From assembly GCA_965645245.1 (NCBI GenBank), contig OZ287081.1, forward strand, positions 1,240,001 through 1,304,000: a stretch of 64,000 nucleotides of DNA, written 5' to 3'. Positions within the stretch are counted from its first letter, which is position 1. The number at the start of each line of letters is the position of its first letter. The DNA comes from Massalongia carnosa. Its lineage: Eukaryota. Under the pieces are notes generated by a model, which saw nothing but the letters and a program-made list of their open reading frames with translations, was not told the DNA's origin and searched no databases. The translations under genes and the position numbers were made by a program. Positions 1-64,000 of this stretch are shown here, piece after piece.

Positions 1-1268
1 CAGCAGCATACCAACCCTATTCAATCGTCATCCGACTTGGCACAGGCCCATGCGATAGGTTCGGCATCTCCGTCATGTTGGATTTCTCGTCGTCGCCCTC
101 AAGCTTGCGGCCGACAATGTGGGGCTTCAGGCCTAGGTCGAAGTTGGCGGTGCAGATGCAGGCGTTGATGATGGTAAGGATGATGAGATTGATGGTGATG
201 ACGGCGAAAGCGGTCAGGGGCTTTCGGACGGGGCGGAAGGTGGGCGCCTTGGACGAGTGGTACATGCGGACCAGTTTGAAAAGGAAGTATGCAAGGCCGG
301 CGAAATAGAGCAGCTTTCGGTTGGTACGAGGTTAGCGATGCCCGATCAAGGTAACGAGAGGTCATCCACTCACTATGATGGCAACCATGCCGATTCTGCT
401 CTCCCTGCGAGTGAAGAATGCGGCCATAAACAATATGACAATGGTGACGGGTATGGCAGCGATCGTCAGCGCAAATTCGACGGTACGTTTTTCCACGACG
501 ATGACGATAAATTGGATGGTAAACCCCAGGAAAAAGAAGAAATCAAACTTGAGAAGGGCGATGTAGATCTAAAGAGGATGTTAGCGGGGTCAAAGGACGC
601 TTCGGACGCGGACTCGTACCTGAAAGGTCAAATACCTCCTCTTCATCCTCAAATCAGCACTGATATGCTTGTATATCGTCCACGCAAACTCGTCATATAG
701 TTTCCATGCCACGATAGACATTAACACCGTGCCGAGCGCGATTACACACGGAACGGCCACCAGGTATGGTCTTGTTGATTCCCACACTCCCGGGTTGATA
801 TCGTTGTTTTCTGTCAGGCGATACACAGCGTCTTCAATCTGAGTCATCTGGACAGCGGCGTAGACGAGCAGGGCTACATTGGAGAAGCAAAGACCGATAA
901 TTTGAATGGTGTTCTTCAACCGAAGCGCGTCATACACTAAGAGCAACTGGTACAGAAAGCCGAAAATGTACAATGTGAGGAAAGTGGGAATGGTTTGGGT
1001 ATCGTTTCTATCGCTTTTGTGGGCATTGTTGCGATTCGCTGCTCCTTCCTTCAGGTTCGTCTGGAACTGTGCAAATACGTAGCTGCGCGCATGGTTAGTC
1101 CACATTCCCTTCCAGTTATCTCCTCACGCGACCCATGCATGATTTCGGTCGCAGGAGAGTTCTTGGCTCGGACAGAGAAACCCACGATTCAATCGCCAAC
1201 ACTATCGCCGCTTGAATGCACGTTACTGCCACAAACGCCCAGGTCCATAGGGAGTTTGGTTTGTACAT
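1..1268 (-). CDS. UPF0658-type multi-pass (Golgi) membrane protein; 3' end runs off the window
   Basis: Spliced ORF MYKPNSLWTWAFVAVTCIQAAIVLAIES|YVFAQFQ...TIPTFLTLYIFGFLYQLLLVYDALRLKNTIQ...YDEFAWTIYKHISADLRMKRRYLTFQ|IYIALLKFDFFFFLGFTIQF. GT-AG introns at 1083-1185 and 569-619, each with a CTAAC branch site. Confidence 0.85.
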
Positions 1269-2023
1269 GATTCCCTTTACGTGACGTCCGCCAGCGGAAG
1301 CAACAGGGTATCCCTTTCGCTGGTGATGGGCACCACTATACGGTTGATCCCAGCTTGAAGGCTGGCCTCCTAAGAGGGAAGCTCGTGCCTCGTGGCGTTG
1401 AATTTTGGCGGTGCTGGAATGCTCCGGATGGGAGATTCGCGATCGACTATGATGGAGACGAGAGTATTAGATATTTATGAAGCGAATATGTTCCCTTGGA
1501 TGTTGACTTGTAGAGTATCGATGCTTTCTTCACGCCTTGTCATCTGCCAGTTTTTCGCGACGTTTCAGCTTCTGTGATTGCTTCCTCGCCGTGAGTTATC
1601 TGAAACCGGTTAAACTGGGGGATCCAACGGGGTTTCGAAACTGGCCAACAGGAAGAGAATTTAAATTCACGGCAGACAAGCGCAACGAAACGAAGGTAGA
1701 TGCCAGATACGAAGAACAGGGCAAGTGAGTCTGGGTGGTAAGGAACTGTTGCGTTGAAGGTGGAAGAGGAGGAGGTGCTCTCTGTGCGGGAGATTGAAAG
1801 GGAAGGCGGGAAGATGGGGGAGGAGGTGGGAGGGTGGTGGGATTCACTGATTCACTCCCTCTCTTTCTCTCAACCCAAAATAGAAAAGAGAGTCTTGGCT
1901 CTTGACAAGGATTGCGTCGGTCGCTTAGCAAAAGGTCATGAAGTCTAACCGTTTTTGGTCTGACGAGAGGAACAAGACACCCAATCACCCAATCCGGTAA
2001 GGCAACAGGTACAGAAGTAGTAG

Positions 2024-2084
2024 TACAGAGTACTATACAGAGTACAGAGTACAGAGTACAGACTGCAGAGTACAGACTGCAGAG
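2024..2084. repeat. TA-punctuated 7-bp tandem array (CAGAGTA)n with degenerate copies
   Basis: TACAGAGTA at 2024, 2036, 2043 and 2050, followed by CAGACTG/CAGAG variants. Confidence 0.9.
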
Positions 2085-2406
2085 CGCATCGAATCAGGAA
2101 CTGTGGCTGAGCAATTGGGTTTCTCGGTGCGTAGTACAGAGTGCTCGGTATGCATCAACGTTGATGGAGCCAAAGCATCTCGTTTTCTTAACTAGCTATC
2201 GAACAGGCATTGCTGGTTTTCGCCATTGTTGTCCATTTTTCCTTTCCTTTGGTGAGGGGCTATCTTCATCGTCAATCTCGTACTTGGTATGACTGTGCGT
2301 GGGCTGTGAAGGATTCCCCAATATGTGGCGTTGTGACAGCTGTGGCTGGTAATTAATATGGTCCTCCGTACCGTCAGTAGTCCTCCGTACTCGACTGCGC
2401 ACACAA

Positions 2407-2441
2407 CGCCTCACCGTGCGCCTCACCGTGCGCCTCACCGT
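2407..2441. repeat. 12-bp tandem repeat (CGCCTCACCGTG) x~3
   Basis: Read directly; lies upstream of the PP4 regulatory subunit ATG. Confidence 0.85.
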
Positions 2442-2565
2442 CACCAAAGCTTCCCAAACCTCGTGACCAAGCGTCCATTGAACAGCAAAATCCAATCCAA
2501 ATACACAGATTGAATAGCAAAAGCTGAAGACGGAGATCCGTCGTAGCGGAGGAAGTGCTCCCAAC

Positions 2566-4034
2566 ATGTCAACAGGTATGACTGACGATTTCTCGTTCGT
2601 ATGGCCCTCCTTCCATATGTTGTGCAAGTCGCGCGAGCCTTGGGCTGCTGAACGCTTGTTGATTCTCTGCAGATGATGAGATCTTGGAGAGACTTGCGCT
2701 GGATGGCAGTATGGACTAGTAGGATTACCCAGGATGCATGATCTGCCATGTCCACTAAAGCCGGCGCAGTGCACAATGGCCTGGACTCCTCGACCGCATC
2801 GTGCCCCGATTAGATCATGTCTTTCTCCCCCATGCGCTTCTATGGGCACCAAATGGGCTGACAAGTTTCCAAGATCGCTCACAATGAATTCCCCATCCCA
2901 AAGATCCCGCTTCCCACCCCCTTCCTGCCCTCGAGTAGAGAAGATCCGCCGAGCGCAAAACAGGAAATCCCTTCGAGCCAGGATACATCACCCCCCGACT
3001 CCCAGAAAGAGAACGTCCTTCCAGACTCGCCATCGACTCGCCAGTCTGCTCCATTGCCCCAGGGTACATCCCCACTTACTCCGCTTACCTTCCGCCCCAT
3101 CTCAGCAGCGAGCATCTCCGCCCCCCAAGGAACGCTTCCCCAGCAGCTGCTCTCTCGTCTTTCCTCGATCCAATCCGCCCTCAAAACCCAATTCACAACC
3201 GCACCGCCACATACAGCGCAGCGCTTTGCAGAGCTTGTCCTCCGGCCGACCCTGCATTATCGGACGCTGCCCTCCTACCTCCGGGCTTTGGATCGCGTGA
3301 TATCGGTCTCAAGCGCCGCCGACGTTTTCCCCCTCCCTGAGCTCGCGCCCCCGTCCGGGATCTCCAATGGCCGCCTGATGAATGGCATCTCCACACCTGA
3401 TTCGTCCGGCTCATCCGGCGCCGACGACTTCATCGGCGGTGCCGAGCTAACGCCGATCTCCTGGCTGATCGGATCCATGTCGCCCTCGTACCACACCACC
3501 GACCGCACCAACACAAGCGACCTGCGCACCGAATCCACCTCACTGATCGACGGCCCCAACGGCGCCGGTTCCCTCGAAACGGTAACGGTAACGGTGAACG
3601 GCATCGCAAGCGCCACCCACGAACCTCGTCGACATGACGGCGGCCGCGGCCGCGGCGGCGGGAACGCCGTAGCCATTACGCCGCAACCCGTTCACGGTGA
3701 CCGGGCAGCACGAAACCACGGTGCGGCTCCCTCCTCGAGTAGCGAGCCGAACGGCGAAGAAGCCGAAGAGAGGATAACGGCCCGCGGGCCCGATGAGATC
3801 GGCGTCACGGACACGGGCCCGCAAGCGCATGGGCCGGGAGGCTTCGACGTTGAAGCGGCGTTGGGCCGGAAGGGCGAAGGGGAGAACATGGCGGCGACAG
3901 CGACAGCGGCGGGGGAAGACGGCTTACCTGTGGGGAAGGAACAGCAGCAGGATGGAGACGGGGATTACGTCCTGGTGGACGCGGAGGGCGGAGTGCCGGG
4001 CGGAGATGCGACCGCGACGGCGGGGGAGGGGTAG
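2566..4034 (+). CDS. Protein phosphatase 4 core regulatory subunit R2 (PPP4R2/Psy4-like)
   Basis: Three short 5' introns give MSTDDEILERLALDGSMDYAQWPGLLDRIVPRLDHIAHNEFPIPK. The main exon has the PPP4R2-type motif F..APPHTAQRFAELVLRP..HYRTLPSYLRALDRVISVSS and an acidic tail. Confidence 0.8.
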
Positions 4035-5540
4035 ACGAACACGGTCTCCAACTTTTGACAGCCTACTGCCCTATTTTGGGACGGACAGGACTTGATAGAT
4101 AGGGTGGGTATTTAGTAACCGATCAAACCTTTCCGTCCATGGCCTCATAACGGACTGATATGTGGGAAACACTCCAACCCCCTTTTGTTTTTTTCCCCCC
4201 TCCTTTGATTTTTATCATCATCATCTTTATACATACATACCACCATCACGGAGCCAGCCTTTACAAAATCAACGCGAACGCCCTTCTGCCCCGCTCCCCC
4301 CTCCCCCCCCCCCCCCGGCTTTTCTCCCATTCCCTTCCCCGCGCGCACGTCTATCCCTTAAACCTACTCCCTATCTCGTCGCCCTACTGCTGGCTTTTAG
4401 GCATGGGTGGACCTTGGTTATTGGGATGGGACTACATAGGTTAACGGTTCGATTGGATGGGATTTGGGGTTGGATTGTTAGAGTTGGTTAGGGCGGCAGG
4501 ACAGCCGGGGGGGGGGTTTTTTAAAAAAAACAATTTGGGGTTGGTTGGGTTTGATTCGGGTCGAGGGTGGTTCGGTATCTATTTATTTATGTATGTGTGT
4601 AGATGGGTGTGAGATTTGGTTGGTTGGTTGGTTGTCTTTCCTGTCTCCATTTCATACATGGTTGCTTGCTACTTATCTATCTACATACCAATTTCCCTTA
4701 GGTTGGGACTGCTCAACTTGACTAAACCTTCCTTGGGGTGCATAAAATATGTGTATTCAGTATCTTGTAAATATCCATGCCACATCTCCTCTCCTCTTCT
4801 GTTCTTTCCGTTTCTTTTCTCACATCTTGTCTCGTCTTGTCAACCCTTGTACCGTATACCATCCCCAAGTTCTGAAGTGTGAGGGGTATGAATGCGAAGG
4901 AGGAGGAGGAGGGGGAGCTTGGACTTTTGGCTTTTTGAAGGGGATTGATTATTATCATTCTGGTTGCTAGGGAGTGAGGGATGGAAGAAAGGAGACGGGA
5001 GAAATCGAGAATCAACGAGTAAATCTTCACGAAGAAAAGCAATAGGTAAACCAAGGCGTTGAAATCGACAGATCTCTCTCATCATCATCATCGTCCGAAA
5101 TCTGGAGAAAAGATGACATTCGGTTCCCATCCTCCTCTCCACTTGTGCGGAACATTTATCAATTACCTGTCCTTCATGCTTTCTCGTCCTCTTATCTTAA
5201 GATATCGTATTGAGTCAGCTTGTTTGAAGAAACGAGGAGAAGTATGCCACTTCTATGAGTTTCTCAGAACGGAAATGGGTTTGGAGGAACGAGAGTCTCG
5301 GATTGAGAGATAAGGAGATGAATGAATGGATAAATGGATACAAAAGGAAAGGAACGAGGCGATAATTTGGAGAATTGAGAAGAATTGGCAAGCAACGACA
5401 AAGTGAGAATGTCACCACTACAATGAGCAATTCCTTTGAGAAATTTTCATAACTACGCGAAAGTGAATTTTCTTTTTGGTAAGACGAAAAGATAAATTCG
5501 TCAGAAACTGCTAGAGGGCTGGATCAATTCCATTCCGCTC

Positions 5541-5628
5541 AACGACGACTTGAACGACGACTTGAACGACGACTTGAACGACGACTTGAACGACGACTTG
5601 AACGACGACTTGAACGACGACTTGAACG
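5541..5628. repeat. Perfect 12-bp minisatellite (AACGACGACTTG) x7.3
   Basis: Units start at 5541, 5553, 5565, 5577, 5589, 5601 and 5613, with a partial unit at 5625. Confidence 0.95.
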
Positions 5629-8600
5629 CATGCACAGAAAGGTTCAATCAAACAAGCTGCTCTGAACGGAAAAACACAATAGGTTTCGTTCACAGTAGCA
5701 CTGTTATTTTTTTACTTATTATTTTCTTCTCGATGCATGTTTTATCCCGGGACTTTCGAACGCGCACGCACATTGACACATCGGACAGCAAATCCTGTTG
5801 TAGTGAGCGGCTGAATGATTGACTACTGTTCAAGAAAAGTCTCAGAAACATCCATTGAGGTTAGGTATTGCGTTTAAGTTATTCAGTTACAAGTAAATCC
5901 ATCTGCATCCGGGTTCCTGCTTTGTTTTTGGTCAGAACCCTTTAAAAATCTCAATTGGATTAGGCGTGTTAATGATTTCGAAATCTTACGAAAAAAAGTG
6001 AATAACCATTGATCTCTATTGATAGTTAATGAAATTTATTATTATCAACGTACGGAGCCTGATGTTGAAAGTATAACGAAACAGCATCTTCGACAACCCT
6101 TGATTAAAACTATACTTGTCAATAGCATACATGTACATGACATACCTTGACCAGATGAATGAAGTTCTGAACCACCATAAATCAGGCTGGAGGTATTGAC
6201 TTGCTTTGCGTTCGGTTTTTCCCTTTCTTTTTCGTCGTCATCCGTTTGCTTGGTTCCCTGCTTGAAGAAGTCTCCTCTCTCTTCACCTCCTTTTTGTTCC
6301 CTTAACCAGCTTCCTATTCTTAGACGTCTCTTTACTCTCAGATTAGATCTATTTCCCCACACCTATCTCTGCGAACTCAGGTTTCATTCAATCTTCCGCT
6401 CTTCGTACCGGGATGATTTACCGCATGCCTTTGGTCTAAGAAGTCTTGAAACTAAACTGCATGATTGTGTGGAACTTTCCTGAAGTAGCAATCCTTGACC
6501 CTTCCCTGACAACCAACCCAATCCCTGACAATGAGAATGAGAAATGACAAACAATATTGCATTCCTAGGAGGTTAGGGTTTTGGGGTTTAGGATGCATTT
6601 GGTGGAGATCGAGCTGTTCGACTCAACGCTGAAGCTGTGTATGGACTGCGTTATTTAGTGATTGAGCTCGATGGACTGGGTGTTTAAAGGGCATTCAAAG
6701 CCTGGTGCGGAAACAACATGTGCAAGGATATTACGTCTCTTCCGTCGTGGTTTAACCATCCCAAGGATGTCTCAACTGGGAATGTGGCCGATGATAAGGT
6801 TTGTGAAAGGAGGAGGCGTTCAGAACAAATTGAAGATGATGAGGCGCAAAGCAGATGAAGGTGGACGAGGATGTTGCTGCATAGATGATGGGAATAAAGT
6901 TTTGCGATGGGCGAGTGATGCGTGATTGGCAAGGCGATCCCAGCACTCTGTATGGAGGGGGGTTCAGAGACAGATTCTTGTTGGAAGGACTTTTGACTGC
7001 TTTTGGCAGTAAGATGCGAAACGGAAAATGCATTGCGAATCGCCAGTTGAACCCCAGAGCTGGGAACCAAACCCTCCGATCTTTGCTAAGGGAGGAAAGA
7101 TGTAACCGGATGAAGTGCAGTAGTTCCATTCCCCATCATCGATCCACTTGGGTGCTCGCTCATTGCACTTATCGTAAGGAGCGACTTTGATCGGGGCGAT
7201 AGGCGTTCAAGTTCGTCATGTAGCATCCATCATTGTACAATGGCGGTCGCATACCTTTGGACTCTGGTTGCACGACATCGGCATAAGCAGACGAGGACGC
7301 AGACGCAGAGGCAGACGCATACTGTGTACGCACAAACAAACCCCCTAGGTGGCGCGACCAACCTCATCACTGTTACACGGACAACCTCGAACCCAACGGA
7401 CTCGGGACGATGACATGGTGCTACATGATACGGTGATACTGGTGCATGGAACACGCTCAACCTTAATTACTCTGTACCGAGCACCGAGCGAAATGTCGTC
7501 CGTTGATGTGCTCTGTACTCTGTAATTTTGCGCCGAGTACTCGCACGAGTGTAACATCGGATGCATTTCTTTGCCTGCCAGCAGGTCCCTTACTCTGTGC
7601 TCCTTGTCAGCGGTAGTTGGTCTATACGGATTTAGCCGTATGATCCAGTCACTGTGCCTACCTTCCACCGAATAGTGACTCGCAAGCCGCAGCCCTCATC
7701 ATTAACCTTTCCCCACAATCCCATGTTCGGGATATACTCCGGCAAGAGAATAGAGAACAGAGAATAGGGAACAGATATGTAACTAGGGACAGAGTACAGA
7801 GCACCTAGATGGCTTCTCAGATCGAACTTATGAGTAGACTCCCTTTCAATCGTCCAATGATCACCCCAAAAGCAATCATCCCTTGCCATGATGATTACAA
7901 TGTACTCTATACCATCTCTCAATCGCTCGAGTTTGCCTTCTTTATATCTTACCATCGGCAGTGAAACAACCAGTCCACCGCACAGAGTACCATTCTCCGT
8001 ATTCCCCCGTGCCGAGGCAGTCAGCCTGCAAAATTGCTAACCTTTACCTGTTAGGCGAGTCGACGGGATCTCTCCAAATGACTCGCATGTGAGCCAATCA
8101 ACACTTGCGATGGCGTGTCGTTGCGGGAGGCCATACTAGGCAAGGCTTCATGGCGGAAAGCGGAACGGATTAGTCACGATGGCGCTTGGCAATGTGGGGC
8201 AGAACGGCGTGGAAATTGGACCACGAAATAATTCCCTACTACCGTCGTCGGAGGTGTCCCCGTCGACCGAATGATTGGGCGCTTGAGATGGAGTGGCAAT
8301 TGTTTACGGGGAGAGACATTGAGGAGCTTTCTTATTGCGCTCTTGTCTCTAGCCACCATTTAACTTTTTGGAGGCGTTCTTCTTTCCTTGGGTCGCGAGG
8401 TCAGATGGTACAAGCGTCGATGAGATTGGACAGCTGATGCAAAAACGAAAGGATTCGACTTACTCTGTATGGACGCTTTCTTCGGAGACAAAGGACGAAA
8501 TTACCTAAAATAATTAGGGGTAGGTTGTCAGTGGATCATGCCTTGTCTGATATTCGAAGACGGCTGCTGTCCTGAGAGATTTAGCCATCAGATCCAGCGA

Positions 8601-9413
8601 CGAATGAGCCTCGCTTATTCACTGGTCTTCGCCTCGGAAATGAGATTCAATGAACGAGCATGTTTCCTCAAGCTACATTGGGTCCCGCAAATTGCCTGCC
8701 TGGTCAAGGAACCGTTCGGCAGGTCACCATTATTGTTGTTATTCTTCCTATTCTCTCCCGTTGTAAACCCTCCAAAACCATAGCAGACACTTATTGGGTA
8801 AATCCAATAAAAAGGATCGGGCGTCTCCTGGTGGGATTGCAAGTAACACATACCAAAAACCACACGGGTGGAGTCCACCGGCATGGTGTACCCTATACTT
8901 CTATCCCCGCACATCCGAAAGAAGACATCCCGTGCCTCGGGTATAACGGGCAAAACCGGCCAGTCAGTTGTCACCAGCAAGCCACAAAGGAAAATTCTGT
9001 GCAAAATTCCCTAAGTCAAACGTTTGGATGAATGAGAACGCCCGATGAAGATCGCTCGAAATCGAAAGATTCCTGTCAATAAGTCGGTCGCAAGTCAAAG
9101 GTTAAAAATAAAGGACTAAACGCTTCGCTATGTCTAGTGACCCGGTGAAAACCCATGCAGCCACAAACTTTTGAGAAAACAACGCAAGCCACCCACGCTT
9201 CAAATCAAAGTCTAGAGAAAATGGGATTAGCACGAATTGGTGTTACAGGATTCATAGTGGTAGTACAGACGCCAAGACAAACGAAAAGTTTATTGTGGTA
9301 AAGCGGAAGTGAATGGATAGAATCGAGATGGAAGATTTGACCGTGCTCATTAGGTCTGACTGTTAGTGCATGCGTATATGCGTACATGCATGGAGAGCTT
9401 GCAAAGTAGCCTT

Positions 9414-11081
9414 TCAGAGGCACACCGAGAGTGGATTTAGACCGTTCATCTTCGTCGCTTGCCCGTTGGTGTAGATGTTACGAATGAAGCGGTGCTCGAC
9501 TGCTTCTTGCTGCTTCTGTGTGACTCGCTTCATGCGATATGCGTCGTCGTCGTCTGCTCCGTCGCGGCTACCCCAGGCAGTCTGCACGGACCATCAGCAA
9601 GAGACTCGAACACATGAAACATTCAGCAGATAGAGCACCCATAGTGGGGTAAATCAAGAGGCAGCAGTTAAAGTTGGCGTATTTCACAGGTATTTCAGGA
9701 AGCTCCATGCAGCTAGCCAAGAAATGGCGGGGATGATGAACTGGAAAATGCAGCTTACCACGTTCAAAGATAACATGGCGTAAACCTTGATTAGGCCATG
9801 AAGATAGCCGAAAAGAATCGAAATCGGCAGTAAAAGAAAATCTACCGGGTACCGGATATAGTGGCCAAGCAGTTTAATGAATTTCGTCATGAACATCCAG
9901 CTTAATAGGACCATGAAGCCCAGCGCCTGCGCATCATTGTCCCAAGACTCGGTGGTTCGAAGAAACAAGAAAAGAAGTAAACAGTCGCCAAACAATGCCC
10001 AATGGGAGAGAGTGGTAAGGTGGACGGCGTATGTACTCCATGGCTGGCTTCTGCGCTTGAGTTTAGTCCGGAGCCGTAGCTGACAGCAAAGGAACTGTGT
10101 GGTGATGTGTGTATGCACAGCGATTGACTGACCTCCATATATGCCCCTCGCAGAACATGCTGGTGATATTGCTTCGCCAGTTGCTTCGAGACCAACGCAA
10201 GCACTGTTTCAGAAATTTAGGGTTATTCTCCAGCGTGGTCAGGACCTCAGCCTCCTTGTGGTATTGATACCAAATTTTTTTGTTGTGGGACACCAGCCAT
10301 CTCGTGATAAAGTTGTCGTCGTCGGCATTAAGTTGATAACGGCCCAACCATTCTTCGTGAGTGAAGCCATATATGAATGCATCATCTCTCAGAATTTTGG
10401 TTCGATATGCAACCGTCCTGCCAGAAAGGCACGGTAAACCACCGTCCATGTACATACAAGAGGCACAGTCAAAATTTCTGCGCTCGAGATAGAGTGCGCC
10501 AAGGTAGCCCCAGACTCGCCGTCGAAAGTCCGGGGCTTCCGTTCGCCGAAGCCTTTGATTTGTGCCAACACCACCAAAACGCTCATCTTCCAATGGGGCC
10601 AACATCCACAGAAGCAGCTTCGATGGCCATGTAACATCATCATCCGCAAAAACTGTGATGTCGGTTTTCACCTCGGGAATTGCGCGAACCATTTGCCGGC
10701 GCTTGTTTGGATGGGCGACGGAACACACGCGGACTTTGGAGGTGCCCATGGTTTTAATCATTAACCTCGCCTGCAGCTCGTGTGCCTTGACCGTGACTAG
10801 TATAATCTCGTAGGGCTCTGTGACAAGAATGCTGCGAATCGTGTCTATGAGCTCCTCACCATCCCCCTCAATTGATGGTATTACAACAGTCACATCTTTG
10901 GAGGTCAGTCTCGGGTTTTCAGGTATAGGTATGGGCCGGAGTCTGCAGAATGCAAACAGGTTTACGATCAAGCGAGTATAACGATAAAGACTGTTGCCCA
11001 CGTAATTAGTAGAAGAGCTAGATCGTGGGGTGGGAAGTCGACTCACAACAATGATACGAACGCGTCATAACATGAGAACAT
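9414..11081 (-). CDS. Glycosyltransferase family 2, Cps1-like processive polysaccharide synthase
   Basis: Motifs DVTVVIPS, NKRRQM, VFADDDV, CLSGRT, ADDDNFITRW and QCLRW (QxxRW), then C-terminal TM helices and a TAWGSR motif in the last exon. Three introns; the start codon is less certain than the rest. Confidence 0.85.
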
Positions 11082-12785
11082 GACGAAACCAAATGAAGGT
11101 AAGAAAAGAGCGTGCCAGTGTGGTCAGTCAGGCCATTGGGCAAAGCCAAAGCGAACGAAGGACATTTGACATCTAAATACTCCAGGGTCCACGACATAAT
11201 GTGTAACCAATCTTCTCCAAACCCTATTTATCTGTATAGTAGACTCTTGCAAAACCGGGGTTGGACATCAAGGAGGTTGATTAGCGTAATGCGCACGCCA
11301 AAGATGACTGATACAAAACAGGTGTGGTGCATGGAACTATGTCTGAGCCCATTCCTATTATCACGCCAACAAAAATGTGGCATCAACCAAGATCGCCAGT
11401 CCCGTTCTGCCGTTGTAGGTCAAACGCACATGGGGCTGCAGGAGCGGGTGAAAGTGGGAGTCAAGCTCAAAGTCCCAGGCTCTAAAGTTCTTAGGGTGAA
11501 TCAACCAGACCACCAGAAAATCGAGCCGCAACCGAAACGTTTTAGTCGCCAAATGGGATCGGACCAACCCCGCGCATTATCCGCGACTTGTTTGTTGGAA
11601 AAGTTTTTTCCAGAAAGAGAGTCTCCGGAAAAGGTAACATCATGCGGTCTCGACGTCAACGGTACTTCTTGTCATCTTGACTCCCAATGGTTTTGGTTTG
11701 TAGATCCTAAGAGTTCAAAAACGCCTCTTCTTCGTATCCTCGGACATGGCACGTCGAAGCATCTAAGCTTTCTGCTACCGGCTGTCTTTGCATGTGACAA
11801 GGGAGTTACATTATTCATGATTCCAACAGACAAGACCCACCGTAGATCCAGTTCTACCAATCGAAAATGGCCTTTGGTAGTCAATAGCGGCTATTCAACT
11901 TTTCCAACCCTATATTGAGCAAAGCCAGAGGAGTAGGTAGGCCCAGGGAATCAAAGTCTATTGTGCCTTTTCACACGGCAAGGCTCATGATACTTGTCCG
12001 TATAATTGAACCTGCTCTTCGTTTTTCTATCCGTCGCCATTGCTCCTGCGCTTTGAGTGTGAAGCAAAGCATGGTTGCTGACGCCATTCACAGCCGCTAA
12101 GGCATTTCGTGGACAAACGTAGAAAGAACACTTGGCGATGTAATCCTCAGGCGTTCATAGGCCCGCTTCCACGGCGATTGCATATGCGCTGCACTCTTCA
12201 GTCAGAGACTGGTACTGCTATCTCCCGCGTGGCGTTTAACCATTGCTTGATCTGCATAGTGAAAGCAGATATGGTGGAGGCTTGATTCATCGGTAAGCCG
12301 TGAACAAGACTGATCGAAGGGCTTTCGGTATGTTTTAAAGATCGACGTAAGGTGGTGATATTTCAGTCTTACGAGCTCGGTTTTGTCGTCCACTCGGTAA
12401 GTTAAGGGGGGAATGCAAGGACAAGCCAAAGATCATTTAGTCCGCGCGCCTGCTTGAAAGCACCACGCCAGATTATGCAGAAGTGCATAAAATGCATCTC
12501 AGCCTAAGTGTGCGATCGAGCGCCCCTGATCCCCTGATCGTCCGGGTAAGTAGAAACCCGCTTCCCCGTCTTAGCGACCGAAACTGTTGATCGGTTCGTT
12601 TAGAACGATGATTGCTTTTGCTTATGTAATCCCGGTTTTCCGTTCTGTAACTAGTCTGTACCTCGATCCCGAGAAATCGTCAATTCATCAAAGTTCTCAA
12701 TACAGAGGGACAGCGATCAAGTTCATCAGTAACAGGGTCTCCTTACTGCTGCTATCTACGTATTTTCGCAACACGTGTGACGAAA

Positions 12786-13298
12786 ATGAAACCTGATTTG
12801 TTTAGTTTGCAAGAGACGGCCAGGTTGCTTGAATTAATTTTTCACCGCTACAGGAATCAACACCGTCATATCAAGTGGTGGAAATGGCTTGCTATGTTAA
12901 AAAGATGCCTGAAGGCGTTGATTCAAGAGCTCGAGGCTTCGGATCGCGTACGCGCCGCTTTAAGGATAGTCTATATGCGGGACATCCTGGTCCCAAGATG
13001 CCACTTGTGGGTGTTGGAGTAAATTCGATGACTTCTGAATTGCATAACTAATAGCCAGCCACACAGGCCATTCTCCCAGCTCGTGCAAGACAATCAATTT
13101 TCTCCTGTCGGGCTTGTGCTCTTAGCAGAGTTATCTAAGACCCAAAGGACACTCGAGAGCTTGGGTGGTGATGATGCCGGAACAGAAGCGTTAACGATTC
13201 CGCCTGACCTTCGACAGCATGCTGAAGATGTAGGAGAGCGCGTAAGCCGGGAAGGCTCGATTTTTATTCATCCGGAAAATATACATGATGCGATATGA
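12786..13298 (+). CDS. RMP1: RNase MRP protein subunit Rmp1-like
   Basis: LLELIFHRYRNQHRHIKWWKWLAMLKR...VPRCHL|AFSQLVQDNQFSPVGLVLLAEL, with one intron at ~13007-13066. The C-terminal end is uncertain. Confidence 0.75.
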
Positions 13299-13517
13299 AG
13301 TACGCCTACATACGCCATGTACGATAGGTTGGATATGTGACTGCATACACGTCTTTCGGAAGCCGGTAACGGAGAAATGGGAGGTTGTTTTAGAGCGCTT
13401 TGGGAGCCAGCCTTAGCAAGTCCGAGCTACGCGCATGAGATCAGGAACTGCCGCCGTACTCTGTAGTGGCTGCATAGTTTACCGAGAACCCCTGTTGATG
13501 TCGACTTGAAATTGAAA

Positions 13518-14873
13518 TCATCTAGGCAACCATAGCCAGTCGTGGCGGTTAAAAAGACAGTCAAATTCCACCGACCCGTGGGTGCCAATCGCACCGTACA
13601 AGTCGTGCTCTCCTTCGAGCCCATCCACACCTTGATCATTCTGGTCCAACTCCTCATGCAAATTCCAGCCCCCTTCCAACTTACCGTTTTTCGTAAAGAA
13701 CACTTCAACTTTTGATATCCCGCTATAATTTGGTGGCGCATCATAATCAGGGGGAGAATCTGGAAGTGAAAATGACATTCCAAGTCCAACGGTATCTCCA
13801 ACGACAAAGGCGGAGGTGAAATCCTTGCCACCCCAAGTATCGTTCACGTATCTACGTCCGTCGTCGCCGTGTACTCCGAGGCTTCCCCGTTCCCACCCAG
13901 GCAACCTCCAGGTTGGATACGGTATGCCGCAGTAGCCTAGTGCAATAGAAGGCTCGTCGGTTCCATGCCCACGGGCTAGGGAATGTATCTTAAGCTCAAA
14001 ATAAATGGTCTTACTTTTTCGGGTCTTTATTGGCGAATCTAAAAATGCAAAGTACAGAGGGGCCGAAGAAATGAGACAGGAGTCATTACTTCCTACTCGT
14101 GTAGACCCCTTCCATGTACCAACATTTACCATGCAGAGATCACCAGGGTATTCTAGTGGCTTGATCAGTCTGACATCCCCATTATTGACACTAGCGTATT
14201 GTTCTGGCGTAGGTTGATGTGGGATAATCAGAGGATGCCTTCTACACCAATCATGTGCTCTATTAGCGTCCGTAAGACTAGCATTGCCGTATGGGCTGGA
14301 AACATATCTTAAGCTTGGCGGAGGTGGCAATAATGCGTTGTCTGGGATCACGGTCCAATCATGATATGACGGAGGCTCCTCTGCGCTCTGATGAAGGGAA
14401 GGAGGCTGCCCAGGTCTCGAAGCATATTCGTTTTGTGCAAGTTGCTCTTCATAATTAGGAAAGTGAGTTCTCTCATGAGATCGTGACCCTATAGGAAGCA
14501 TGTAATCGTTTTGCCTACCAGGAGGCGCTAGAGGTGGAGCATACTGGCTTCGTCTAGGAGGATGGCCTGGAGAGGCATATTCATTCAGGCCCGGTGGTCC
14601 TGAAGGTGGATTATGCAAATTTTGTCCTGGAGGCCCTGGAGGAGCAGCATACCGACTTCGTCCGGGAGGAGGTTCGGGAGGTGGATTGTATATATTTCGT
14701 TGAGGAAGAGGTTCCGATGGAGGGGTGTATGTAGAGGCTGAGGCATCCGGTTGACGTGATGGCGGTAGTCTAGATGGGGATTTGAGAGTCCGACCAACTC
14801 GCTGAGGGTCTTGGGTCTTGGAGCGTCCAGCGCCGTCTAGATGACTACCTTGATGAGACTTGAAAAGACCCAT
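13518..14873 (-). CDS. SPRY/B30.2-domain protein (Ssh4-like) with Pro-rich N-terminus
   Basis: IYFELKI, YPTWRLPGWERGSLGVHGDDGRRY, GDTVGLG, VFFTKNG and LYGAIG; single exon. Confidence 0.85.
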   Translation of the reverse strand: MGLFKSHQGSHLDGAGRSKTQDPQRVGRTLKSPSRLPPSRQPDASASTYTPPSEPLPQRNIYNPPPEPPPGRSRYAAPPGPPGQNLHNPPSGPPGLNEYASPGHPPRRSQYAPPLAPPGRQNDYMLPIGSRSHERTHFPNYEEQLAQNEYASRPGQPPSLHQSAEEPPSYHDWTVIPDNALLPPPPSLRYVSSPYGNASLTDANRAHDWCRRHPLIIPHQPTPEQYASVNNGDVRLIKPLEYPGDLCMVNVGTWKGSTRVGSNDSCLISSAPLYFAFLDSPIKTRKSKTIYFELKIHSLARGHGTDEPSIALGYCGIPYPTWRLPGWERGSLGVHGDDGRRYVNDTWGGKDFTSAFVVGDTVGLGMSFSLPDSPPDYDAPPNYSGISKVEVFFTKNGKLEGGWNLHEELDQNDQGVDGLEGEHDLYGAIGTHGSVEFDCLFNRHDWLWLPR

Positions 14874-15780
14874 AATAAGAGCAGCAAGGTCCCAAAGAGA
14901 TGGAGGTCTATTAAACGAAGGTCGTTGAAATGAGGGGCACAAGGGGTTGCCGATACCAGAAAGTATGACGTAAGCTGTTTAATTGTTTATTACATGATCT
15001 GCGCAGGGATTACAATAATTACAATGAAGCTAATGCCTTGGTGTAAGATTCGATTCTCAATAGGTACCTGCTCATGGAGTACTCTGTACACAGTATTCTG
15101 TGTCACTGCTTTTATCCAAATACAGAGTACTCCCAGATATCTGCCCTGTTCAGCCATGTGGCTGGGTCATGCTGTTGAAGGAAGCGTTTACAAGTTGAAA
15201 ACAATTACAAAGTACTTCTTGAAGCACATGCCAAATAGTGAAATAACTAGATAATTACATACGAATGGATGATCAAGTGCCCAGATGCTGAATGACTGGA
15301 TAGGTGATTGAATAGATAGATGTACAGTTAAACGAACCCGTAAGCACGTACAGAATATGTTTAAAATAGGAGGGATGGATAGAGAATGATGGACCCAATG
15401 CACAGAAAATAGGTGGCAGAGTGCCAGAAGTCTCTGGATAGTACAGAACTTCTATGAATGAAATAATTCAGATTGTTGCGACTAATCTCTAGGCTATGCG
15501 TAGGAGTGATGTTATAGAACATTCGAGAATGTCTATAGACCTGAATTTCTAAGCATCGAAGATACCAGAAATTCTCAGATGTAACTATTCCCATATCAGT
15601 AAAATACGCGAAGGCATTCGCATATTACGTCAGATATGATCCAGCTGGCTTGGCATTCGCAACAGAATAGATAGGAATCCATGTAGCTATTTTTTGATAA
15701 TGAAATATTTATTAGAGTAAACACTAGATCAATCTTATGGTTCTTACACCATACAGATACTATAGCAAGAGTGTGACTTC

Positions 15781-16768
15781 CTACACCGTCACGTCTGCAT
15801 TCTTCCTCTTCCTTCTGTATTCTTTCAATGTTATCACCTTCCTCCTAAGATAAGACGCAACGAGACCCTTTTCTTTTTTAATTTCATCATGGGTCGATAT
15901 CCAATATTTTGCCCGACATATTCTTTGAGCTTTGAGGCCGTTATGAGCTCTAAGATTGAGATGCTTCAAGGAACTGAGGGTTATGTTATGAAGGCTATGG
16001 AGAAGTGCAAGCGTTCGCAGGGGTGGTGCGGCAAACTTCATATAGCAAAGGTCTCGTGCTTATATACCATGTGGCGTGTAAATAACACCCTCGCCCTCTC
16101 GAGCATCGGCTAACTATTTAGAACCATGAGTTGCATTTAGATCAAATGCTATGAGAATTGCTGAATGAAAGTAGAGTGAGTCGTGCTTAGCAACTATTCT
16201 GGATATTCCAAGCCAATGGGGTAATGGTAGAACAGAGCCTTTTCTCCAGTCGGGATCTTGCATAATGAAAGTAGATATGGCATGAACAGAATCGAAATGA
16301 TTCCACGATCTTATTAGTTCTGCCGCAGGCCCTACTGTGAACACGGGAGTTTTGGACAGAACTCGAGCAGTGTATTCTTGTTACAATCTGAGAATTCATG
16401 TGATATGACTATTGCATCGACAAGATCTTACGACAGGTCTACTTCCATGTTTTCTAGATTGCGTTTCATTATTCATGCAGCTTGGTCCCGGTCAAAATTA
16501 TCAAGGTATTCTAAAAGTTCGTTAAGCCCGCCAATGCTTTGTATGATCGATTTGGTTGCGTGCGATTGAGTCGAAAACTAAGTGGCCCTTGAAGTTATGG
16601 TTCTAGAACAACGTTGTATTACGAGCTTCCTATAAGAGGCAAAATATCCTGAGGGTAAGGAAGCTGTAGAAGGCAAGTTGTATCCGCATTTAGGTGAGTT
16701 ATGATCTGTCGACGAGTCTTTACGCTCTTACAGATGTTCTTCAGAAGTTGTAAAGTGGTGGCTTCCAT
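15781..16768 (-). pseudogene. Decayed conserved fungal protein (probable metallo-beta-lactamase fold)
   Basis: Collinear fragments IITHLNADTT.LLQLPYP, VDAIVISHEFSD, AAELIRSWNHF, LPHWLGISRI, YFHSAILI, VIYTPHGI, LNL.AHNGLKAQRICRAKYWISTHDE. Broken by several in-frame stops (e.g. 16619) and at least two frameshifts. Confidence 0.75.
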
Positions 16769-16775
16769 ACATTGG

Positions 16776-18012
16776 CACGCGCGTGACAGAAACAGGCGGA
16801 CACCAAAATAAGCGAATATCATCAAATTTGAACTTACTACCATCTATAAAATAATTACCATCTAGTCATCTTGCCATTCATGTCTAAAACATCATCTATT
16901 CTTTTAGGCATTGGTTCGATCCATTCATTGATCGTTTCCTGAGAAAGACTGACCCAACCCGCCTTAATTGCAGCTATTGTGGTGTCATCATCCCAATGAG
17001 GTTGACGACCTACCCGTTGTTTGGGCACCTGCCAGCAATTTTCGATAGGAGAGAGATCAGGAGAACGAGGGCAGTTGAAGTAGTATTTTAGCCCATGCTC
17101 GTCCTTCCCCGATCCATGTCCTGAATCGCCATCTTCTTCCAACACGAAAATCGGGTCTGTTTCGAGCCATGTTTTTACTACCGGTTCCAGAACGAAGTCA
17201 ATATACACCATCTGACTCATCTTTCCATTCAAATTGCCGGGAACCTCATAAAAAATCAGCTTTGATTTGAAGTTCCACCCCACAGCAGCCCAACAATGAT
17301 ATCGTTTCTGTTTTTTGTCCTTCTCTTCAGGCTCATGTTGTTCCTGAATGCAATCCTGACACGTACGCTCGCCAGGTTTTCGAATGATGCGTAGTCTTCG
17401 TTGAGGTCCTCGTCCGAAATGAACTTCATCGGAAAAGCGAACTCTTTTCCAATCATTCAACGAGTATGTGTTTCGTTTGTTCCAAGCCCAGTCCTTTCGT
17501 GCAATCATCAAATCTTTCGGGACGTAGGTTTTTGTGCGTGCGAGACATTTACGATAGTTTCGTTCATGCATCGCTCGTTGTATAGTACGCCAGGAGACGG
17601 AGGAAGTCTCAGCAGCTGCACCCAGTTGATTCCAGGTCAGTGATCTTCCCTCCAAGCCAGGTTTGCAATATTTCATCCATACGATCTATCTGCTTCTTTG
17701 ACAATTTGCGAGGCTGACCACGAGTCTCCGATTTGTTTGTATGATCATGCCGTCGATTAGTTTCTTGATCGTTGAGTATTTCATAACCTCGAGTATGTCC
17801 CACGCCGAAAAACTCGAAAACCTCTCGCTTTGAACGCAAAATCCCTTTCGCCTTGGTAGGAGTGGTATGCTCAGTATTTATAGTGATTCGTGACTCTAGA
17901 ACAGGCTCCATTGCTTATAAAGAATTGTGTATGTACGATGTAAAAATTAAAAAACTAAGGTGTGGGTGGTGCGGGGAAATTTTGGTGTCCGCCTGTTTCT
18001 GTCACGCGCGTG
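16776..18012 (-). mobile_element. Tc1/mariner-like DNA transposon with 34-bp perfect TIRs and atypical 5-bp TSD (ATTGG)
   Basis: TIR CACGCGCGTGACAGAAACAGGCGGACACCAAAAT at 16776-16809 and its reverse complement at 17979-18012. ATTGG lies directly outside both ends (16771-16775, 18013-18017). Internal transposase. Confidence 0.92.
16855..17911 (-). pseudogene. Tc1-like (DDE) transposase, frameshifted
   Basis: N-terminal ORF with RGQPRKL (GRPR-like linker), a frameshift near 17660, then WKRVRFSDEVHF, FVLEEDGDSGHG, SPDLSPIENCW and MPKRIDDVL..NG.MT.W. Confidence 0.88.
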
Positions 18013-18221
18013 ATTGGTTGGCACATCAAGGTTGTAAGCGAAACTATTGTAGTACCTTGTACGAACACTGTAATAAACCCGCCGTACGCATGTATTTTCT
18101 TAATATACCAGTACACATACTCGAGTAGGTATTTACCCAGATAGGTAATTTATTTCCTTAGTGATACAGCTAAAATATCTGTGTTTTTTAATTACATAAT
18201 ATCAATAATTGATTAAACTTA

Positions 18222-20871
18222 GGCTACGGATAGAAGCACACCCCTTTGGTTACCCACACACCCCCGGTGGTTACCCACACACCCAACCCTAAAGTAGCTT
18301 AAGTTTGAAAAGTTTCTTCGGCCACTTTCCCTTATCGGGTGACCATCTTTCCTAACTAGGGAATTTTGATCCTGCATCTTCATTCTGCGTTTTCCCTGCA
18401 TTGATACCCCGCATTACTGACGCCACGTCGTCATCATGAGTCTTCGTCCTCCAGAAGATGGACAATCCTTCGAATCACTGGATGACCTTGTTATTCGTGT
18501 TAATGAGCATGCCGCCCCACAAGGATATGCCATCGTGTTAAGCCGGACCAAGAAATCGAAACTCGGAATAAGAAGAAAGGCCTGGTTGATTTGTGATCGA
18601 GGAGGAAAGCCCCGAGGTCCTCAGGGACAGGAAAGACGTCATACCAGCAGTAGATGCATAGAATGTCCGTTTCTTCTGACTGCCAAGCGAATGGAAGAAG
18701 ATGGAGGTGCCTGGATTCTGGAGGTGGTAAATGAGGAACATAATCATTCGTCCAGTCTCGCTGGCGCCCATCCGGTTCATAGAAGAATGGCGATGACAGC
18801 AGAAGTGAAAAGTGAGATATCTCGTCAAATTAACAGTGCAAGTAGCACCTTCCAAAGTTTTATCTAGTCTTCGCATTCCTGATCCCACTTTGGGATCAGT
18901 CAACACGGACGATCCGGCCGATCCTCAGATTATTAATCCTCTTTTCAAACCTCGAGATATCTATAATCACAAAGCTCAGATGCGTCGCGACATTCTGGGA
19001 CCGCTTACCCCCGTGCAGGCATTGATTCAAGAGTTGGATCGAGGGCATTGGACATACCACATGCAGAAAGATGAGCTGAATCGCATCACTCATCTCTTCT
19101 TCGTCAGAGAAAGCTCCCAAACTCTTCTGAAGACAAACTATGAGGTGTTGGTAATGGACTGCACCTACAAGACAAATCGATATCGCATGCCTCTTCTTAT
19201 TGTAAGTGGTCAGACCAGTCTGCATACAAATTTCTATGTGGCTTTCTGTTTCATGGCATCAGAAACCACCGCCGATTACACGTGGGTATTGTCTCATCTG
19301 AAGGCATTGTATTTGCAACTCGAACTTCCTGATCCAGTCGTTATCGTCACTGATATGGAACGTGCTTTGATGTCCGCTATTGATCAGACTTTTCCGAACA
19401 CTAATCATCTTCTTTGCATTTGGCACATCAACAACAACATCGTAGCCAGTTGTAAGAAAAGCTTTGATACCAAAGAAGCATGGGATGCCTTCTTTGCTGA
19501 ATGGAAATCCATCGTATACGCCACTACCGAACCGGAATTCTGGCAACTATGGGGGCGGTTTTGTGGTACGATTCCTGGAAATTGCGTGGAGTATATCACC
19601 TCAACTTATTTGTCTTTTCGGCATCATTTCGTCAAATGCTACACTGACAAGATGTTGCATTTTGATACCACGACGACATCTCGAGGTGAAGGCGGTCATG
19701 CAGTTTTGAAACGTCAGCTGGGATCATCGACCGGAGATCTGAAGACGGTGGTGGATGGCATCAACTTACTATTGATCAATGAACTTCACAACTATCTTAT
19801 TACATTCAACGAAGCCAGAGACCGACTTCCCATGGATCTTCGAAAACCAGTGTTTCAGCGATTAACCGGACTCGTCACCCCTCATGCCCTACGAAAGATG
19901 CTTCTTCAGTACAATCTTGTGGTCGGACGACCCATAGTATTGGGGCCTTGCACCCATGCTTACACCATCACAACTGGACTTCCATGTAGTCATAAATCCA
20001 GGAAAGGTTGTATGAGGAAGGAAGTCTGTTGATTGAAGACGTTCATCCACATTGGAGGTAGGTTATTGGATACATTCAGAGTTTCCCTGCGATTACTAAC
20101 TATTGTAGGTTTCAGAGAACCATGCCTGCCAATACGAGGAATGACTTACTATTGGTGCAAGAACCGGAGATGGCAAGAACTCGAGGACGTCCTCAAGGAG
20201 CTGAGAATCTCAACAGAAGGACCATAGCATTTGAGGCCTCTACCAATCGAGTACCTTCTCAATTCGAACGTGTCGAGATGGAGACAGCTGGGATAAACGA
20301 GATAGTCGATCCAGAGGTGGAACGTGTTATACAAAGAGCCGATCCAGCACCCGGAAAACGAGGAAGGCCACGAGGTCGACCCCGAGGTGTAGGAAAAGGG
20401 GCGGGACAAGGTGGAAGAAAGAAACAACCGAAATCAGCTGGCATGGGGGGACAATCAGAATTAGCTGGCACAGGGGGACAATCAGAATTAGCTGGCACGG
20501 GGGGATAATCAGAATCAGCTGGCACGGGATACAGGCCACAGGCGGAGTAGCTAGGCTGCAAAAAGACTGGTCTAATCAAATCGTGGTCTGATTGACGAAG
20601 ATGGTCTCAATCGACTCCGTTTGAAAAAGTTGGGTCAGAGCTGGCAAGGGGTGTACAGCTAGGCACGTGCCAGGTGATTAAGTAAAATATTAGGTAGTGG
20701 GGAAAAGTTTAACGGCTTAACCTAGTTAGGAAAGGTGGTCAGCCAATAAGGGAAAGTGGCCAAAGAAACTTAAGCTACTTTAGGGTAGGGTGTGTGGGTA
20801 ACCACCGGGGGTGTGTGGGTAACCGAGGGGGGTGTGTGGGTAATCAAAGGGGTGTGCTTCTATCCGTACCC
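18222..20871 (+). mobile_element. Mutator-like element (MULE) with ~140-150-bp TIRs and 8-bp TSD
   Basis: Left TIR GGCTACGGATAGAAGCACACCCCTTTG...CCTAACTAGG (18222-18360) matches the inverted right TIR at 20721-20871. TAAACTTA is duplicated at 18214-18221 and 20872-20879. Confidence 0.93.
18436..20508 (+). pseudogene. MULE transposase (FAR1-like Zn domain, DDE domain, SWIM-like CxH, AT-hook) with two 1-bp frameshifts
   Basis: CDRGG...CPF...W...HNH; VMDCTYKTNRYRMPL; VIVTDMERAL; LLCIWHI; SRGEGGH; GLPCSH; KRGRPRGRPRG. Frameshifts near 18828 and 19995; probable intron at ~20058-20108. Confidence 0.88.
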
Positions 20872-21401
20872 TAAACTTATAAATTTTGTGGAATCTTCTT
20901 GGATTTATTAATTATATAAAATTATAAATAGAAAATAGGAAACAATTATCTTTGAAGTTTTCCAAGAATTTACAACAGTACATGAAATCATCTATGTATA
21001 TTATTTATAGAAATACCCGAATATTCGAAAATTTATACCGGGTTACGAACTAGCACTTGGAACGACTTGATGGCATGAGAATTTCCTTATTGGGCAACTT
21101 CATCCATTTCCTTGGATTTCCTGCAGAAGACGATGACGCATAACATACAAAGATGTACCGGTAGGTACCTGATGCTCCTTGTGATCTACTAAAATAAAAA
21201 GCCTCTAATATACCAATAAGACCCCTATTAGTGTAATACAACAAATAACTTACGCGTAGATATGTAGATGTTTTCTTGTTTGCTGTTATTTGCCATTTGC
21301 CTGATTACCTAATTCAAATACCTCCAAATCCCATCACTTCATTTGAGCTTTCATTTCCTGCACTTCTGCAACTTCATCTCAAGGATTCTCTCTTAACTTC
21401 G

Positions 21402-24236
21402 ATGGTGGAATCTTCTGACAAGCCGAACCTATTAGATCGCATTCGCTCTTCTGCCCGGAAGGCTTATGCCTCATACACCCCAACCAAAGCAGGCAACAAA
21501 CATCCTGTACTCCTAACGAACGAACCAATTCGTAATAATGCAGAGGAACGAGCAGAATCTGCAATCACAAATCCTATCGATGTCATCGAAAACTCCATCA
21601 CTGCCGCAGATATCACTGGAGATTATATTAACGACAAAATCTCCTCGGTGTTACCTCCACCGGCACCGCCTCCGCATGAAGATGGGGGCGAAGAGGGATC
21701 TGCCACCTTAGAACCAGAGCAAAAGTCCAATATTGTCTTTCGCTCCTACGAGAATTTCAAAGAAATCTTGTTCTCTAGCTGGCTGAACGTCCTTCTGGTA
21801 TTCATTCCTGTTGGCATTGCCGTGAAGGTAGCCGGCGTGAACCCTTCTATTGTATTCGCTACGAATGCAATCGCTATCATTCCACTTGCTGGATTACTAA
21901 GTCATGCTACCGAAAGCGTCGCTAGTGAGCTTGGAGACACTATTGGAGCTCTAATGAATATCACTTTTGGTAATGCAGTTGAGCTTATCATTTTGTAGGT
22001 TCTGCATTCTCTCCTCTAACTTGGCTCTACTAACAAGTTCATAGCATGTATGTCCAAAATGCAGAATTCAAGACAAGAAAGAGCAATAGGCAGCTTATAA
22101 GGCACCTTTAACTCGATTGCGTTCTATGACATCTGTTCCCTAACCCCTGGTGTTGCTTGCCGGTGTTGTTTCGCTTGCTTACACATTTTATGGCGATTCT
22201 ATAGCATTGCACTTGTCAAGGTTAGTTACAGGGGGCCTTGGCCACGCTACGTATTCGGGCAGCGCTGATTTCTCAGAATGAGATTCGCATTGTACAGGCA
22301 TCCCTTCTGGGATCTATTTTAGCCAATCTCCTGCTTATTCTCGGCATGTGCTTTTTGTTCGGTGGACTTCGCTTCCGGGAACAGGTATGGGCACACGGCT
22401 GGCAAGGCTTGGTATTCGCTTATACTGTCTAGATTTATAACAGCACCGTGACACAAATGAGCGCTTGCTTGCTGAGTTTAAGCGTTATGAGCCTTTTATT
22501 ACCAGTATGTGTTCCAGCGGCTTATACCATTTTTGAAGCAACTTTAATCGGCTTTGACAGACTGCGTTCCATGCTTCGTTCACCGATAACGCAATAGCTG
22601 ATAAAGCAGTAATCAAAGTCAGCAGGGGAACAAGTATTGTAAAACGGTCCTGTGCGCTCCGAGATAGCAATCGGCTAATTTCTTCAAGATTCTCCTATTT
22701 GTGTATATCTTATACTTGCTTTTTCAGCTAAAATCCCACGCCTACATGTATCAGAGTACTCCGCAACATGTGATTGATGAAGAATCTCACCCGGGTGTCT
22801 TAGCGGACATGCTTGGTTCTTCTACTTCATCGAGCTCGCCCAGCTCTTCTGGCGAGAGCGACAGTGATAGCGATAGGTCATCAGGGTCCAACACTACCGC
22901 GAAGCGCATCAGAAGAGTCTTGAGGGGCAGAAGACGTCGTAAGTCAAGTGCAAGCTCCAAGGATACGCCTTCGGTTCCATCGACAGCTCGAACACCATCA
23001 GCAAGCACTTTCAACAATATTTTCGACCGAAGCGATTTTACAGGAATTGATTTTAGCTATGAGAAGCCTAGTGGAAGTATCCCTCGCCCAGGTGTCATTG
23101 CTAGCGGCGATGAAGCTGATACCGATGGCGAGCGTGAGCATCATTTGCCTTCAAATAGAGATCCAACCATCAATTTTCGTGATTTTGAGAATGAGAAAGG
23201 CAACTCTGGCTCTAAATCGCCTGAAGTCAAACTGAAGGAAAGGAGGTCAAAGCGGAAGCACCGTAAATATAGTCACCACATAGCCGAGCAGGTGGAGGTA
23301 TCTGAGATATCTGCAGCGGTAGCTGTGCGTGAGACGGACACCATTGATGCTGGACCAGTTGCTCCTCACGTCGACTTTGTGGAAAATGTTAAGATAGTGC
23401 CAGAGAGTTCACCCAAACGCCCATTTAATATACGTGGACTCTCTGTGCGTGGGGCGATGCCGGTATTACCAGCATTGCCGATGCCGACGATACCGAGGAT
23501 GCTTTCTTCTACCGTCTTCTCCGCCACAAATCCAACTGGTCTTTCAACTAGTGGTCGCTCAGCTACCTTCCGTTCACTACGGCGGACTAAATCCTTAACA
23601 GCTCTTGATGATACAGATCCAGGCCTCTTAACACAGCCCCTATCTCAACAACTGTATACAGACCCGTCGCATCCTTTGGCTGACTCCGCAGACGGCAGAG
23701 ACCTCAAGAAGCATATGTCTCGTACAGCTGCAATATTGTTGCTACTCATATCTACCGGCCTAGTGGCTGTGTGCGCAGAATTTCTTGTTGATAGCATCAA
23801 TTATTTAGTAGATAATACCAGTGTCAGCGAAGCTTTCGTTGGTCTGATCATACTTCCTATTGTTGGCAATGCTGCTGAGCATGTTACCGCAGTCACTGTG
23901 GCCAGCAAGAACAAAATGGATCTTGCAATTGGAGTTGCAGTCGGTTCGAGCATCCAAATTGCTTTGTTTGTTACGCCTGTTATTGTCTTACTTGGGTGGA
24001 TTCTGGCCAAAGACATGAGCCTCTATTTCTCTCTTTTTGAGACAGTATCACTTTTCGTCTCGGCCTTTATTGTCAACTTTCTAGTCCTGGACGGTCGGAG
24101 CAACTACCTTGAAGGTGCGCTTCTAATCGCTGCTTATGTGATTATTGCTGTTGCCGCATTTTTTTACCCCGATTCCGGTGAGCAGAGCACACTTGGTGGC
24201 GGAGAGCATGCGGAGAGAATTTTCAGGATGAGCTAG
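21402..24236 (+). CDS. Vacuolar Ca2+/H+ exchanger (CAX/Vcx1 family) with long central cytosolic loop
   Basis: Alpha-repeat motifs TFGNAVE and PIVGNAAEH, plus LLGSILANLLL, GSSIQIALF and DGRSNYLEG. Multiple short introns at 21995-22688. Confidence 0.93.
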
Positions 24237-25081
24237 GGAAGGAAACTGTAGGGTGAGCGAGGTTTATGCCGCTGGCAATGCTCCGGGTTAGGATGCAAAG
24301 GAATTCCCTCAGATTCAGAACTAATAACTCTTGCTGTCACGGATTTCATTGATTTCAAGGTAATCGCCATATTACTCGTATGCTCAGCTCGCTCCTGGCA
24401 ATTTTCCCACTTTAACTTTAGCTACAAGTGATGTTATTTTTCATTGCGCTTCCACTATCTTTAACAGTATGAAGTCAAGTAATCAATCATAGTATTTTAT
24501 CATGTATAGATAGATGGTGGCACGGGTGGCTGCCATGTGAACGTTTAAGCGCAAAGACATACAACTACTTTGTAGAGGCTGTAAACGACTAAAGATACAA
24601 TCAAGAAGTAGAGGTAATCGGTGAATGGTATTCAGCATAGTGAAGTAGCATTAAAAAGAGCTTTTATCCCTTTTCAACCTCAACAAGATTAAGAAGAAGA
24701 AAGACCTCTTGATCAAGAAGAGCAGCTTAGACTTAGGATCTTGCGCTCCTTACCAGCTTTTCACTGGCGGGCACAACAAAAAGCATGGAGAACACGTTAC
24801 ATGCCTCGTCTTATGAGATTATACATATCAGCGCGATTCTATGTATGTATTGGTTGTTTTTACTAAGCTGTGTTCAAATTCGAAAGTGATTATCTTTACG
24901 AGGGATACAGTTTCCCTCCTGCCTGAAGCCCAGTCTCTTTTCTCCCGTTGATCGACAATCGCTACGAGTTGCTCGCTAGCGATGAATGGCCTCCTGAGAG
25001 AACCATTCCTTAAGGAGGCGCATAAAAGTGGTATCTCGAGTTGCGCTGTGTTTGTGTGCTCTTTCAAACTCCCTTGTCTCC

Positions 25082-28000
25082 ATGAATGTTTCGCAGCCAT
25101 TGTCCTCGGTGACAGGTAGCCCCAAAGCCCACGACGTCATTGCCTATACATCCCCAGATCCTACTGCCGAAGAATCGCGAATATCGATTCCATTCGTTCC
25201 AAGTACCCAGGTGCCCTCCAACGCGAGATATAAATCTTGGACCGAATGCGCGAAACCTTCTCAACTGCAATCTAGCTCTTCGAGCATACTTGACAATCCG
25301 GCATGGAACGCCGCCCATTCGAATAAGCAAGAACATTGCATACCAGAGTCTTGCCCATTGGGTCAACCAAATACAGCGCTTTCCTCCGCAGGCAGCAAAA
25401 GAGGTCCATCGCCCATAGCGCAGCCGTTCAATCGTTGGGCGTTGAGCGGGCAGCCACCTCTAAAGAAAGCGCGTCACAAAACCCAGCCTCAATACAAAAC
25501 AGATCCTCAAACTACGCTCAATCGGCCCATAGGAGACGCGACCACTTCGCTCTCTTTGTTCGGTTCAAACACTCTACTGCAGAGACCCTCATTGCCCATT
25601 AGACTTTCGAGTTCGGAGCCGGAGCAAGAGATGTTGAGTAAAGCTAGGGACGATCATGGAGGGACAAGGACGCTGAAGTTGGCGCGTGGAGCAATAAACC
25701 CAATGAGCCCCTCTCGAGAAACCCCCACACCAGGGTCCCTCGATCCCCTGGGTACATTAAGTACATCGATGCTACAAGATGATGCGGAGAACTCGGCTGG
25801 GCTTTCAATTCTAACCCAGGTTGGGGTACGTGAAGTCTTGGAGCACGACGATCGGCCAACATTCATCATAGATCTTGGGGACCACGCGAATTTTGAGCCT
25901 GGGCCTCTGCATGTCATATATGCTAATACTTCTTTACTAGCTTTCAATGGCTTACTTGATAAGATTACAGGAAGGTTCGATGCTGGGTTTCCTGGCCTAA
26001 CTGCAGCCACAGCGTTTAGCGACTTCAAAGCTTGGGCAACAAGCTACGTTAGGAATCATGAGTGTCTAGATGTATCCCTTCCTTCGTTTTTCTACGATGG
26101 TATTACCTGGACCTGTTGTTCCTTAAGGAAACGACTACGCTTAATTAGATGTTCTTCTGAACCATGCATACCCGGATTAACATCCAATCCTTCGTCCGTC
26201 CAACTCGTGTCATACCCAACCATAAATAATAATCATATTACCATGTCACCTACAGAAGCAAAGAGCCTGGAAGAAGAGCCCCCTGACTACTTTTCTAGTT
26301 CATTTCCACCTACCGCTAGCAAATATTCTAATGCGGACACAAATACTTTCTCGTCGCACAACAGTCAAGAGTCGTTCTACTCAACCTCAGGTCATGGGAC
26401 TGATGATGCCCAGCATAAAATTCCACTCCGTGCAAGATCCAGTTTAGGGTCAAGTGCTAAACACCCACTAGATTTACGCTCGAATAGGGCTATACCGGGA
26501 GCTGCGAATGTAGGTGAAGCTGATCCTTTTCCGATCTCGCCGCAAGTTCAGCAAGGGTTCTTTGACTGGACGAGACTTCCGGTTACACCAGCTCTACCGC
26601 GCCATATTCAATTTGCCCGCAGCGTGGATTGGGCGTCTACCTCTCTTGGTCGGATTGAAGACTGGTCCTCAGAACTTCGTAGTATGTGTAATCTTATCAT
26701 GGCCAGCCCACACCCTGCGGCCATGTACTGGGGCGACGATCTGATAACAATATACAATGAGGCTTACATTCTTCTTGCGGGCCAGAAACATCCTCGTTTG
26801 ATGGGTCAAATGTACCGTGAGGCATGGCCAGAAATATGGGGAGATGTTGGACACGTTTTTGACAATGCCCGATTGAGGGGACAAGCCACAATGAAAGACG
26901 ATGATTGCCTATTCATGCAACGATCGACCTCTCCAGGTTTCTTAGAAGAGACTTATTTCTCTTGGGCTTTGATACCTCTGGTGGGGGTAAATGGCTCAGT
27001 CGTTGGTGTATATAATCCTGCATTTGAGAAAACAAGGCGTAAAATCGCCGAAAGACGAATGCTTACCCTTCGAGACGTGGGGGAGAAGACAGCAGCAGCC
27101 CGGGACCTGAAAAGCTTCTGGAGGCAAGTTCTTGGAGGATTAGCAAATAATGCACTCGATACGCCATTTGTTTTACTGTACTCATTGGCGGAAGACATCA
27201 ACGGTGATATATCCTCCGAGCAGCCCAGCGGTAGATCAAGATCTAGACAATTCGTTTTGGAAGGCTCACTTGGGGTACCCGAGGGCCATAAGGCGGCTCC
27301 ACCACAAATTGACCTTCAAGAAGATTCTGGTTTTCTTAAGCATGCCTTTGGAGAAGCTATGAAGACCGAAAAGTCCGTTCTTCTTCAAACAGGAGATGGC
27401 ACCCTTGATTCCAATTTATTTCGAGGAATCGAATGGCGTGGCTTTGGAGATCCCTGTAAGGCAGCTGTTTGCTGTTCAATATCGTTAGCTAGCGATGACT
27501 CGGTACTTGGATTTCTTGTTATGGGAGTTAATCCACGAAGGCCGTACGATGATGACTATAGCCTTTTTGTTCAGTTGCTTAGTCGGCAGCTAGCAACATC
27601 CATGGCTTCTGTCGTACTTTTCGCTGAGGAAATCGCGAAAGGCAAACGCGCTGCTCGACGTGCAGCGGTAGATCGAATCGAGTTATCTGAAAAATTGGCT
27701 GCGCTAACACAAGAAGCTATAGAAAGCGAAACTAGATTTACTCGCATGGCTGGGTTTGCTCCCGTTGGAATATTTATTGCTGATTCCCGAGGCCGAATTA
27801 CATATTGCAATGACATGTGGTATGAAATATCCCAAGTACCGAAGAAGACTAACGGCACTGATAAATGGATGGACTCGATCAAGAATGACGACAAGAATAT
27901 GGTGATGGCTCTCTGGTCCAAGCTGGTCGACGATGCTGTTGCAATGAATGCAGAGTTCCGCTTCAAGAAATCTTGGGAAGACCCTAATGGAAACAGAGGA

Positions 28001-29711
28001 GATACCTGGGTTCTGGCTAGTGCCTACCCAGAGAAAGATAGTGATGGTAGGGTGAAGGGCATTTTTGGTAGCATTACCAATATCAGTCAGCAGAAATGGG
28101 CTGAACACTTTGAGAAGCGCAGGATGGAAGAAGCGGTTGAAATGAAACGGCAGCAGGAGAATTTTATCGATATCACGAGCCACGAGATGCGCAACCCTTT
28201 AAGTGCTATTCTGCAGTGTGCTGATGAAATTTCCACTACTTTATCCCAGTATCGAGCTAATGGTAGTTCGCCGTCGAGGTCGGTTGACGATCTGATGGAG
28301 AACAGCATCGATGCAGCCCAAACTATAGCACTCTGTGCACAGCACCAGAAACGTATCGTGGACGACATACTGACCCTCTCAAAACTGGACTCAGCGCTAC
28401 TTCTCGTTACGCCTTGCGATGTGATGCCAATCTCTGTGGTTCAACGGGCCTTGAAGATGTTTGACGGTGAAGTACACAAGGCAGACATCGAGTTAAATTT
28501 CCAGGTGGACGACACGTTTGCGAAATGCGAGATTGATTGGGTGAAATTGGATCCGTCACGCCTGCTGCAAGTGCTCATCAACCTGACCACCAATGCCATT
28601 AAATTTACATCCGCGCAGAAGAAACGAATCATTACGGTCCGGCTCGGCGCCTCTTTAGATAGACCATCAAAAGAAACTTCTAGCGACGTCTCATATTTCC
28701 CAACCCGAGCAAAGCGGAAAGATCTTACCAAGACTGCTGATTGGGGCAAAGGCGAGCGAGTATTCATTCACTTTGCAGTCCAAGACACGGGCCGTGGCCT
28801 AAGTGAAGAGGAAACCAAGCTTCTCTTCCTACGGTTCTCCCAAGCAAGCCCAAGGACCCACGTTCAATATGGCGGTTCGGGGCTCGGACTCTTCATCTCG
28901 CGCGAACTTGTGGAGTTACAGGGCGGCGAAATTGGCGTCTCCTCCAAGGCTGGGGAGGGCAGTACCTTTGCCTTTTACGTCAAGGCGAGAAGATCTACCG
29001 CTCCTATCGAACCGTTGACCCCACTGTCGACCCCAGTCTCCAACAAGCCCTCTATGGCGAACAGCCTAAATGCATCCGAACCCAAGGCCTTGCCGACTCC
29101 ACCCTCAAGATCGCCGAACCCCGTTCCAAAGGAAAACCTCCGGTTCCTCATTGTGGAAGACAACCTTGTTAACCAGCGCGTGCTGCAGAAACAGCTTCGC
29201 AACCTTGGCTGCATCGTCTACGTCGCAAACCATGGCGGTGACTGTCTTGACCTGCTCCAGAGGTCCTCCTTTTGGAGGGGCCGCGAGCGCGACGGCTTCG
29301 ACCTCACCGTCATTCTCATGGACCTGGAGATGCCCGTCATGGACGGCTTGACGTGCGCGCGCCGGATTCGTGAGTTGCAACGCGGGGGCCAGGTGGTGAG
29401 GCATGTTCCGATCATCGCCGTGTCAGCCAATGCACGGATCGAGCAGATCAATACAGCGCTGAGCGCTGGAATGGTATGTCTGGTTCGGTCTACTCCGATG
29501 TTTCCTTGATTGGCGATTGTACAAGCTTTTTCATTTTTATTCCGGCTAACATTTTGAGCTTTGGTAGGATGATGTAGTGTCGAAACCATTTCGGATCACG
29601 GAGCTCATCCCCAAGGTCGAGAAGCTAGCTGAGCAGTACGGTAACCTCGATAAAACAGCCTCGTCGTCGTCATCGTCGTCGTCATCGTCATCACCTTCAA
29701 CCCCGTCATAA
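25082..29711 (+). CDS. Hybrid sensor histidine kinase (PAS/GAF-like inputs, HisKA, HATPase_c, receiver)
   Basis: H-box FIDITSHEMRNPL, N-box INLTTNAIKFT, G1 DTGRG, G2 GGSGLGL, receiver LIVEDN...LMDLEMPVMDG...SKPF. Last intron 29474-29568; the start codon is uncertain. Confidence 0.93.
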
Positions 29712-30890
29712 CGCTTTCCTTCATCCCTTCTCTATGAGGCCCAAGTATCTCCACTTATTTTAGAGAAAAGGAGGAAGAACTCTATCATGGCTGTTTTTTT
29801 TTTGTTCTTCTCCCTGTGCCGGTTTTTCATGGCTGTATTGTTTTTTGTTAATTTGGAAGAGGTGTGATCCAGCAATTTATTAGCGACTCATTGGACCCCC
29901 GGCGTGCTTATTTCCGGAGTTGGAGTTGCGTATCGATACGGGGGTAGATGGTCCCTTCTGCCGTGAAGCATCGCGCTGGCGTTCTGGTTTTCTCGACCCT
30001 TTCATTGTCTGTGTGCATAGATAGGCAGTCAGTATTGCTATACGAAACATTTTTGGGGAATAGAGAGGAGGGGGGTTGGTGGAGTAGCTAGCTCGGGCTT
30101 GGAAGAGGGTGGAAAGATGGAATTTGGCTATAGGTAGATAGAGGCCTGTCTATAGAGTAGGTAGCGGCATGCAGGGAGACGGGGGTTGATCTAGAGCTGC
30201 GCAACGTGGAAATAAAAAATCTTGGTTTGATTCGTTGTATTTAGGGTTGGGAGAACTTAACTCATCTATCTATTCACCCCATCACGAAACCGCAACGCGA
30301 TTAAAACAAACCCCCTCCATCAGTCCAAACTACTTCCGTCGTACCTGGTCGGGTTATTTCTCCTTCTGATACCTGCCTACTTAGGGACCTCCCCCTGTAT
30401 GAATGCCATTCTCCCATTCCTCCGCATCTATGAGTGACAATGAAGATATCATCGACCTCTGCTACTAAATGACTGGCTGACTAGCCACCAAGTGTTTAGA
30501 TCCTAAAAAGGTCTCCCCATACTCATATGGATGGATGGATAAATGGTCCGCCTGGTAGCTCTGATTAGTACTTTTTTAAAACTTCACTTGCTGAATGGGT
30601 TGGCTTGGCATGACTCGTTTTCTCTAAGGAAGAGACTTTGGAACCTCTTAAGGAGATTTAAAAGCGCGGTCCGAAGGATATATGGGGGTTATTTAGCTTT
30701 TTCGCATACGCCGAGCTTGGGGTTGAGGTTGGTTGGGAGATTTCTAGTACGGGATAGTAGTATATCCGTGCTTAAGAGAAAGATTCGAGCGAAGGAAGTT
30801 TGTGGGAGGCCTGAGGTTCGGTTTCCAGGCGGATAATCGTTCTTGAAAAATGTGCTAAAGAAAGGGAGTCTAAGAACGCAGCTAGCGGCG

Positions 30891-32199
30891 TTAATGAGCT
30901 GGTATTGCCAAGCTTTGCCCAGATGTTAGATGGGCGATATTAGATTCCTGCTTTGTGTCATCATTGGCATCCTTTTCCACCGCTATCTGCTCCGCACGAG
31001 CCCGGGCCAACAGCTCGGGATACCACCGCTCACCCACGTCCGGATGGCTCTTCACGCGATTGAACAGCGTGGCCTCACCCAAATGTTCCCACTTGCCCTT
31101 CGTGAACGTAAAATCAACGTCGTCGGCCCGAAGCCCGCCCCGCTGCCGGAGCACCTCGTCGTGTATGGCTCGAATCGTGGGCGACATATCGATGCTCTCG
31201 AATGTGGCGTCATAGCTGACACCCTGGAAGAAGGGCACGCTGAAGCGCGGCCCGGAACCCGCGGGGGGGCTCAGAACGCGGTGCGTCGTGCTAGTGCACA
31301 CACCGTGGGTTAGGGCCTCGAGGCCCTGGCCAATGACCACGACGAGGGTTCCGGGGATTGGAGCGCAGTCGATCCAAGTGCCGGCGAGATTTTGAGCTTG
31401 AAGCCCGTGGTGAGGGCTTGCTTGGAGGAGGTAGGAGGTTAGCATGGAATCCTTGTGGGGTCCCACACCTTGCGCTTGCGGAAGCTTGTCGGAAGGGCCA
31501 AAAGAATTCGACAAAGGGGCCAAGACGCTAGTGTCCGGGTATTTGACGATCTTGAGTTTGTGCTGCTGGTCGGCGTCGAAAAAGCGAGTGAATGCTGTTG
31601 GAGGGAGGAGCAAGGCCTCGGCGATAAGAGAGGTGAAGTTAGTGGACAGGGTGGACATTTGCCGGATATAGGATTCGTAGACTAGGCGGAAGGAGGGGAG
31701 AAAGATGGGGTCGGGCCATTGGTTTGGTGAGAGGAGGTTGTGATAAATGGGCGAGGTAGGAGAAGGGAGAGGGTGTGGGGTCGAGAGATCTATCTGTTCG
31801 CGCCTTTTGGGTTTTTTTAGTCTTCGACAGGGGCCTCGATACAGCTAAGGGGAACTAACCAGTCGACGGCATGCTTTGTGATTTCATTACCGAGTTTATT
31901 GTAACCTTTTATCTAACGTTCAGCATGAACCGAAACATTGCCTGCTGAAGGCAAGGCTCACCCAGAAAACTAGGGACATTCTTCATCTGAATCTCCTGTT
32001 TCTTTTCTTCGGGCAAGTCGAAAAATGCCTTGCCCTGCGTGATGACATCTTGAATCAATGCCTCGTCAATGCCGGTATTTCGAATATAGAGGAAGCCAAC
32101 TTCGAGAAGTGCTTTGCGGAGAGAACCGAGGAAAGCGGGTTTGGTGTCTAGACTGCGTGAAAGGGAAAGATCGAGGATGGGGATTGAACTGAAAGACAT
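30891..32199 (-). CDS. 2-oxoglutarate/Fe(II)-dependent dioxygenase (IPNS-like)
   Basis: MSFSSIPILDLS, VGFLYIRNTGI, HKD iron motif (GVGPHKD), distal His in TTHRV and RFSVPFF (RxS). Two introns. Confidence 0.9.
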
Positions 32200-32548
32200 T
32201 TTACCCTGAAGAAACCAAAGTGAGGATCGATTTGGCTTCGGACATGCTGGTTGTAGAGAAGGAGGAAGACTTGGTTTGAATGGGGAAATGCTAGAGCAGA
32301 GTTCACAATGCTTGAGAGGTATGGCGTGATGTGGGGTAATGTTACAAGTAGATGTGATGACGGTGGAACTTGCCTTTGCCGTGAAATCTGAACGGGATGA
32401 GAACCAAATGCACGACCGTTCAACAATCCGAGTAGAAAGCGGCTCAGCGTTTCCCGTTACATTGTATGCTTTCTTGCTGCCCGACTTTCGAGGATACCAC
32501 GTGCGTAGCGGTTGTGCTCGTAACCTAGGTTCGAACGAGATTGAATTG

Positions 32549-33975
32549 CTATCTAGTATACTCCTTCTGTAACAGCTTCGCGATAGTCTGTAGCTGGATA
32601 TTGCTGGTTCCTTCGTAGATGGCTCCGATCTTGCTGTCCCGAAACATTTTCTCGGCGATGCCTTCCCGAACGAAACCCATGCCACCCATCCACTCAATCG
32701 CTTGCCCGCTAACGCGGCCTGCAACTTGGGAGGCATAAAGCTTGGCCATGGCAGCATCTCGTACAAAGTCTTCGCCAGCTTCCTTCTTCCGCGCTGCGTT
32801 GTACACTAGGGCTCGGGCGGCGCAGATCTCTGTGTAAGCCTGGGCTATTTGATGTTGCATGCCCTGGAACTCGCCAACTAATTTTCCAAACTGTTTTCGA
32901 TCATTCCACACATATCTAATGTCTGTTAGCTGCGGTCCTCCACGGGTGAACCGTATATTTTGATCATACGCAGCAGCATTTTCCCAAGCTCCGAGGGCTA
33001 GGCCCGTCATCTGTGCAGCAATACCGATTCTGCCTTCATTTAAAAGACCCATGGCGTACTTGTACCCCTGACCTTCTTCTCCTAGAAGTTGATCCTTGGG
33101 TATCTCTACGTCGTCAAAGTTGATGACACACGTACTACTGGCTCGGATCCCGAGCTTCTTCTCCTTCTTCGCTATCGAGAACCCTTTGGTGTCCTTTTCG
33201 ACCACGAATGCTGTAATACCTTTGTAGCCCTTGCTTGAATCAAGATTGGCAAACACAATGAAGAAGTTTGCCTCTATGGAATTAGTTATCCACATCTTAC
33301 TCCCGTTAATTCGATAACCCGTCGATGATTTCTCTGCCTTAGTTCGTAATGCAAAGGCATCCGAACCGGACGCTGGTTCTGACAAACAAAAGGAGCCGAC
33401 GGTTTCGGTTGCCAATCGGGGCAACCATCTTCGCTTGGATTCGCTTGTTCCGTACTTCAGTATAGCTGTGTTGACCAATGTGTTATGCACATCCACCAGG
33501 ACGCTGACACTGGGATCAACCCTGGCGAGTTCTTCGATACCTACAATTCCTGCGGTAAAGTTCATACCAGCACCTCCATATTCCTCAGGGATTTCAATGC
33601 CCATCAGACCTTGTTCGAACAGTTGTTCCACCAGAGTCGGGTCCATTTTTTCGGCTTCGTCCATTTCTCGAACCTTTGGTGATATAACTTCCTGCGCAAA
33701 CTTGGAAACCGACTCGGCCATCATCATCTCAGTCTCGGACATGTGGGTTATAGGCGTAGGTGTGATAGCAGATATGTCTATGGCGTCGGCCTGGCGCCGC
33801 CGAGATGTAGATGAAAATGGTTGGACACTACATGTGTGAGTACTTTCGAAGCAGCCCTAGGGTATTGCAGGTTGGCATACCATCGAGCTGCCCCCGAGGC
33901 AAGCCGCAGAGATCTGTCTGACCGAGGAGAAGCAACGCGTGTAAGAGGTCTTAAGGATTTGACAAAAGCGGCCAT
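32549..33975 (-). CDS. Mitochondrial short/branched-chain acyl-CoA dehydrogenase
   Basis: Arg/Ser-rich presequence, GSFCLSEPASGSDA, INGSKMWITN, KLGIRASST, EGRIGIAAQ, RKQFG and IYEGTSNIQ. Two introns. Confidence 0.93.
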
Positions 33976-34607
33976 CTTTCTGGTGGTATATATAACTTCA
34001 CAAACTCATCTGCAAGAAGCCCTAGAGCCTCCAATGGATTGTTGTGTAAGAGATGTTCATGAGAGGTCAGCTCCTATCCTGTAGAGGAGATGGGCATCAT
34101 GGGCATTTGGGTCTTGAAGCCAACCTCGGCAAAATAACACCGACGTAAACCGACCATTTTTGAAAAGTGGCTGAGGAAACCCCTCGTGCGCCTTTTCCAC
34201 TGCATAGTTATCAGCAGGTATGGCTATATGACTGATCATGACTTAACTAGTACCATTAATCACGAGTTTGCTTGATAGTCTGTGTCCCTAACGAAGCACA
34301 GAATACAGAGTACGACTACTCTCTATACTCTGTACGGATCTACCTACTTCCCCCGCGTATGCAGCTTGCCATCATGACGCGGGGGAACGCCATAGCCGCT
34401 TCGAAAAACCTGAAGTGGAGCCCTCAGGCATCACCCAACCTTCATAATAAAATCCTTATGCAGAATTCTATCCATTGACTTCTTTATAACTTGAGCCTGT
34501 ATAAAAATCTTCGCTCTAAACTATTCTTCGTACTGCACAGAATCTGTTAGCTATTATCTAGACTTTTCCAAGTCATACCCCGTGCCCCCCCCCCAACCAT
34601 CCAAAAT

Positions 34608-36300
34608 ATGGCTGGCCACGATGATCCCAGACTACTATATAGCGTCGCTAACATCAGCGCATACCACATCCAGAATGGAGAAGAATCTCCTCTGAGCACC
34701 TCTGGTCCACAGACACTTTCGTTGTTGATGGTGCCGACTGCGTCGCCATTCGCAGATCTCTCATCGGCAGACCCGCAAAGTGCAGCGCCGGAACAAGACT
34801 TCTACCTACATCTCCACTTGCCCCCAGAACTAGACCTCCCACTACCTGCCACGACCCAAATATACCATCAGCCTCCACGGAGTTACTTGATTCCGCGATG
34901 GGACCTTGGCCCTGACAGCGGGGCTTTCACACGAATTGAGTTCCCAAAGATTGGCTCAGGTACCGGTAAAGTCACGCAAGAGGATATTGACACCTTTGAA
35001 ACAATCCTTGCTCAATGTACAGCATTCTTGGAACGTGCCAGTCCCCCAAGTGGCAAGGGTCATAGCCAGTACAACCCTGCAGATTTTGCACCTGGGGAAG
35101 GATATCTTGGGCGTGGGCTTTCTGGCTCTCAGCCCGGCCAGATTGTTCTTGTGGACGAGGAAAATGGAAGCGTGGTGGGCGAGCTCAGCGAAGGCTTCAA
35201 TATTGTTGAGGGTAAAGGCGTACAGCCAGGTTCAAAGAGTGCCTCTCCTGCCAGTCTTTCCCCACTTTAGTAACATCATTTCTGACTATACTACTAGATC
35301 CTGTTGAAATACACTTGCCGCAGGAAGGAGAGGGCAATCAAATCGACATCACCAATGCCTCCGAAGAATACCTTACAATGTCGAGACACCCTGCCTACAA
35401 AGATTCAACACTTGTGCAGAACGCTGCAGTGGCATCACGCCTCATCGTTACGACTACAGGGCTTTTAGCCAACGCATTAACTTCAGGAGCCGATACTTTC
35501 ATCAAAAAGACGAAGCCAAACCCTAAGCCGATGACATTCACCCCAACCACACAGGCCAGAGTCAGGAAGCTTAATAGTCTTTCTGAGGGAGCGGTGGGGT
35601 TGTCTGCGAAAACGGTTGGCCAAGTCACCAAGATAGCACAGAACATTGGAGCAACCATGGCGCGTCGTGGGGAGCAACAAAAGAAGAACAAGGGTTATGA
35701 CAAAGATGGCCGCCCTATCGAGAACTATAAGCCTGGTCTTCTGAACAAATCCATGATGGCGTTCTCGACTGTTGCTGACGGCGTCGACTACGCTTCACGC
35801 AACCTTTTAGCATCAGGATCGACTGCAGCAACCACGGTAGTTGGCTATCGATATGGGGAGGATGCCAGACAAGTTGCTGGAGGCCTTGTTGGAGGTGTCA
35901 AAAATGTGGGTCTAGTGTACGTTGACGCAGCCGGTGTGTCACGCAGAGCGATCATAAAGAGTGTAGCAAAGGGCATGGTAACTAATTGCCCAACACCTTC
36001 ATACCCAGCGGTCAACAGCTGATGAACAATTAGGTCGTCGGAAAAGCCCCTGGAGGTGGAGATCTTGTCGTAGGTGGTGGAGATGGCGGTTCGGTGCCTC
36101 CTGAGCTCCGAGAACAGAACGCCAGAGCTACCAAAGGGACTGTAGGGAACCAGAACCTTACAGGGTCAGGCCAGGTTGGATCTGAAGTGCCTGGGGTTGG
36201 TCAAGTTGGCTTTGGCAACTCAGCGGCTCCGGCGTACAGCAGTGGGCTGGGTGAGCCTCTGGGAACCCAAGGGCTGCAGGGCCAGGATGTCAAAAGATAG
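34608..36300 (+). CDS. Senescence/spartin-associated domain protein
   Basis: Three-exon ORF containing DIDTFETILAQCTAF, IVLVDEENGSVVGEL, TTVVGYRYGEDA and VGLVYVDAAGVSRRAIIKSVAKG. Confidence 0.75.
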
Positions 36301-37194
36301 CGTAGTTTTCCTGGGCCCGGCTCTCGCTGATGCCGGCACTTTCCGACGATGCGGAGGAGAGAGAGATTCCCTTGTGCTTGGGCTTACTTTATATGGCGCT
36401 AGATGCGAGCACGTTGAGCGTTGCCGAGGGCCTTGCTGTAGGCTTGATGAGCCCGTCCCCCTTCGTGGCTTGAATGATGATGCGATCATGAATCATACGA
36501 CAACCCCGTTTAATCACGATCCGGTATGGGCCATATCAAGCATAAAAACTTCATGAGCATACACCATACCATGTCCAGTCGTTCGTGTAAGTATCAACCC
36601 ATGCCATCACAAGATTCTCGCTGGATTTACATCACGATTACGGCGGCTTTCCCAGCCGGCCCCCAACACATAGCATAGCTCAACCTGAAACAAAGGGGCG
36701 ACGACATTGACTTGGGGTTGCTATTGGTTGGATGAGGTATGTAGTTATGTAGGTCGGATCACGAATGCAATGCACGTCATACGATATCAGACCTCGTGGC
36801 AACCAACCATGGAGGAGAAGGCGTGCGTGATCTTCGCAAGCATTCTTGGTGAACGAAGGACGAGAACGGGTAATACTTCGGGACGAATGTATTGTGTATA
36901 GGTATTGTATTGTATTGTATGCTAACACAGTGATGAGGCAGTAGATATTATACATTGCCTTTTTATTAGAAACCAGCCGACACTGATGCTGTATTTTGTA
37001 GCCTTTGTAGGTAGGGAGGTACTTTGTACCGAGTATCTAGATGGACATGGCGTGCTTGGGGTTGCACGTGAGGGAGGATGGAACGTTTTGACACGGTGGC
37101 TTTCAGGGTCAATTCGTCAAAGGTAAGGCAATTTCAAAGGGTGAAGTGACCCGTGTTTCAGAAATATTGGATCAATGAACGATTTCCCTGTTTG

Positions 37195-37260
37195 TAGCCT
37201 TGTAGCCTTGTAGCCTTGTGGCCTTGTGGCCTTGTGGCCTTGTGGCCTTGTGGCCTTGTA
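37195..37260. repeat. 8-bp tandem repeat (T[A/G]GCCTTG) x8
   Basis: Three TAGCCTTG units, five TGGCCTTG units and a closing TA. Confidence 0.9.
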
Positions 37261-37654
37261 GGTGCATTTCATCTGACGAGGCTCCTGGTAAGTCTTTCCG
37301 TGAGGCCACAATGCATCGAACGGCACGAGAGAGACATCAGACAGCTGGAACCCATCGATCTATAAAAGGCTAGCGGTGCAGCAAAATGATAAGATGAGGT
37401 AGTCAAGTCGAAATGAATTGAACGTCACCGTCGACGTTGCGCGCTTGATGATACAAAACTCGACGGGGCGAAGGTCTCGGCGTGCAACAACGAGCCAATG
37501 GAGGGTGAATGATCTCTCATGACACTGAAAGCCATTACTAGCCGCCTTGTAGGGTTTGAAGATGACGGGCACTGGCGTGTCGCGCTATGGGATGGTCACG
37601 ATCTGGCGAGCATAGAGAAGATGAGATGGATCGAGGGGAAGTCTGTTGATGCTT

Positions 37655-37782
37655 TACAGTACAGAGTACGGAGTACGTAGTACAGGGTACGGAGTAGCAC
37701 TTTAGCTATTCCGTACTTTAGGTACTTTGGGTACTTTGGGTACCTTGTACTTTGGGTATGTACTTTGGGTATGTACTTTGGG
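37655..37782. repeat. Compound TA-punctuated array of short heterogeneous spacers
   Basis: TA-CAG-TA-CAGAG-TA-CGGAG-TA-CG-TA-G-TA-CAGGG-TA-CGGAG-TA, then TA-TTCCG-TA-CTTTAGG-TA-CTTTGGG-TA-CTTTGGG-TA-CCTTG-TA-CTTTGGG-TA-TG-TA-CTTTGGG-TA-TG-TA-CTTTGGG. Confidence 0.9.
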
Positions 37783-38943
37783 CACTAACGAGTGGTGGAA
37801 AAGGCGAGGGACGAAAGAAAGTTGGCCCGGCCCTAATTAGGTCCACACAATGATAACCCGCCCCCATCTCAACACTAGACCTAACTTGAGTTACAATTAT
37901 TTTTACATCGTGATGATCGTGGGACTCCTGTAAGTTGTCGTGCTTCTCAGCTTGCCCCGGCACCTGTACTCTGTACTGTGTATGCTGGCTGTGGATGAAA
38001 CGCGCTTTCCCTTCCCGGATTAAACGAGATTGAGCATAATCGGCATTGGCGACCTAGACTAAGGGAACTGAACTCTCAAGGAATACCAGCCTACCAGCCA
38101 CTGAGAATCCGCTCCACCTTCAAACCACCTCATCGTCACTTGTTCCCACCCTCCCATCCCCCTCCCACCATTTCCCCCCCCCCCCTCCCCCCCCCCCGGC
38201 CAGGCCGTACCATCGGCTTCTCGAGGCCTCCTTATCGGCGTCAACTCTTCCTGATGAACGCTCGCCAGCGTCGTTCTTATTCGTCGTAGCCTGTTGACCT
38301 ACTGGGTTCTCCTTTCGTCAATTGGTATCGGTTGACTTTTTTTCCGGTGCGAATCTGTCCTTTGGGCCAAAAGCATTCCCTCAACCATCGACCTCGATTC
38401 ACCGATTTATCGTGAGTGTTGCTTAATTGGTATGTTTGGCATGACGATGGGTCAGCTCTTGGTCGATGCTAATTTTTTGGGGGGTGTAAGTAAACAGAGG
38501 CTAAGATCAATCCCCAACGTCAATTCTTTTCCCTATTCGACGAGTCAACTCAATATTCAATACTCATATGACCTTGCGAGTGTATCTCGTAACAGAAGGT
38601 GACATTCGTTACCGGTGAATCTTCTTGCCTCTTCCGTTGGCAGATACAGCAGGAATTCACCCCTACCACTACCGTCAATCATCGCTACAAACATCCTCGA
38701 AGGCAAACGTGAATCGCCAAGAACATCAAGATCAACATCAACATCTACATCGCGAGTGTAAACAAACAATCGAAGCAGCGCAAACAGCAACATTTGCGTA
38801 AAGACATCGTTGCTCTTCTGCCCTGCCAAAGTACCGTCGTACTTGGAATACTCCTAAATACATTCCCGAAGCATCTATAGCTTAACTTAACGTTCTTAAG
38901 CTAAAGTTTGTGGGCTGCATCTGGCAGACGGCAATCGACTACG

Positions 38944-41900
38944 ATGCAAGTAGCTTCTCAGCATACGCAAGCACCGATTCCAAGCGGTGCATACGGAATA
39001 GATTCGCCCTCCATGTCACGACGTCAATACTCTCAGCAGTCGCCACAACCCGCAGATGTAGATCGATTTCAATCTTCAAGGTCAACAGCCTCGCCGCCGT
39101 CTACTCGGCGACCGTCCAAACGACCAAGCGGCAATGCGACTCAGCCGAATGATCCGGATACATACCAAAAGCTGCCCTATCAGTCTCCTGGAAACTCGCA
39201 TCCCTCGAGCTCTAGCACGCCTCATGTGCAAGACATGTTAGCAACCACCCGCACTTCGCCAATAGCACCCAAAATCGTAGCCTCCCCTTCTCACCAGCAA
39301 ACTCAAAAAGAGCAGCCGGTGCAGCACCGAGAGCAGCCCGGCGGACCCCCTATTCCACCTCCCCCAAGAACATCCTCGAATCAGAGGGGCCAAAATGCAA
39401 ATTTACCTACGAGCGCGCCGTTGACGGATAGAACTGCTGCTTCTCATTCTCGAACTACAACCGTCGATGATCCTCCACCATCACCGTGGACCGCTAACAC
39501 ACGAGATACGCGACAAGACAGAGAGAGACGAACGGCTTTCAGTGGAGATCAGACTAGTGGAGTTGATCAGGAACGAGGGCAGGAGGCACCCACTATATCG
39601 GGGGCGGCGGCTCAGTCACAGCGACGAGGACCGGCATCTCTGGATGGCCCACATCGAGCGGCAAGTACCCGAGAGCCAGGAGCATCGTCACCACCAAACG
39701 CGATGCAAAACCGCTCAGCTTCTCACGTCAGCGTTGTCACACCGTCTGTACGAGGCGGAAATCAGGACAGTCAAATCATCAACCGTGTTGTGGTAACTGA
39801 TCCCGAGATTGATTTAGATCGAGAACAAGAGCGGCAGGCGGAGGCTACACCCGTTCTTGGCCTGGTGGGGAGCGAAGGCGTTGAGGATGGAGCAAGAGCC
39901 ACTGGCAGGAGCAGACAAGATTATTCGGCAAGTGCATCGCGGAGAAAAGAAACAAAGTTTGGTGAATATGTGCTAGGACAGACGTTGGGCGAAGGCGAAT
40001 TTGGCAAAGTAAAGCTAGGATGGAAAAAGGATGGCAGCGTTCAGGTCGCTATCAAGCTCATTAGACGTGAGAGCCTCGGAACTAACCCCAGCCGACTCCC
40101 TAAAATCTATCGGGAAATTTCGATTTTGCAGGAGCTATCCCATCCGAATATCGTCCGTTTGCATGAGATGGCCGAGACGGACCGATATATTGGTATCATA
40201 CTTGAGTACGCGTCCGGTGGAGAGCTATTTGACTTTATCTTGAACCATCGGTATCTGAAAGACAACGCAGCCCGGCGCCTGTTTGCCCAATTAGTCTCTG
40301 GTGTTGGCTATCTCCATAAGAAAGGGATCGTGCACAGGGACCTCAAGCTTGAGAATCTCTTGCTTGATCGGAATCGCAACATTATCATCACTGACTTTGG
40401 GTTCGCTAACACGTTTGATCCTCGCGATGAGTTGAGCGACGAGATTGAGTATAACTTGACGAACCGGGATTTTGTCAAGAGACAGGATCTGGAGCGGGTG
40501 CAGGAGAACGGAAGCAGAAAAGGCGATCTCATGCAAACAAGTTGTGGAAGCCCATGTTACGCCGCTCCTGAGCTGGTTGTTACCGATTCCTTGTACACGG
40601 GCCGAAAGGTCGATGTCTGGAGCTGCGGAGTAATATTGGTAAGGAAATGCTTTAAAAGCAGCAAGCGCAAAGGTTATGGCTAATATATTGGGTAGTATGC
40701 TATGCTCGCTGGATACCTACCATTTGACGATGATCCTGCAAATCCGGAAGGGGACAATATTAATCTTCTGTACAAATACATAGTATCGACACCACTAACA
40801 TTCCCCGAATATGTGACTTATCATGCCCGCGATTTGCTGCGAAGGATTCTGGTTCCGGACCCCCGAAAACGAGCCGACCTGTTCGAGGTCGCTAGGCATA
40901 CCTGGCTGAGCGACTATGCACATGTAGTCTTACATGTTACGAGCAGTACAACAACGATTGGTGAAGTTGCAAACACCACTATTACTTCCGGTATGCATCT
41001 TCGCCCACTTCTCCCTGACCTTGTAACAATAAGAGGTTCCCACTTTTATTCTACTTTCTGGACGGACTTAGCTAATCCATTGCCGATAGACCAACAAGAT
41101 ACGCCCTTACTAGCCCGTAGTGCTTCTGTCCGAGAACCAAGCAAAACTCATGTCCCCAACATGTCTCCTGTTGGCGGACTCACTCATCAAGGTAAAATCG
41201 ATCCGGAGCAATCTGCTGAAAAGCTAAAGCAATCGCGTGATCCCAAGCGACGAACGGTGCAGGTGGAGTATGTTGCACCTCAGTCGAAAACCACAAGGGG
41301 TGACACGACGCCTTCCGTTCAGTCGCCCGTTTCGATGGATTCGCCATCCGCTGTTGGCACTAACTTTTCAAAGACACATGCTAGGGCTGGGACTGAGGCT
41401 TTAGAAAACCTTCCACGCCAAACAAGCACTGCCAATGCAGGTCCCAAGCCTTTTCCTCGTGAACCTGCCGTCATTCAAACCTCTAGATCAAACCGGTATC
41501 AATACCAACCCGTTTCAAGCCGAGTCCCACAAGGGCCGGGCACCTTGCAGCAAGCCATGGCACCACCTCCTCGACCACCCAAGGAGATCCCTCGCTCGGC
41601 TTCGGATTCCAGCAGCGCTTTTATCACATCAACAGTAGCAAGGCCCAATACCAGCGGTTCCATGGCTTCCAGTGGGGCAGGTAGACTTCCTTCTCGGGGC
41701 AACTCATACAGCCAACCTGTAGCCCCCACTCTAGCCGCCACAAACGCACAGGGGCGGCTTGCGCAGCCTAAAAACGGGAAACAATATAACATCTCCGCGC
41801 CTATTCCCCAGCCAGAACCTTACTCTGTAGAGCAGCAATCTATGGGCCGTCCAAGTACCCAACAGAACAATCAAGCATCGTCCCTATCAGCGCAGCGAGA

Positions 41901-42870
41901 TCAGGCAAGAGGTCACAAACGTTCAAATACGTTTGGCAATGTTATTGCTAGATCAGGCTCACTCTTTACTCGTACTCAAGCACAACCACCTCCCGACCCG
42001 TACAAGCAACCGCTGGATAAAAGGTATCCACCCACAAGTATGAAAGAGCCACTGAAGTCTGACAGCCCACCTCGACAGTCTTTTGAGTCACGACGGTCGA
42101 CCTCCTTTGGGTTTGGGCGAAAGAACAGCAATCTGGAGAAAAATAGTACTCTTGAGAAGCAAGAAAAGCCAAGGCGGTTTTCCCTCTTACCAGCATCATT
42201 CTCCTTCAAAAGCTTTACCGGTACGTCAAGGGATCCATCGACTGACAGCATCTTGCCGGTATCCGAGCGAAGGTCATCAACCGTAACCCAGCCGGCGCCC
42301 CCTAGCCGAGGACAAGCTCGTCCGCAAACCATGGCCACCAGCCAAGGCCAGGATCGAGCCAACAATTACCAAAGGGAAGATACTGTCTCAGCTGGCTACG
42401 ATAGCCAACGGGAGCGCACCCGGGATATCGGTGAACCGCAGACGAGGAGGGGTGCAGCTCCGGCCCGTGGGCCGCCTCCCACGCAACAACCACACGGTGG
42501 ACGGTCTCAGTATCCCTCTCAGCAGGGATCGTCTGGTCCGCCCAGACGGCTTCAAGGGCAATCCTACCTGCTCGGCGAAACTGGGACCCCAACCGAGTCG
42601 GAGGTTTCGCTGGGTGCGGCCCAGCATCGTCCAGTGTACCCTCGTGGATTCGACAGCTCCGAAGATGAACCGCGAGTTTCAATGCAGCAATCTAGAAACG
42701 CGCGCGTGCTCACGAAGAACCATCGCCGTTTTGCCGACGCGTATGAGCAGGAAGCGGAACCGGGGCATGGCACAGGCGGTCATCATGCTGGGAGTTCTGG
42801 GGCGGCGAAGCGGGTTATGGATTTCTTCCGGCGGCGAGGAAAAGCAAGAGCAGGGGACGACCGGGTGTGA
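38944..42870 (+). CDS. Ser/Thr protein kinase, Kin4-like (CAMKL)
   Basis: TLGEGEFGKVK, VAIK, HRDLKLEN, DFG with long activation-loop insert, TSCGSPCYAAPE, GYLPFDDDPANPEGDNINLLYKYI and C-terminal SSGAAKRVMDFFRRR. Introns at ~40639-40695 and 40991-41089. Confidence 0.9.
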
Positions 42871-43537
42871 ATGTTCTTTTAGTTGACATGTTTTTTGGGG
42901 TGAAGGGGAAGGGGTTGGGTTCTCTGGCTTTTGGCTCATTCGCGCGGTTGCACCATGGACTGGAAGGGACTACGGGCTCGGTTACTCTTATCTACCTCAT
43001 TGTAATGTTACTACTTCATGTCGACCAGGGCTTGTTTTCTTGTTTGTTAGTTTTTTTTGATCGCTTGCTCTATTCTGGATATACACTGGAATCCATTGTA
43101 CAGTTTCCGGGGGGCGGGTGAATTGTTGAGTTTTTCTTGCGGCTGAGAGGAACTTGGCAGCGTGTGAATTAAGTAAGGTAATTAGATGGCGGGCGTACCT
43201 CTGTATCCATTCGTCCTTGGGGAGGCTTGCTATCAATCACACCGGGTTTTGGCATGGCCGGACGTGTACTCCATATGAGCGCAGGCTGCATCAAATGTTT
43301 TCTTCACAGTCAGCCAGTTGCGGCAACCATTTAAGTGTTGTTGCGGGGGGGGGATTGCGGTCTGTGGTGGAATGGCCGTATGGGATGAACGGTTTGAGTG
43401 AATAGGGATGGAGTGGCCAATGAGCTCCGACGCAAGGGTCGTTTGTTTCTTCGGCTCTTCTACGGAGGGATTACGTCCTTTTTGGTGCGATCCCGAAGAA
43501 CGTTTTCCCTTTTGTTTGTTGAGGTACTCTGTATGTA

Positions 43538-45256
43538 CGGAGGTTGACACGAAAAGTCCTTGGTAGCGTGCATTAGTGCTGTTTTATCGTCATGTAGAAA
43601 GAACGCTAACAATTCAATAGGGGTTTCTTATATATATTATACACTTTGACCTATGCAGCATCTTTTATTTATCAAATATCATCAAGTAAAATTTTATATG
43701 CTTCAAATCATGACATCACGAACTCAGAACAATAGTCTGACCATTGGTCAAAATTTACAAGCATTGTCTTTGATTGAACATGGCATAACAGCCAAAGTCG
43801 TTCAAGCAGTCACCGGAGTCTCCATTCAGTCTATCAGCTATCTCAAACGCAAGGCACGAGATCGAGGATATGATCCCACTGTTTCGCGAATACTGAAGGT
43901 AGAATACGTGCGAGATGCACCTCGTTCAGGATGTCCTCTCAAAGTGACGCCTGAGATAGAACAGGCCATTTTAAATAACGTTCGTCATGATCGAAATAGT
44001 AGAAGAAAATCTTCAGCCGTTTTGGAATATGAACACGAAGTTTCATCTACAACTTTCCTCAATGTTCTTCGACGCAATAATTTTCGTTCCTGCAAAACTA
44101 CTATGAAACCGGGCCTTGATTCAGCAATGAAAGAAGCTCGATTGCAATTTTGTTTGCGCTATCGTCACTGGGCTCTCGATGATTGGAAGAATGTTATATG
44201 GAGCGATGAAACCAGTGTCGTGTTGGGCTCTCGACGAGGACGAAGACTTCAATGGCGAACTCCAAACGAAAAATATGCTCAAACATGCATCCGACGTAGA
44301 TGGAAAGGATGTTCCGAGTTCATGTTTTGGGGTTCTTTTTCGTATGAAAAGAAAGGTCCTTTTCATATATGGAAGCCGGAGACAGCAGCAGAAAAACACG
44401 GCACTCAAAAAGGAATTGACAAAATCAATGAGGCACTGGAGCCTCTAGCGAAAGAAAACTGGGAATTGGAAACGGGGATGAAACGAATGGGACTGCGTAC
44501 CAAAGGAGGCCGAAAACCAGCCTGGAGATGGGACGAAAAGCATGGAAAAGTGGTCCGAAAAGGCAAAAGAGGCATCGACTGGTATCGTTATCAAAAGATC
44601 ATTCTTCTTTCCAAACTTCTACCGTTTGCCAAAGAATGTATGAAAGATCGTCTCGATACTATTGTACAGGAGGACAAGGCTCCCAGTCATGCTTCTAAAC
44701 ATCAAGACCTCGTCTTTATGGATGCAGGAGTCTTGCGTTTATTGTGGCCGGGTAATTCTCCCGATTTGAACATGATCGAGCAATGTTGGTCCTGGATGAA
44801 AAGAAAAACCACACGAAAAGGAGCACCTCGAAATCGCATAACGGCTACCAAAACATGGACTCAGTGTTGGACAAAAAGTCTGAAACAAAAACAGATTCAG
44901 CACTGGATAGAACGAATTCCACGACATATAGAGGAAGTCATCGCTTTGAATGGAGGAAATGAGTATCGAGAGGGTCGAGACAATGGTGTGATTCGACCAT
45001 ATAATACCGAAGATCGTCGCATTCGTTATTGTAAAGACATTATATCTGATGACAGTGATGTAGATTGATGATGTCATAAGTTTGTATGTAGGCCTGATTT
45101 TTAATGCATTATATCGTTTGAAAATGAGGTTGATGTACTTCGTAGAAAATACTGTGGTAGAGACGATAAATCAAATATAGAAAAGGGGCAGTGGCGCTAC
45201 GCTAAATCCTTAGTGTCATTATTAGCGCATCCAAGGACTTTTCGTGTCAACCTCCG
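43538..45256 (+). mobile_element. Tc1/mariner DD34E transposon, full length, TA TSD
   Basis: 26-bp perfect TIR CGGAGGTTGACACGAAAAGTCCTTGG at 43538-43563 and inverted at 45231-45256, with TA on both sides. Confidence 0.95.
43710..45068 (+). CDS. Tc1-like DD34E transposase, uninterrupted ORF
   Basis: PRSGCP linker, VIWSDET (D1), VQEDKAPSH (D2), WPGNSPDLNMIE (E), with 34 residues between D2 and E. In-frame upstream ATGs exist from 43653. Confidence 0.92.
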   Translation: MTSRTQNNSLTIGQNLQALSLIEHGITAKVVQAVTGVSIQSISYLKRKARDRGYDPTVSRILKVEYVRDAPRSGCPLKVTPEIEQAILNNVRHDRNSRRKSSAVLEYEHEVSSTTFLNVLRRNNFRSCKTTMKPGLDSAMKEARLQFCLRYRHWALDDWKNVIWSDETSVVLGSRRGRRLQWRTPNEKYAQTCIRRRWKGCSEFMFWGSFSYEKKGPFHIWKPETAAEKHGTQKGIDKINEALEPLAKENWELETGMKRMGLRTKGGRKPAWRWDEKHGKVVRKGKRGIDWYRYQKIILLSKLLPFAKECMKDRLDTIVQEDKAPSHASKHQDLVFMDAGVLRLLWPGNSPDLNMIEQCWSWMKRKTTRKGAPRNRITATKTWTQCWTKSLKQKQIQHWIERIPRHIEEVIALNGGNEYREGRDNGVIRPYNTEDRRIRYCKDIISDDSDVD

Positions 45257-46258
45257 TACTCTGTACGTATGATGACGGTATGATGACATCCCACCCTCCG
45301 GCAGCTACCGCGGTTAGGCTAAAGATATATCTAGAGCCCTATTAGGTTTAGCCTGATGGTGGAATGTGGGGTAGCGTAATCTCTAAGTAATGAAACGAAA
45401 CGGAAGGGTTGATACGAGTAAAGTACCGAGTATTACCTCCGCACGCTGTTGAATATGGAGACATACAAAGGTACCTACCTACCTACCTATGAACTATGCC
45501 TCAGCGGTGTCCTCTCTGACCTCATCGCATTCAAGAGACCTCTATACTCGCGCAATCAGTCAGACTGATTGGGGGAGTCTTACCTGCTTGGACCCAGTGT
45601 GGATGTAAGCTTGGTAACTACCACATCATGGCCCTCGAGTCTGCTCGACCCAATGCATGGTCTCTATTCTCCGGCAGATGCACCCAACCCGTCAAGGGCA
45701 TCCTTCCCTGGTTCATGAACTAGCACCGAAGCCAAGGTTCAGGTGTAAGTAGCCCCTCTTCTGTATGCCCGTGGAGCTCCAAATCCCTCGTTCCTCGTCC
45801 CTTCGTCCCCTCCTTCTCTCGTCTCCTCGTGCATCTATCGGGACAAAGCGCCGGTTCTGTACAGGCTCGACTTCCTGCTTGCAGGCTGATCCTTCCCGTC
45901 GAGCCCTTTTTTCATATGCGAAATGCTGCGGGACTTGTCCAGGCACGAGATGGAACGCGCCTTTCCGATTAACGTTAATACCTACCTCGCTGCACGACGT
46001 CAAGCGAGGAAGGAGGATCGCTGGGAGAGCTTCGTCATAGCTGGAGGGTGCTGGTCCTAAGGCCGAGGTTTGCGATCCGCTGGACTTAAGATGGACGCCC
46101 TCCTTCGGATCTTTGAGTACGTATTTCTCTGCTCTTCCACGGCGTCGAATTTCCTTCGCGCCTTTGAGATTGCTCCACTGGGCAGCGCCCTCTATACCCT
46201 TTTCGTTTTCTTATATCTTTTAGGCTGGCTGAGGCTACGCCCCGCACGAGGATCAATC

Positions 46259-49200
46259 ATGTTCACGTCGCCCTTGTCCATCTTCAATGTCTTTATTTTC
46301 GTCACCCTCCAGCTAAGCAAACTCTCGGCTGCTCAGAACCCATCAAACACCTTGAGTGGTGGTGCATCCAACGGAGTGGCTACCGCGTATCGACCCATGT
46401 TCACCGTACCATCCGATGCTGACAACGGCGCTCCGCTACTTCCGAACATCAATGATCCCGAAGCGGTTAATGCGCAAAGAGTCTGCCCTGGATATTCTGG
46501 ATCGAACGTGATCCGTACATCGTCAGGGCTCACGGCGACTTTGGCCTTAGCGGGAAAGCCTTGCAACGTATATGGGACTGATATCGAAACATTGAATTTG
46601 ACAGTGGGGTATCAGTCTGCGGATCGTCTTTCTGTCAAGATATTTCCCGCGATTCTTGATTCCTCCAACGCTACGCAATATCATATTCCTGACTATATCG
46701 TTCAACAGCCCATAGTGGACGCTGATGCTAGCGCCAATAGCTTAAAGGGCGACCTTGACTTCGTCTGGAGTAACAAGCCAACCTTCTCATTCAAGGTTCT
46801 CAGGATCTCGACAGGTGATGTTCTATTCTCTACCGAGGGTACGAAGATCGTTTTTGAGAACCAGTTTGTTGAGTTTATCAGCGACTTGCCGGAGAATTAT
46901 AATCTCTATGGGTTAGGCGAAACGATCCATGGTCTACGACTGGGCAACAATTTCACCAAAACAACCTATGCTGCGGATGTTGGAGATCCAATAGACTAGT
47001 GAGTCAGCGTCTTGCCATGGATTTGCCAAGTCTTAACATGGCTTAGCAATCTTTACGGCTCCCATCCCTTTTATCTAGACACACGATACTACGAAGTAGA
47101 TGCTAAAGGCGATTATTCCCTAGTAACGACTAATGAAACTGATCCCAAAGCCGAATATACCTCGTTTTCTCATGGCGTCTACAACCGGAATGCCCATGGG
47201 CAAGAAATCTTGCTGCGCCCTACCAGTATTACGTGGCGAGCAATTGGGGGGAATATCGACTTGTACTTTTACGCTGGCCCGACCCAACCCGAAGTAACTG
47301 CAGCTTATCAAAAAAGCGCCGCTGGGCTCCCTGCAATGCAACAGTATTTCACTTTTGGTTTTCATCAATGTAGATGGGGGTATGCCAACTGGTCGCAACT
47401 GCAAGATGTCGTTGACAATTATGCTAAATTCGAAATTCCACTTGAAACTATATGGTATTTCGTCCAACACCCCTCCCTTGGCGATGCTAATTGAACCTTA
47501 GGACCGATATCGACTATATGAACCAATATCGAGATTTCGATAATGATCTCAACACGTTCCCCTACACCGTTGGGGAAGAGTTTTTGTCCAAACTACACGC
47601 TAGCGGGCGCCACTATGTACCAATTATTGATTCAGCAATATATATTCCGAATCCCACCAACAAGAGTGATGCGTAAGCTGAAGCCACTCTCTTCGGTTAC
47701 TAAGCTAACAAACTATCAGGTATTCGGTCTTTGACAGCGGTAATGCAACTCACTCATTCATGACCAACCCGGATGGCAGTCTGTACATTGGCGCCGTGTG
47801 GCCAGGGTATACGGTCTTTCCCGACTGGTTGAGCAGCGGCGCTGGCCAATGGTGGATTGATGAGATGGTTACTTGGCATGAAAAGCTCGCATTCGATGGA
47901 GCTTGGATCGACATGTCCGAGGTCTCATCTTTCTGCGTAGGCAGCTGCGGAACTGGCAATATCACGCTCAACCCGGTACATCCGCCATTTGGATTGCCAG
48001 GAGAGCCTGGAAACGTCATATACAGTTATCCCGAAAATTTCAGCCTGACCAACGGCACCGAGGCTAAATCCGCTGCGGCTGCTTCAGCAAGTCAATCAGC
48101 AGCTCAAAACAAGGGCGCCCCTGCCGCACCTGCGCCCACATCTACCACATATCTCAAAACCACGCCAACCCCTGGCGTTCGGAACGTGAATCACCCGCCA
48201 TATGTGCTAAATCACGTGAACGGCGACCTAGCAGTGCATGCTGTTTCGCCCAATGCTACGCATCAAGACGGCACCGAGGAGTATGACTTTCACAACCTTT
48301 TCGGCCATCAAATTCTCAACGCCACTTACTATGCCCTTTTGGCCGCGATTCCAGACAAGCGCCCCTTTATCATCGGGCGCTCCACGTTCGTGGGAAGCGG
48401 GAAATGGGCTGGCCACTGGGGCGGAGACAACGCCTCTTTGTTCGCATACATGCTCTTCTCCATCTCGCAGGCCTTGTCCTTCTCCCTCTTCGGCATCCCC
48501 ATGTTCGGTGTCGACACGTGTGGCTTCAACGGCAACAGCGACGAAGAGCTATGCAATCGCTGGATGCAGCTTTCTGCCTTCTTCCCCTTCTACCGAAACC
48601 ATAACGTTCTCAGCGCCAACTCGCAGGAAGCGTACGTGTGGTCTAGCGTCATCGATGCTTCCAAGAAGGCCATGAATATTCGCTATCAGCTTTTGCCGTA
48701 CATGTACACCCTCTTCTATCTTGCTCATGAGACCGGCAGCACCGTGATGCGCGCTCTTGCGTGGGAGTTTCCTAATGATCCTTCCCTTGCGGGCGCCGAT
48801 CTGCAGTTCTTCCTTGGCCCTGCGATCTTGGTCACCCCCGTGCTAGCCCAAGGCGCTACGACTGTCGATGGCGTCTTCCCCGGCGTAGGCAAAGAGGAGG
48901 TCTACTATGATTGGTACACGCAGGCTCCTGTCAAGGCTGAGGCAGGTAAGAACATAACCATTGAGGCACCGCTGGGCCATATTCCGGTTTATGTTCGAGG
49001 CGGTTATGTTCTCCCGACGCAGGAACCTGCGTTGACAACACGCGACTCGAGGAAGAACCCTTGGGGCCTTTTGGCCGCTTTGGGGGTCGAGGGTACCGCG
49101 AGGGGCAGCTTATACGTGGATGATGGCGAAAGCCAGGTCCAAAATGCAACGCTTTATGTCGAAGTATTTTCCCTCCCTTTCCTAAGGACTACATCCCTGC

Positions 49201-49485
49201 GAATTAGGCTTGCATGTGACTGACCTCAACCCACCTTAGTTCGTCGCCTCCCACAAGTCCCTCTACGCCTCCGCACGAGGCACTTACAAGGATGCCAACC
49301 CGCTCGCTAACGTCACTGTGCTGGGCGTGCGCGAGGCCGTCAGCGCCGTCTCGCTGAATAACGCGACGGTCGCCTCAAGCTGTTTTAGCTACGATGGCAA
49401 GAGCCAGGTTTTGAAGGTTACGGGGTTGGAGGCGCTGACGAAGGAAGGGGCTTGGAGTGGGGATTGGATGCTGCAGTGGGCGTAG
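46259..49485 (+). CDS. Secreted glycoside hydrolase family 31 alpha-glucosidase
   Basis: Signal peptide, NLYGLGE, FGFHQCRWGY, nucleophile motif WIDMSE, acid/base motif HWGGDN, RWMQLSAFFPFYRNH. Four introns. Confidence 0.95.
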
Positions 49486-51077
49486 CGATTGGGTGAGTTA
49501 GAAGACGGTGGAATGGAGGGGGCTTCATGGAAGAGGTTTTTGGGGGGGTAGGTTGAGTAGGGAACAAGGGAGGTTTCCAGAGGAAAGGTTTTTGAAAAGT
49601 TGCGATGCTCGCATCCTTATCGAGGAGAATATTTGAAAGGGAACGAGAGGGTTGGTGTGTACATATAATCGACCATATTAAAAAACGGAGAAGCACATAA
49701 GTACATAGAGACATGTAGGATAATAAATGATCTTTTAACGCCCGTCATTCTCTGTCTATCTTTTGGCCCAAGACCGGACCTAGCTAACATCATGAGGATA
49801 TCACGGGGTTTGCCACGTATCTGCGTAGGCGAGAGGTCGACAAATGTCGAGTCGAATATACGGATCAATTTACCCATTGACTGATAGAATACCTATTTGG
49901 TTTACCCCCTTTCCTTTTGTTTTCTTCTTCTTCTTCTTTTTTTCCCTTTGCTCAAATCCCAATCGGAAAGCTTCGTTTTTCGTTTGTAATTTGTAACATG
50001 GAAATAGAAATAGAGGAATATCAAGAAAAAGGTAGGACGAGATACCGAGATACCTACCTAGATACCTACCTAGATACATAAACTAACCAGATACACCCAT
50101 TAACCGAATAGATGCGGTTCCCCCCTTTCTTGATTAAATAATAAGCAATTAAGTAGATAAGTAAAAAAAAAACCCCCCCCCAGTTAGGAAAGATAAAAAC
50201 CTTTTTTTTTTCATCGATCGTTCTCTTCTCCCTCCCCCTATCTGGATGGAATAACTAGGAGGGAGCCACAGGTAAGAGAGTGTTGATCTAGGTAATCTCT
50301 ATACTTTATTTTACATATATGGGTACGTATACTGCTACCTATACACTCTCGTAACGTGATGTAAAGTAGAAGCGAAGCGAGAAGGGGGAAATGCCCGCTC
50401 TAGCAATTGTCCTTCTACTCAAATATCTCGATTTCTCCCTTCACCTCTAAAAGCTTAGAGTTGAAGACGAGGAAACGAAAACGAAAAGTAGCAAAAACGA
50501 CTGACAACTGCGCCAACCTGCATCTATCTTTCCTTGCGGTGCTTTTCTGCCTATTCGTTGCTTGCCAGTACCTGCTCGGAGGAGGTCGAGGCTGTGGCTC
50601 TTTCGTTTCAGTCGTATACGGGGGGGTTGGTGAAGGTAAATGTCTAGTCCGGGAGGAAGGGAGTTAGGTACGAGGTGGTTAGGTGTAACGAGCTATATGC
50701 TGGGTGGAGGCGGCTCCGAGCTTCTTTTCGTAGCTGAGATTTGGGGTTCATGGAGTTCTGAGCTTGGAGGTAGAGGGAAATACCGCCTGAGGAAGAAACC
50801 GTGGCGTTCTGTTTGTATAGCATAATGGTTCGTTCATTGGGCATCAGATTGGACGTGCATGGACGAGGCGGTTGTGGTGGGTCTGCCTAGCCCTTTGCAT
50901 AGGCTTTGGAAGACGAACACACGGGAGGTTTGGGCCGGGATATAGTTCCTGCTCTCAAGTTTTCCGAAAGAGAGAGCTGTAGTTCGCACAGCGCGCTCCT
51001 AAAAGCGTAGAATAGGGAAGCCTGAAAACTCGAAGTCGTCAAGGGTTCTCCAACAGGGTTTCATCCGTTGAATTCGG

Positions 51078-53020
51078 CTACCACGACTTCATTTCCCCAG
51101 GCTTGGGTTTCTCCACCCGAACCACCTTGTCGCAGTTTAGGAGACAGAGGGGATCGAAGGCTTGCTTGAGCTGCGGTTGACATGTATTAGTCGGATTCAT
51201 CTTCGCCGTGTGCCGGGCAAGACGACTTACCTTTCTCATGGCATCAACAGTCGACTCGCCCAGCTCGTGTGCAAGGTAATCTCGTTTAATCAGTCCCACG
51301 CCGTGCTCGCCGGTGACAGTGCCTTCCATTTCCACGGCGCGTTTGACCATTCGGTGTACGACCTCCTCAGCGGTGTTTCGCTCCTTGTCGTTGAAGAGCA
51401 GGATGGCTAGGCTATGTCAGATAGATAGCAATCGAGAACCAGACAATGACTGACCATGGAAATTTCCATCACCCACATGTCCCACTATGGCCGCTAACAA
51501 CCCGCTGGCGCTCATGTCGGCTTTTGTCTCTTCGATGATATCAGGTAGCCTGCTAATTGGCACCGCCACGTCCGTGGTCCACACATGATCGCTCTCATCC
51601 CTGCGTTTCGCCATCACACTCCAAAGAGCTTCTTTTCTCGCGCTCCAGAGTTCTTGGGCTTCGTCCGCGTTCTTGGCGAAGTCAAAAGTCTTGCTGCCTT
51701 TGCTTCTGGCCAAGCTCTGCACGATGCCAATTTGTTCATTCACCCCCGCGGGAGTTCCTGCGAATTTGAAAAACAGCGTCGGGGCCTCTTTCCAGGTCCT
51801 GCTGGTAGCACCGCTTTCGTTGATGCATCGCATCTGCACATCGTCTAATACTTCAACCGCCGCGATGGGAACTCCTTCGCCTACAACCTTTGCCACGCAC
51901 TCGGCGGCATCGCGAATCGTGGGAAAACTAGCCACCGCCACGCTCTCGCTCTTCGGTTTCACGGTGACTTTCAAGGTCGCCTCCGTCACGAGTCCCAAAG
52001 TACCTTCGCTACCGATGAACATTCTCGTAAGATCGTAGCCTGCGCTGCTTTTACGTGGTCTTTGCCGAGTTTTGATGATCGTCCCATCGGCCATCACGAC
52101 CGTTAGGCTGATAACCCAGTCTCTCATCGTGCCGTATCGATATGCGTTTGTGCCTGAGCAGCCCGTCCCAACCATTCCACCAATCATGGCGCCTGGGCCC
52201 GGGTCAGGAGGGAAAAATAAACCATGTTCTGCAAGCTCTTGGTTGAGCAGCTCCCAGCTCAATGCGGGCTGTACAACAACATCCAAATCTTCCTTGTGCA
52301 GTGTCACGAGCTTGTTCATGCGAGCGAAATCAACGCAAATCCCCCCTCGCGTTGCGGAAAAATGGCCTTCGAGACTCGTTCCCCCAGAATATGCCGTGAT
52401 TGGTATTCTTCTTTCGTGGCATATCTTCACAATTTTGCTAACTTCCTCGGTACTCGACGGGAATACAATCATAAACGGTTTTTCACTTTCCTTGGGGTTG
52501 TACGAAGACCAATCAGAGCCCGAGTGGTGCTGTAGCTCGCTTTCAACAGTAGACACATTACTTTCGCCCACTATTCCAACAAAGTCCGTCCATGCAGCCT
52601 GCAAGTTGGAAGGTGAAGCGTCATGAGCGGGAGGGACTGTGAATGCTAAAGGAATCGTAGAAGCTGGCGGCGGAGCAGCAGGATTCATAGATCCAAGGTA
52701 ATAGAAAGTCAATGAGGAAGTAAGGATGACTGCTTCAGAGTTAGAAATTGGGCCTTTTCAAAAAAAGGGCACATACCAAAGGTAATGGCGGCATTGCGGC
52801 CTCCCCGATTCGCACCTCGTTCCTGAGAAAATCGACGTTGCTCTGCTCGTTCACGTTCTAATCTCTGCGCAGTACTTTCATAGAGTTGACCTCTGAAAGA
52901 CTTTTGCTCTTGCGCCAGGCATTTGAAAATGTGTATTCCCCGTCGGAAGCAAAGGCCGTATAAGATGCATTGCCGCGAAGGTGGAATACGGCGGAGAGCC
53001 TGTCCCGAAGCAAGAGACAT
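51078..53020 (-). CDS. DLD1: Mitochondrial D-lactate dehydrogenase (cytochrome), FAD-binding
   Basis: YSGGTSLEGH, FPPDPGPGAMIGG, KSSAGYDL, GSEGTLG, GHVGDGNFH and TGEHGVG. Three introns; an alternative ATG lies at 53041. Confidence 0.9.
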
Positions 53021-53190
53021 GCATACTTTCATCACAGGCATAACGGGAGATCATATAGACGGAGAGAATCTGATAAGTTGAACGTATTGTTCATAAATCA
53101 GAAAACTTCAGCGTCGGATAGCTCCTCAGAGCGGCTAAATGCCCTTTTGTAATGTCCGAAGCTAGCGCTAGTTAAATCCAGGTCGCTATT

Positions 53191-53247
53191 GTCACGTGAA
53201 TCAAGCGGGCTATTCTCCGCCCCGCCCTGCTCCGCCCCGCCCCCCCT
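53191..53247. promoter_or_regulatory. E-box (GTCACGTGA) and GC-box cluster in a short divergent promoter
   Basis: GTCACGTGA at 53191-53199 and repeated CCGCCC at ~53217-53243, between head-to-head DLD1 and amidase genes. Confidence 0.45.
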
Positions 53248-53411
53248 TTCACAGCGTCAAGGAGAATGACTGATAGGGTACGGGAACACAATGATGGTAG
53301 AGCAATATTCGTATATGTATTGCGTATTTAGGACTTTGTTGGCTGAATCTTCTTATTTTCTTTTCATTATCTTGACTTATTATATCTAAAGAAAATTTAA
53401 AGAGGCTATTG

Positions 53412-55335
53412 ATGGCGGGAGAAGGAGAAGCCCCGGCGTTCTATGGATACCCAGCCCCAAAGCAAGGTCCGGAAACGGCCTACGTAAAGAAGCTTGCATC
53501 CAACCCTGTGCTCCGAGGCATACCACTTGTCATTGCAGGTTATCTGTGGGTTGCGCATGAGCGCTGCTGTCACCATTTGCTAATGGACTTTGAAGAGCCT
53601 CATCCCTAAACTTTGTTGCCGGCTTCCTATGGAGCAATGCTGGCTTCAAAGAGCTTCGCGGTTATACCGAACTAGACGAAATCGAGGGGCGTTATGATCC
53701 GACCGTTATTCCGATCGCGAATAATGTTCGACGCGAATTCAACTTGGAAAGCCTGGATCAGCTCGTGGAAAGAGGAGCGGAAGAGTTTCCCAATCGTTAT
53801 TACAGCGTCGCCCAGTATCAATCTGCATATAAGAAAGGCGAACTCACGCCAACTGCTGTAGCGAGGGCGCTTCTTAAGCTCATCGCCGGTAACCCAGAGC
53901 ACCAGGTAGCCTTTCTCACACTCAAGAAAACTAGAGTCCTTGCTGCTGCCGAAGCATCGACGCAAAGATGGCAAGCTGGCAGGCCTCTGAGTGTCCTTGA
54001 CGGCATCCCCATCGCTGTCAAGGACGAAGTAGATCTGGACGGCTACGAGAAATCGCTCGGGTCCAGCCTTGACTTCACCCGCCCAGGCGGAGGCACAAGC
54101 TGGTGCGTAAAAAAATGGGAAGAAGCCGGCGCCGTGATTTTTGGAAAGACCAATATGCATGAAATGGGTTTAGGTAGGCTCCGAGCTTCCTCACCCGAAC
54201 ATGGAAACCCGAACGAAACATCCGCTTAACGCTCAAAACAGACACCACAAACAACAACCCAGCTAAAGGTACACCGCTCAACCCGCACAACCCGCGCTAC
54301 TACACCGGTGGCTCTTCGGGTGGCTCCGCCTATGCTGTTAGCACGGGCCTTGTTCCCATCGCCCTCGGCGCCGACGGCGGTGGATCCATCCGCCTTCCCG
54401 CCTCCTTCTGCGGCATTTACGGCCTTAAGCCTAGCCACGGGCGCGTTTCCGGCTCCCCCACTCCAAGCCTCGCCTCCTCGTGCAGCGTGCTCGGGCCTTT
54501 AGCCTCCAGTATAGCTGACCTCGAAATAGCCTACCGCATCATGGCAACCCCTGATCCGTCCCATCCCTCCTCCGTGCTCTTCCCCCCTCCCCTTCCCCCA
54601 CCATCCCCACTGCCCTACTACCACCAGAATAAGATCCTCGGCATTTACACCCCCTGGTTCGACTCCGCTGACCCCCCCGTCCTAAACGCCTGCCATGCCG
54701 CCCTGGCCCACTTCGTCTCCGCAGCCGGCTACACCATCCAGCCCATTACCCTCCCGCACCTTCCCCCCAGCCAGCTCGCGCATGCGCTTACCATCCTTGC
54801 CGAAATCAGCTCCGGCCGCACCCGCCACTCCCTCGCCGGTATCGCCCCTGCCACTAAACTTGTCCTCGCAGTCGGTGCCCACACTCCCGCCGTCGACTTC
54901 CTACTCGCGCAGAAGCTTCGCCAGCTCCTGATGCAGCACTGCGCCTTTTTGTTCCGTGCGCACCCAGGCCTACTGATCGTCACGCCTACAACGCCCATGG
55001 CCGGATGGCCGATCGAGGCCGGGGCCGCCGATCTGGTGCACGGCTGCAGCGACGCGAACCGGAGCGTGCGCAACGAGGACTTTGTCTTTCTAGCCAACTT
55101 TACCGGGTGTCCTGCGCTGAGTGTACCAGTGGGGTTTGCGGAGGCGAGAGGGGGGAGGGTGCCGGTGGGGTTGATGGCGATGGCGGAATGGGGGGGCGAG
55201 GACGCGCTGTTGGAGTGGGGACGGATGGCCGAGGAGTGGGCGTGGACGGGGAGAGAAGGGGAAGCGGGAGGGGGTATGCAGAGGCCGGGCGGGTGGGTGG
55301 ATGTTTTGAAGGTGGCCGCGAGGGAGGGGGAGTGA
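53412..55335 (+). CDS. Amidase-signature family hydrolase (fatty-acid amide hydrolase-like)
   Basis: DGIPIAVKD (Lys), [15 protein letters not shown] and GADGGGSIR (Ser-cisSer-Lys triad), [12 protein letters not shown]. Two introns. Confidence 0.9.
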
Positions 55336-55718
55336 TATAGGTAAGGCTGGTAGGTGAAGCTGGATACTTGTGTGGATTTTCGTACTTGCTTAGCACAAGA
55401 GGAGGGTATTTGTTCTTCGCACTTCATGAATGGTTTTGATACATCCCCCTCCCTACGCTTCTCCATTTGGAAGCATCATGCCAACTCGATCAACATCCTC
55501 CTGTATGCTCTCATCTTCAAGAACGGGTTATTGGTTGTTCGTAGGCGATATCGTTTCATTTCATTTCTTTTTGGTTGTACCGATGTATGCTCCAAATTCT
55601 CCCCTTGCATGGTTTCATCTTCTGGTAAAGACCGCCATCAACATAAGTTATCCATCACATCGTCTACCACTCATGCCCTATCCTCATGCTCGCCATCATA
55701 TCATAAGCCCTTGCGCTT

Positions 55719-58700
55719 CTAATACTCAACCCCCCCTCCTCCATAACCCCTTCGTTCCTGATCCTCATCCTCATCCTCGCCTCCCCGGCCATACCCGCGT
55801 TCCTCAATGGCTTCTTCCGATCGCTCCTCGTATCCGTATCCCTCTCCACGCCCAAACTCTTCCCGCTGCTCCCCATAATCTCGCTCCTGCTGTCTAGAGG
55901 CATACTCGTCTCCGCCCCCACGACCACCACCATAACCGCCGAACTCAAACTCCCGTCGTCGTGGCTCCCCACCATAACCATCGCCACGCCGGGCTTCGTC
56001 AGTTTGCCTATATCCTCCGCGTGATTTGTCGCCACCGTAACTTTGCTGTTCCCCATAAGATCTCTGCTCGCCGTAGCCTTCTTGTCTGCGTTCATCGTCA
56101 CCGGAGTTGCGCTTCTTGTGATGCTTCTTGTGTTTCTTCTTCTCGTCGGAATCTTCGTCATCATCCGAGTCCTTCTTAGAGTGACCACGTTCCTGGTAAC
56201 GGTTTGCCTCCCGGTACTCTTCGCCGCTCGCGTCCCGGCCTTCGCGGCGGACCTCGGACTGCCACTCGCCTCCGGATCGCTTGTAGCGGGTTTCCGTGGT
56301 GTGTTCATAACCACCACCGTAGGTAGGTCGCGATTCTTCAATCACTTGTTGGCCGTAGCCTCTTTGACCGCGACCTTCTTGCTCGTAGCGCTGGTACTCT
56401 TGGCGTTGACCCCCACCGGAAAATTTGGTTTGGCTGTACTCGGCCTGTGCATATCTCTGCTCAACTCCGCCGTATTGTGGCTGGCTATAACCTGTCTGCG
56501 TGACTGACTGTTTATACGAACCATCCGCTTCGTATTGTTCTTTCTGATAGCTTTGCTTCGTAGGCTTAGAGCCACCGAATACGTCTCCAAGTAGATCTCC
56601 ACCCAGGCCGCCGACAATACCCCCGACAAGACCACCAAGCGCACCACCGCCAACAGCTTCTCCAGCAAGCCTCCCAGTGCTGCTGGAGGCTCGACCCCCA
56701 CTCGGTTGGCCGCCGCCTCCAGTATAGCCGGAATCATATTTTGATTCTCCAGCAAGAGCAGACGTGATGCCTCCAAGAATCGCCCCTGCTGCTGGCCCCC
56801 CGATCGCGCCGGAGCTTCCAGCTGTCTTCATTGTAGGCATACCAAGGGGTTTGCCACATCCATGCCCAGTGTCATGGACGCCTTCTTTATGGTTTCTCCC
56901 TTGCTCAACACCGTCTCGGCTCAGTTGATCTCGTAGAACTTCGCGCTCTTGTTCGTCTTTTTCGCCCCACCATTTTTCCACAACACCGTACATCAACCGT
57001 CTACCATCCACTGCTCCGTCGTCGCCATAACCACGCAGGGCTGGATGATGAAAAACCCCATTGACAACCCTGGTCAGGGTTCGATTGACATCAATTCTTT
57101 CGTCGTCCCAACATGCAATTAGCTGCGGCACGACCCACTTTAAGACCTGACTGGCAATCTTTCCAGCGGGCTCGTTTAGGATATTCGAGAAATGATCCTT
57201 CGAAAGCATTGAATGAGTGGGGTCAGAAGACCTGTCGTCATGAAAAACGATTAACTGCTTGTCCTTACTACTCTGAATAATTTCAGATGATCCGGTGTTG
57301 AGCTCGGTCTTAACCTGTTTGATGATTGGCAACACGAATGGTGCAAGCAAACTGAAGACGAAGATATTGAGCTGGTCTGTAAAGTATCAGTCTGCGAGTC
57401 TATGCTCTTTACTTGTGAAGTCGGTTCTCACCTTGTAATTGCTCAATCAAATCCGGAAGAACAGGGATCTTCTCAATGGTTTCGGTTATGGATTGCATTA
57501 TCTCATCATGCCATTCAAGAATGGGATAGATTTGCTTCGTGATTTCTTGTAGCTGCTCCGTGAATGCTTCAGGCTCTCGAGGAGTGATGTGAGTATTCTG
57601 TAGTTGCGCGGCTTGGGCGTTTGCTTGCAACTCGTTTGCCTTTCCGGCTCGGTCTTTATCTCCGAAAAGGCCGCTTGGCACCTGATCTAGCAAGTCTTGA
57701 AGCATGCTAGAATTACCTTGTTCGCTATTTTGGGATTGCTGGATAGTCCCCTCGAGCTCCTGAATCTCAGATTGCGTGGCTTTATCAGAAAATTCGCCCT
57801 GTGTACTATCTTAGCATAAGTTTTTTTGGGTAACTCATGGGTGCCTTACCATTACGGAGTGCAGAAAATCTACGCCTCCAAATGTCCCGGTGATGAGGGG
57901 GAATACAGGATGGCGTACTCCTGGAAGACTCACCTGCGTTTGGCGGCCAACATGGGGGAATACATTCCTTTCTCCCAGCTCGATCAGTGCGAGCTCAGTA
58001 TAATTGGAATGAGCAGAATAGTCTTCCAAGCAATGGCATCCAGTTCCAAGCAAGCGTAGTGCTTCGTAAAGATCAGCTCGATTTTTACTATGCGCATATT
58101 GCCTCCCAAGTTGAATACTTCGGCCAAAGAGATTGCGGACCAAGCCTGCGGATGTTGTTATCCCCAGATTCTCCGAAGCAATATAATTTTTAAGACCTAA
58201 AAATATACTTAGCCCGGAATCGTATACCAAGTTCTATTTGTACCTGTCTCCGGATTGATACTAAGCTCTCGACGTTCATCAACCGGTGCGCGAAGTCTTC
58301 TGTCATATTGACGGGCATCTTCGTTATCCGCGTACTGTGTGGGAACACTTAGCCTTCTCTTTCCAGGGGGAAGCCTCTAAGACCTACGTCTTTCGGATTG
58401 TCTATATGCTCCTCGGGCCGATAGCATCCCAGTCTATCGGTCGTGACTTCAAACTCTTTCGTAGCATAACCAAAGCTCATGAACCCAAGCACCCAGAGTA
58501 TGATACGAATAGCCTCGGCACTGACGTATTTGACGGTTCCCACGTCTACAGCCTGGCTATAATCCCGGAGCCAATTTCCAAAGTAGACACGTTTGACATC
58601 GAGCTTGCTGAACTTCTTGCCGCCAGCAGCGCGGGACATTAATATGTTCAGCAGAGTATCTTCAATGTCGCCATGGCGCCAATTTTGACCTTCAATGCGA

Positions 58701-58867
58701 GCCGTGGAAGCTATAGGCTGTTATTAAGAGCATTGGTTCTTGTTAATTCAATAAATAAGTCACTTGCCAATGTTACCAGCTCCAAAGGCCAAGATTGGAA
58801 CCGATAGAAATACTACAACAACCGCACATGATAGGAAGAGATTGAAAGACGGTTTGAGGGATGACAT
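55719..58867 (-). CDS. Het-C domain protein (het-c/TinC family) with Gly-rich C-terminus
   Basis: Signal peptide ending AFGAGNI, then WRHGDIED, RVYFGNWLRDYSQAVD, GCYRPEEHIDNPKDY, HCLEDYSAHSNY, DPTHSMLSKDHF. Five introns. Confidence 0.92.
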
Positions 58868-59529
58868 TGTGATTCTCGAGAAGGTCGAGAAGCCGTTTGA
58901 AATTAGAACTGTACCTGCTGTCAGGTTGTTCTGTGGGTGCAGAAGCAAGAATGGTTTTGAAGAGAGAGGGGGTAACATACGAATGGTGGGGGTGTTTGCT
59001 CTCAGGCATGCATACGGCACGCCTTATCGATTAGATCTCTAATTTTACGCGATAAATCGCTCAGGGGCTCCCCCTTATCAAAATAACTGCAGACAGTTAC
59101 AGAATCAAGAAACCTATCCGAAACCCATGATTTGAACACAAATACTATTTGATGGTAGTAACTTGTTCATTTTCTCAGCAGCTTTGTAACCAAAATTTAG
59201 TCGCCACTCAGCTGCTAAAATGATATAACAGAATTCCAATATCTAGCATACAGATTGCTCTAGCATGCTACAGTTTTTTGCCGCATGCTCCTCTCTAACA
59301 GATTGCTGTGCGGCGAAGGAATTTTGTCTGCTTCATTTTTAATGGCTTAAGCTAGAGGACGGGGGTTGCGAAGGTCTGTACCCTACTTAACTTGATCCGA
59401 TACTCGAGCTATATCGTTGCAAATCGAAGCCGTAGCTAGACTTACCTTTACCAGAAACAACATGTTGATCAATTATTTATATTTCTTGACAACTCCACTC
59501 TCCGTTGTTCGTTCTTCTCATAGATCCAG

Positions 59530-60393
59530 TCACTTTAGCGTAGCTTTGAAACCCTTATACGCCCCCTCCATGTCAAACGCCAATTCCCTCGCCTCCTTCT
59601 CTCCTAGCTCCTCTGTCGCCTGCATCCCGTTTAGTCGAATCAACCAACTGATAATCTTGCTTCGATTTTCGAAATCCACACTCGTGACTTGGTTTGCCGA
59701 CTGGATCACTTCCGAGAGCAGCGGGTGCAGGCTATCTTTCGACAACATATGCAGCTTGAGCGCGTCGAGGAAAGTGATGAAGTTTTCCGTTGCGAGTAGG
59801 ATCTGCGAGCCCGATGCCGTGGAGCCTGAATGAGACGCCTGAGTTGAAGGGTTTGAAGGGGCGCTCGAGGGATCGACGACCGTAGCGGGGAGATTGACCC
59901 GGATGCGTTCGGTTGCTCGGGGACATTCAATCTATAAGTATATTAGTTTCATAACGGAAAACGTTCATTCCAACCAAGGGATAGAAGCAATCTGCTTACG
60001 TCCCATTCACGCTTAAAAGTCTCCAGGTCGACAAAAGCTCGCGTGACATTGTCATCGCTTAGGGTAGACTTGTACTGCTTAAGCAGACGGGTGCAGGTTT
60101 CTGTATATTCCACTTCGGGGATTGAGTCCTTGATGTAGGCTTTCTCGAGGCCGTCTAGGGTGATGATGATGCTATAGATTTCGGCGAGAGAGTCATAGAG
60201 GTCGCGCTCAGCGGCGCTAACGGAGAGTTTTACCTCCTACGACCAGAACGAGCACGTCAGATATGAAGAACCTAGTGTAAAGTGCATGTAGAGGCATTAC
60301 TTCGTCTAGATTGATGGTGGCCGCTATGGTTGGGTTGGGAACGTAACTATGGGGCGTCGGCGCATATGCCAACTGCCTTGATGAGGCCAGCAT
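59530..60393 (-). CDS. VPS28: ESCRT-I subunit Vps28
   Basis: INLDE|EVKL, ERDLYDSLAEIYSIIITLDGLEKAYIKD, CPRATERI, FITFLDALKL, LHPLLSEV, ARELAFD. Two introns. Confidence 0.95.
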
Positions 60394-60841
60394 TATTGTT
60401 TGTTGGAGATCAAATATCGAGGATAAAGTATGTACATATTGATAATTTCGGTAAGGCTATAAAAAGATTTCTCGCAACAACATCTACTACATATGTAAAG
60501 GGAAACAGCCTTTTGAGAATTCCTCCAGGTATGTTCACTATCTATATCGACAAACGGTTCCTATACCTAGCCAATATCGGCCGGTCCGACAATTCCCACA
60601 CTATGCTCCAAACCGAAGGGTATCACCGGTATTCTCAGCACATGCCTTCCTATTTTTACGCCACTATCATAACGCCTATGAAAATGGAATCCGAACGATA
60701 TAGACCAAGAAAACGTAATGCTAAATCTAAAAGAACCGCGCACCGTCTGCTTAGAGTTAAACCACAAGAGTGGCTAGAACCCATATTTAGCCTTGAGTAC
60801 AATCGGTGAAGTTTTTTACCTGGCCTCATTGAAAATACCCA

Positions 60842-62748
60842 TTAACGAAAGCCAGGAAATATTGATCCAACAGCTTTTCGCCCTAGTACGAGGATAATTT
60901 AGTCATAAGAAAAGTTGAGCGTATCAGAGTCTTCCAAGCAGATACCACTAAAAGAAATAGAGCATGAACTCACATTTGGGCATTCTGGCCCATCGCTCTC
61001 TATCTTCATCATCCGCTGTTGGTTGCTGCCCTAGCAATACGATTACCCTCCTTCTTGCCCTTTCGTTGCGATCAAAATTTCGGCGACCAGGCAGCTCTGC
61101 GACGGCAGAATGAGCGGGTGCTCTATCATTCATCTCAATGGCCGTTGGTATAGCCGGGGCACTAGAAGATCTACTACCCTCATTACTACGCATAGCTGAC
61201 CGCCTAAATTGACGGTGGAAGCTGGCTATTTGCCTGCCTACTGCTATGGGCCGCTCTAAGGTATTTGCGTTGCCGCTGTTGCCGCTCGATTGGTTTCTCT
61301 CCGGTGCCTCAGGAGTTTCCCGCTGCTGTCTTCTCCTGGCCTGGCGTTCGCGCCGAACCATGGCATTTGTGATGCCGTTGGGGCAGTAACCCTTTGGAAG
61401 AACCTTACCTTTACAAACGGGGCATAGGCTACTGTTCTCCAAAAGACATTTGTCAATGCATTTAGGATGAAAGATGTGCTTGCAAGGAAGCTCGCGCACA
61501 GTCGTATGATATGATTCGAAGTCGTCGAGGCAAATAGGGCAAGTGGGTTGGGAGTAAGTAAGTTGGCGATAAGCGAAAGACGGTGGTGATCGAGTAGGAT
61601 TTACGGTGCCCAGTGCGCTGGTGGATAACGGTGCATCGGTGCGAAGAGGCTCTGAAACGCTACGACGCTTTGAAGTATCTCCAGACAAGGGCGAAAAATC
61701 TGGTGAGACTCCAGGGGTGGGTTGATTTAGGATTTTGGGAGCGCAATTCAACTGTGCGCCTAGTTGCTGCTTCTCATCGAAGACGTAAATGAACATAGGC
61801 AGCTTCTTCAGCGCCTCCGGCGGGACTGTAAGCCTCTTGATTCCCAAAGCTTCAAGATCAACTTCTCCGGCTACAACACGTCTTTGTAAAGCTAGTCGGT
61901 TCCTACGCTGGATGCAATGCATCGAAACCGAGGTGATGCCCACCAAAAGTAGGACCACCCCAAGCACAATGAGGAGGAAGGCCCAAAGACTTGGTAGAGC
62001 GCTCGTATTGGTCATTGTAATTGAGGTATACAAGCGAATGTATTCGCTGGAATCGTGTTGCGCAGTCAAAAGCCCACTATGTGAGCCATTCCCGGGCTTT
62101 TCCGAATATACGCCAAGGTCGTGCATAATTCTTGTACCGATCGAGCTGGGAATAACGTACACCGGAAACGTATTCTCGGATTTCCAGCTCCCACCATCGT
62201 TTAGCTTCCAAGTCGGGTCATTCACCGGAGGTGGCGTGCCGGTTCGATTGTCTGTCAGGTAGAATATAAAGGCTAATGAACCATGCGCGGCAGATAGGTA
62301 GGATTTTGTACATTCGGGTGTCATCCATGGCGCTAATGCGATGAAGGGATATTGTCTAGTGGGGAAACTGGCCTGCCGTGTGACATTCTGTGGAATATTT
62401 TGTGCTGAGAGATCTGTGCATGGATCGGATGATGGCAGGTCAGGGACATAGAGGAGGCCTTCGATCGACTGAGTGTTATCTGCCGTATTGGTTGATAAGG
62501 TTCTTATAACATCATTGAAATACAGGCCATAAGCGTCACTGGACTGCGGTGCACCAGTGTCATTAGCAGGTTGTAAGATCAAATCCACTAGATGTGCCTA
62601 CATCATTCCCCCTTAAGCGTGCTTTGTCTTTAAAGCCTGAGCTCCATGCTGGATCGTTGAAGGCAAGAAGGAAGATATCGATTGACCCGGCGCCTGAGCT
62701 TCATTAGCATGCGCTCCACCTAGTCTTGACCAGACTGGACGGACTCAT
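60842..62748 (-). CDS. Single-pass membrane RING-H2 E3 ubiquitin ligase
   Basis: TM segment LWAFLLIVLGVVLLLVGIT, GEVDLEALGIKRL, RING-H2 CPICLDDF...LPCKHIFHPKC...CPVCK. A 4-nt first coding exon (ATGA) and terminal exon WRKAVGSIFPGFR are inferred from splice signals. Confidence 0.85.
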
Positions 62749-63745
62749 TGTCGTCCAAGGCGCTTGAGTCTATCGGATCGTCAATCGATCATGACGGGGA
62801 CCTGGACAACGGCCCTGCGTAATGCTTGAGTGAGAGATCCAAGAACACGGCAAGTCGAGCGAGGGATATATTGATGATTTACCCCACGATGGTGTTTCCT
62901 TGAAGAGATCACTCTGTACGCGGGGTAGTCGTAGTGCTCCCAATACCCGTAAGAGTTTGACTGATTATAGTATACTCCTGAGTTTGATGCACTTCTTGGG
63001 GAGACTGAGAGGGCGGTGCAAGAATCAGGGGTCAACTGGCCGTCAGTGATTGAGAAACGAGGAGCAGACCTGAAGAACTGACGTTTGGAAGCTCGTTCCG
63101 CCACTTCTGTACTTGCTGTTGAGGAGAAACCATTGACTGGTTTCATTTAACGGCTCTGATCAACAGCATCTGATTGGATGATAGATTTAGATGCTAAGCC
63201 TCCTTTATGACCTGGTATTTATGGCATTTAGGACATTTAAGTCGTTTAACTCGTGCATTGCATACTACCCAGATAGGCTTAGTGCGGCTCTTGCACTATC
63301 GGACATAATCAGCCAACCGCTTAGGAGGTTATAGATTTGAGTGTTCTCACCTCATCGTCTCTCTGAGCAAACAGAAGCCGCGCAAGGGAGTCTGTACAGA
63401 GTACTCGACAGAGAACAACTACTCCCGTTCTCTATACTCTTTGCGTGCTAGCGATAGGGCCTTTTCATCTGTGTCCTTCCACACTATATACTGCCAAATG
63501 TGTGACAACGCAAAAACCAGATTCAATTCACGGTATAAAACTGCAGGCTCTGCTAACCTAAAGATTTCATAAGTCGATGGCCGACCAGTTTTATAGTAAT
63601 AGCAAAACCTATGCGATAAGCGCTTCATGCTGCAAGCTTAGGTGAACACAGAGTACCGTCATTCACAATCCTCTCCCACCAACAATATCATACCTTTAAT
63701 TTCACCTTCCTTGCCATCTTCAATTTGGTTTCATCAACACTCAAA

Positions 63746-64000
63746 ATGCCTCCTTTAGGGGGAAAAAGCAAGTCTAAAGGGCGCGAGAGTCGTCAGTCAC
63801 CAAGCCGCAACACAACTCCAAGTTCTACTGTCAGTGTACCAGTTAGCGTGGTGGCCTCGACCAATGCTACGTTTTTGGATATGCCTTTGGCAACGCTGGT
63901 GGCAACCGAAATCAACTATGATGATATTCTCGAACGTCATGGGGGTGGAGGGGGTACACCAGATCCGAAGCATCTTGAAACGATGACGAACGATCTGGAT
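63746..64000 (+). CDS. NGG1: SAGA/ADA subunit Ada3 (Ngg1)-like, N-terminus only
   Basis: MPPLGGKSKSKGRESRQSPSRNTTPSS...YDDILERHGGGGGTPDPKHLETM resembles filamentous-fungal Ada3 N-termini. The ORF runs off the window. Confidence 0.65.
   Translation, partial: MPPLGGKSKSKGRESRQSPSRNTTPSSTVSVPVSVVASTNATFLDMPLATLVATEINYDDILERHGGGGGTPDPKHLETMTNDLD

What the first reader, a model, noticed from the sequence alone, without database searches (positions are those of the whole stretch)
16771..18017. Tc1-like transposon that duplicates 5 bp (ATTGG) instead of TA and has palindromic CAC termini
Seen: perfect 34-bp TIRs, no TA at either end, the same 5-mer ATTGG directly outside both ends, and no outward extension of the inverted repeat. 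The first 10 bp (CACGCGCGTG) are a perfect palindrome. The enzyme is clearly Tc1-type (FSDE / EDGDSGHG / SPDLSPIENCW). Established: IS630-Tc1-mariner elements typically insert at TA with a 2-bp TSD, whereas CAC ends with 5-bp TSDs are typical of the unrelated Transib/RAG lineage. Inference: this may be a fungal Tc1 lineage with altered target stagger and relaxed target choice. The catalytic region deviates from the usual motifs (DGDSGH instead of DNAPxH; FNC instead of WP before SPDL), which could be related. I cannot tell whether it has already been catalogued.
Basis: partly seen in the sequence, partly recalled or inferred. Interest (0 to 1): 0.8.

Follow-up and report, generated by a model that had tools for sequence, protein, structure and literature searches.

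The report
Fungal Tc1 transposons duplicating five bases
A widespread fungal branch of the Tc1/Sleeping Beauty family of jumping genes copies five variable bases of its landing site instead of the family's fixed TA pair, likely because its enzyme joins into the target DNA with a wider stagger, which would give a natural handle on how these gene-delivery tools choose where to insert.

Summary
Confirmed, and not limited to this one copy. The window holds a defective copy (frameshift plus in-frame deletions) of a Tc1-like transposon with perfect 34-bp TIRs and ATTGG on both sides. Among two-ended relatives, an exact, sequence-variable 5-bp duplication flanks 42 of 55 sites in this genome and 18 of 29 in metagenomes; none of the 84 has TA/TA. 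Empty paralogous sites hold the 5-mer once (11 of 11 for a 97%-identical copy). The window's own empty site was not found.

Intact relatives are DD37/38E enzymes with the Sleeping Beauty fold. They form one clade across filamentous ascomycetes and lack the residues that contact the target in Mos1 and Sleeping Beauty. Its sister family duplicates 2 bp at TA or AA; canonical Tc1 in the same genome use TA. The target consensus is weak, TAN-SCWGS-NTA, with TA enriched outside the duplication. The palindrome is incidental, and nothing points to Transib.

Ten literature searches found no description; Repbase and Dfam could not be checked. This scan noted one dead copy of this kind in another genome. 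Verdict: new variant of a known kind.

The parts
16771..16775 (.). 5-bp target-site duplication, left copy (ATTGG)
   Evidence: same 5-mer at 18013-18017; other copies carry other 5-mers
16776..16809 (+). 34-bp terminal inverted repeat (downstream end of the transposase gene)
   Evidence: arm I1, 100% complementary
16855..17911 (-). Tc1-like transposase pseudogene: start at 17911, frameshift near 17656, in-frame deletions near 17844 (33 bp) and 17100 (24 bp, in the D-E spacer). Intact relatives are 371-aa DD37E proteins.
   Evidence: (DDE_3 E 4e-8)
17979..18012 (-). 34-bp terminal inverted repeat (upstream end of the gene)
18013..18017 (.). 5-bp target-site duplication, right copy (ATTGG)

Best explanation
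This is a defective, recently copied member of a fungal Tc1-derived transposon lineage that leaves variable 5-bp target duplications instead of TA, likely because its DD37/38E transposase joins the two transposon ends five bases apart on the target. Shown: TIRs, 5-bp duplications at many sites, single-copy empty sites, Tc1-type sequence and predicted fold, one clade, loss of the K/R-aromatic-x-G clamp-loop end, of the P (Sleeping Beauty P247 position) after the second D and of the WP before SPDL, and a weak target consensus TAN-SCWGS-NTA. Inferred: cut-and-paste transposition; movement of this deleted subfamily in trans by an intact relative; and that the remodelled loops abolish the central adenine flip used by Mos1, so the target is bent less and read weakly over about 11 bp while the active sites sit 5 bp apart; host gap repair then writes the duplication. 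Also inferred: the change arose inside Tc1, through an ancestor like the sister family, which still duplicates 2 bp but accepts AA as well as TA.
For: Same TIR family: 10 of 11 distinct two-ended sites have an exact 5-bp duplication, ten different 5-mers; the eleventh has one mismatch (L034 repeats the L004 site). All related families: exact 5-bp at 42 of 55 own-genome and 18 of 29 metagenome sites, TA/TA at 0 of 84. Empty sites: 11 of 11 fetched paralogs of the L007 host repeat carry CCAGG once; one each for L064, L077, L086 and L073 (left match only 19 bp). Protein: best PDB sequence hit SB100X, E 1.6e-22 with the profile; AlphaFold model pLDDT 85; best fold match SB catalytic domain, Z 20.9, rmsd 3.6 over 200 residues. 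Tree: 15 rows labelled 5-bp form one side of a 100/100 branch, nested with the 2-bp TA/AA family (100/99) among TA-type Tc1. Controls in the same genome: canonical DD34E Tc1 have TA at 38 of 40 ends found, and a TA-flanked Tc1 lies in the window at 43538-45256. Target contacts: Mos1 R186/F187/K190/W159 and V214 (PMC5481204, passages); SB H187/P247/K248 (PMC8934666, passages). In the lineage, K/R-aromatic-x-G in 0 of 34, P in 0 of 40, WP in 0 of 50 scorable proteins. Target: TA at -3/-2 in 38 of 120 half-sites against 7.2% background; C at -2 in 0 of 120. The deleted subfamily is at least 99.6% identical across five sites with different TSDs.
Against: 24 of 84 two-ended sites lack an exact 5-bp match: 6 with one mismatch, 18 with more. 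Two (L074/L075) are explained by an inversion between opposed copies; the rest are unexplained, and several metagenome cases are short contigs that may be chimeric. One site shows 7 bp (L114) and two show 5 bp plus 2-3 extra bases (L107, L253). Four paralog hits of the L064 host repeat (three places) give overlap 3, not 5, because of a longer C run. The window's own empty site was not seen in four runs. No biochemistry: the causal role of the loop changes is correlation within one clade, a single evolutionary event. The tree has no named Repbase references, and the TSD of the proteins between the two clades (P0227, P0242, P0251 and others) is unknown. L015, labelled 5-bp in the tree, has a one-mismatch TSD. 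Half-sites are not independent because some lie in the same host repeats.
Confidence: 0.85

Rival explanations
1. The elements are moved in trans by an unrelated 5-bp-stagger transposase (Transib-, hAT5- or CMCT-like) that recognises the CA...TG ends, and the Tc1 gene is cargo.
For: CA...TG ends and 2-5 bp TSDs are typical of the CMCT clade, and hAT5 makes 5-bp TSDs (PMC12730594, passages). The window copy is itself non-autonomous.
Against: Each family has its own TIR and its own single Tc1-type ORF, many with open frames. The 5-bp state follows the protein tree over 33-61% identity and many samples. The sister family has similar TIRs but 2-bp TSDs. Canonical Tc1 ends also start with C-A. Transib was reported absent from fungi (PMC5751038, passages).
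Confidence: 0.04
2. The enzyme keeps a shorter stagger (2-3 bp) and the longer duplication is made by host repair or by re-insertion next to excision footprints.
For: A few sites show 7 bp, or 5 bp plus extra bases (L114, L107, L253). 3-bp variants are known elsewhere in the ITm group (Tc4, TBE, Zator; recalled, no call).
Against: The length is sharply 5 at 60 of 84 sites. Empty sites gain exactly element plus 5 bp. There is no fixed dinucleotide inside the 5-mers: 27 different 5-mers in 29 own-genome sites.
Confidence: 0.07
3. The window's ATTGG pair is chance and the element is an ordinary TA-type Tc1 with wrongly placed ends.
For: One 5-mer match alone has a chance of about 0.001-0.005.
Against: Ends are fixed by perfect TIRs shared among copies, flanks differ between copies, TA/TA at 0 of 84 sites, and empty sites are single-copy.
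Confidence: 0.01

Closest known systems
Tc1 family (Sleeping Beauty SB100X, PDB 5cr4; fungal impala-like DD34E Tc1)
   Same: About 1.3-kb element, short TIRs, one ~370-aa ORF with paired HTH and DDE_3 domain, FSDE and SPDLxPIE motifs, same predicted fold; nests among TA-type Tc1 of the same genome.
   Different: Variable 5-bp TSD instead of TA; DD37/38E spacing; EDGDSGH for QDNDPKH, FNC for WP; longer acidic clamp-loop end without K/R-aromatic-x-G; GC-rich target core with TA enriched outside it.
Mos1 mariner strand-transfer complex (PMC5481204, passages seen)
   Same: Same fold family (Foldseek E 3e-9 to 5hoo).
   Different: Mos1 joins with a 2-bp stagger strictly at TA by bending DNA and flipping the adenines; the residues used for this have no like counterpart in the alignment of this lineage.
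TRT and other DD37E families (PMC5630946, passages; PMC10379824, search listing only)
   Same: DD37E spacing, Tc1 affinity.
   Different: TRT has a TA TSD and Q/HDNA motif; that survey found its fungal relatives only in Mucoromycotina, none in Dikarya. No TRT sequence was available for a tree.
Transib/RAG and other CMCT elements; hAT5
   Same: 5-bp TSD and CA...TG termini. hAT5/hAT6/hAT7 are a precedent for TSD-length shifts inside one superfamily (PMC12730594, passages).
   Different: Unrelated enzyme type; CAC is not fixed in this lineage (CAAG and CTCG ends occur).
Unassigned MITE families with 5-6 bp TSDs in Zymoseptoria tritici (PMC4522978, passages)
   Same: TIR elements with 5-6 bp TSDs in an ascomycete; this lineage also yields 253-620 bp miniature copies (L028, L029, L037).
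   Different: No transposase was assigned in the passages seen, and their sequences were not compared, so a link is only a lead.

Membership tests
Tc1 (IS630-Tc1-mariner) | DDE_3 catalytic domain with N-terminal paired HTH in one ORF between short TIRs | tested here: met
   DDE_3 over cut-off; HTH_Tnp_Tc3_2 E 7e-5, under cut-off; Tc3 DNA-binding domain Z 4.7, rmsd 4.4 over 101 residues, weak
Tc1 (IS630-Tc1-mariner) | Sleeping Beauty/Mos1-type catalytic fold | tested here: met
   SB Z 20.9 (rmsd 3.6, 200 aligned), Mos1 Z 19.0, next unrelated row Z 10.2
Tc1 (IS630-Tc1-mariner) | Descent from within Tc1-like transposases | tested here: met
   nested among TA-type DD34E Tc1 of the same genome, with IS630/Gambol-like rows (label recalled) as outgroup; limited sampling, no named references
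Tc1 (IS630-Tc1-mariner) | 2-bp TA target-site duplication | tested here: not met
   0 of 84 two-ended sites; 60 have an exact 5-bp duplication
Tc1 (IS630-Tc1-mariner) | DD34E spacing of canonical Tc1 | tested here: not met
   of 182 proteins with the SPDL motif, 37 residues in 71, 38 in 48, 34 in 4, other spacings in 20, not scored in 39
Tc1 (IS630-Tc1-mariner) | Cut-and-paste transposition by a transposase dimer | not testable with these tools
   Inferred from the family; no excision or strand-transfer data
TRT (DD37E) | DD37E spacing | tested here: met
   D173-D272-E310 in P0001
TRT (DD37E) | TA TSD and Q/HDNA motif | tested here: not met
   definition from PMC5630946 passages
TRT (DD37E) | Monophyly with TRT transposases | not tested
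   No TRT sequence was available from the tools
Transib | 5-bp TSD | tested here: met
Transib | CAC termini | tested here: inconclusive
   C at position 3 in 74 of 96 termini; A at position 2 in 88 of 96
Transib | RAG1-core-like transposase | tested here: not met
   The protein is a 371-aa DDE_3 enzyme whose sequence and tree place it with Tc1

The most novel reading that the evidence does not exclude
An undescribed family of the IS630-Tc1-mariner group, common in filamentous ascomycetes, has broken the group's hallmark: it moved from a 2-bp TA joint to a 5-bp staggered joint by remodelling three target-contact loops. A living intermediate (2-bp TA/AA) persists in the same genome, and the TA preference now sits outside the duplication. 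It would be a natural experiment in how target stagger and sequence choice evolve, and a Tc1-type vector free of the TA requirement.
Probability: 0.55. Interest if true: 0.8.

Novelty: new variant of a known kind. Interest (0 to 1): 0.7.

Why it matters
Mariner/Tc1/IS630 enzymes are described as inserting strictly at TA with a 2-bp stagger (PMC5481204), and TSD length is used to classify DNA transposons. A Tc1-derived clade with variable 5-bp TSDs, a sister with 2-bp TA/AA and canonical TA elements in one genome makes the question of what sets stagger and target sequence in a DDE transposase testable by loop swaps and structures. It could supply a Sleeping Beauty-like tool with GC-rich, less constrained targets. 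It also means that fungal TIR elements and MITEs with 5-bp TSDs should not be filed as Transib or unknown by TSD alone.

Tried and rejected
Orthologous empty site: four public runs laid on 15300-18500 gave no joint across the element. Two carry the insertion (a contig of X2 runs from the left flank into the TIR; X4 covers the same flank), X1 lacks the left flank and X5 is thinly covered. This is no evidence either way.

Empty sites for L004 and L033: their two flanks belong to different repeats or lie at repeat ends, so no clean pair was obtained.

Palindrome as a functional hallmark: rejected, 19 of 96 termini. DD29E as a real spacing: rejected, it is a 24-bp deletion. A 3-bp TSD with shifted ends: rejected, because the extra bases are not complementary and empty sites gain exactly 5.

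The 30 best DDE_3 loci of the genome (IS630/Gambol-like, label recalled) showed no TIR pair within the fetched flanks and served only as outgroup. Viral contigs gave one weak partial hit. No Transib or RAG1 row appeared in the fold lists, which alone excludes nothing.

Literature: searches found no description of a Tc1 lineage with 5-bp TSDs. Passages of PMC10085805, PMC9977792, PMC11544213, PMC2817418, PMC2836289, PMC3441728, PMC2851567 and PMC6737239 concern LTR TSDs, TA-type elements or unassigned repeats. Lineage motifs were absent from the six readable supplements of PMC7325037, but its alignment files could not be read.

Full report
Observation. ATTGG lies at 16771-16775 and 18013-18017, directly outside two 34-nt arms (16776-16809, 17979-18012) that are 100% complementary and do not extend outward; no TA adjoins them. 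The minus strand encodes a DDE_3 transposase with FSDE, EDGDSGHG, FNC and SPDLSPIENCW. One 5-mer match alone is weak evidence: random 5-mers in the window match at 0.00094, and flanks of different insertions match in 27 of 5852 cross pairs.

State of this copy. It is defective. Against longer relatives it lacks 2 bp near 17656 (a frameshift), 24 bp near 17100 in the D-to-E spacer, 33 bp near 17844 and 9 bp near 17925. The 24-bp and 2-bp deletions occur in five two-ended copies (L001-L005) that are at least 99.6% identical and sit at different sites with different TSDs. I infer that the broken form was amplified recently in trans. Relatives with uninterrupted 371-aa frames exist in the genome; P0001 has D173-D272-E310, a DD37E triad.

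Copies and duplications. The genome (52 Mb, 25 contigs) gave 75 DNA matches and 110 scored protein matches out of 1112 candidates. In the window's own TIR family, 10 of 11 distinct two-ended sites have an exact 5-bp duplication with ten different 5-mers, and one has a single mismatch. A caller anchored on the termini and blind to the flanks was run on loci L001-L173 and L240-L269 (203 loci, many redundant; identical sites collapsed; terminal hexamers taken from the earlier passes; the sister family below left out; loci without two recognisable ends not counted). It found 55 own-genome sites (42 exact, 5 with one mismatch, 8 with more) and 29 metagenome sites from 80 loci (18 exact, 1 with one mismatch, 10 with more). 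TA/TA occurred at 0 of 84. The metagenome relatives are 33-61% identical to P0001. Among the misses, L074 and L075 are explained by an inversion between two opposed copies, which restores two 5-bp duplications. The others are unexplained; several are short metagenome contigs. L114 has 7 bp, and L107 and L253 have 5 bp plus 2-3 extra bases.

Empty sites. L007, 97% identical to the window copy, lies inside a host repeat; 11 of 11 fetched paralogs carry CCAGG once. L064, L077, L086 and L073 (short left match) each have one paralog with the same result. Four further hits for the L064 repeat (three places) overlap by 3 because their C run is two bases longer. The window's own empty site was not found in four runs. 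One holder is labelled lichen metagenome, so the host is probably a lichen-forming ascomycete (inference).

Target and ends. Over 60 exact sites (120 half-sites, not all independent), the consensus is weak and palindromic, TAN-SCWGS-NTA. TA stands at -3/-2 in 38 of 120 against a background of 7.2%, and C never stands at -2 (0 of 120, background 23%). The bias against C at -2 and the GC-rich core appear separately in own-genome and metagenome sites. Termini are C[AT][CA]G (the caller required C[AT][AC][GA]) followed by an A tract; the perfect 10-bp palindrome occurs in 19 of 96 termini and is incidental.

Protein and descent. Homologues number 166 at E 1e-10 or better. The named ones come from Colletotrichum, Pyrenophora, Ophiobolus, Fonsecaea, Rutstroemia, Xylogone, Pseudogymnoascus, Hirsutella and Parathielavia, none named as an unusual transposase in the rows shown. 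A profile search found 577 cluster representatives at 1e-30, which must include canonical Tc1. Spacing is mostly DD37E or DD38E. The best solved relative by sequence is SB100X. The predicted structure (pLDDT 85) matches Sleeping Beauty, Metnase and Mos1 at Z 18.6-20.9, well above integrases at 10.2 or less. In a 47-row tree, the 15 rows labelled 5-bp (one, L015, has a one-mismatch TSD; 13 of 29 intended 5-bp rows and 1 outgroup row gave no stop-free frame of 150 residues, and one more 5-bp row was likewise too short) form one side of a 100/100 branch. They group at 100/99 with a second family of the same genome, among canonical TA-type Tc1.

Controls and an intermediate. Canonical DD34E Tc1 families in the genome have TA at 38 of 40 ends found; both exceptions have altered termini. 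A TA-flanked Tc1-like element also lies in the window at 43538-45256. The sister family (EDGNRAH and WPPCSPDL motifs; TIR starting CAAGGTTGGGTGAC, similar to the 5-bp lineage's) makes 2-bp duplications. Of 10 two-ended copies, 4 are TA/TA, 3 are AA/AA, 1 is TA/TG and 2 have one end damaged or abutting another element.

Mechanism. Mos1 joins with a 2-bp stagger at TA by bending the target, flipping the adenines and filling the gap with F187 next to R186 (PMC5481204, passages). In Sleeping Beauty, H187, P247 and K248 shape target choice (PMC8934666, passages); in the passages seen, single changes there altered preference around the TA, and no change of duplication length was reported. In the 54-protein alignment of this lineage, the clamp-loop end is longer and acidic with K/R-aromatic-x-G in 0 of 34 scorable proteins, the P247 position holds P in 0 of 40, and WP before SPDL occurs in 0 of 50, while the sister and TA families keep WP. 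I infer that these loop changes removed the central adenine read-out and let the two active sites attack 5 bp apart on a less bent target, with weak contacts over about 11 bp; gap repair gives the duplication. The duplication length and the residue changes are shown; the causal link is a correlation on one branch and is untested. Rivals are mobilisation by an unrelated 5-bp enzyme (0.04), repair-made extension of a shorter stagger (0.07) and chance (0.01).

Comparison with what is known. It works like a Tc1 element and descends from within Tc1, but fails two defining features, TA and DD34E, so I do not file it as canonical Tc1. It shares DD37E with TRT but not its TA TSD or motif (PMC5630946, passages). 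The likeness to Transib is limited to TSD length and CA ends; Transib was reported absent from fungi (PMC5751038, passages). TSD-length shifts are known in hAT (hAT5, hAT6, hAT7; PMC12730594, passages), and 3-bp exceptions in the ITm group are recalled (Tc4, TBE, Zator), not checked. Unassigned MITEs with 5-6 bp TSDs were noted in Z. tritici (PMC4522978, passages). Ten searches and passages of 15 papers gave no description of this lineage's TSD. For PMC7325037 I also searched six supplements and read part 1 of 19 of its tree file; its alignment files were unreadable. Repbase, Repbase Reports (where hAT5 and hAT6 were published), Dfam, most subscription papers and bioRxiv supplements could not be seen and may hold a prior record.

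Verdict. Observation confirmed; interpretation supported with corrections. New variant of a known kind; interest 0.7.

Noticed in passing
L290-L310 (own genome; proteins from L241, L259): Sister Tc1-like family with 2-bp duplications at TA or AA (4 TA/TA, 3 AA/AA, 1 TA/TG, 2 unclear of 10 two-ended copies): a relaxed-target ITm family in its own right.
   Followed up: partly
window 43538-45256: TA-flanked Tc1-like element with an open 452-aa frame and a long insertion between the first two catalytic aspartates (EDKAPSH, WPGNSPDL motifs).
   Followed up: partly
window 18421-20032: MULE (Mutator-like) transposase with FAR1 domain, in two frames, right of the element; repeated DNA starts near 18238.
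   Followed up: no
window 15300-15727: Very high-depth repeat in all four runs laid, upstream of the unique left flank.
   Followed up: no
L004 1486-1505 and L064; L006 1481-1500 and L202: Different 5-bp families inserted within a few bases of each other, or at the same point, in copies of the same host repeats: insertion hotspots.
   Followed up: partly
L074 685-2008 and L075 698-2020: Two opposed copies about 11 kb apart have exchanged flanks, showing an inversion of the DNA between them.
   Followed up: yes
L114 668-2024; L107; L253: One 7-bp duplication and two 5-bp duplications with 2-3 extra bases on one side: imprecise joints, footprints or a sub-lineage with another stagger.
   Followed up: no
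L028 1431-2050, L029 1396-1660, L037 6744-6996: Miniature non-coding derivatives (253-620 bp) with the same ends and 5-bp duplications (one with a mismatch).
   Followed up: partly
L001-L011 alignment: Copies differ by few changes with only a mild C-to-T/G-to-A excess and keep about 44% GC, so RIP looks weak or absent for this family in this genome.
   Followed up: no

Follow-up and report, generated by a model that had tools for sequence, protein, structure and literature searches.

Excision of Tc1/mariner transposons produces 3' overhangs that are repaired by end joining, as described in the available text of PMC3878927, PMC12255080 and PMC2874221. In the available parts of PMC3878927 and PMC12255080, these overhangs measure 2-3 nt, with 2 nt for Tc1 and Tc3 and 3 nt for mariner and Sleeping Beauty, and the scar left by Sleeping Beauty is TA-CAG-TA (available text of PMC12255080, PMC2874221 and PMC3878927). 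Tandem repeats born from transposable elements derive from internal sequence of the element in the accessible sections of PMC6947457, and the MuTAnT MULEs, in those of PMC4486113, target TA microsatellites that pre-exist as targets. In our literature search, we found no link between excision scars and the birth of microsatellites. Minos reportedly leaves 4 nt, and to our knowledge Tc1/mariner footprints do not pile up into arrays.

Here, we describe a short tract in which such a pile-up had been suspected, located at positions 37655-37782 of the window, by which we mean the whole stretch of DNA analysed (64 kb). It resembles Tc1/mariner footprints in that a TA duplication is kept on either side of a few terminal transposon bases, and, like the Sleeping Beauty scar, it opens with TA-CAG-TA. 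Unlike the Tc1/mariner footprints in the available text of PMC3878927 and PMC12255080, where 2-3 nt are kept, the retained piece here apparently comprises 5 nt (7 bp added). With the cases in the accessible sections of PMC6947457 and PMC4486113, the locus shares an element that prefers a simple repeat and, probably, a DNA transposon that is causally tied to a short tandem repeat; in contrast to them, the repeat unit here would be the excision scar itself. The coordinates of all relevant features are collected in Table 1.

Table 1. The tract, its arrays, the Tc1-like element and related words in the window.
Feature	Position	Strand	Basis or extent
Second large like array, (AGTACAG)9.3 with a 14-mer higher-order variant	2009..2084	+	TRF
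TA-CAGAG-TA words (TACAGAGTA[C])	2024-2056, 7468, 7516, 8461, 13457, 15080, 15121, 34304, 34326, 37660, 37967, 41821, 43525, 45257, 63395		12 loci
Dispersed inverted pair TACAGAGTA ... TACTCTGTA	34304..34334	.	
Array A, 7-bp periodic TA-C[A/G]G[A/G]G units	37655..37701	+	TRF, TA splitting, word search
Palindromic junction, 13-bp stem GGTACGGAGTAGC / GCTATTCCGTACT, 6-nt loop	37686..37717	.	DNA fold, centroid hairpin
Array B, GTACTTTGG 9-mers passing into GTACTTTGGGTAT 13-mers	37713..37782	+	TRF
Short (AGTACAG)2.7 array, 180 bp downstream of the tract, opposite orientation	37964..37982	-	TRF, word search
Left half of landing tract, GTACTCTGTATG + TA; TA 43536-43537 is the target-site duplication	43522..43537	+	
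Tc1-like (DD34E) transposon, 1719 bp	43538..45256	+	TIRs, TA duplications, transposase ORF, read depth
TIRs, starting CGGAGG	43538-43568 / 45226-45256		inverted repeat scan, TIR HMM
Right half of landing tract, TA + CTCTGTACGTAT; TA 45257-45258 is the target-site duplication	45257..45270	+	

The tract occupies the space between two ORFs, some 1.1 kb upstream of one that has a protein-kinase domain, and no Rfam family matched the region 36500-39000. The initial annotation had described it as a series of TA dinucleotides alternating with nine kinds of spacers in an irregular order that slippage would explain poorly. Its letters are indeed as they had been read (coordinates checked), and all nine spacer kinds are present; cutting the tract at TA yields 20 spacers, and these include five kinds that had been omitted, namely G, GCACTT, GC, CTT and GG. 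TA dinucleotides are dense here, at 20 per 128 bp compared with a window mean of 6.38 (sd 3.27), yet this alone does not set the tract apart, as AT-rich stretches of the window reach 23. The exceptional feature of the tract is instead GTAC, which occurs 12 times per 128 bp, the maximum of the window, against a mean of 0.42 (sd 0.81). Nor is the order of the spacers irregular, given that TRF resolves the tract into repeats with periods of 7, 9 and 13 bp (scores 50-77). The tract is thus a short tandem repeat of compound type, built around GTAC and situated in an intergenic region of an ascomycete that occurs in lichen-type samples. A further simple repeat, (TTGTGGCC)8.5, is found at 37192-37259, about 400 bp upstream.

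In its first half, array A, the period is 7 bp (TRF, 37658-37696, 5.6 copies, 0 indels, consensus AGTACGG). Read in this register, the sequence runs TACAG, TACAGAG, TACGGAG, TACGTAG, TACAGGG, TACGGAG, followed by a decayed unit, so that the apparent spacers 'CG' and 'G' merge into one unit, TACGTAG, which carries a G-to-T change. All five full 7-mer units point in one orientation.

The second half, array B, has the overall form of a GTACTTTGG[GTAT] array of 9/13 bp. Here, TRF reports a period of 9 at 37713-37758 (unit GTACTTTGG, score 64) and a period of 13 at 37731-37782 (unit GTACTTTGGGTAT, 3.8 copies, 92% matches, score 77), and the spacer 'TG' is part of the 13-mer. Its five CTTTGGG units share one orientation, and a search of the window finds them in the tract alone. 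We detected no link between array B and any TE end. We read it as an ordinary slippage-grown minisatellite, not built from transposon ends, and it possibly began from the local word ACTTTAG. The unit GTACTTTGG resembles the conserved inner word of the TIRs described below (reverse complement ACTTTTG[G]), with one T fewer; this may be a coincidence, and we judged the resemblance too weak to build on. The word GTACTTT is also present in the flanks of two metagenomic relatives of the element (L018 and L075).

Arrays A and B are separated by a palindromic junction, at which the orientation of the units flips from CGGAG to TTCCG. Its predicted fold has a minimum free energy of -20.8, compared to -9.97 (sd 2.22) in shuffled sequences (z -4.88).

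Five public runs cover this stretch, of which we compared four (X1, X2, X3 and X5). X2 and X3 are identical to the window, and X5 consists of identical pieces at low depth. X1 differs from the window at 21 listed sites outside the element, a divergence of about 0.27%, and two of its SNPs fall within the tract, 37697 G>C, which converts GTAG into GTAC, and 37713 G>A, both inside the stem of the junction. In array B, the X1 contig jumps back from 37780 to 37760 across 16 intervening letters, which amounts to 36 extra letters; this contig was built from k-mers (de Bruijn) and folds back at a palindromic repeat, so the precise layout of array B in X1 is uncertain. In array A, the four runs, three of which have the same sequence as the window, show one SNP (in X1) and no gain or loss of units. 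Likewise, no element-occupied or empty allele was seen at the TAs of the tract among the best-supported rows of these four runs, three of them the same as the window. The constant period, the uniform orientation, the 11- and 13-bp block repeats and the length difference between strains in array B are marks of slippage in the arrays. The strict periodicity and the 13-mer higher-order units, together with this orientation and length difference, speak against the earlier view that slippage is a poor explanation.

The transposon to which the tract had been related lies at 43538. Its 34-nt TIR arms are 94% complementary, and no gaps are needed to align them with the TIRs of 27 relatives; beyond its two ends, the TIR HMM (E<0.001) gave no hits in the window. 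The transposase ORF at 43710-45068 is intact, encodes 452 aa and contains the Pfam domains HTH_Tnp_Tc3_2 (1.7e-9) and DDE_3 (3.1e-9). In an alignment of 16 sequences, D166, D322 and E357 are invariant, with the 34 residues between D322 and E357 that define DD34E spacing; judging from their position, these three would be the catalytic residues. Among 490 transposase homologues are fungal proteins named Tc1. With the Tc1-like DD34E transposons of fungi (Pyrenophora tritici-repentis 'Tc1'; Paecilomyces, Fusarium, Cladobotryum), the element shares 49-52% transposase identity, the HTH_Tnp_Tc3_2 and DDE_3 domains, TA duplication and TIRs of the 30-110-nt class. TA duplication, TIRs and an HTH + DDE transposase together make it a member of the Tc1-like DD34E group. 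In the public runs, its read depth is 20-98x that of its flanks, a value that is not a copy number but implies that the element is multi-copy.

Two properties connect this element to the tract. The first concerns its ends: as had been noted, CGGAG corresponds to its first 5 nt and TTCCG is one transition away from its last 5 nt, and prefixing TA to those first 5 nt yields exactly the array A unit TACGGAG. TRF lists seven period-7 arrays in the window, one with the unit TACGGAG itself and two that are one transition off. As 7-mers fall into about 1170 rotation/strand classes, we calculate a chance of about 0.006 for an exact match among seven arrays, so this identity in sequence is unlikely to be fortuitous. 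The other property is its site. The element occupies a TA of a GTACTCTG tract, which would be an 11-mer x2 if the element were removed, and its flanks show that its landing site was a tract with the same vocabulary as that at 37655-37782. Its TA borders a TA-CTCTG-TA word, and only 34 of the 3096 TA sites in the window (1.1%) border such TA-CAGAG-TA words.

A third observation comes from the element copies in the public runs, for which 12 indels are listed. Eleven affect single letters; the sole multi-letter one is an insertion of TACGGAG behind 43639, inside the element, in one contig each of X2, X3 and X5, known from the aligner's table and not from the contig letters themselves. It sits at a TA in an AT-rich stretch that offers no local template for slippage. 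As X2, X3 and X5 apparently represent the same genome, we count it as one locus.

To these observations, relatives of the element add a wider sample. An exact 22-nt TIR pattern had 0 matches in metagenome contigs, and an alignment-based scan of such contigs yielded 80 loci (L001-L080, 191 kb). An inverted repeat of at least 16 nt was present in 38 of the 80; we kept the 27 in which this repeat is the family TIR and dropped the 11 in which the best repeat is not (L012, L017, L021, L029, L030, L046, L052, L058, L060, L070 and L073). The remaining 42 loci, mostly short contigs, have no repeat pair. All 27 clean-TIR relatives begin with TA|C[G/A][G/A]A, and their gap-free alignment reads TA-CGGAGG-N8-CAAAAGT. 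Their terminus variants are CAGAGG (L003), CGGAAG, CGGATG and CGAAG, and TTCCG is the 3' end of the CGGAA-type elements L013 and L075. Across 78 HMM-defined ends, TA precedes the terminus in every case (78/78).

These relatives reveal a target preference. Including the window copy (n=28), G stands before the left TA in 16 of 28 (p 1.5e-4), C follows the right TA in 19 of 28 (p 1.2e-6), and both hold for 10 of 28; the clade thus prefers G|TA|C targets, which makes GTAC arrays natural landing pads. Together with the position of the window copy in such a tract, this supports the idea of a landing pad that the initial annotation had put forward. For the fungal Tc1 clade, the available text of PMC2836289 contains no description that we found of the conserved terminus TA|CGGAGG-N8-CAAAAGT, the G|TA|C preference or the footprint length.

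The flanks of the relatives also contain words that match their own termini, defined here as TA-N5-TA with N5 at most one mismatch from the terminal 5-mer of the respective element. Four such words share the TA of the element, compared to 0.27 in random-5-mer controls (0 of 2000 controls reach 4); exact words anywhere in the flanks number 3 versus 0.33 (8 of 2000 controls reach 3), and at the 78 HMM-defined ends there are 5 versus 0.35 (2 of 3000 controls reach 5). A stricter control compared all 28 pairs of C-NNN-G words; here CGGAG/CTCCG comes out on top with 5 adjacent words, followed by near neighbours with 4 and unrelated pairs with 0-2, so that we regard the enrichment as moderate, not overwhelming. 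The direct TA-Nx-TA flanks at these 78 ends comprise 10 with N5, 8 with N2, 3 each with N3 and N4, and 2 with N6.

Individual loci illustrate the pattern. L006 reads TA-CGGAA-TA[element]TA-CGGAG-TA-C, a two-unit heptamer array with the element at its middle TA; L033, not part of the sets used for counting, reads [element]TA-CA-TA-CGGAG-TA; and L075, with the terminus CGGAA, has two non-tandem TA-CGGAA-TA words and one TA-CGGAG-TA within 110 bp. In all three, the local word matches the local terminus variant. TA-CG-TA directly flanks L024 and L035 and would fit a 2-nt footprint. Two further observations, both based on small numbers, may represent scars: an inverted pair TA-CTTCG-TA / TA-CGAAG-TA in the flank of L018 (2860-2910), which corresponds to the terminus of another subfamily, and two internal TA-CGAAG-TA words at 210 and 699 of L026, an element with the terminus CGAAG.

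All word statistics refer to the 64-kb window and to the 191 kb of unrelated metagenome loci. In the window, we compared TA-N(1-7)-TA words with 60 third-order Markov simulations, in none of which any spacer occurred more than 4 times. The count that had been suggested as a genome-wide check, applied here to the window, singled out one enriched spacer: TA-CAGAG-TA, with 18 words at 12 loci against 0.32 expected, is the sole outlier. The motif heads the lists of 8-, 9- and 10-mers of the window by number of loci, and TACAGAGTAC is the most dispersed over-represented 10-mer (10 loci, 0.12 expected). The element predicted to go with it did not turn up, as inverted-repeat, paired-end and TIR HMM scans of the window found no CAGAG-ended or other TA-flanked TE, solo TIR or MITE. 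TA-flanked CGGAG occurs twice in the window, both times in the tract, while the dispersed word is CAGAG (18); as TA-flanked words, CTTTGGG, CCTTG, CAGGG and TTCCG are likewise confined to the tract. Inverted pairs of TACAGAGTA lie 22-48 bp apart, mostly between ORFs (34304/34326, 15080/15121 and 7468/7516).

Around the 18 TACAGAGTA words, the flanks agree only in a weak CAG on the upstream side and a C on the downstream side. They share no extended consensus, so these words are not TE ends, and the copy at 41821 falls within an open 724-aa ORF, which excludes it as a 7-bp scar. The dispersed word may derive from decayed arrays, from a protein-binding site or from scars of a sister family with CAGAG ends. 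CpG decay of CGGAG is a weak candidate source of CAGAG, given an observed/expected CpG ratio of 0.92 in the window.

Weighing these data, we see an even chance that the first half of the tract was seeded by scars of Tc1-family excision and then grew by slippage, with the second half being a plain minisatellite. Under such a scenario, a Tc1-like family would insert preferentially at G|TA|C, and its excision would leave TA, five terminal nucleotides and TA, adding 7 bp where the canonical footprint has 2-3 nt. Because C is the first and G the last letter of the retained 5-mer, the scar would recreate GTAC-type targets, and re-insertion would be drawn to it. Above all, the scar would provide a 7-bp proto-repeat, open to copying in one orientation by replication slippage or unequal exchange, whereupon point substitutions would diversify the units from CGGAG to CAGAG, CGTAG and CAGGG. 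From the periodicity, the ends and the target sites described above, we infer that these words were born by excision, that the stagger is 5 nt and that events followed this order. Several observations argue against scar seeding: the variant units CAGAG, CGTAG and CAGGG are not the chimeras expected from heteroduplex repair of CGGAG/CTCCG, the dispersed word is CAGAG rather than CGGAG, array A showed no gain of units in the four runs, and the overhangs given in the available reviews measure 2-3 nt, not 5. The initial annotation had invoked staggers of 5-7 nt. A footprint longer than 2-3 nt is consistent with TA+CGGAG+TA in the tract, the TACGGAG indel and the own-terminus words at relatives; staggers of 7 nt find no counterpart in our data. 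The more general proposal of a transposon-driven microsatellite origin is retained in the same restricted manner: the 7-mer part was probably seeded by scars, its growth is attributable to slippage, and array B is without a link to TE ends.

The simplest competing account holds that the tract is a compound micro- or minisatellite whose GTAC-containing 7-, 9- and 13-mers arose by slippage or unequal exchange alone, and that the identity of unit and terminus reflects coincidence or the taste of the element for GTAC. We consider this rather unlikely, although it deals well with much of what we observed: array A is strictly periodic without indels, array B contains higher-order 13-mers and differs in length in X1, the units are uniformly oriented, like arrays exist at 2022-2084 and 37964-37982, and a G|TA|C preference alone would steer insertions into GTAC arrays. 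It is less well equipped to account for a unit that equals TA plus the terminal 5-mer, given the low chance of such a match among seven period-7 arrays, or for the recurrence of this pairing in other genomes with the matching terminus variant (CGGAG in L006, CGGAA in L075, CGGAG in L033). Likewise, the TACGGAG insertion in the element copies is non-tandem, with neighbours that offer no slippage template, and the isolated single TA-CAGAG-TA words are not arrays. It is these dispersed words that lend some appeal to a different explanation, in which [G]TACAGAGTAC and its GTAC-cored relatives are protein-binding sites in promoters and the tract is an expanded cluster of them upstream of the kinase gene. 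Their dispersal and their location mostly between ORFs, often as inverted pairs, speak for it, their missing extended flank consensus would suit a short site, and about one locus in every 5 kb would be a high density for fixed excision scars. The motif, however, is bounded precisely by TA...TA, its flanks have the G/C bias seen at the transposon target, and neither the identity of the CGGAG units with a TE terminus nor the indel inside TE copies is explained in this way. Moreover, the 191 kb of fungal-type metagenome loci contain a single TA-CAGAG-TA, which makes a conserved site unlikely, and we know of no fungal factor with a TACAGAGTAC site. We therefore regard a binding-site cluster as improbable.

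The original proposal was bolder, in that the whole 128 bp would be a tape of independent footprints from serial visits by several Tc1/mariner families, with staggers of up to 5-7 nt. It shares the evidence for a TE-end origin of CGGAG, and two more spacers equal terminus variants of relatives, CAGAG in L003 and TTCCG, as a 3' end, in L013 and L075; these relatives stem from other sources, and neither terminus is resident in the window. CG, in turn, is the terminal dinucleotide of the family, with TA-CG-TA next to L024 and L035. Thus, the expectation that each spacer equals the terminus of a resident element holds for CGGAG (twice) and CG, but CTTTGGG, CCTTG, CAGGG, GCACTT, CTT, GG and GC match no terminus that we found. 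In particular, the window contains no TEs with CTTTGGG, CCTTG or CAGGG ends, and CCTTG and CAGGG are TA-flanked in the tract only. CTTTGGG is not palindrome-compatible with a TIR and occurs five times, in one orientation and solely in the tract, and the 13-mer block (CTTTGGG + TG), repeated 3.8 times, would require one pair of events to recur several times in an unchanged order. In array A, five 7-mer units from independent scars would all point in one orientation in just 1 of 16 cases under unbiased repair, and a single substitution in a 7-mer accounts for 'CG' + 'G'. The periodic blocks, their single orientation and the lack of matching TE ends in the window speak against serial visits by several families, and we consider a tape of this kind very improbable.

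Returning to scars that seed an array and slippage that extends it, a broader generalization can be formulated, which we put forward tentatively and with more doubt than confidence. A widespread fungal Tc1 (DD34E) clade with conserved TA|CGGAGG ends would cut 5 nt inside its ends and produce 7-bp scars that rebuild its preferred G|TA|C targets. Scars and re-insertions would thereby gather at the same sites, where slippage would generate heptamer microsatellites, and TA-CAGAG-TA / TA-CGGAG-TA would thereby have become the most over-represented short word here. If the mechanism outlined for the tract holds, the range of cleavage staggers in Tc1/mariner elements would extend from 2-3 nt (reportedly 4 nt for Minos) to 5 nt, a fungal Tc1 clade would have a defined GTAC target preference, and cut-and-paste transposons would both seed microsatellites and create their own landing pads. 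If the mechanism fails, the tract would be an ordinary compound microsatellite in a promoter region. Given its intact ORF and near-perfect TIRs, the element makes the footprint length directly testable.

Two further transposons with inverted repeats are located in the window. The first is a 1237-bp element at 16776-18012 with perfect 34-nt TIRs starting CACGCGCGTG and a 276-aa ORF with a DDE_3 domain. ATTGG borders it at either end, apparently as a 5-bp duplication, which is unusual for a DDE_3 element. The second, at 18214-20879, is a Mutator-like element with TIRs of about 150 nt, composed of 21-bp subrepeats (GGGTGTGTGGGTAACC...) and with GGTACGGATAG near the end; its ORF at 18809-20032 encodes a MULE transposase domain, and a 27-mer x3.6 repeat lies inside the Mutator-like element at 20432-20528. 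At 5541-5628, there is a perfect (AACGACGACTTG)7.3 array, and the other simple repeats of the window include C24 tracts, for example at 38174-38197.
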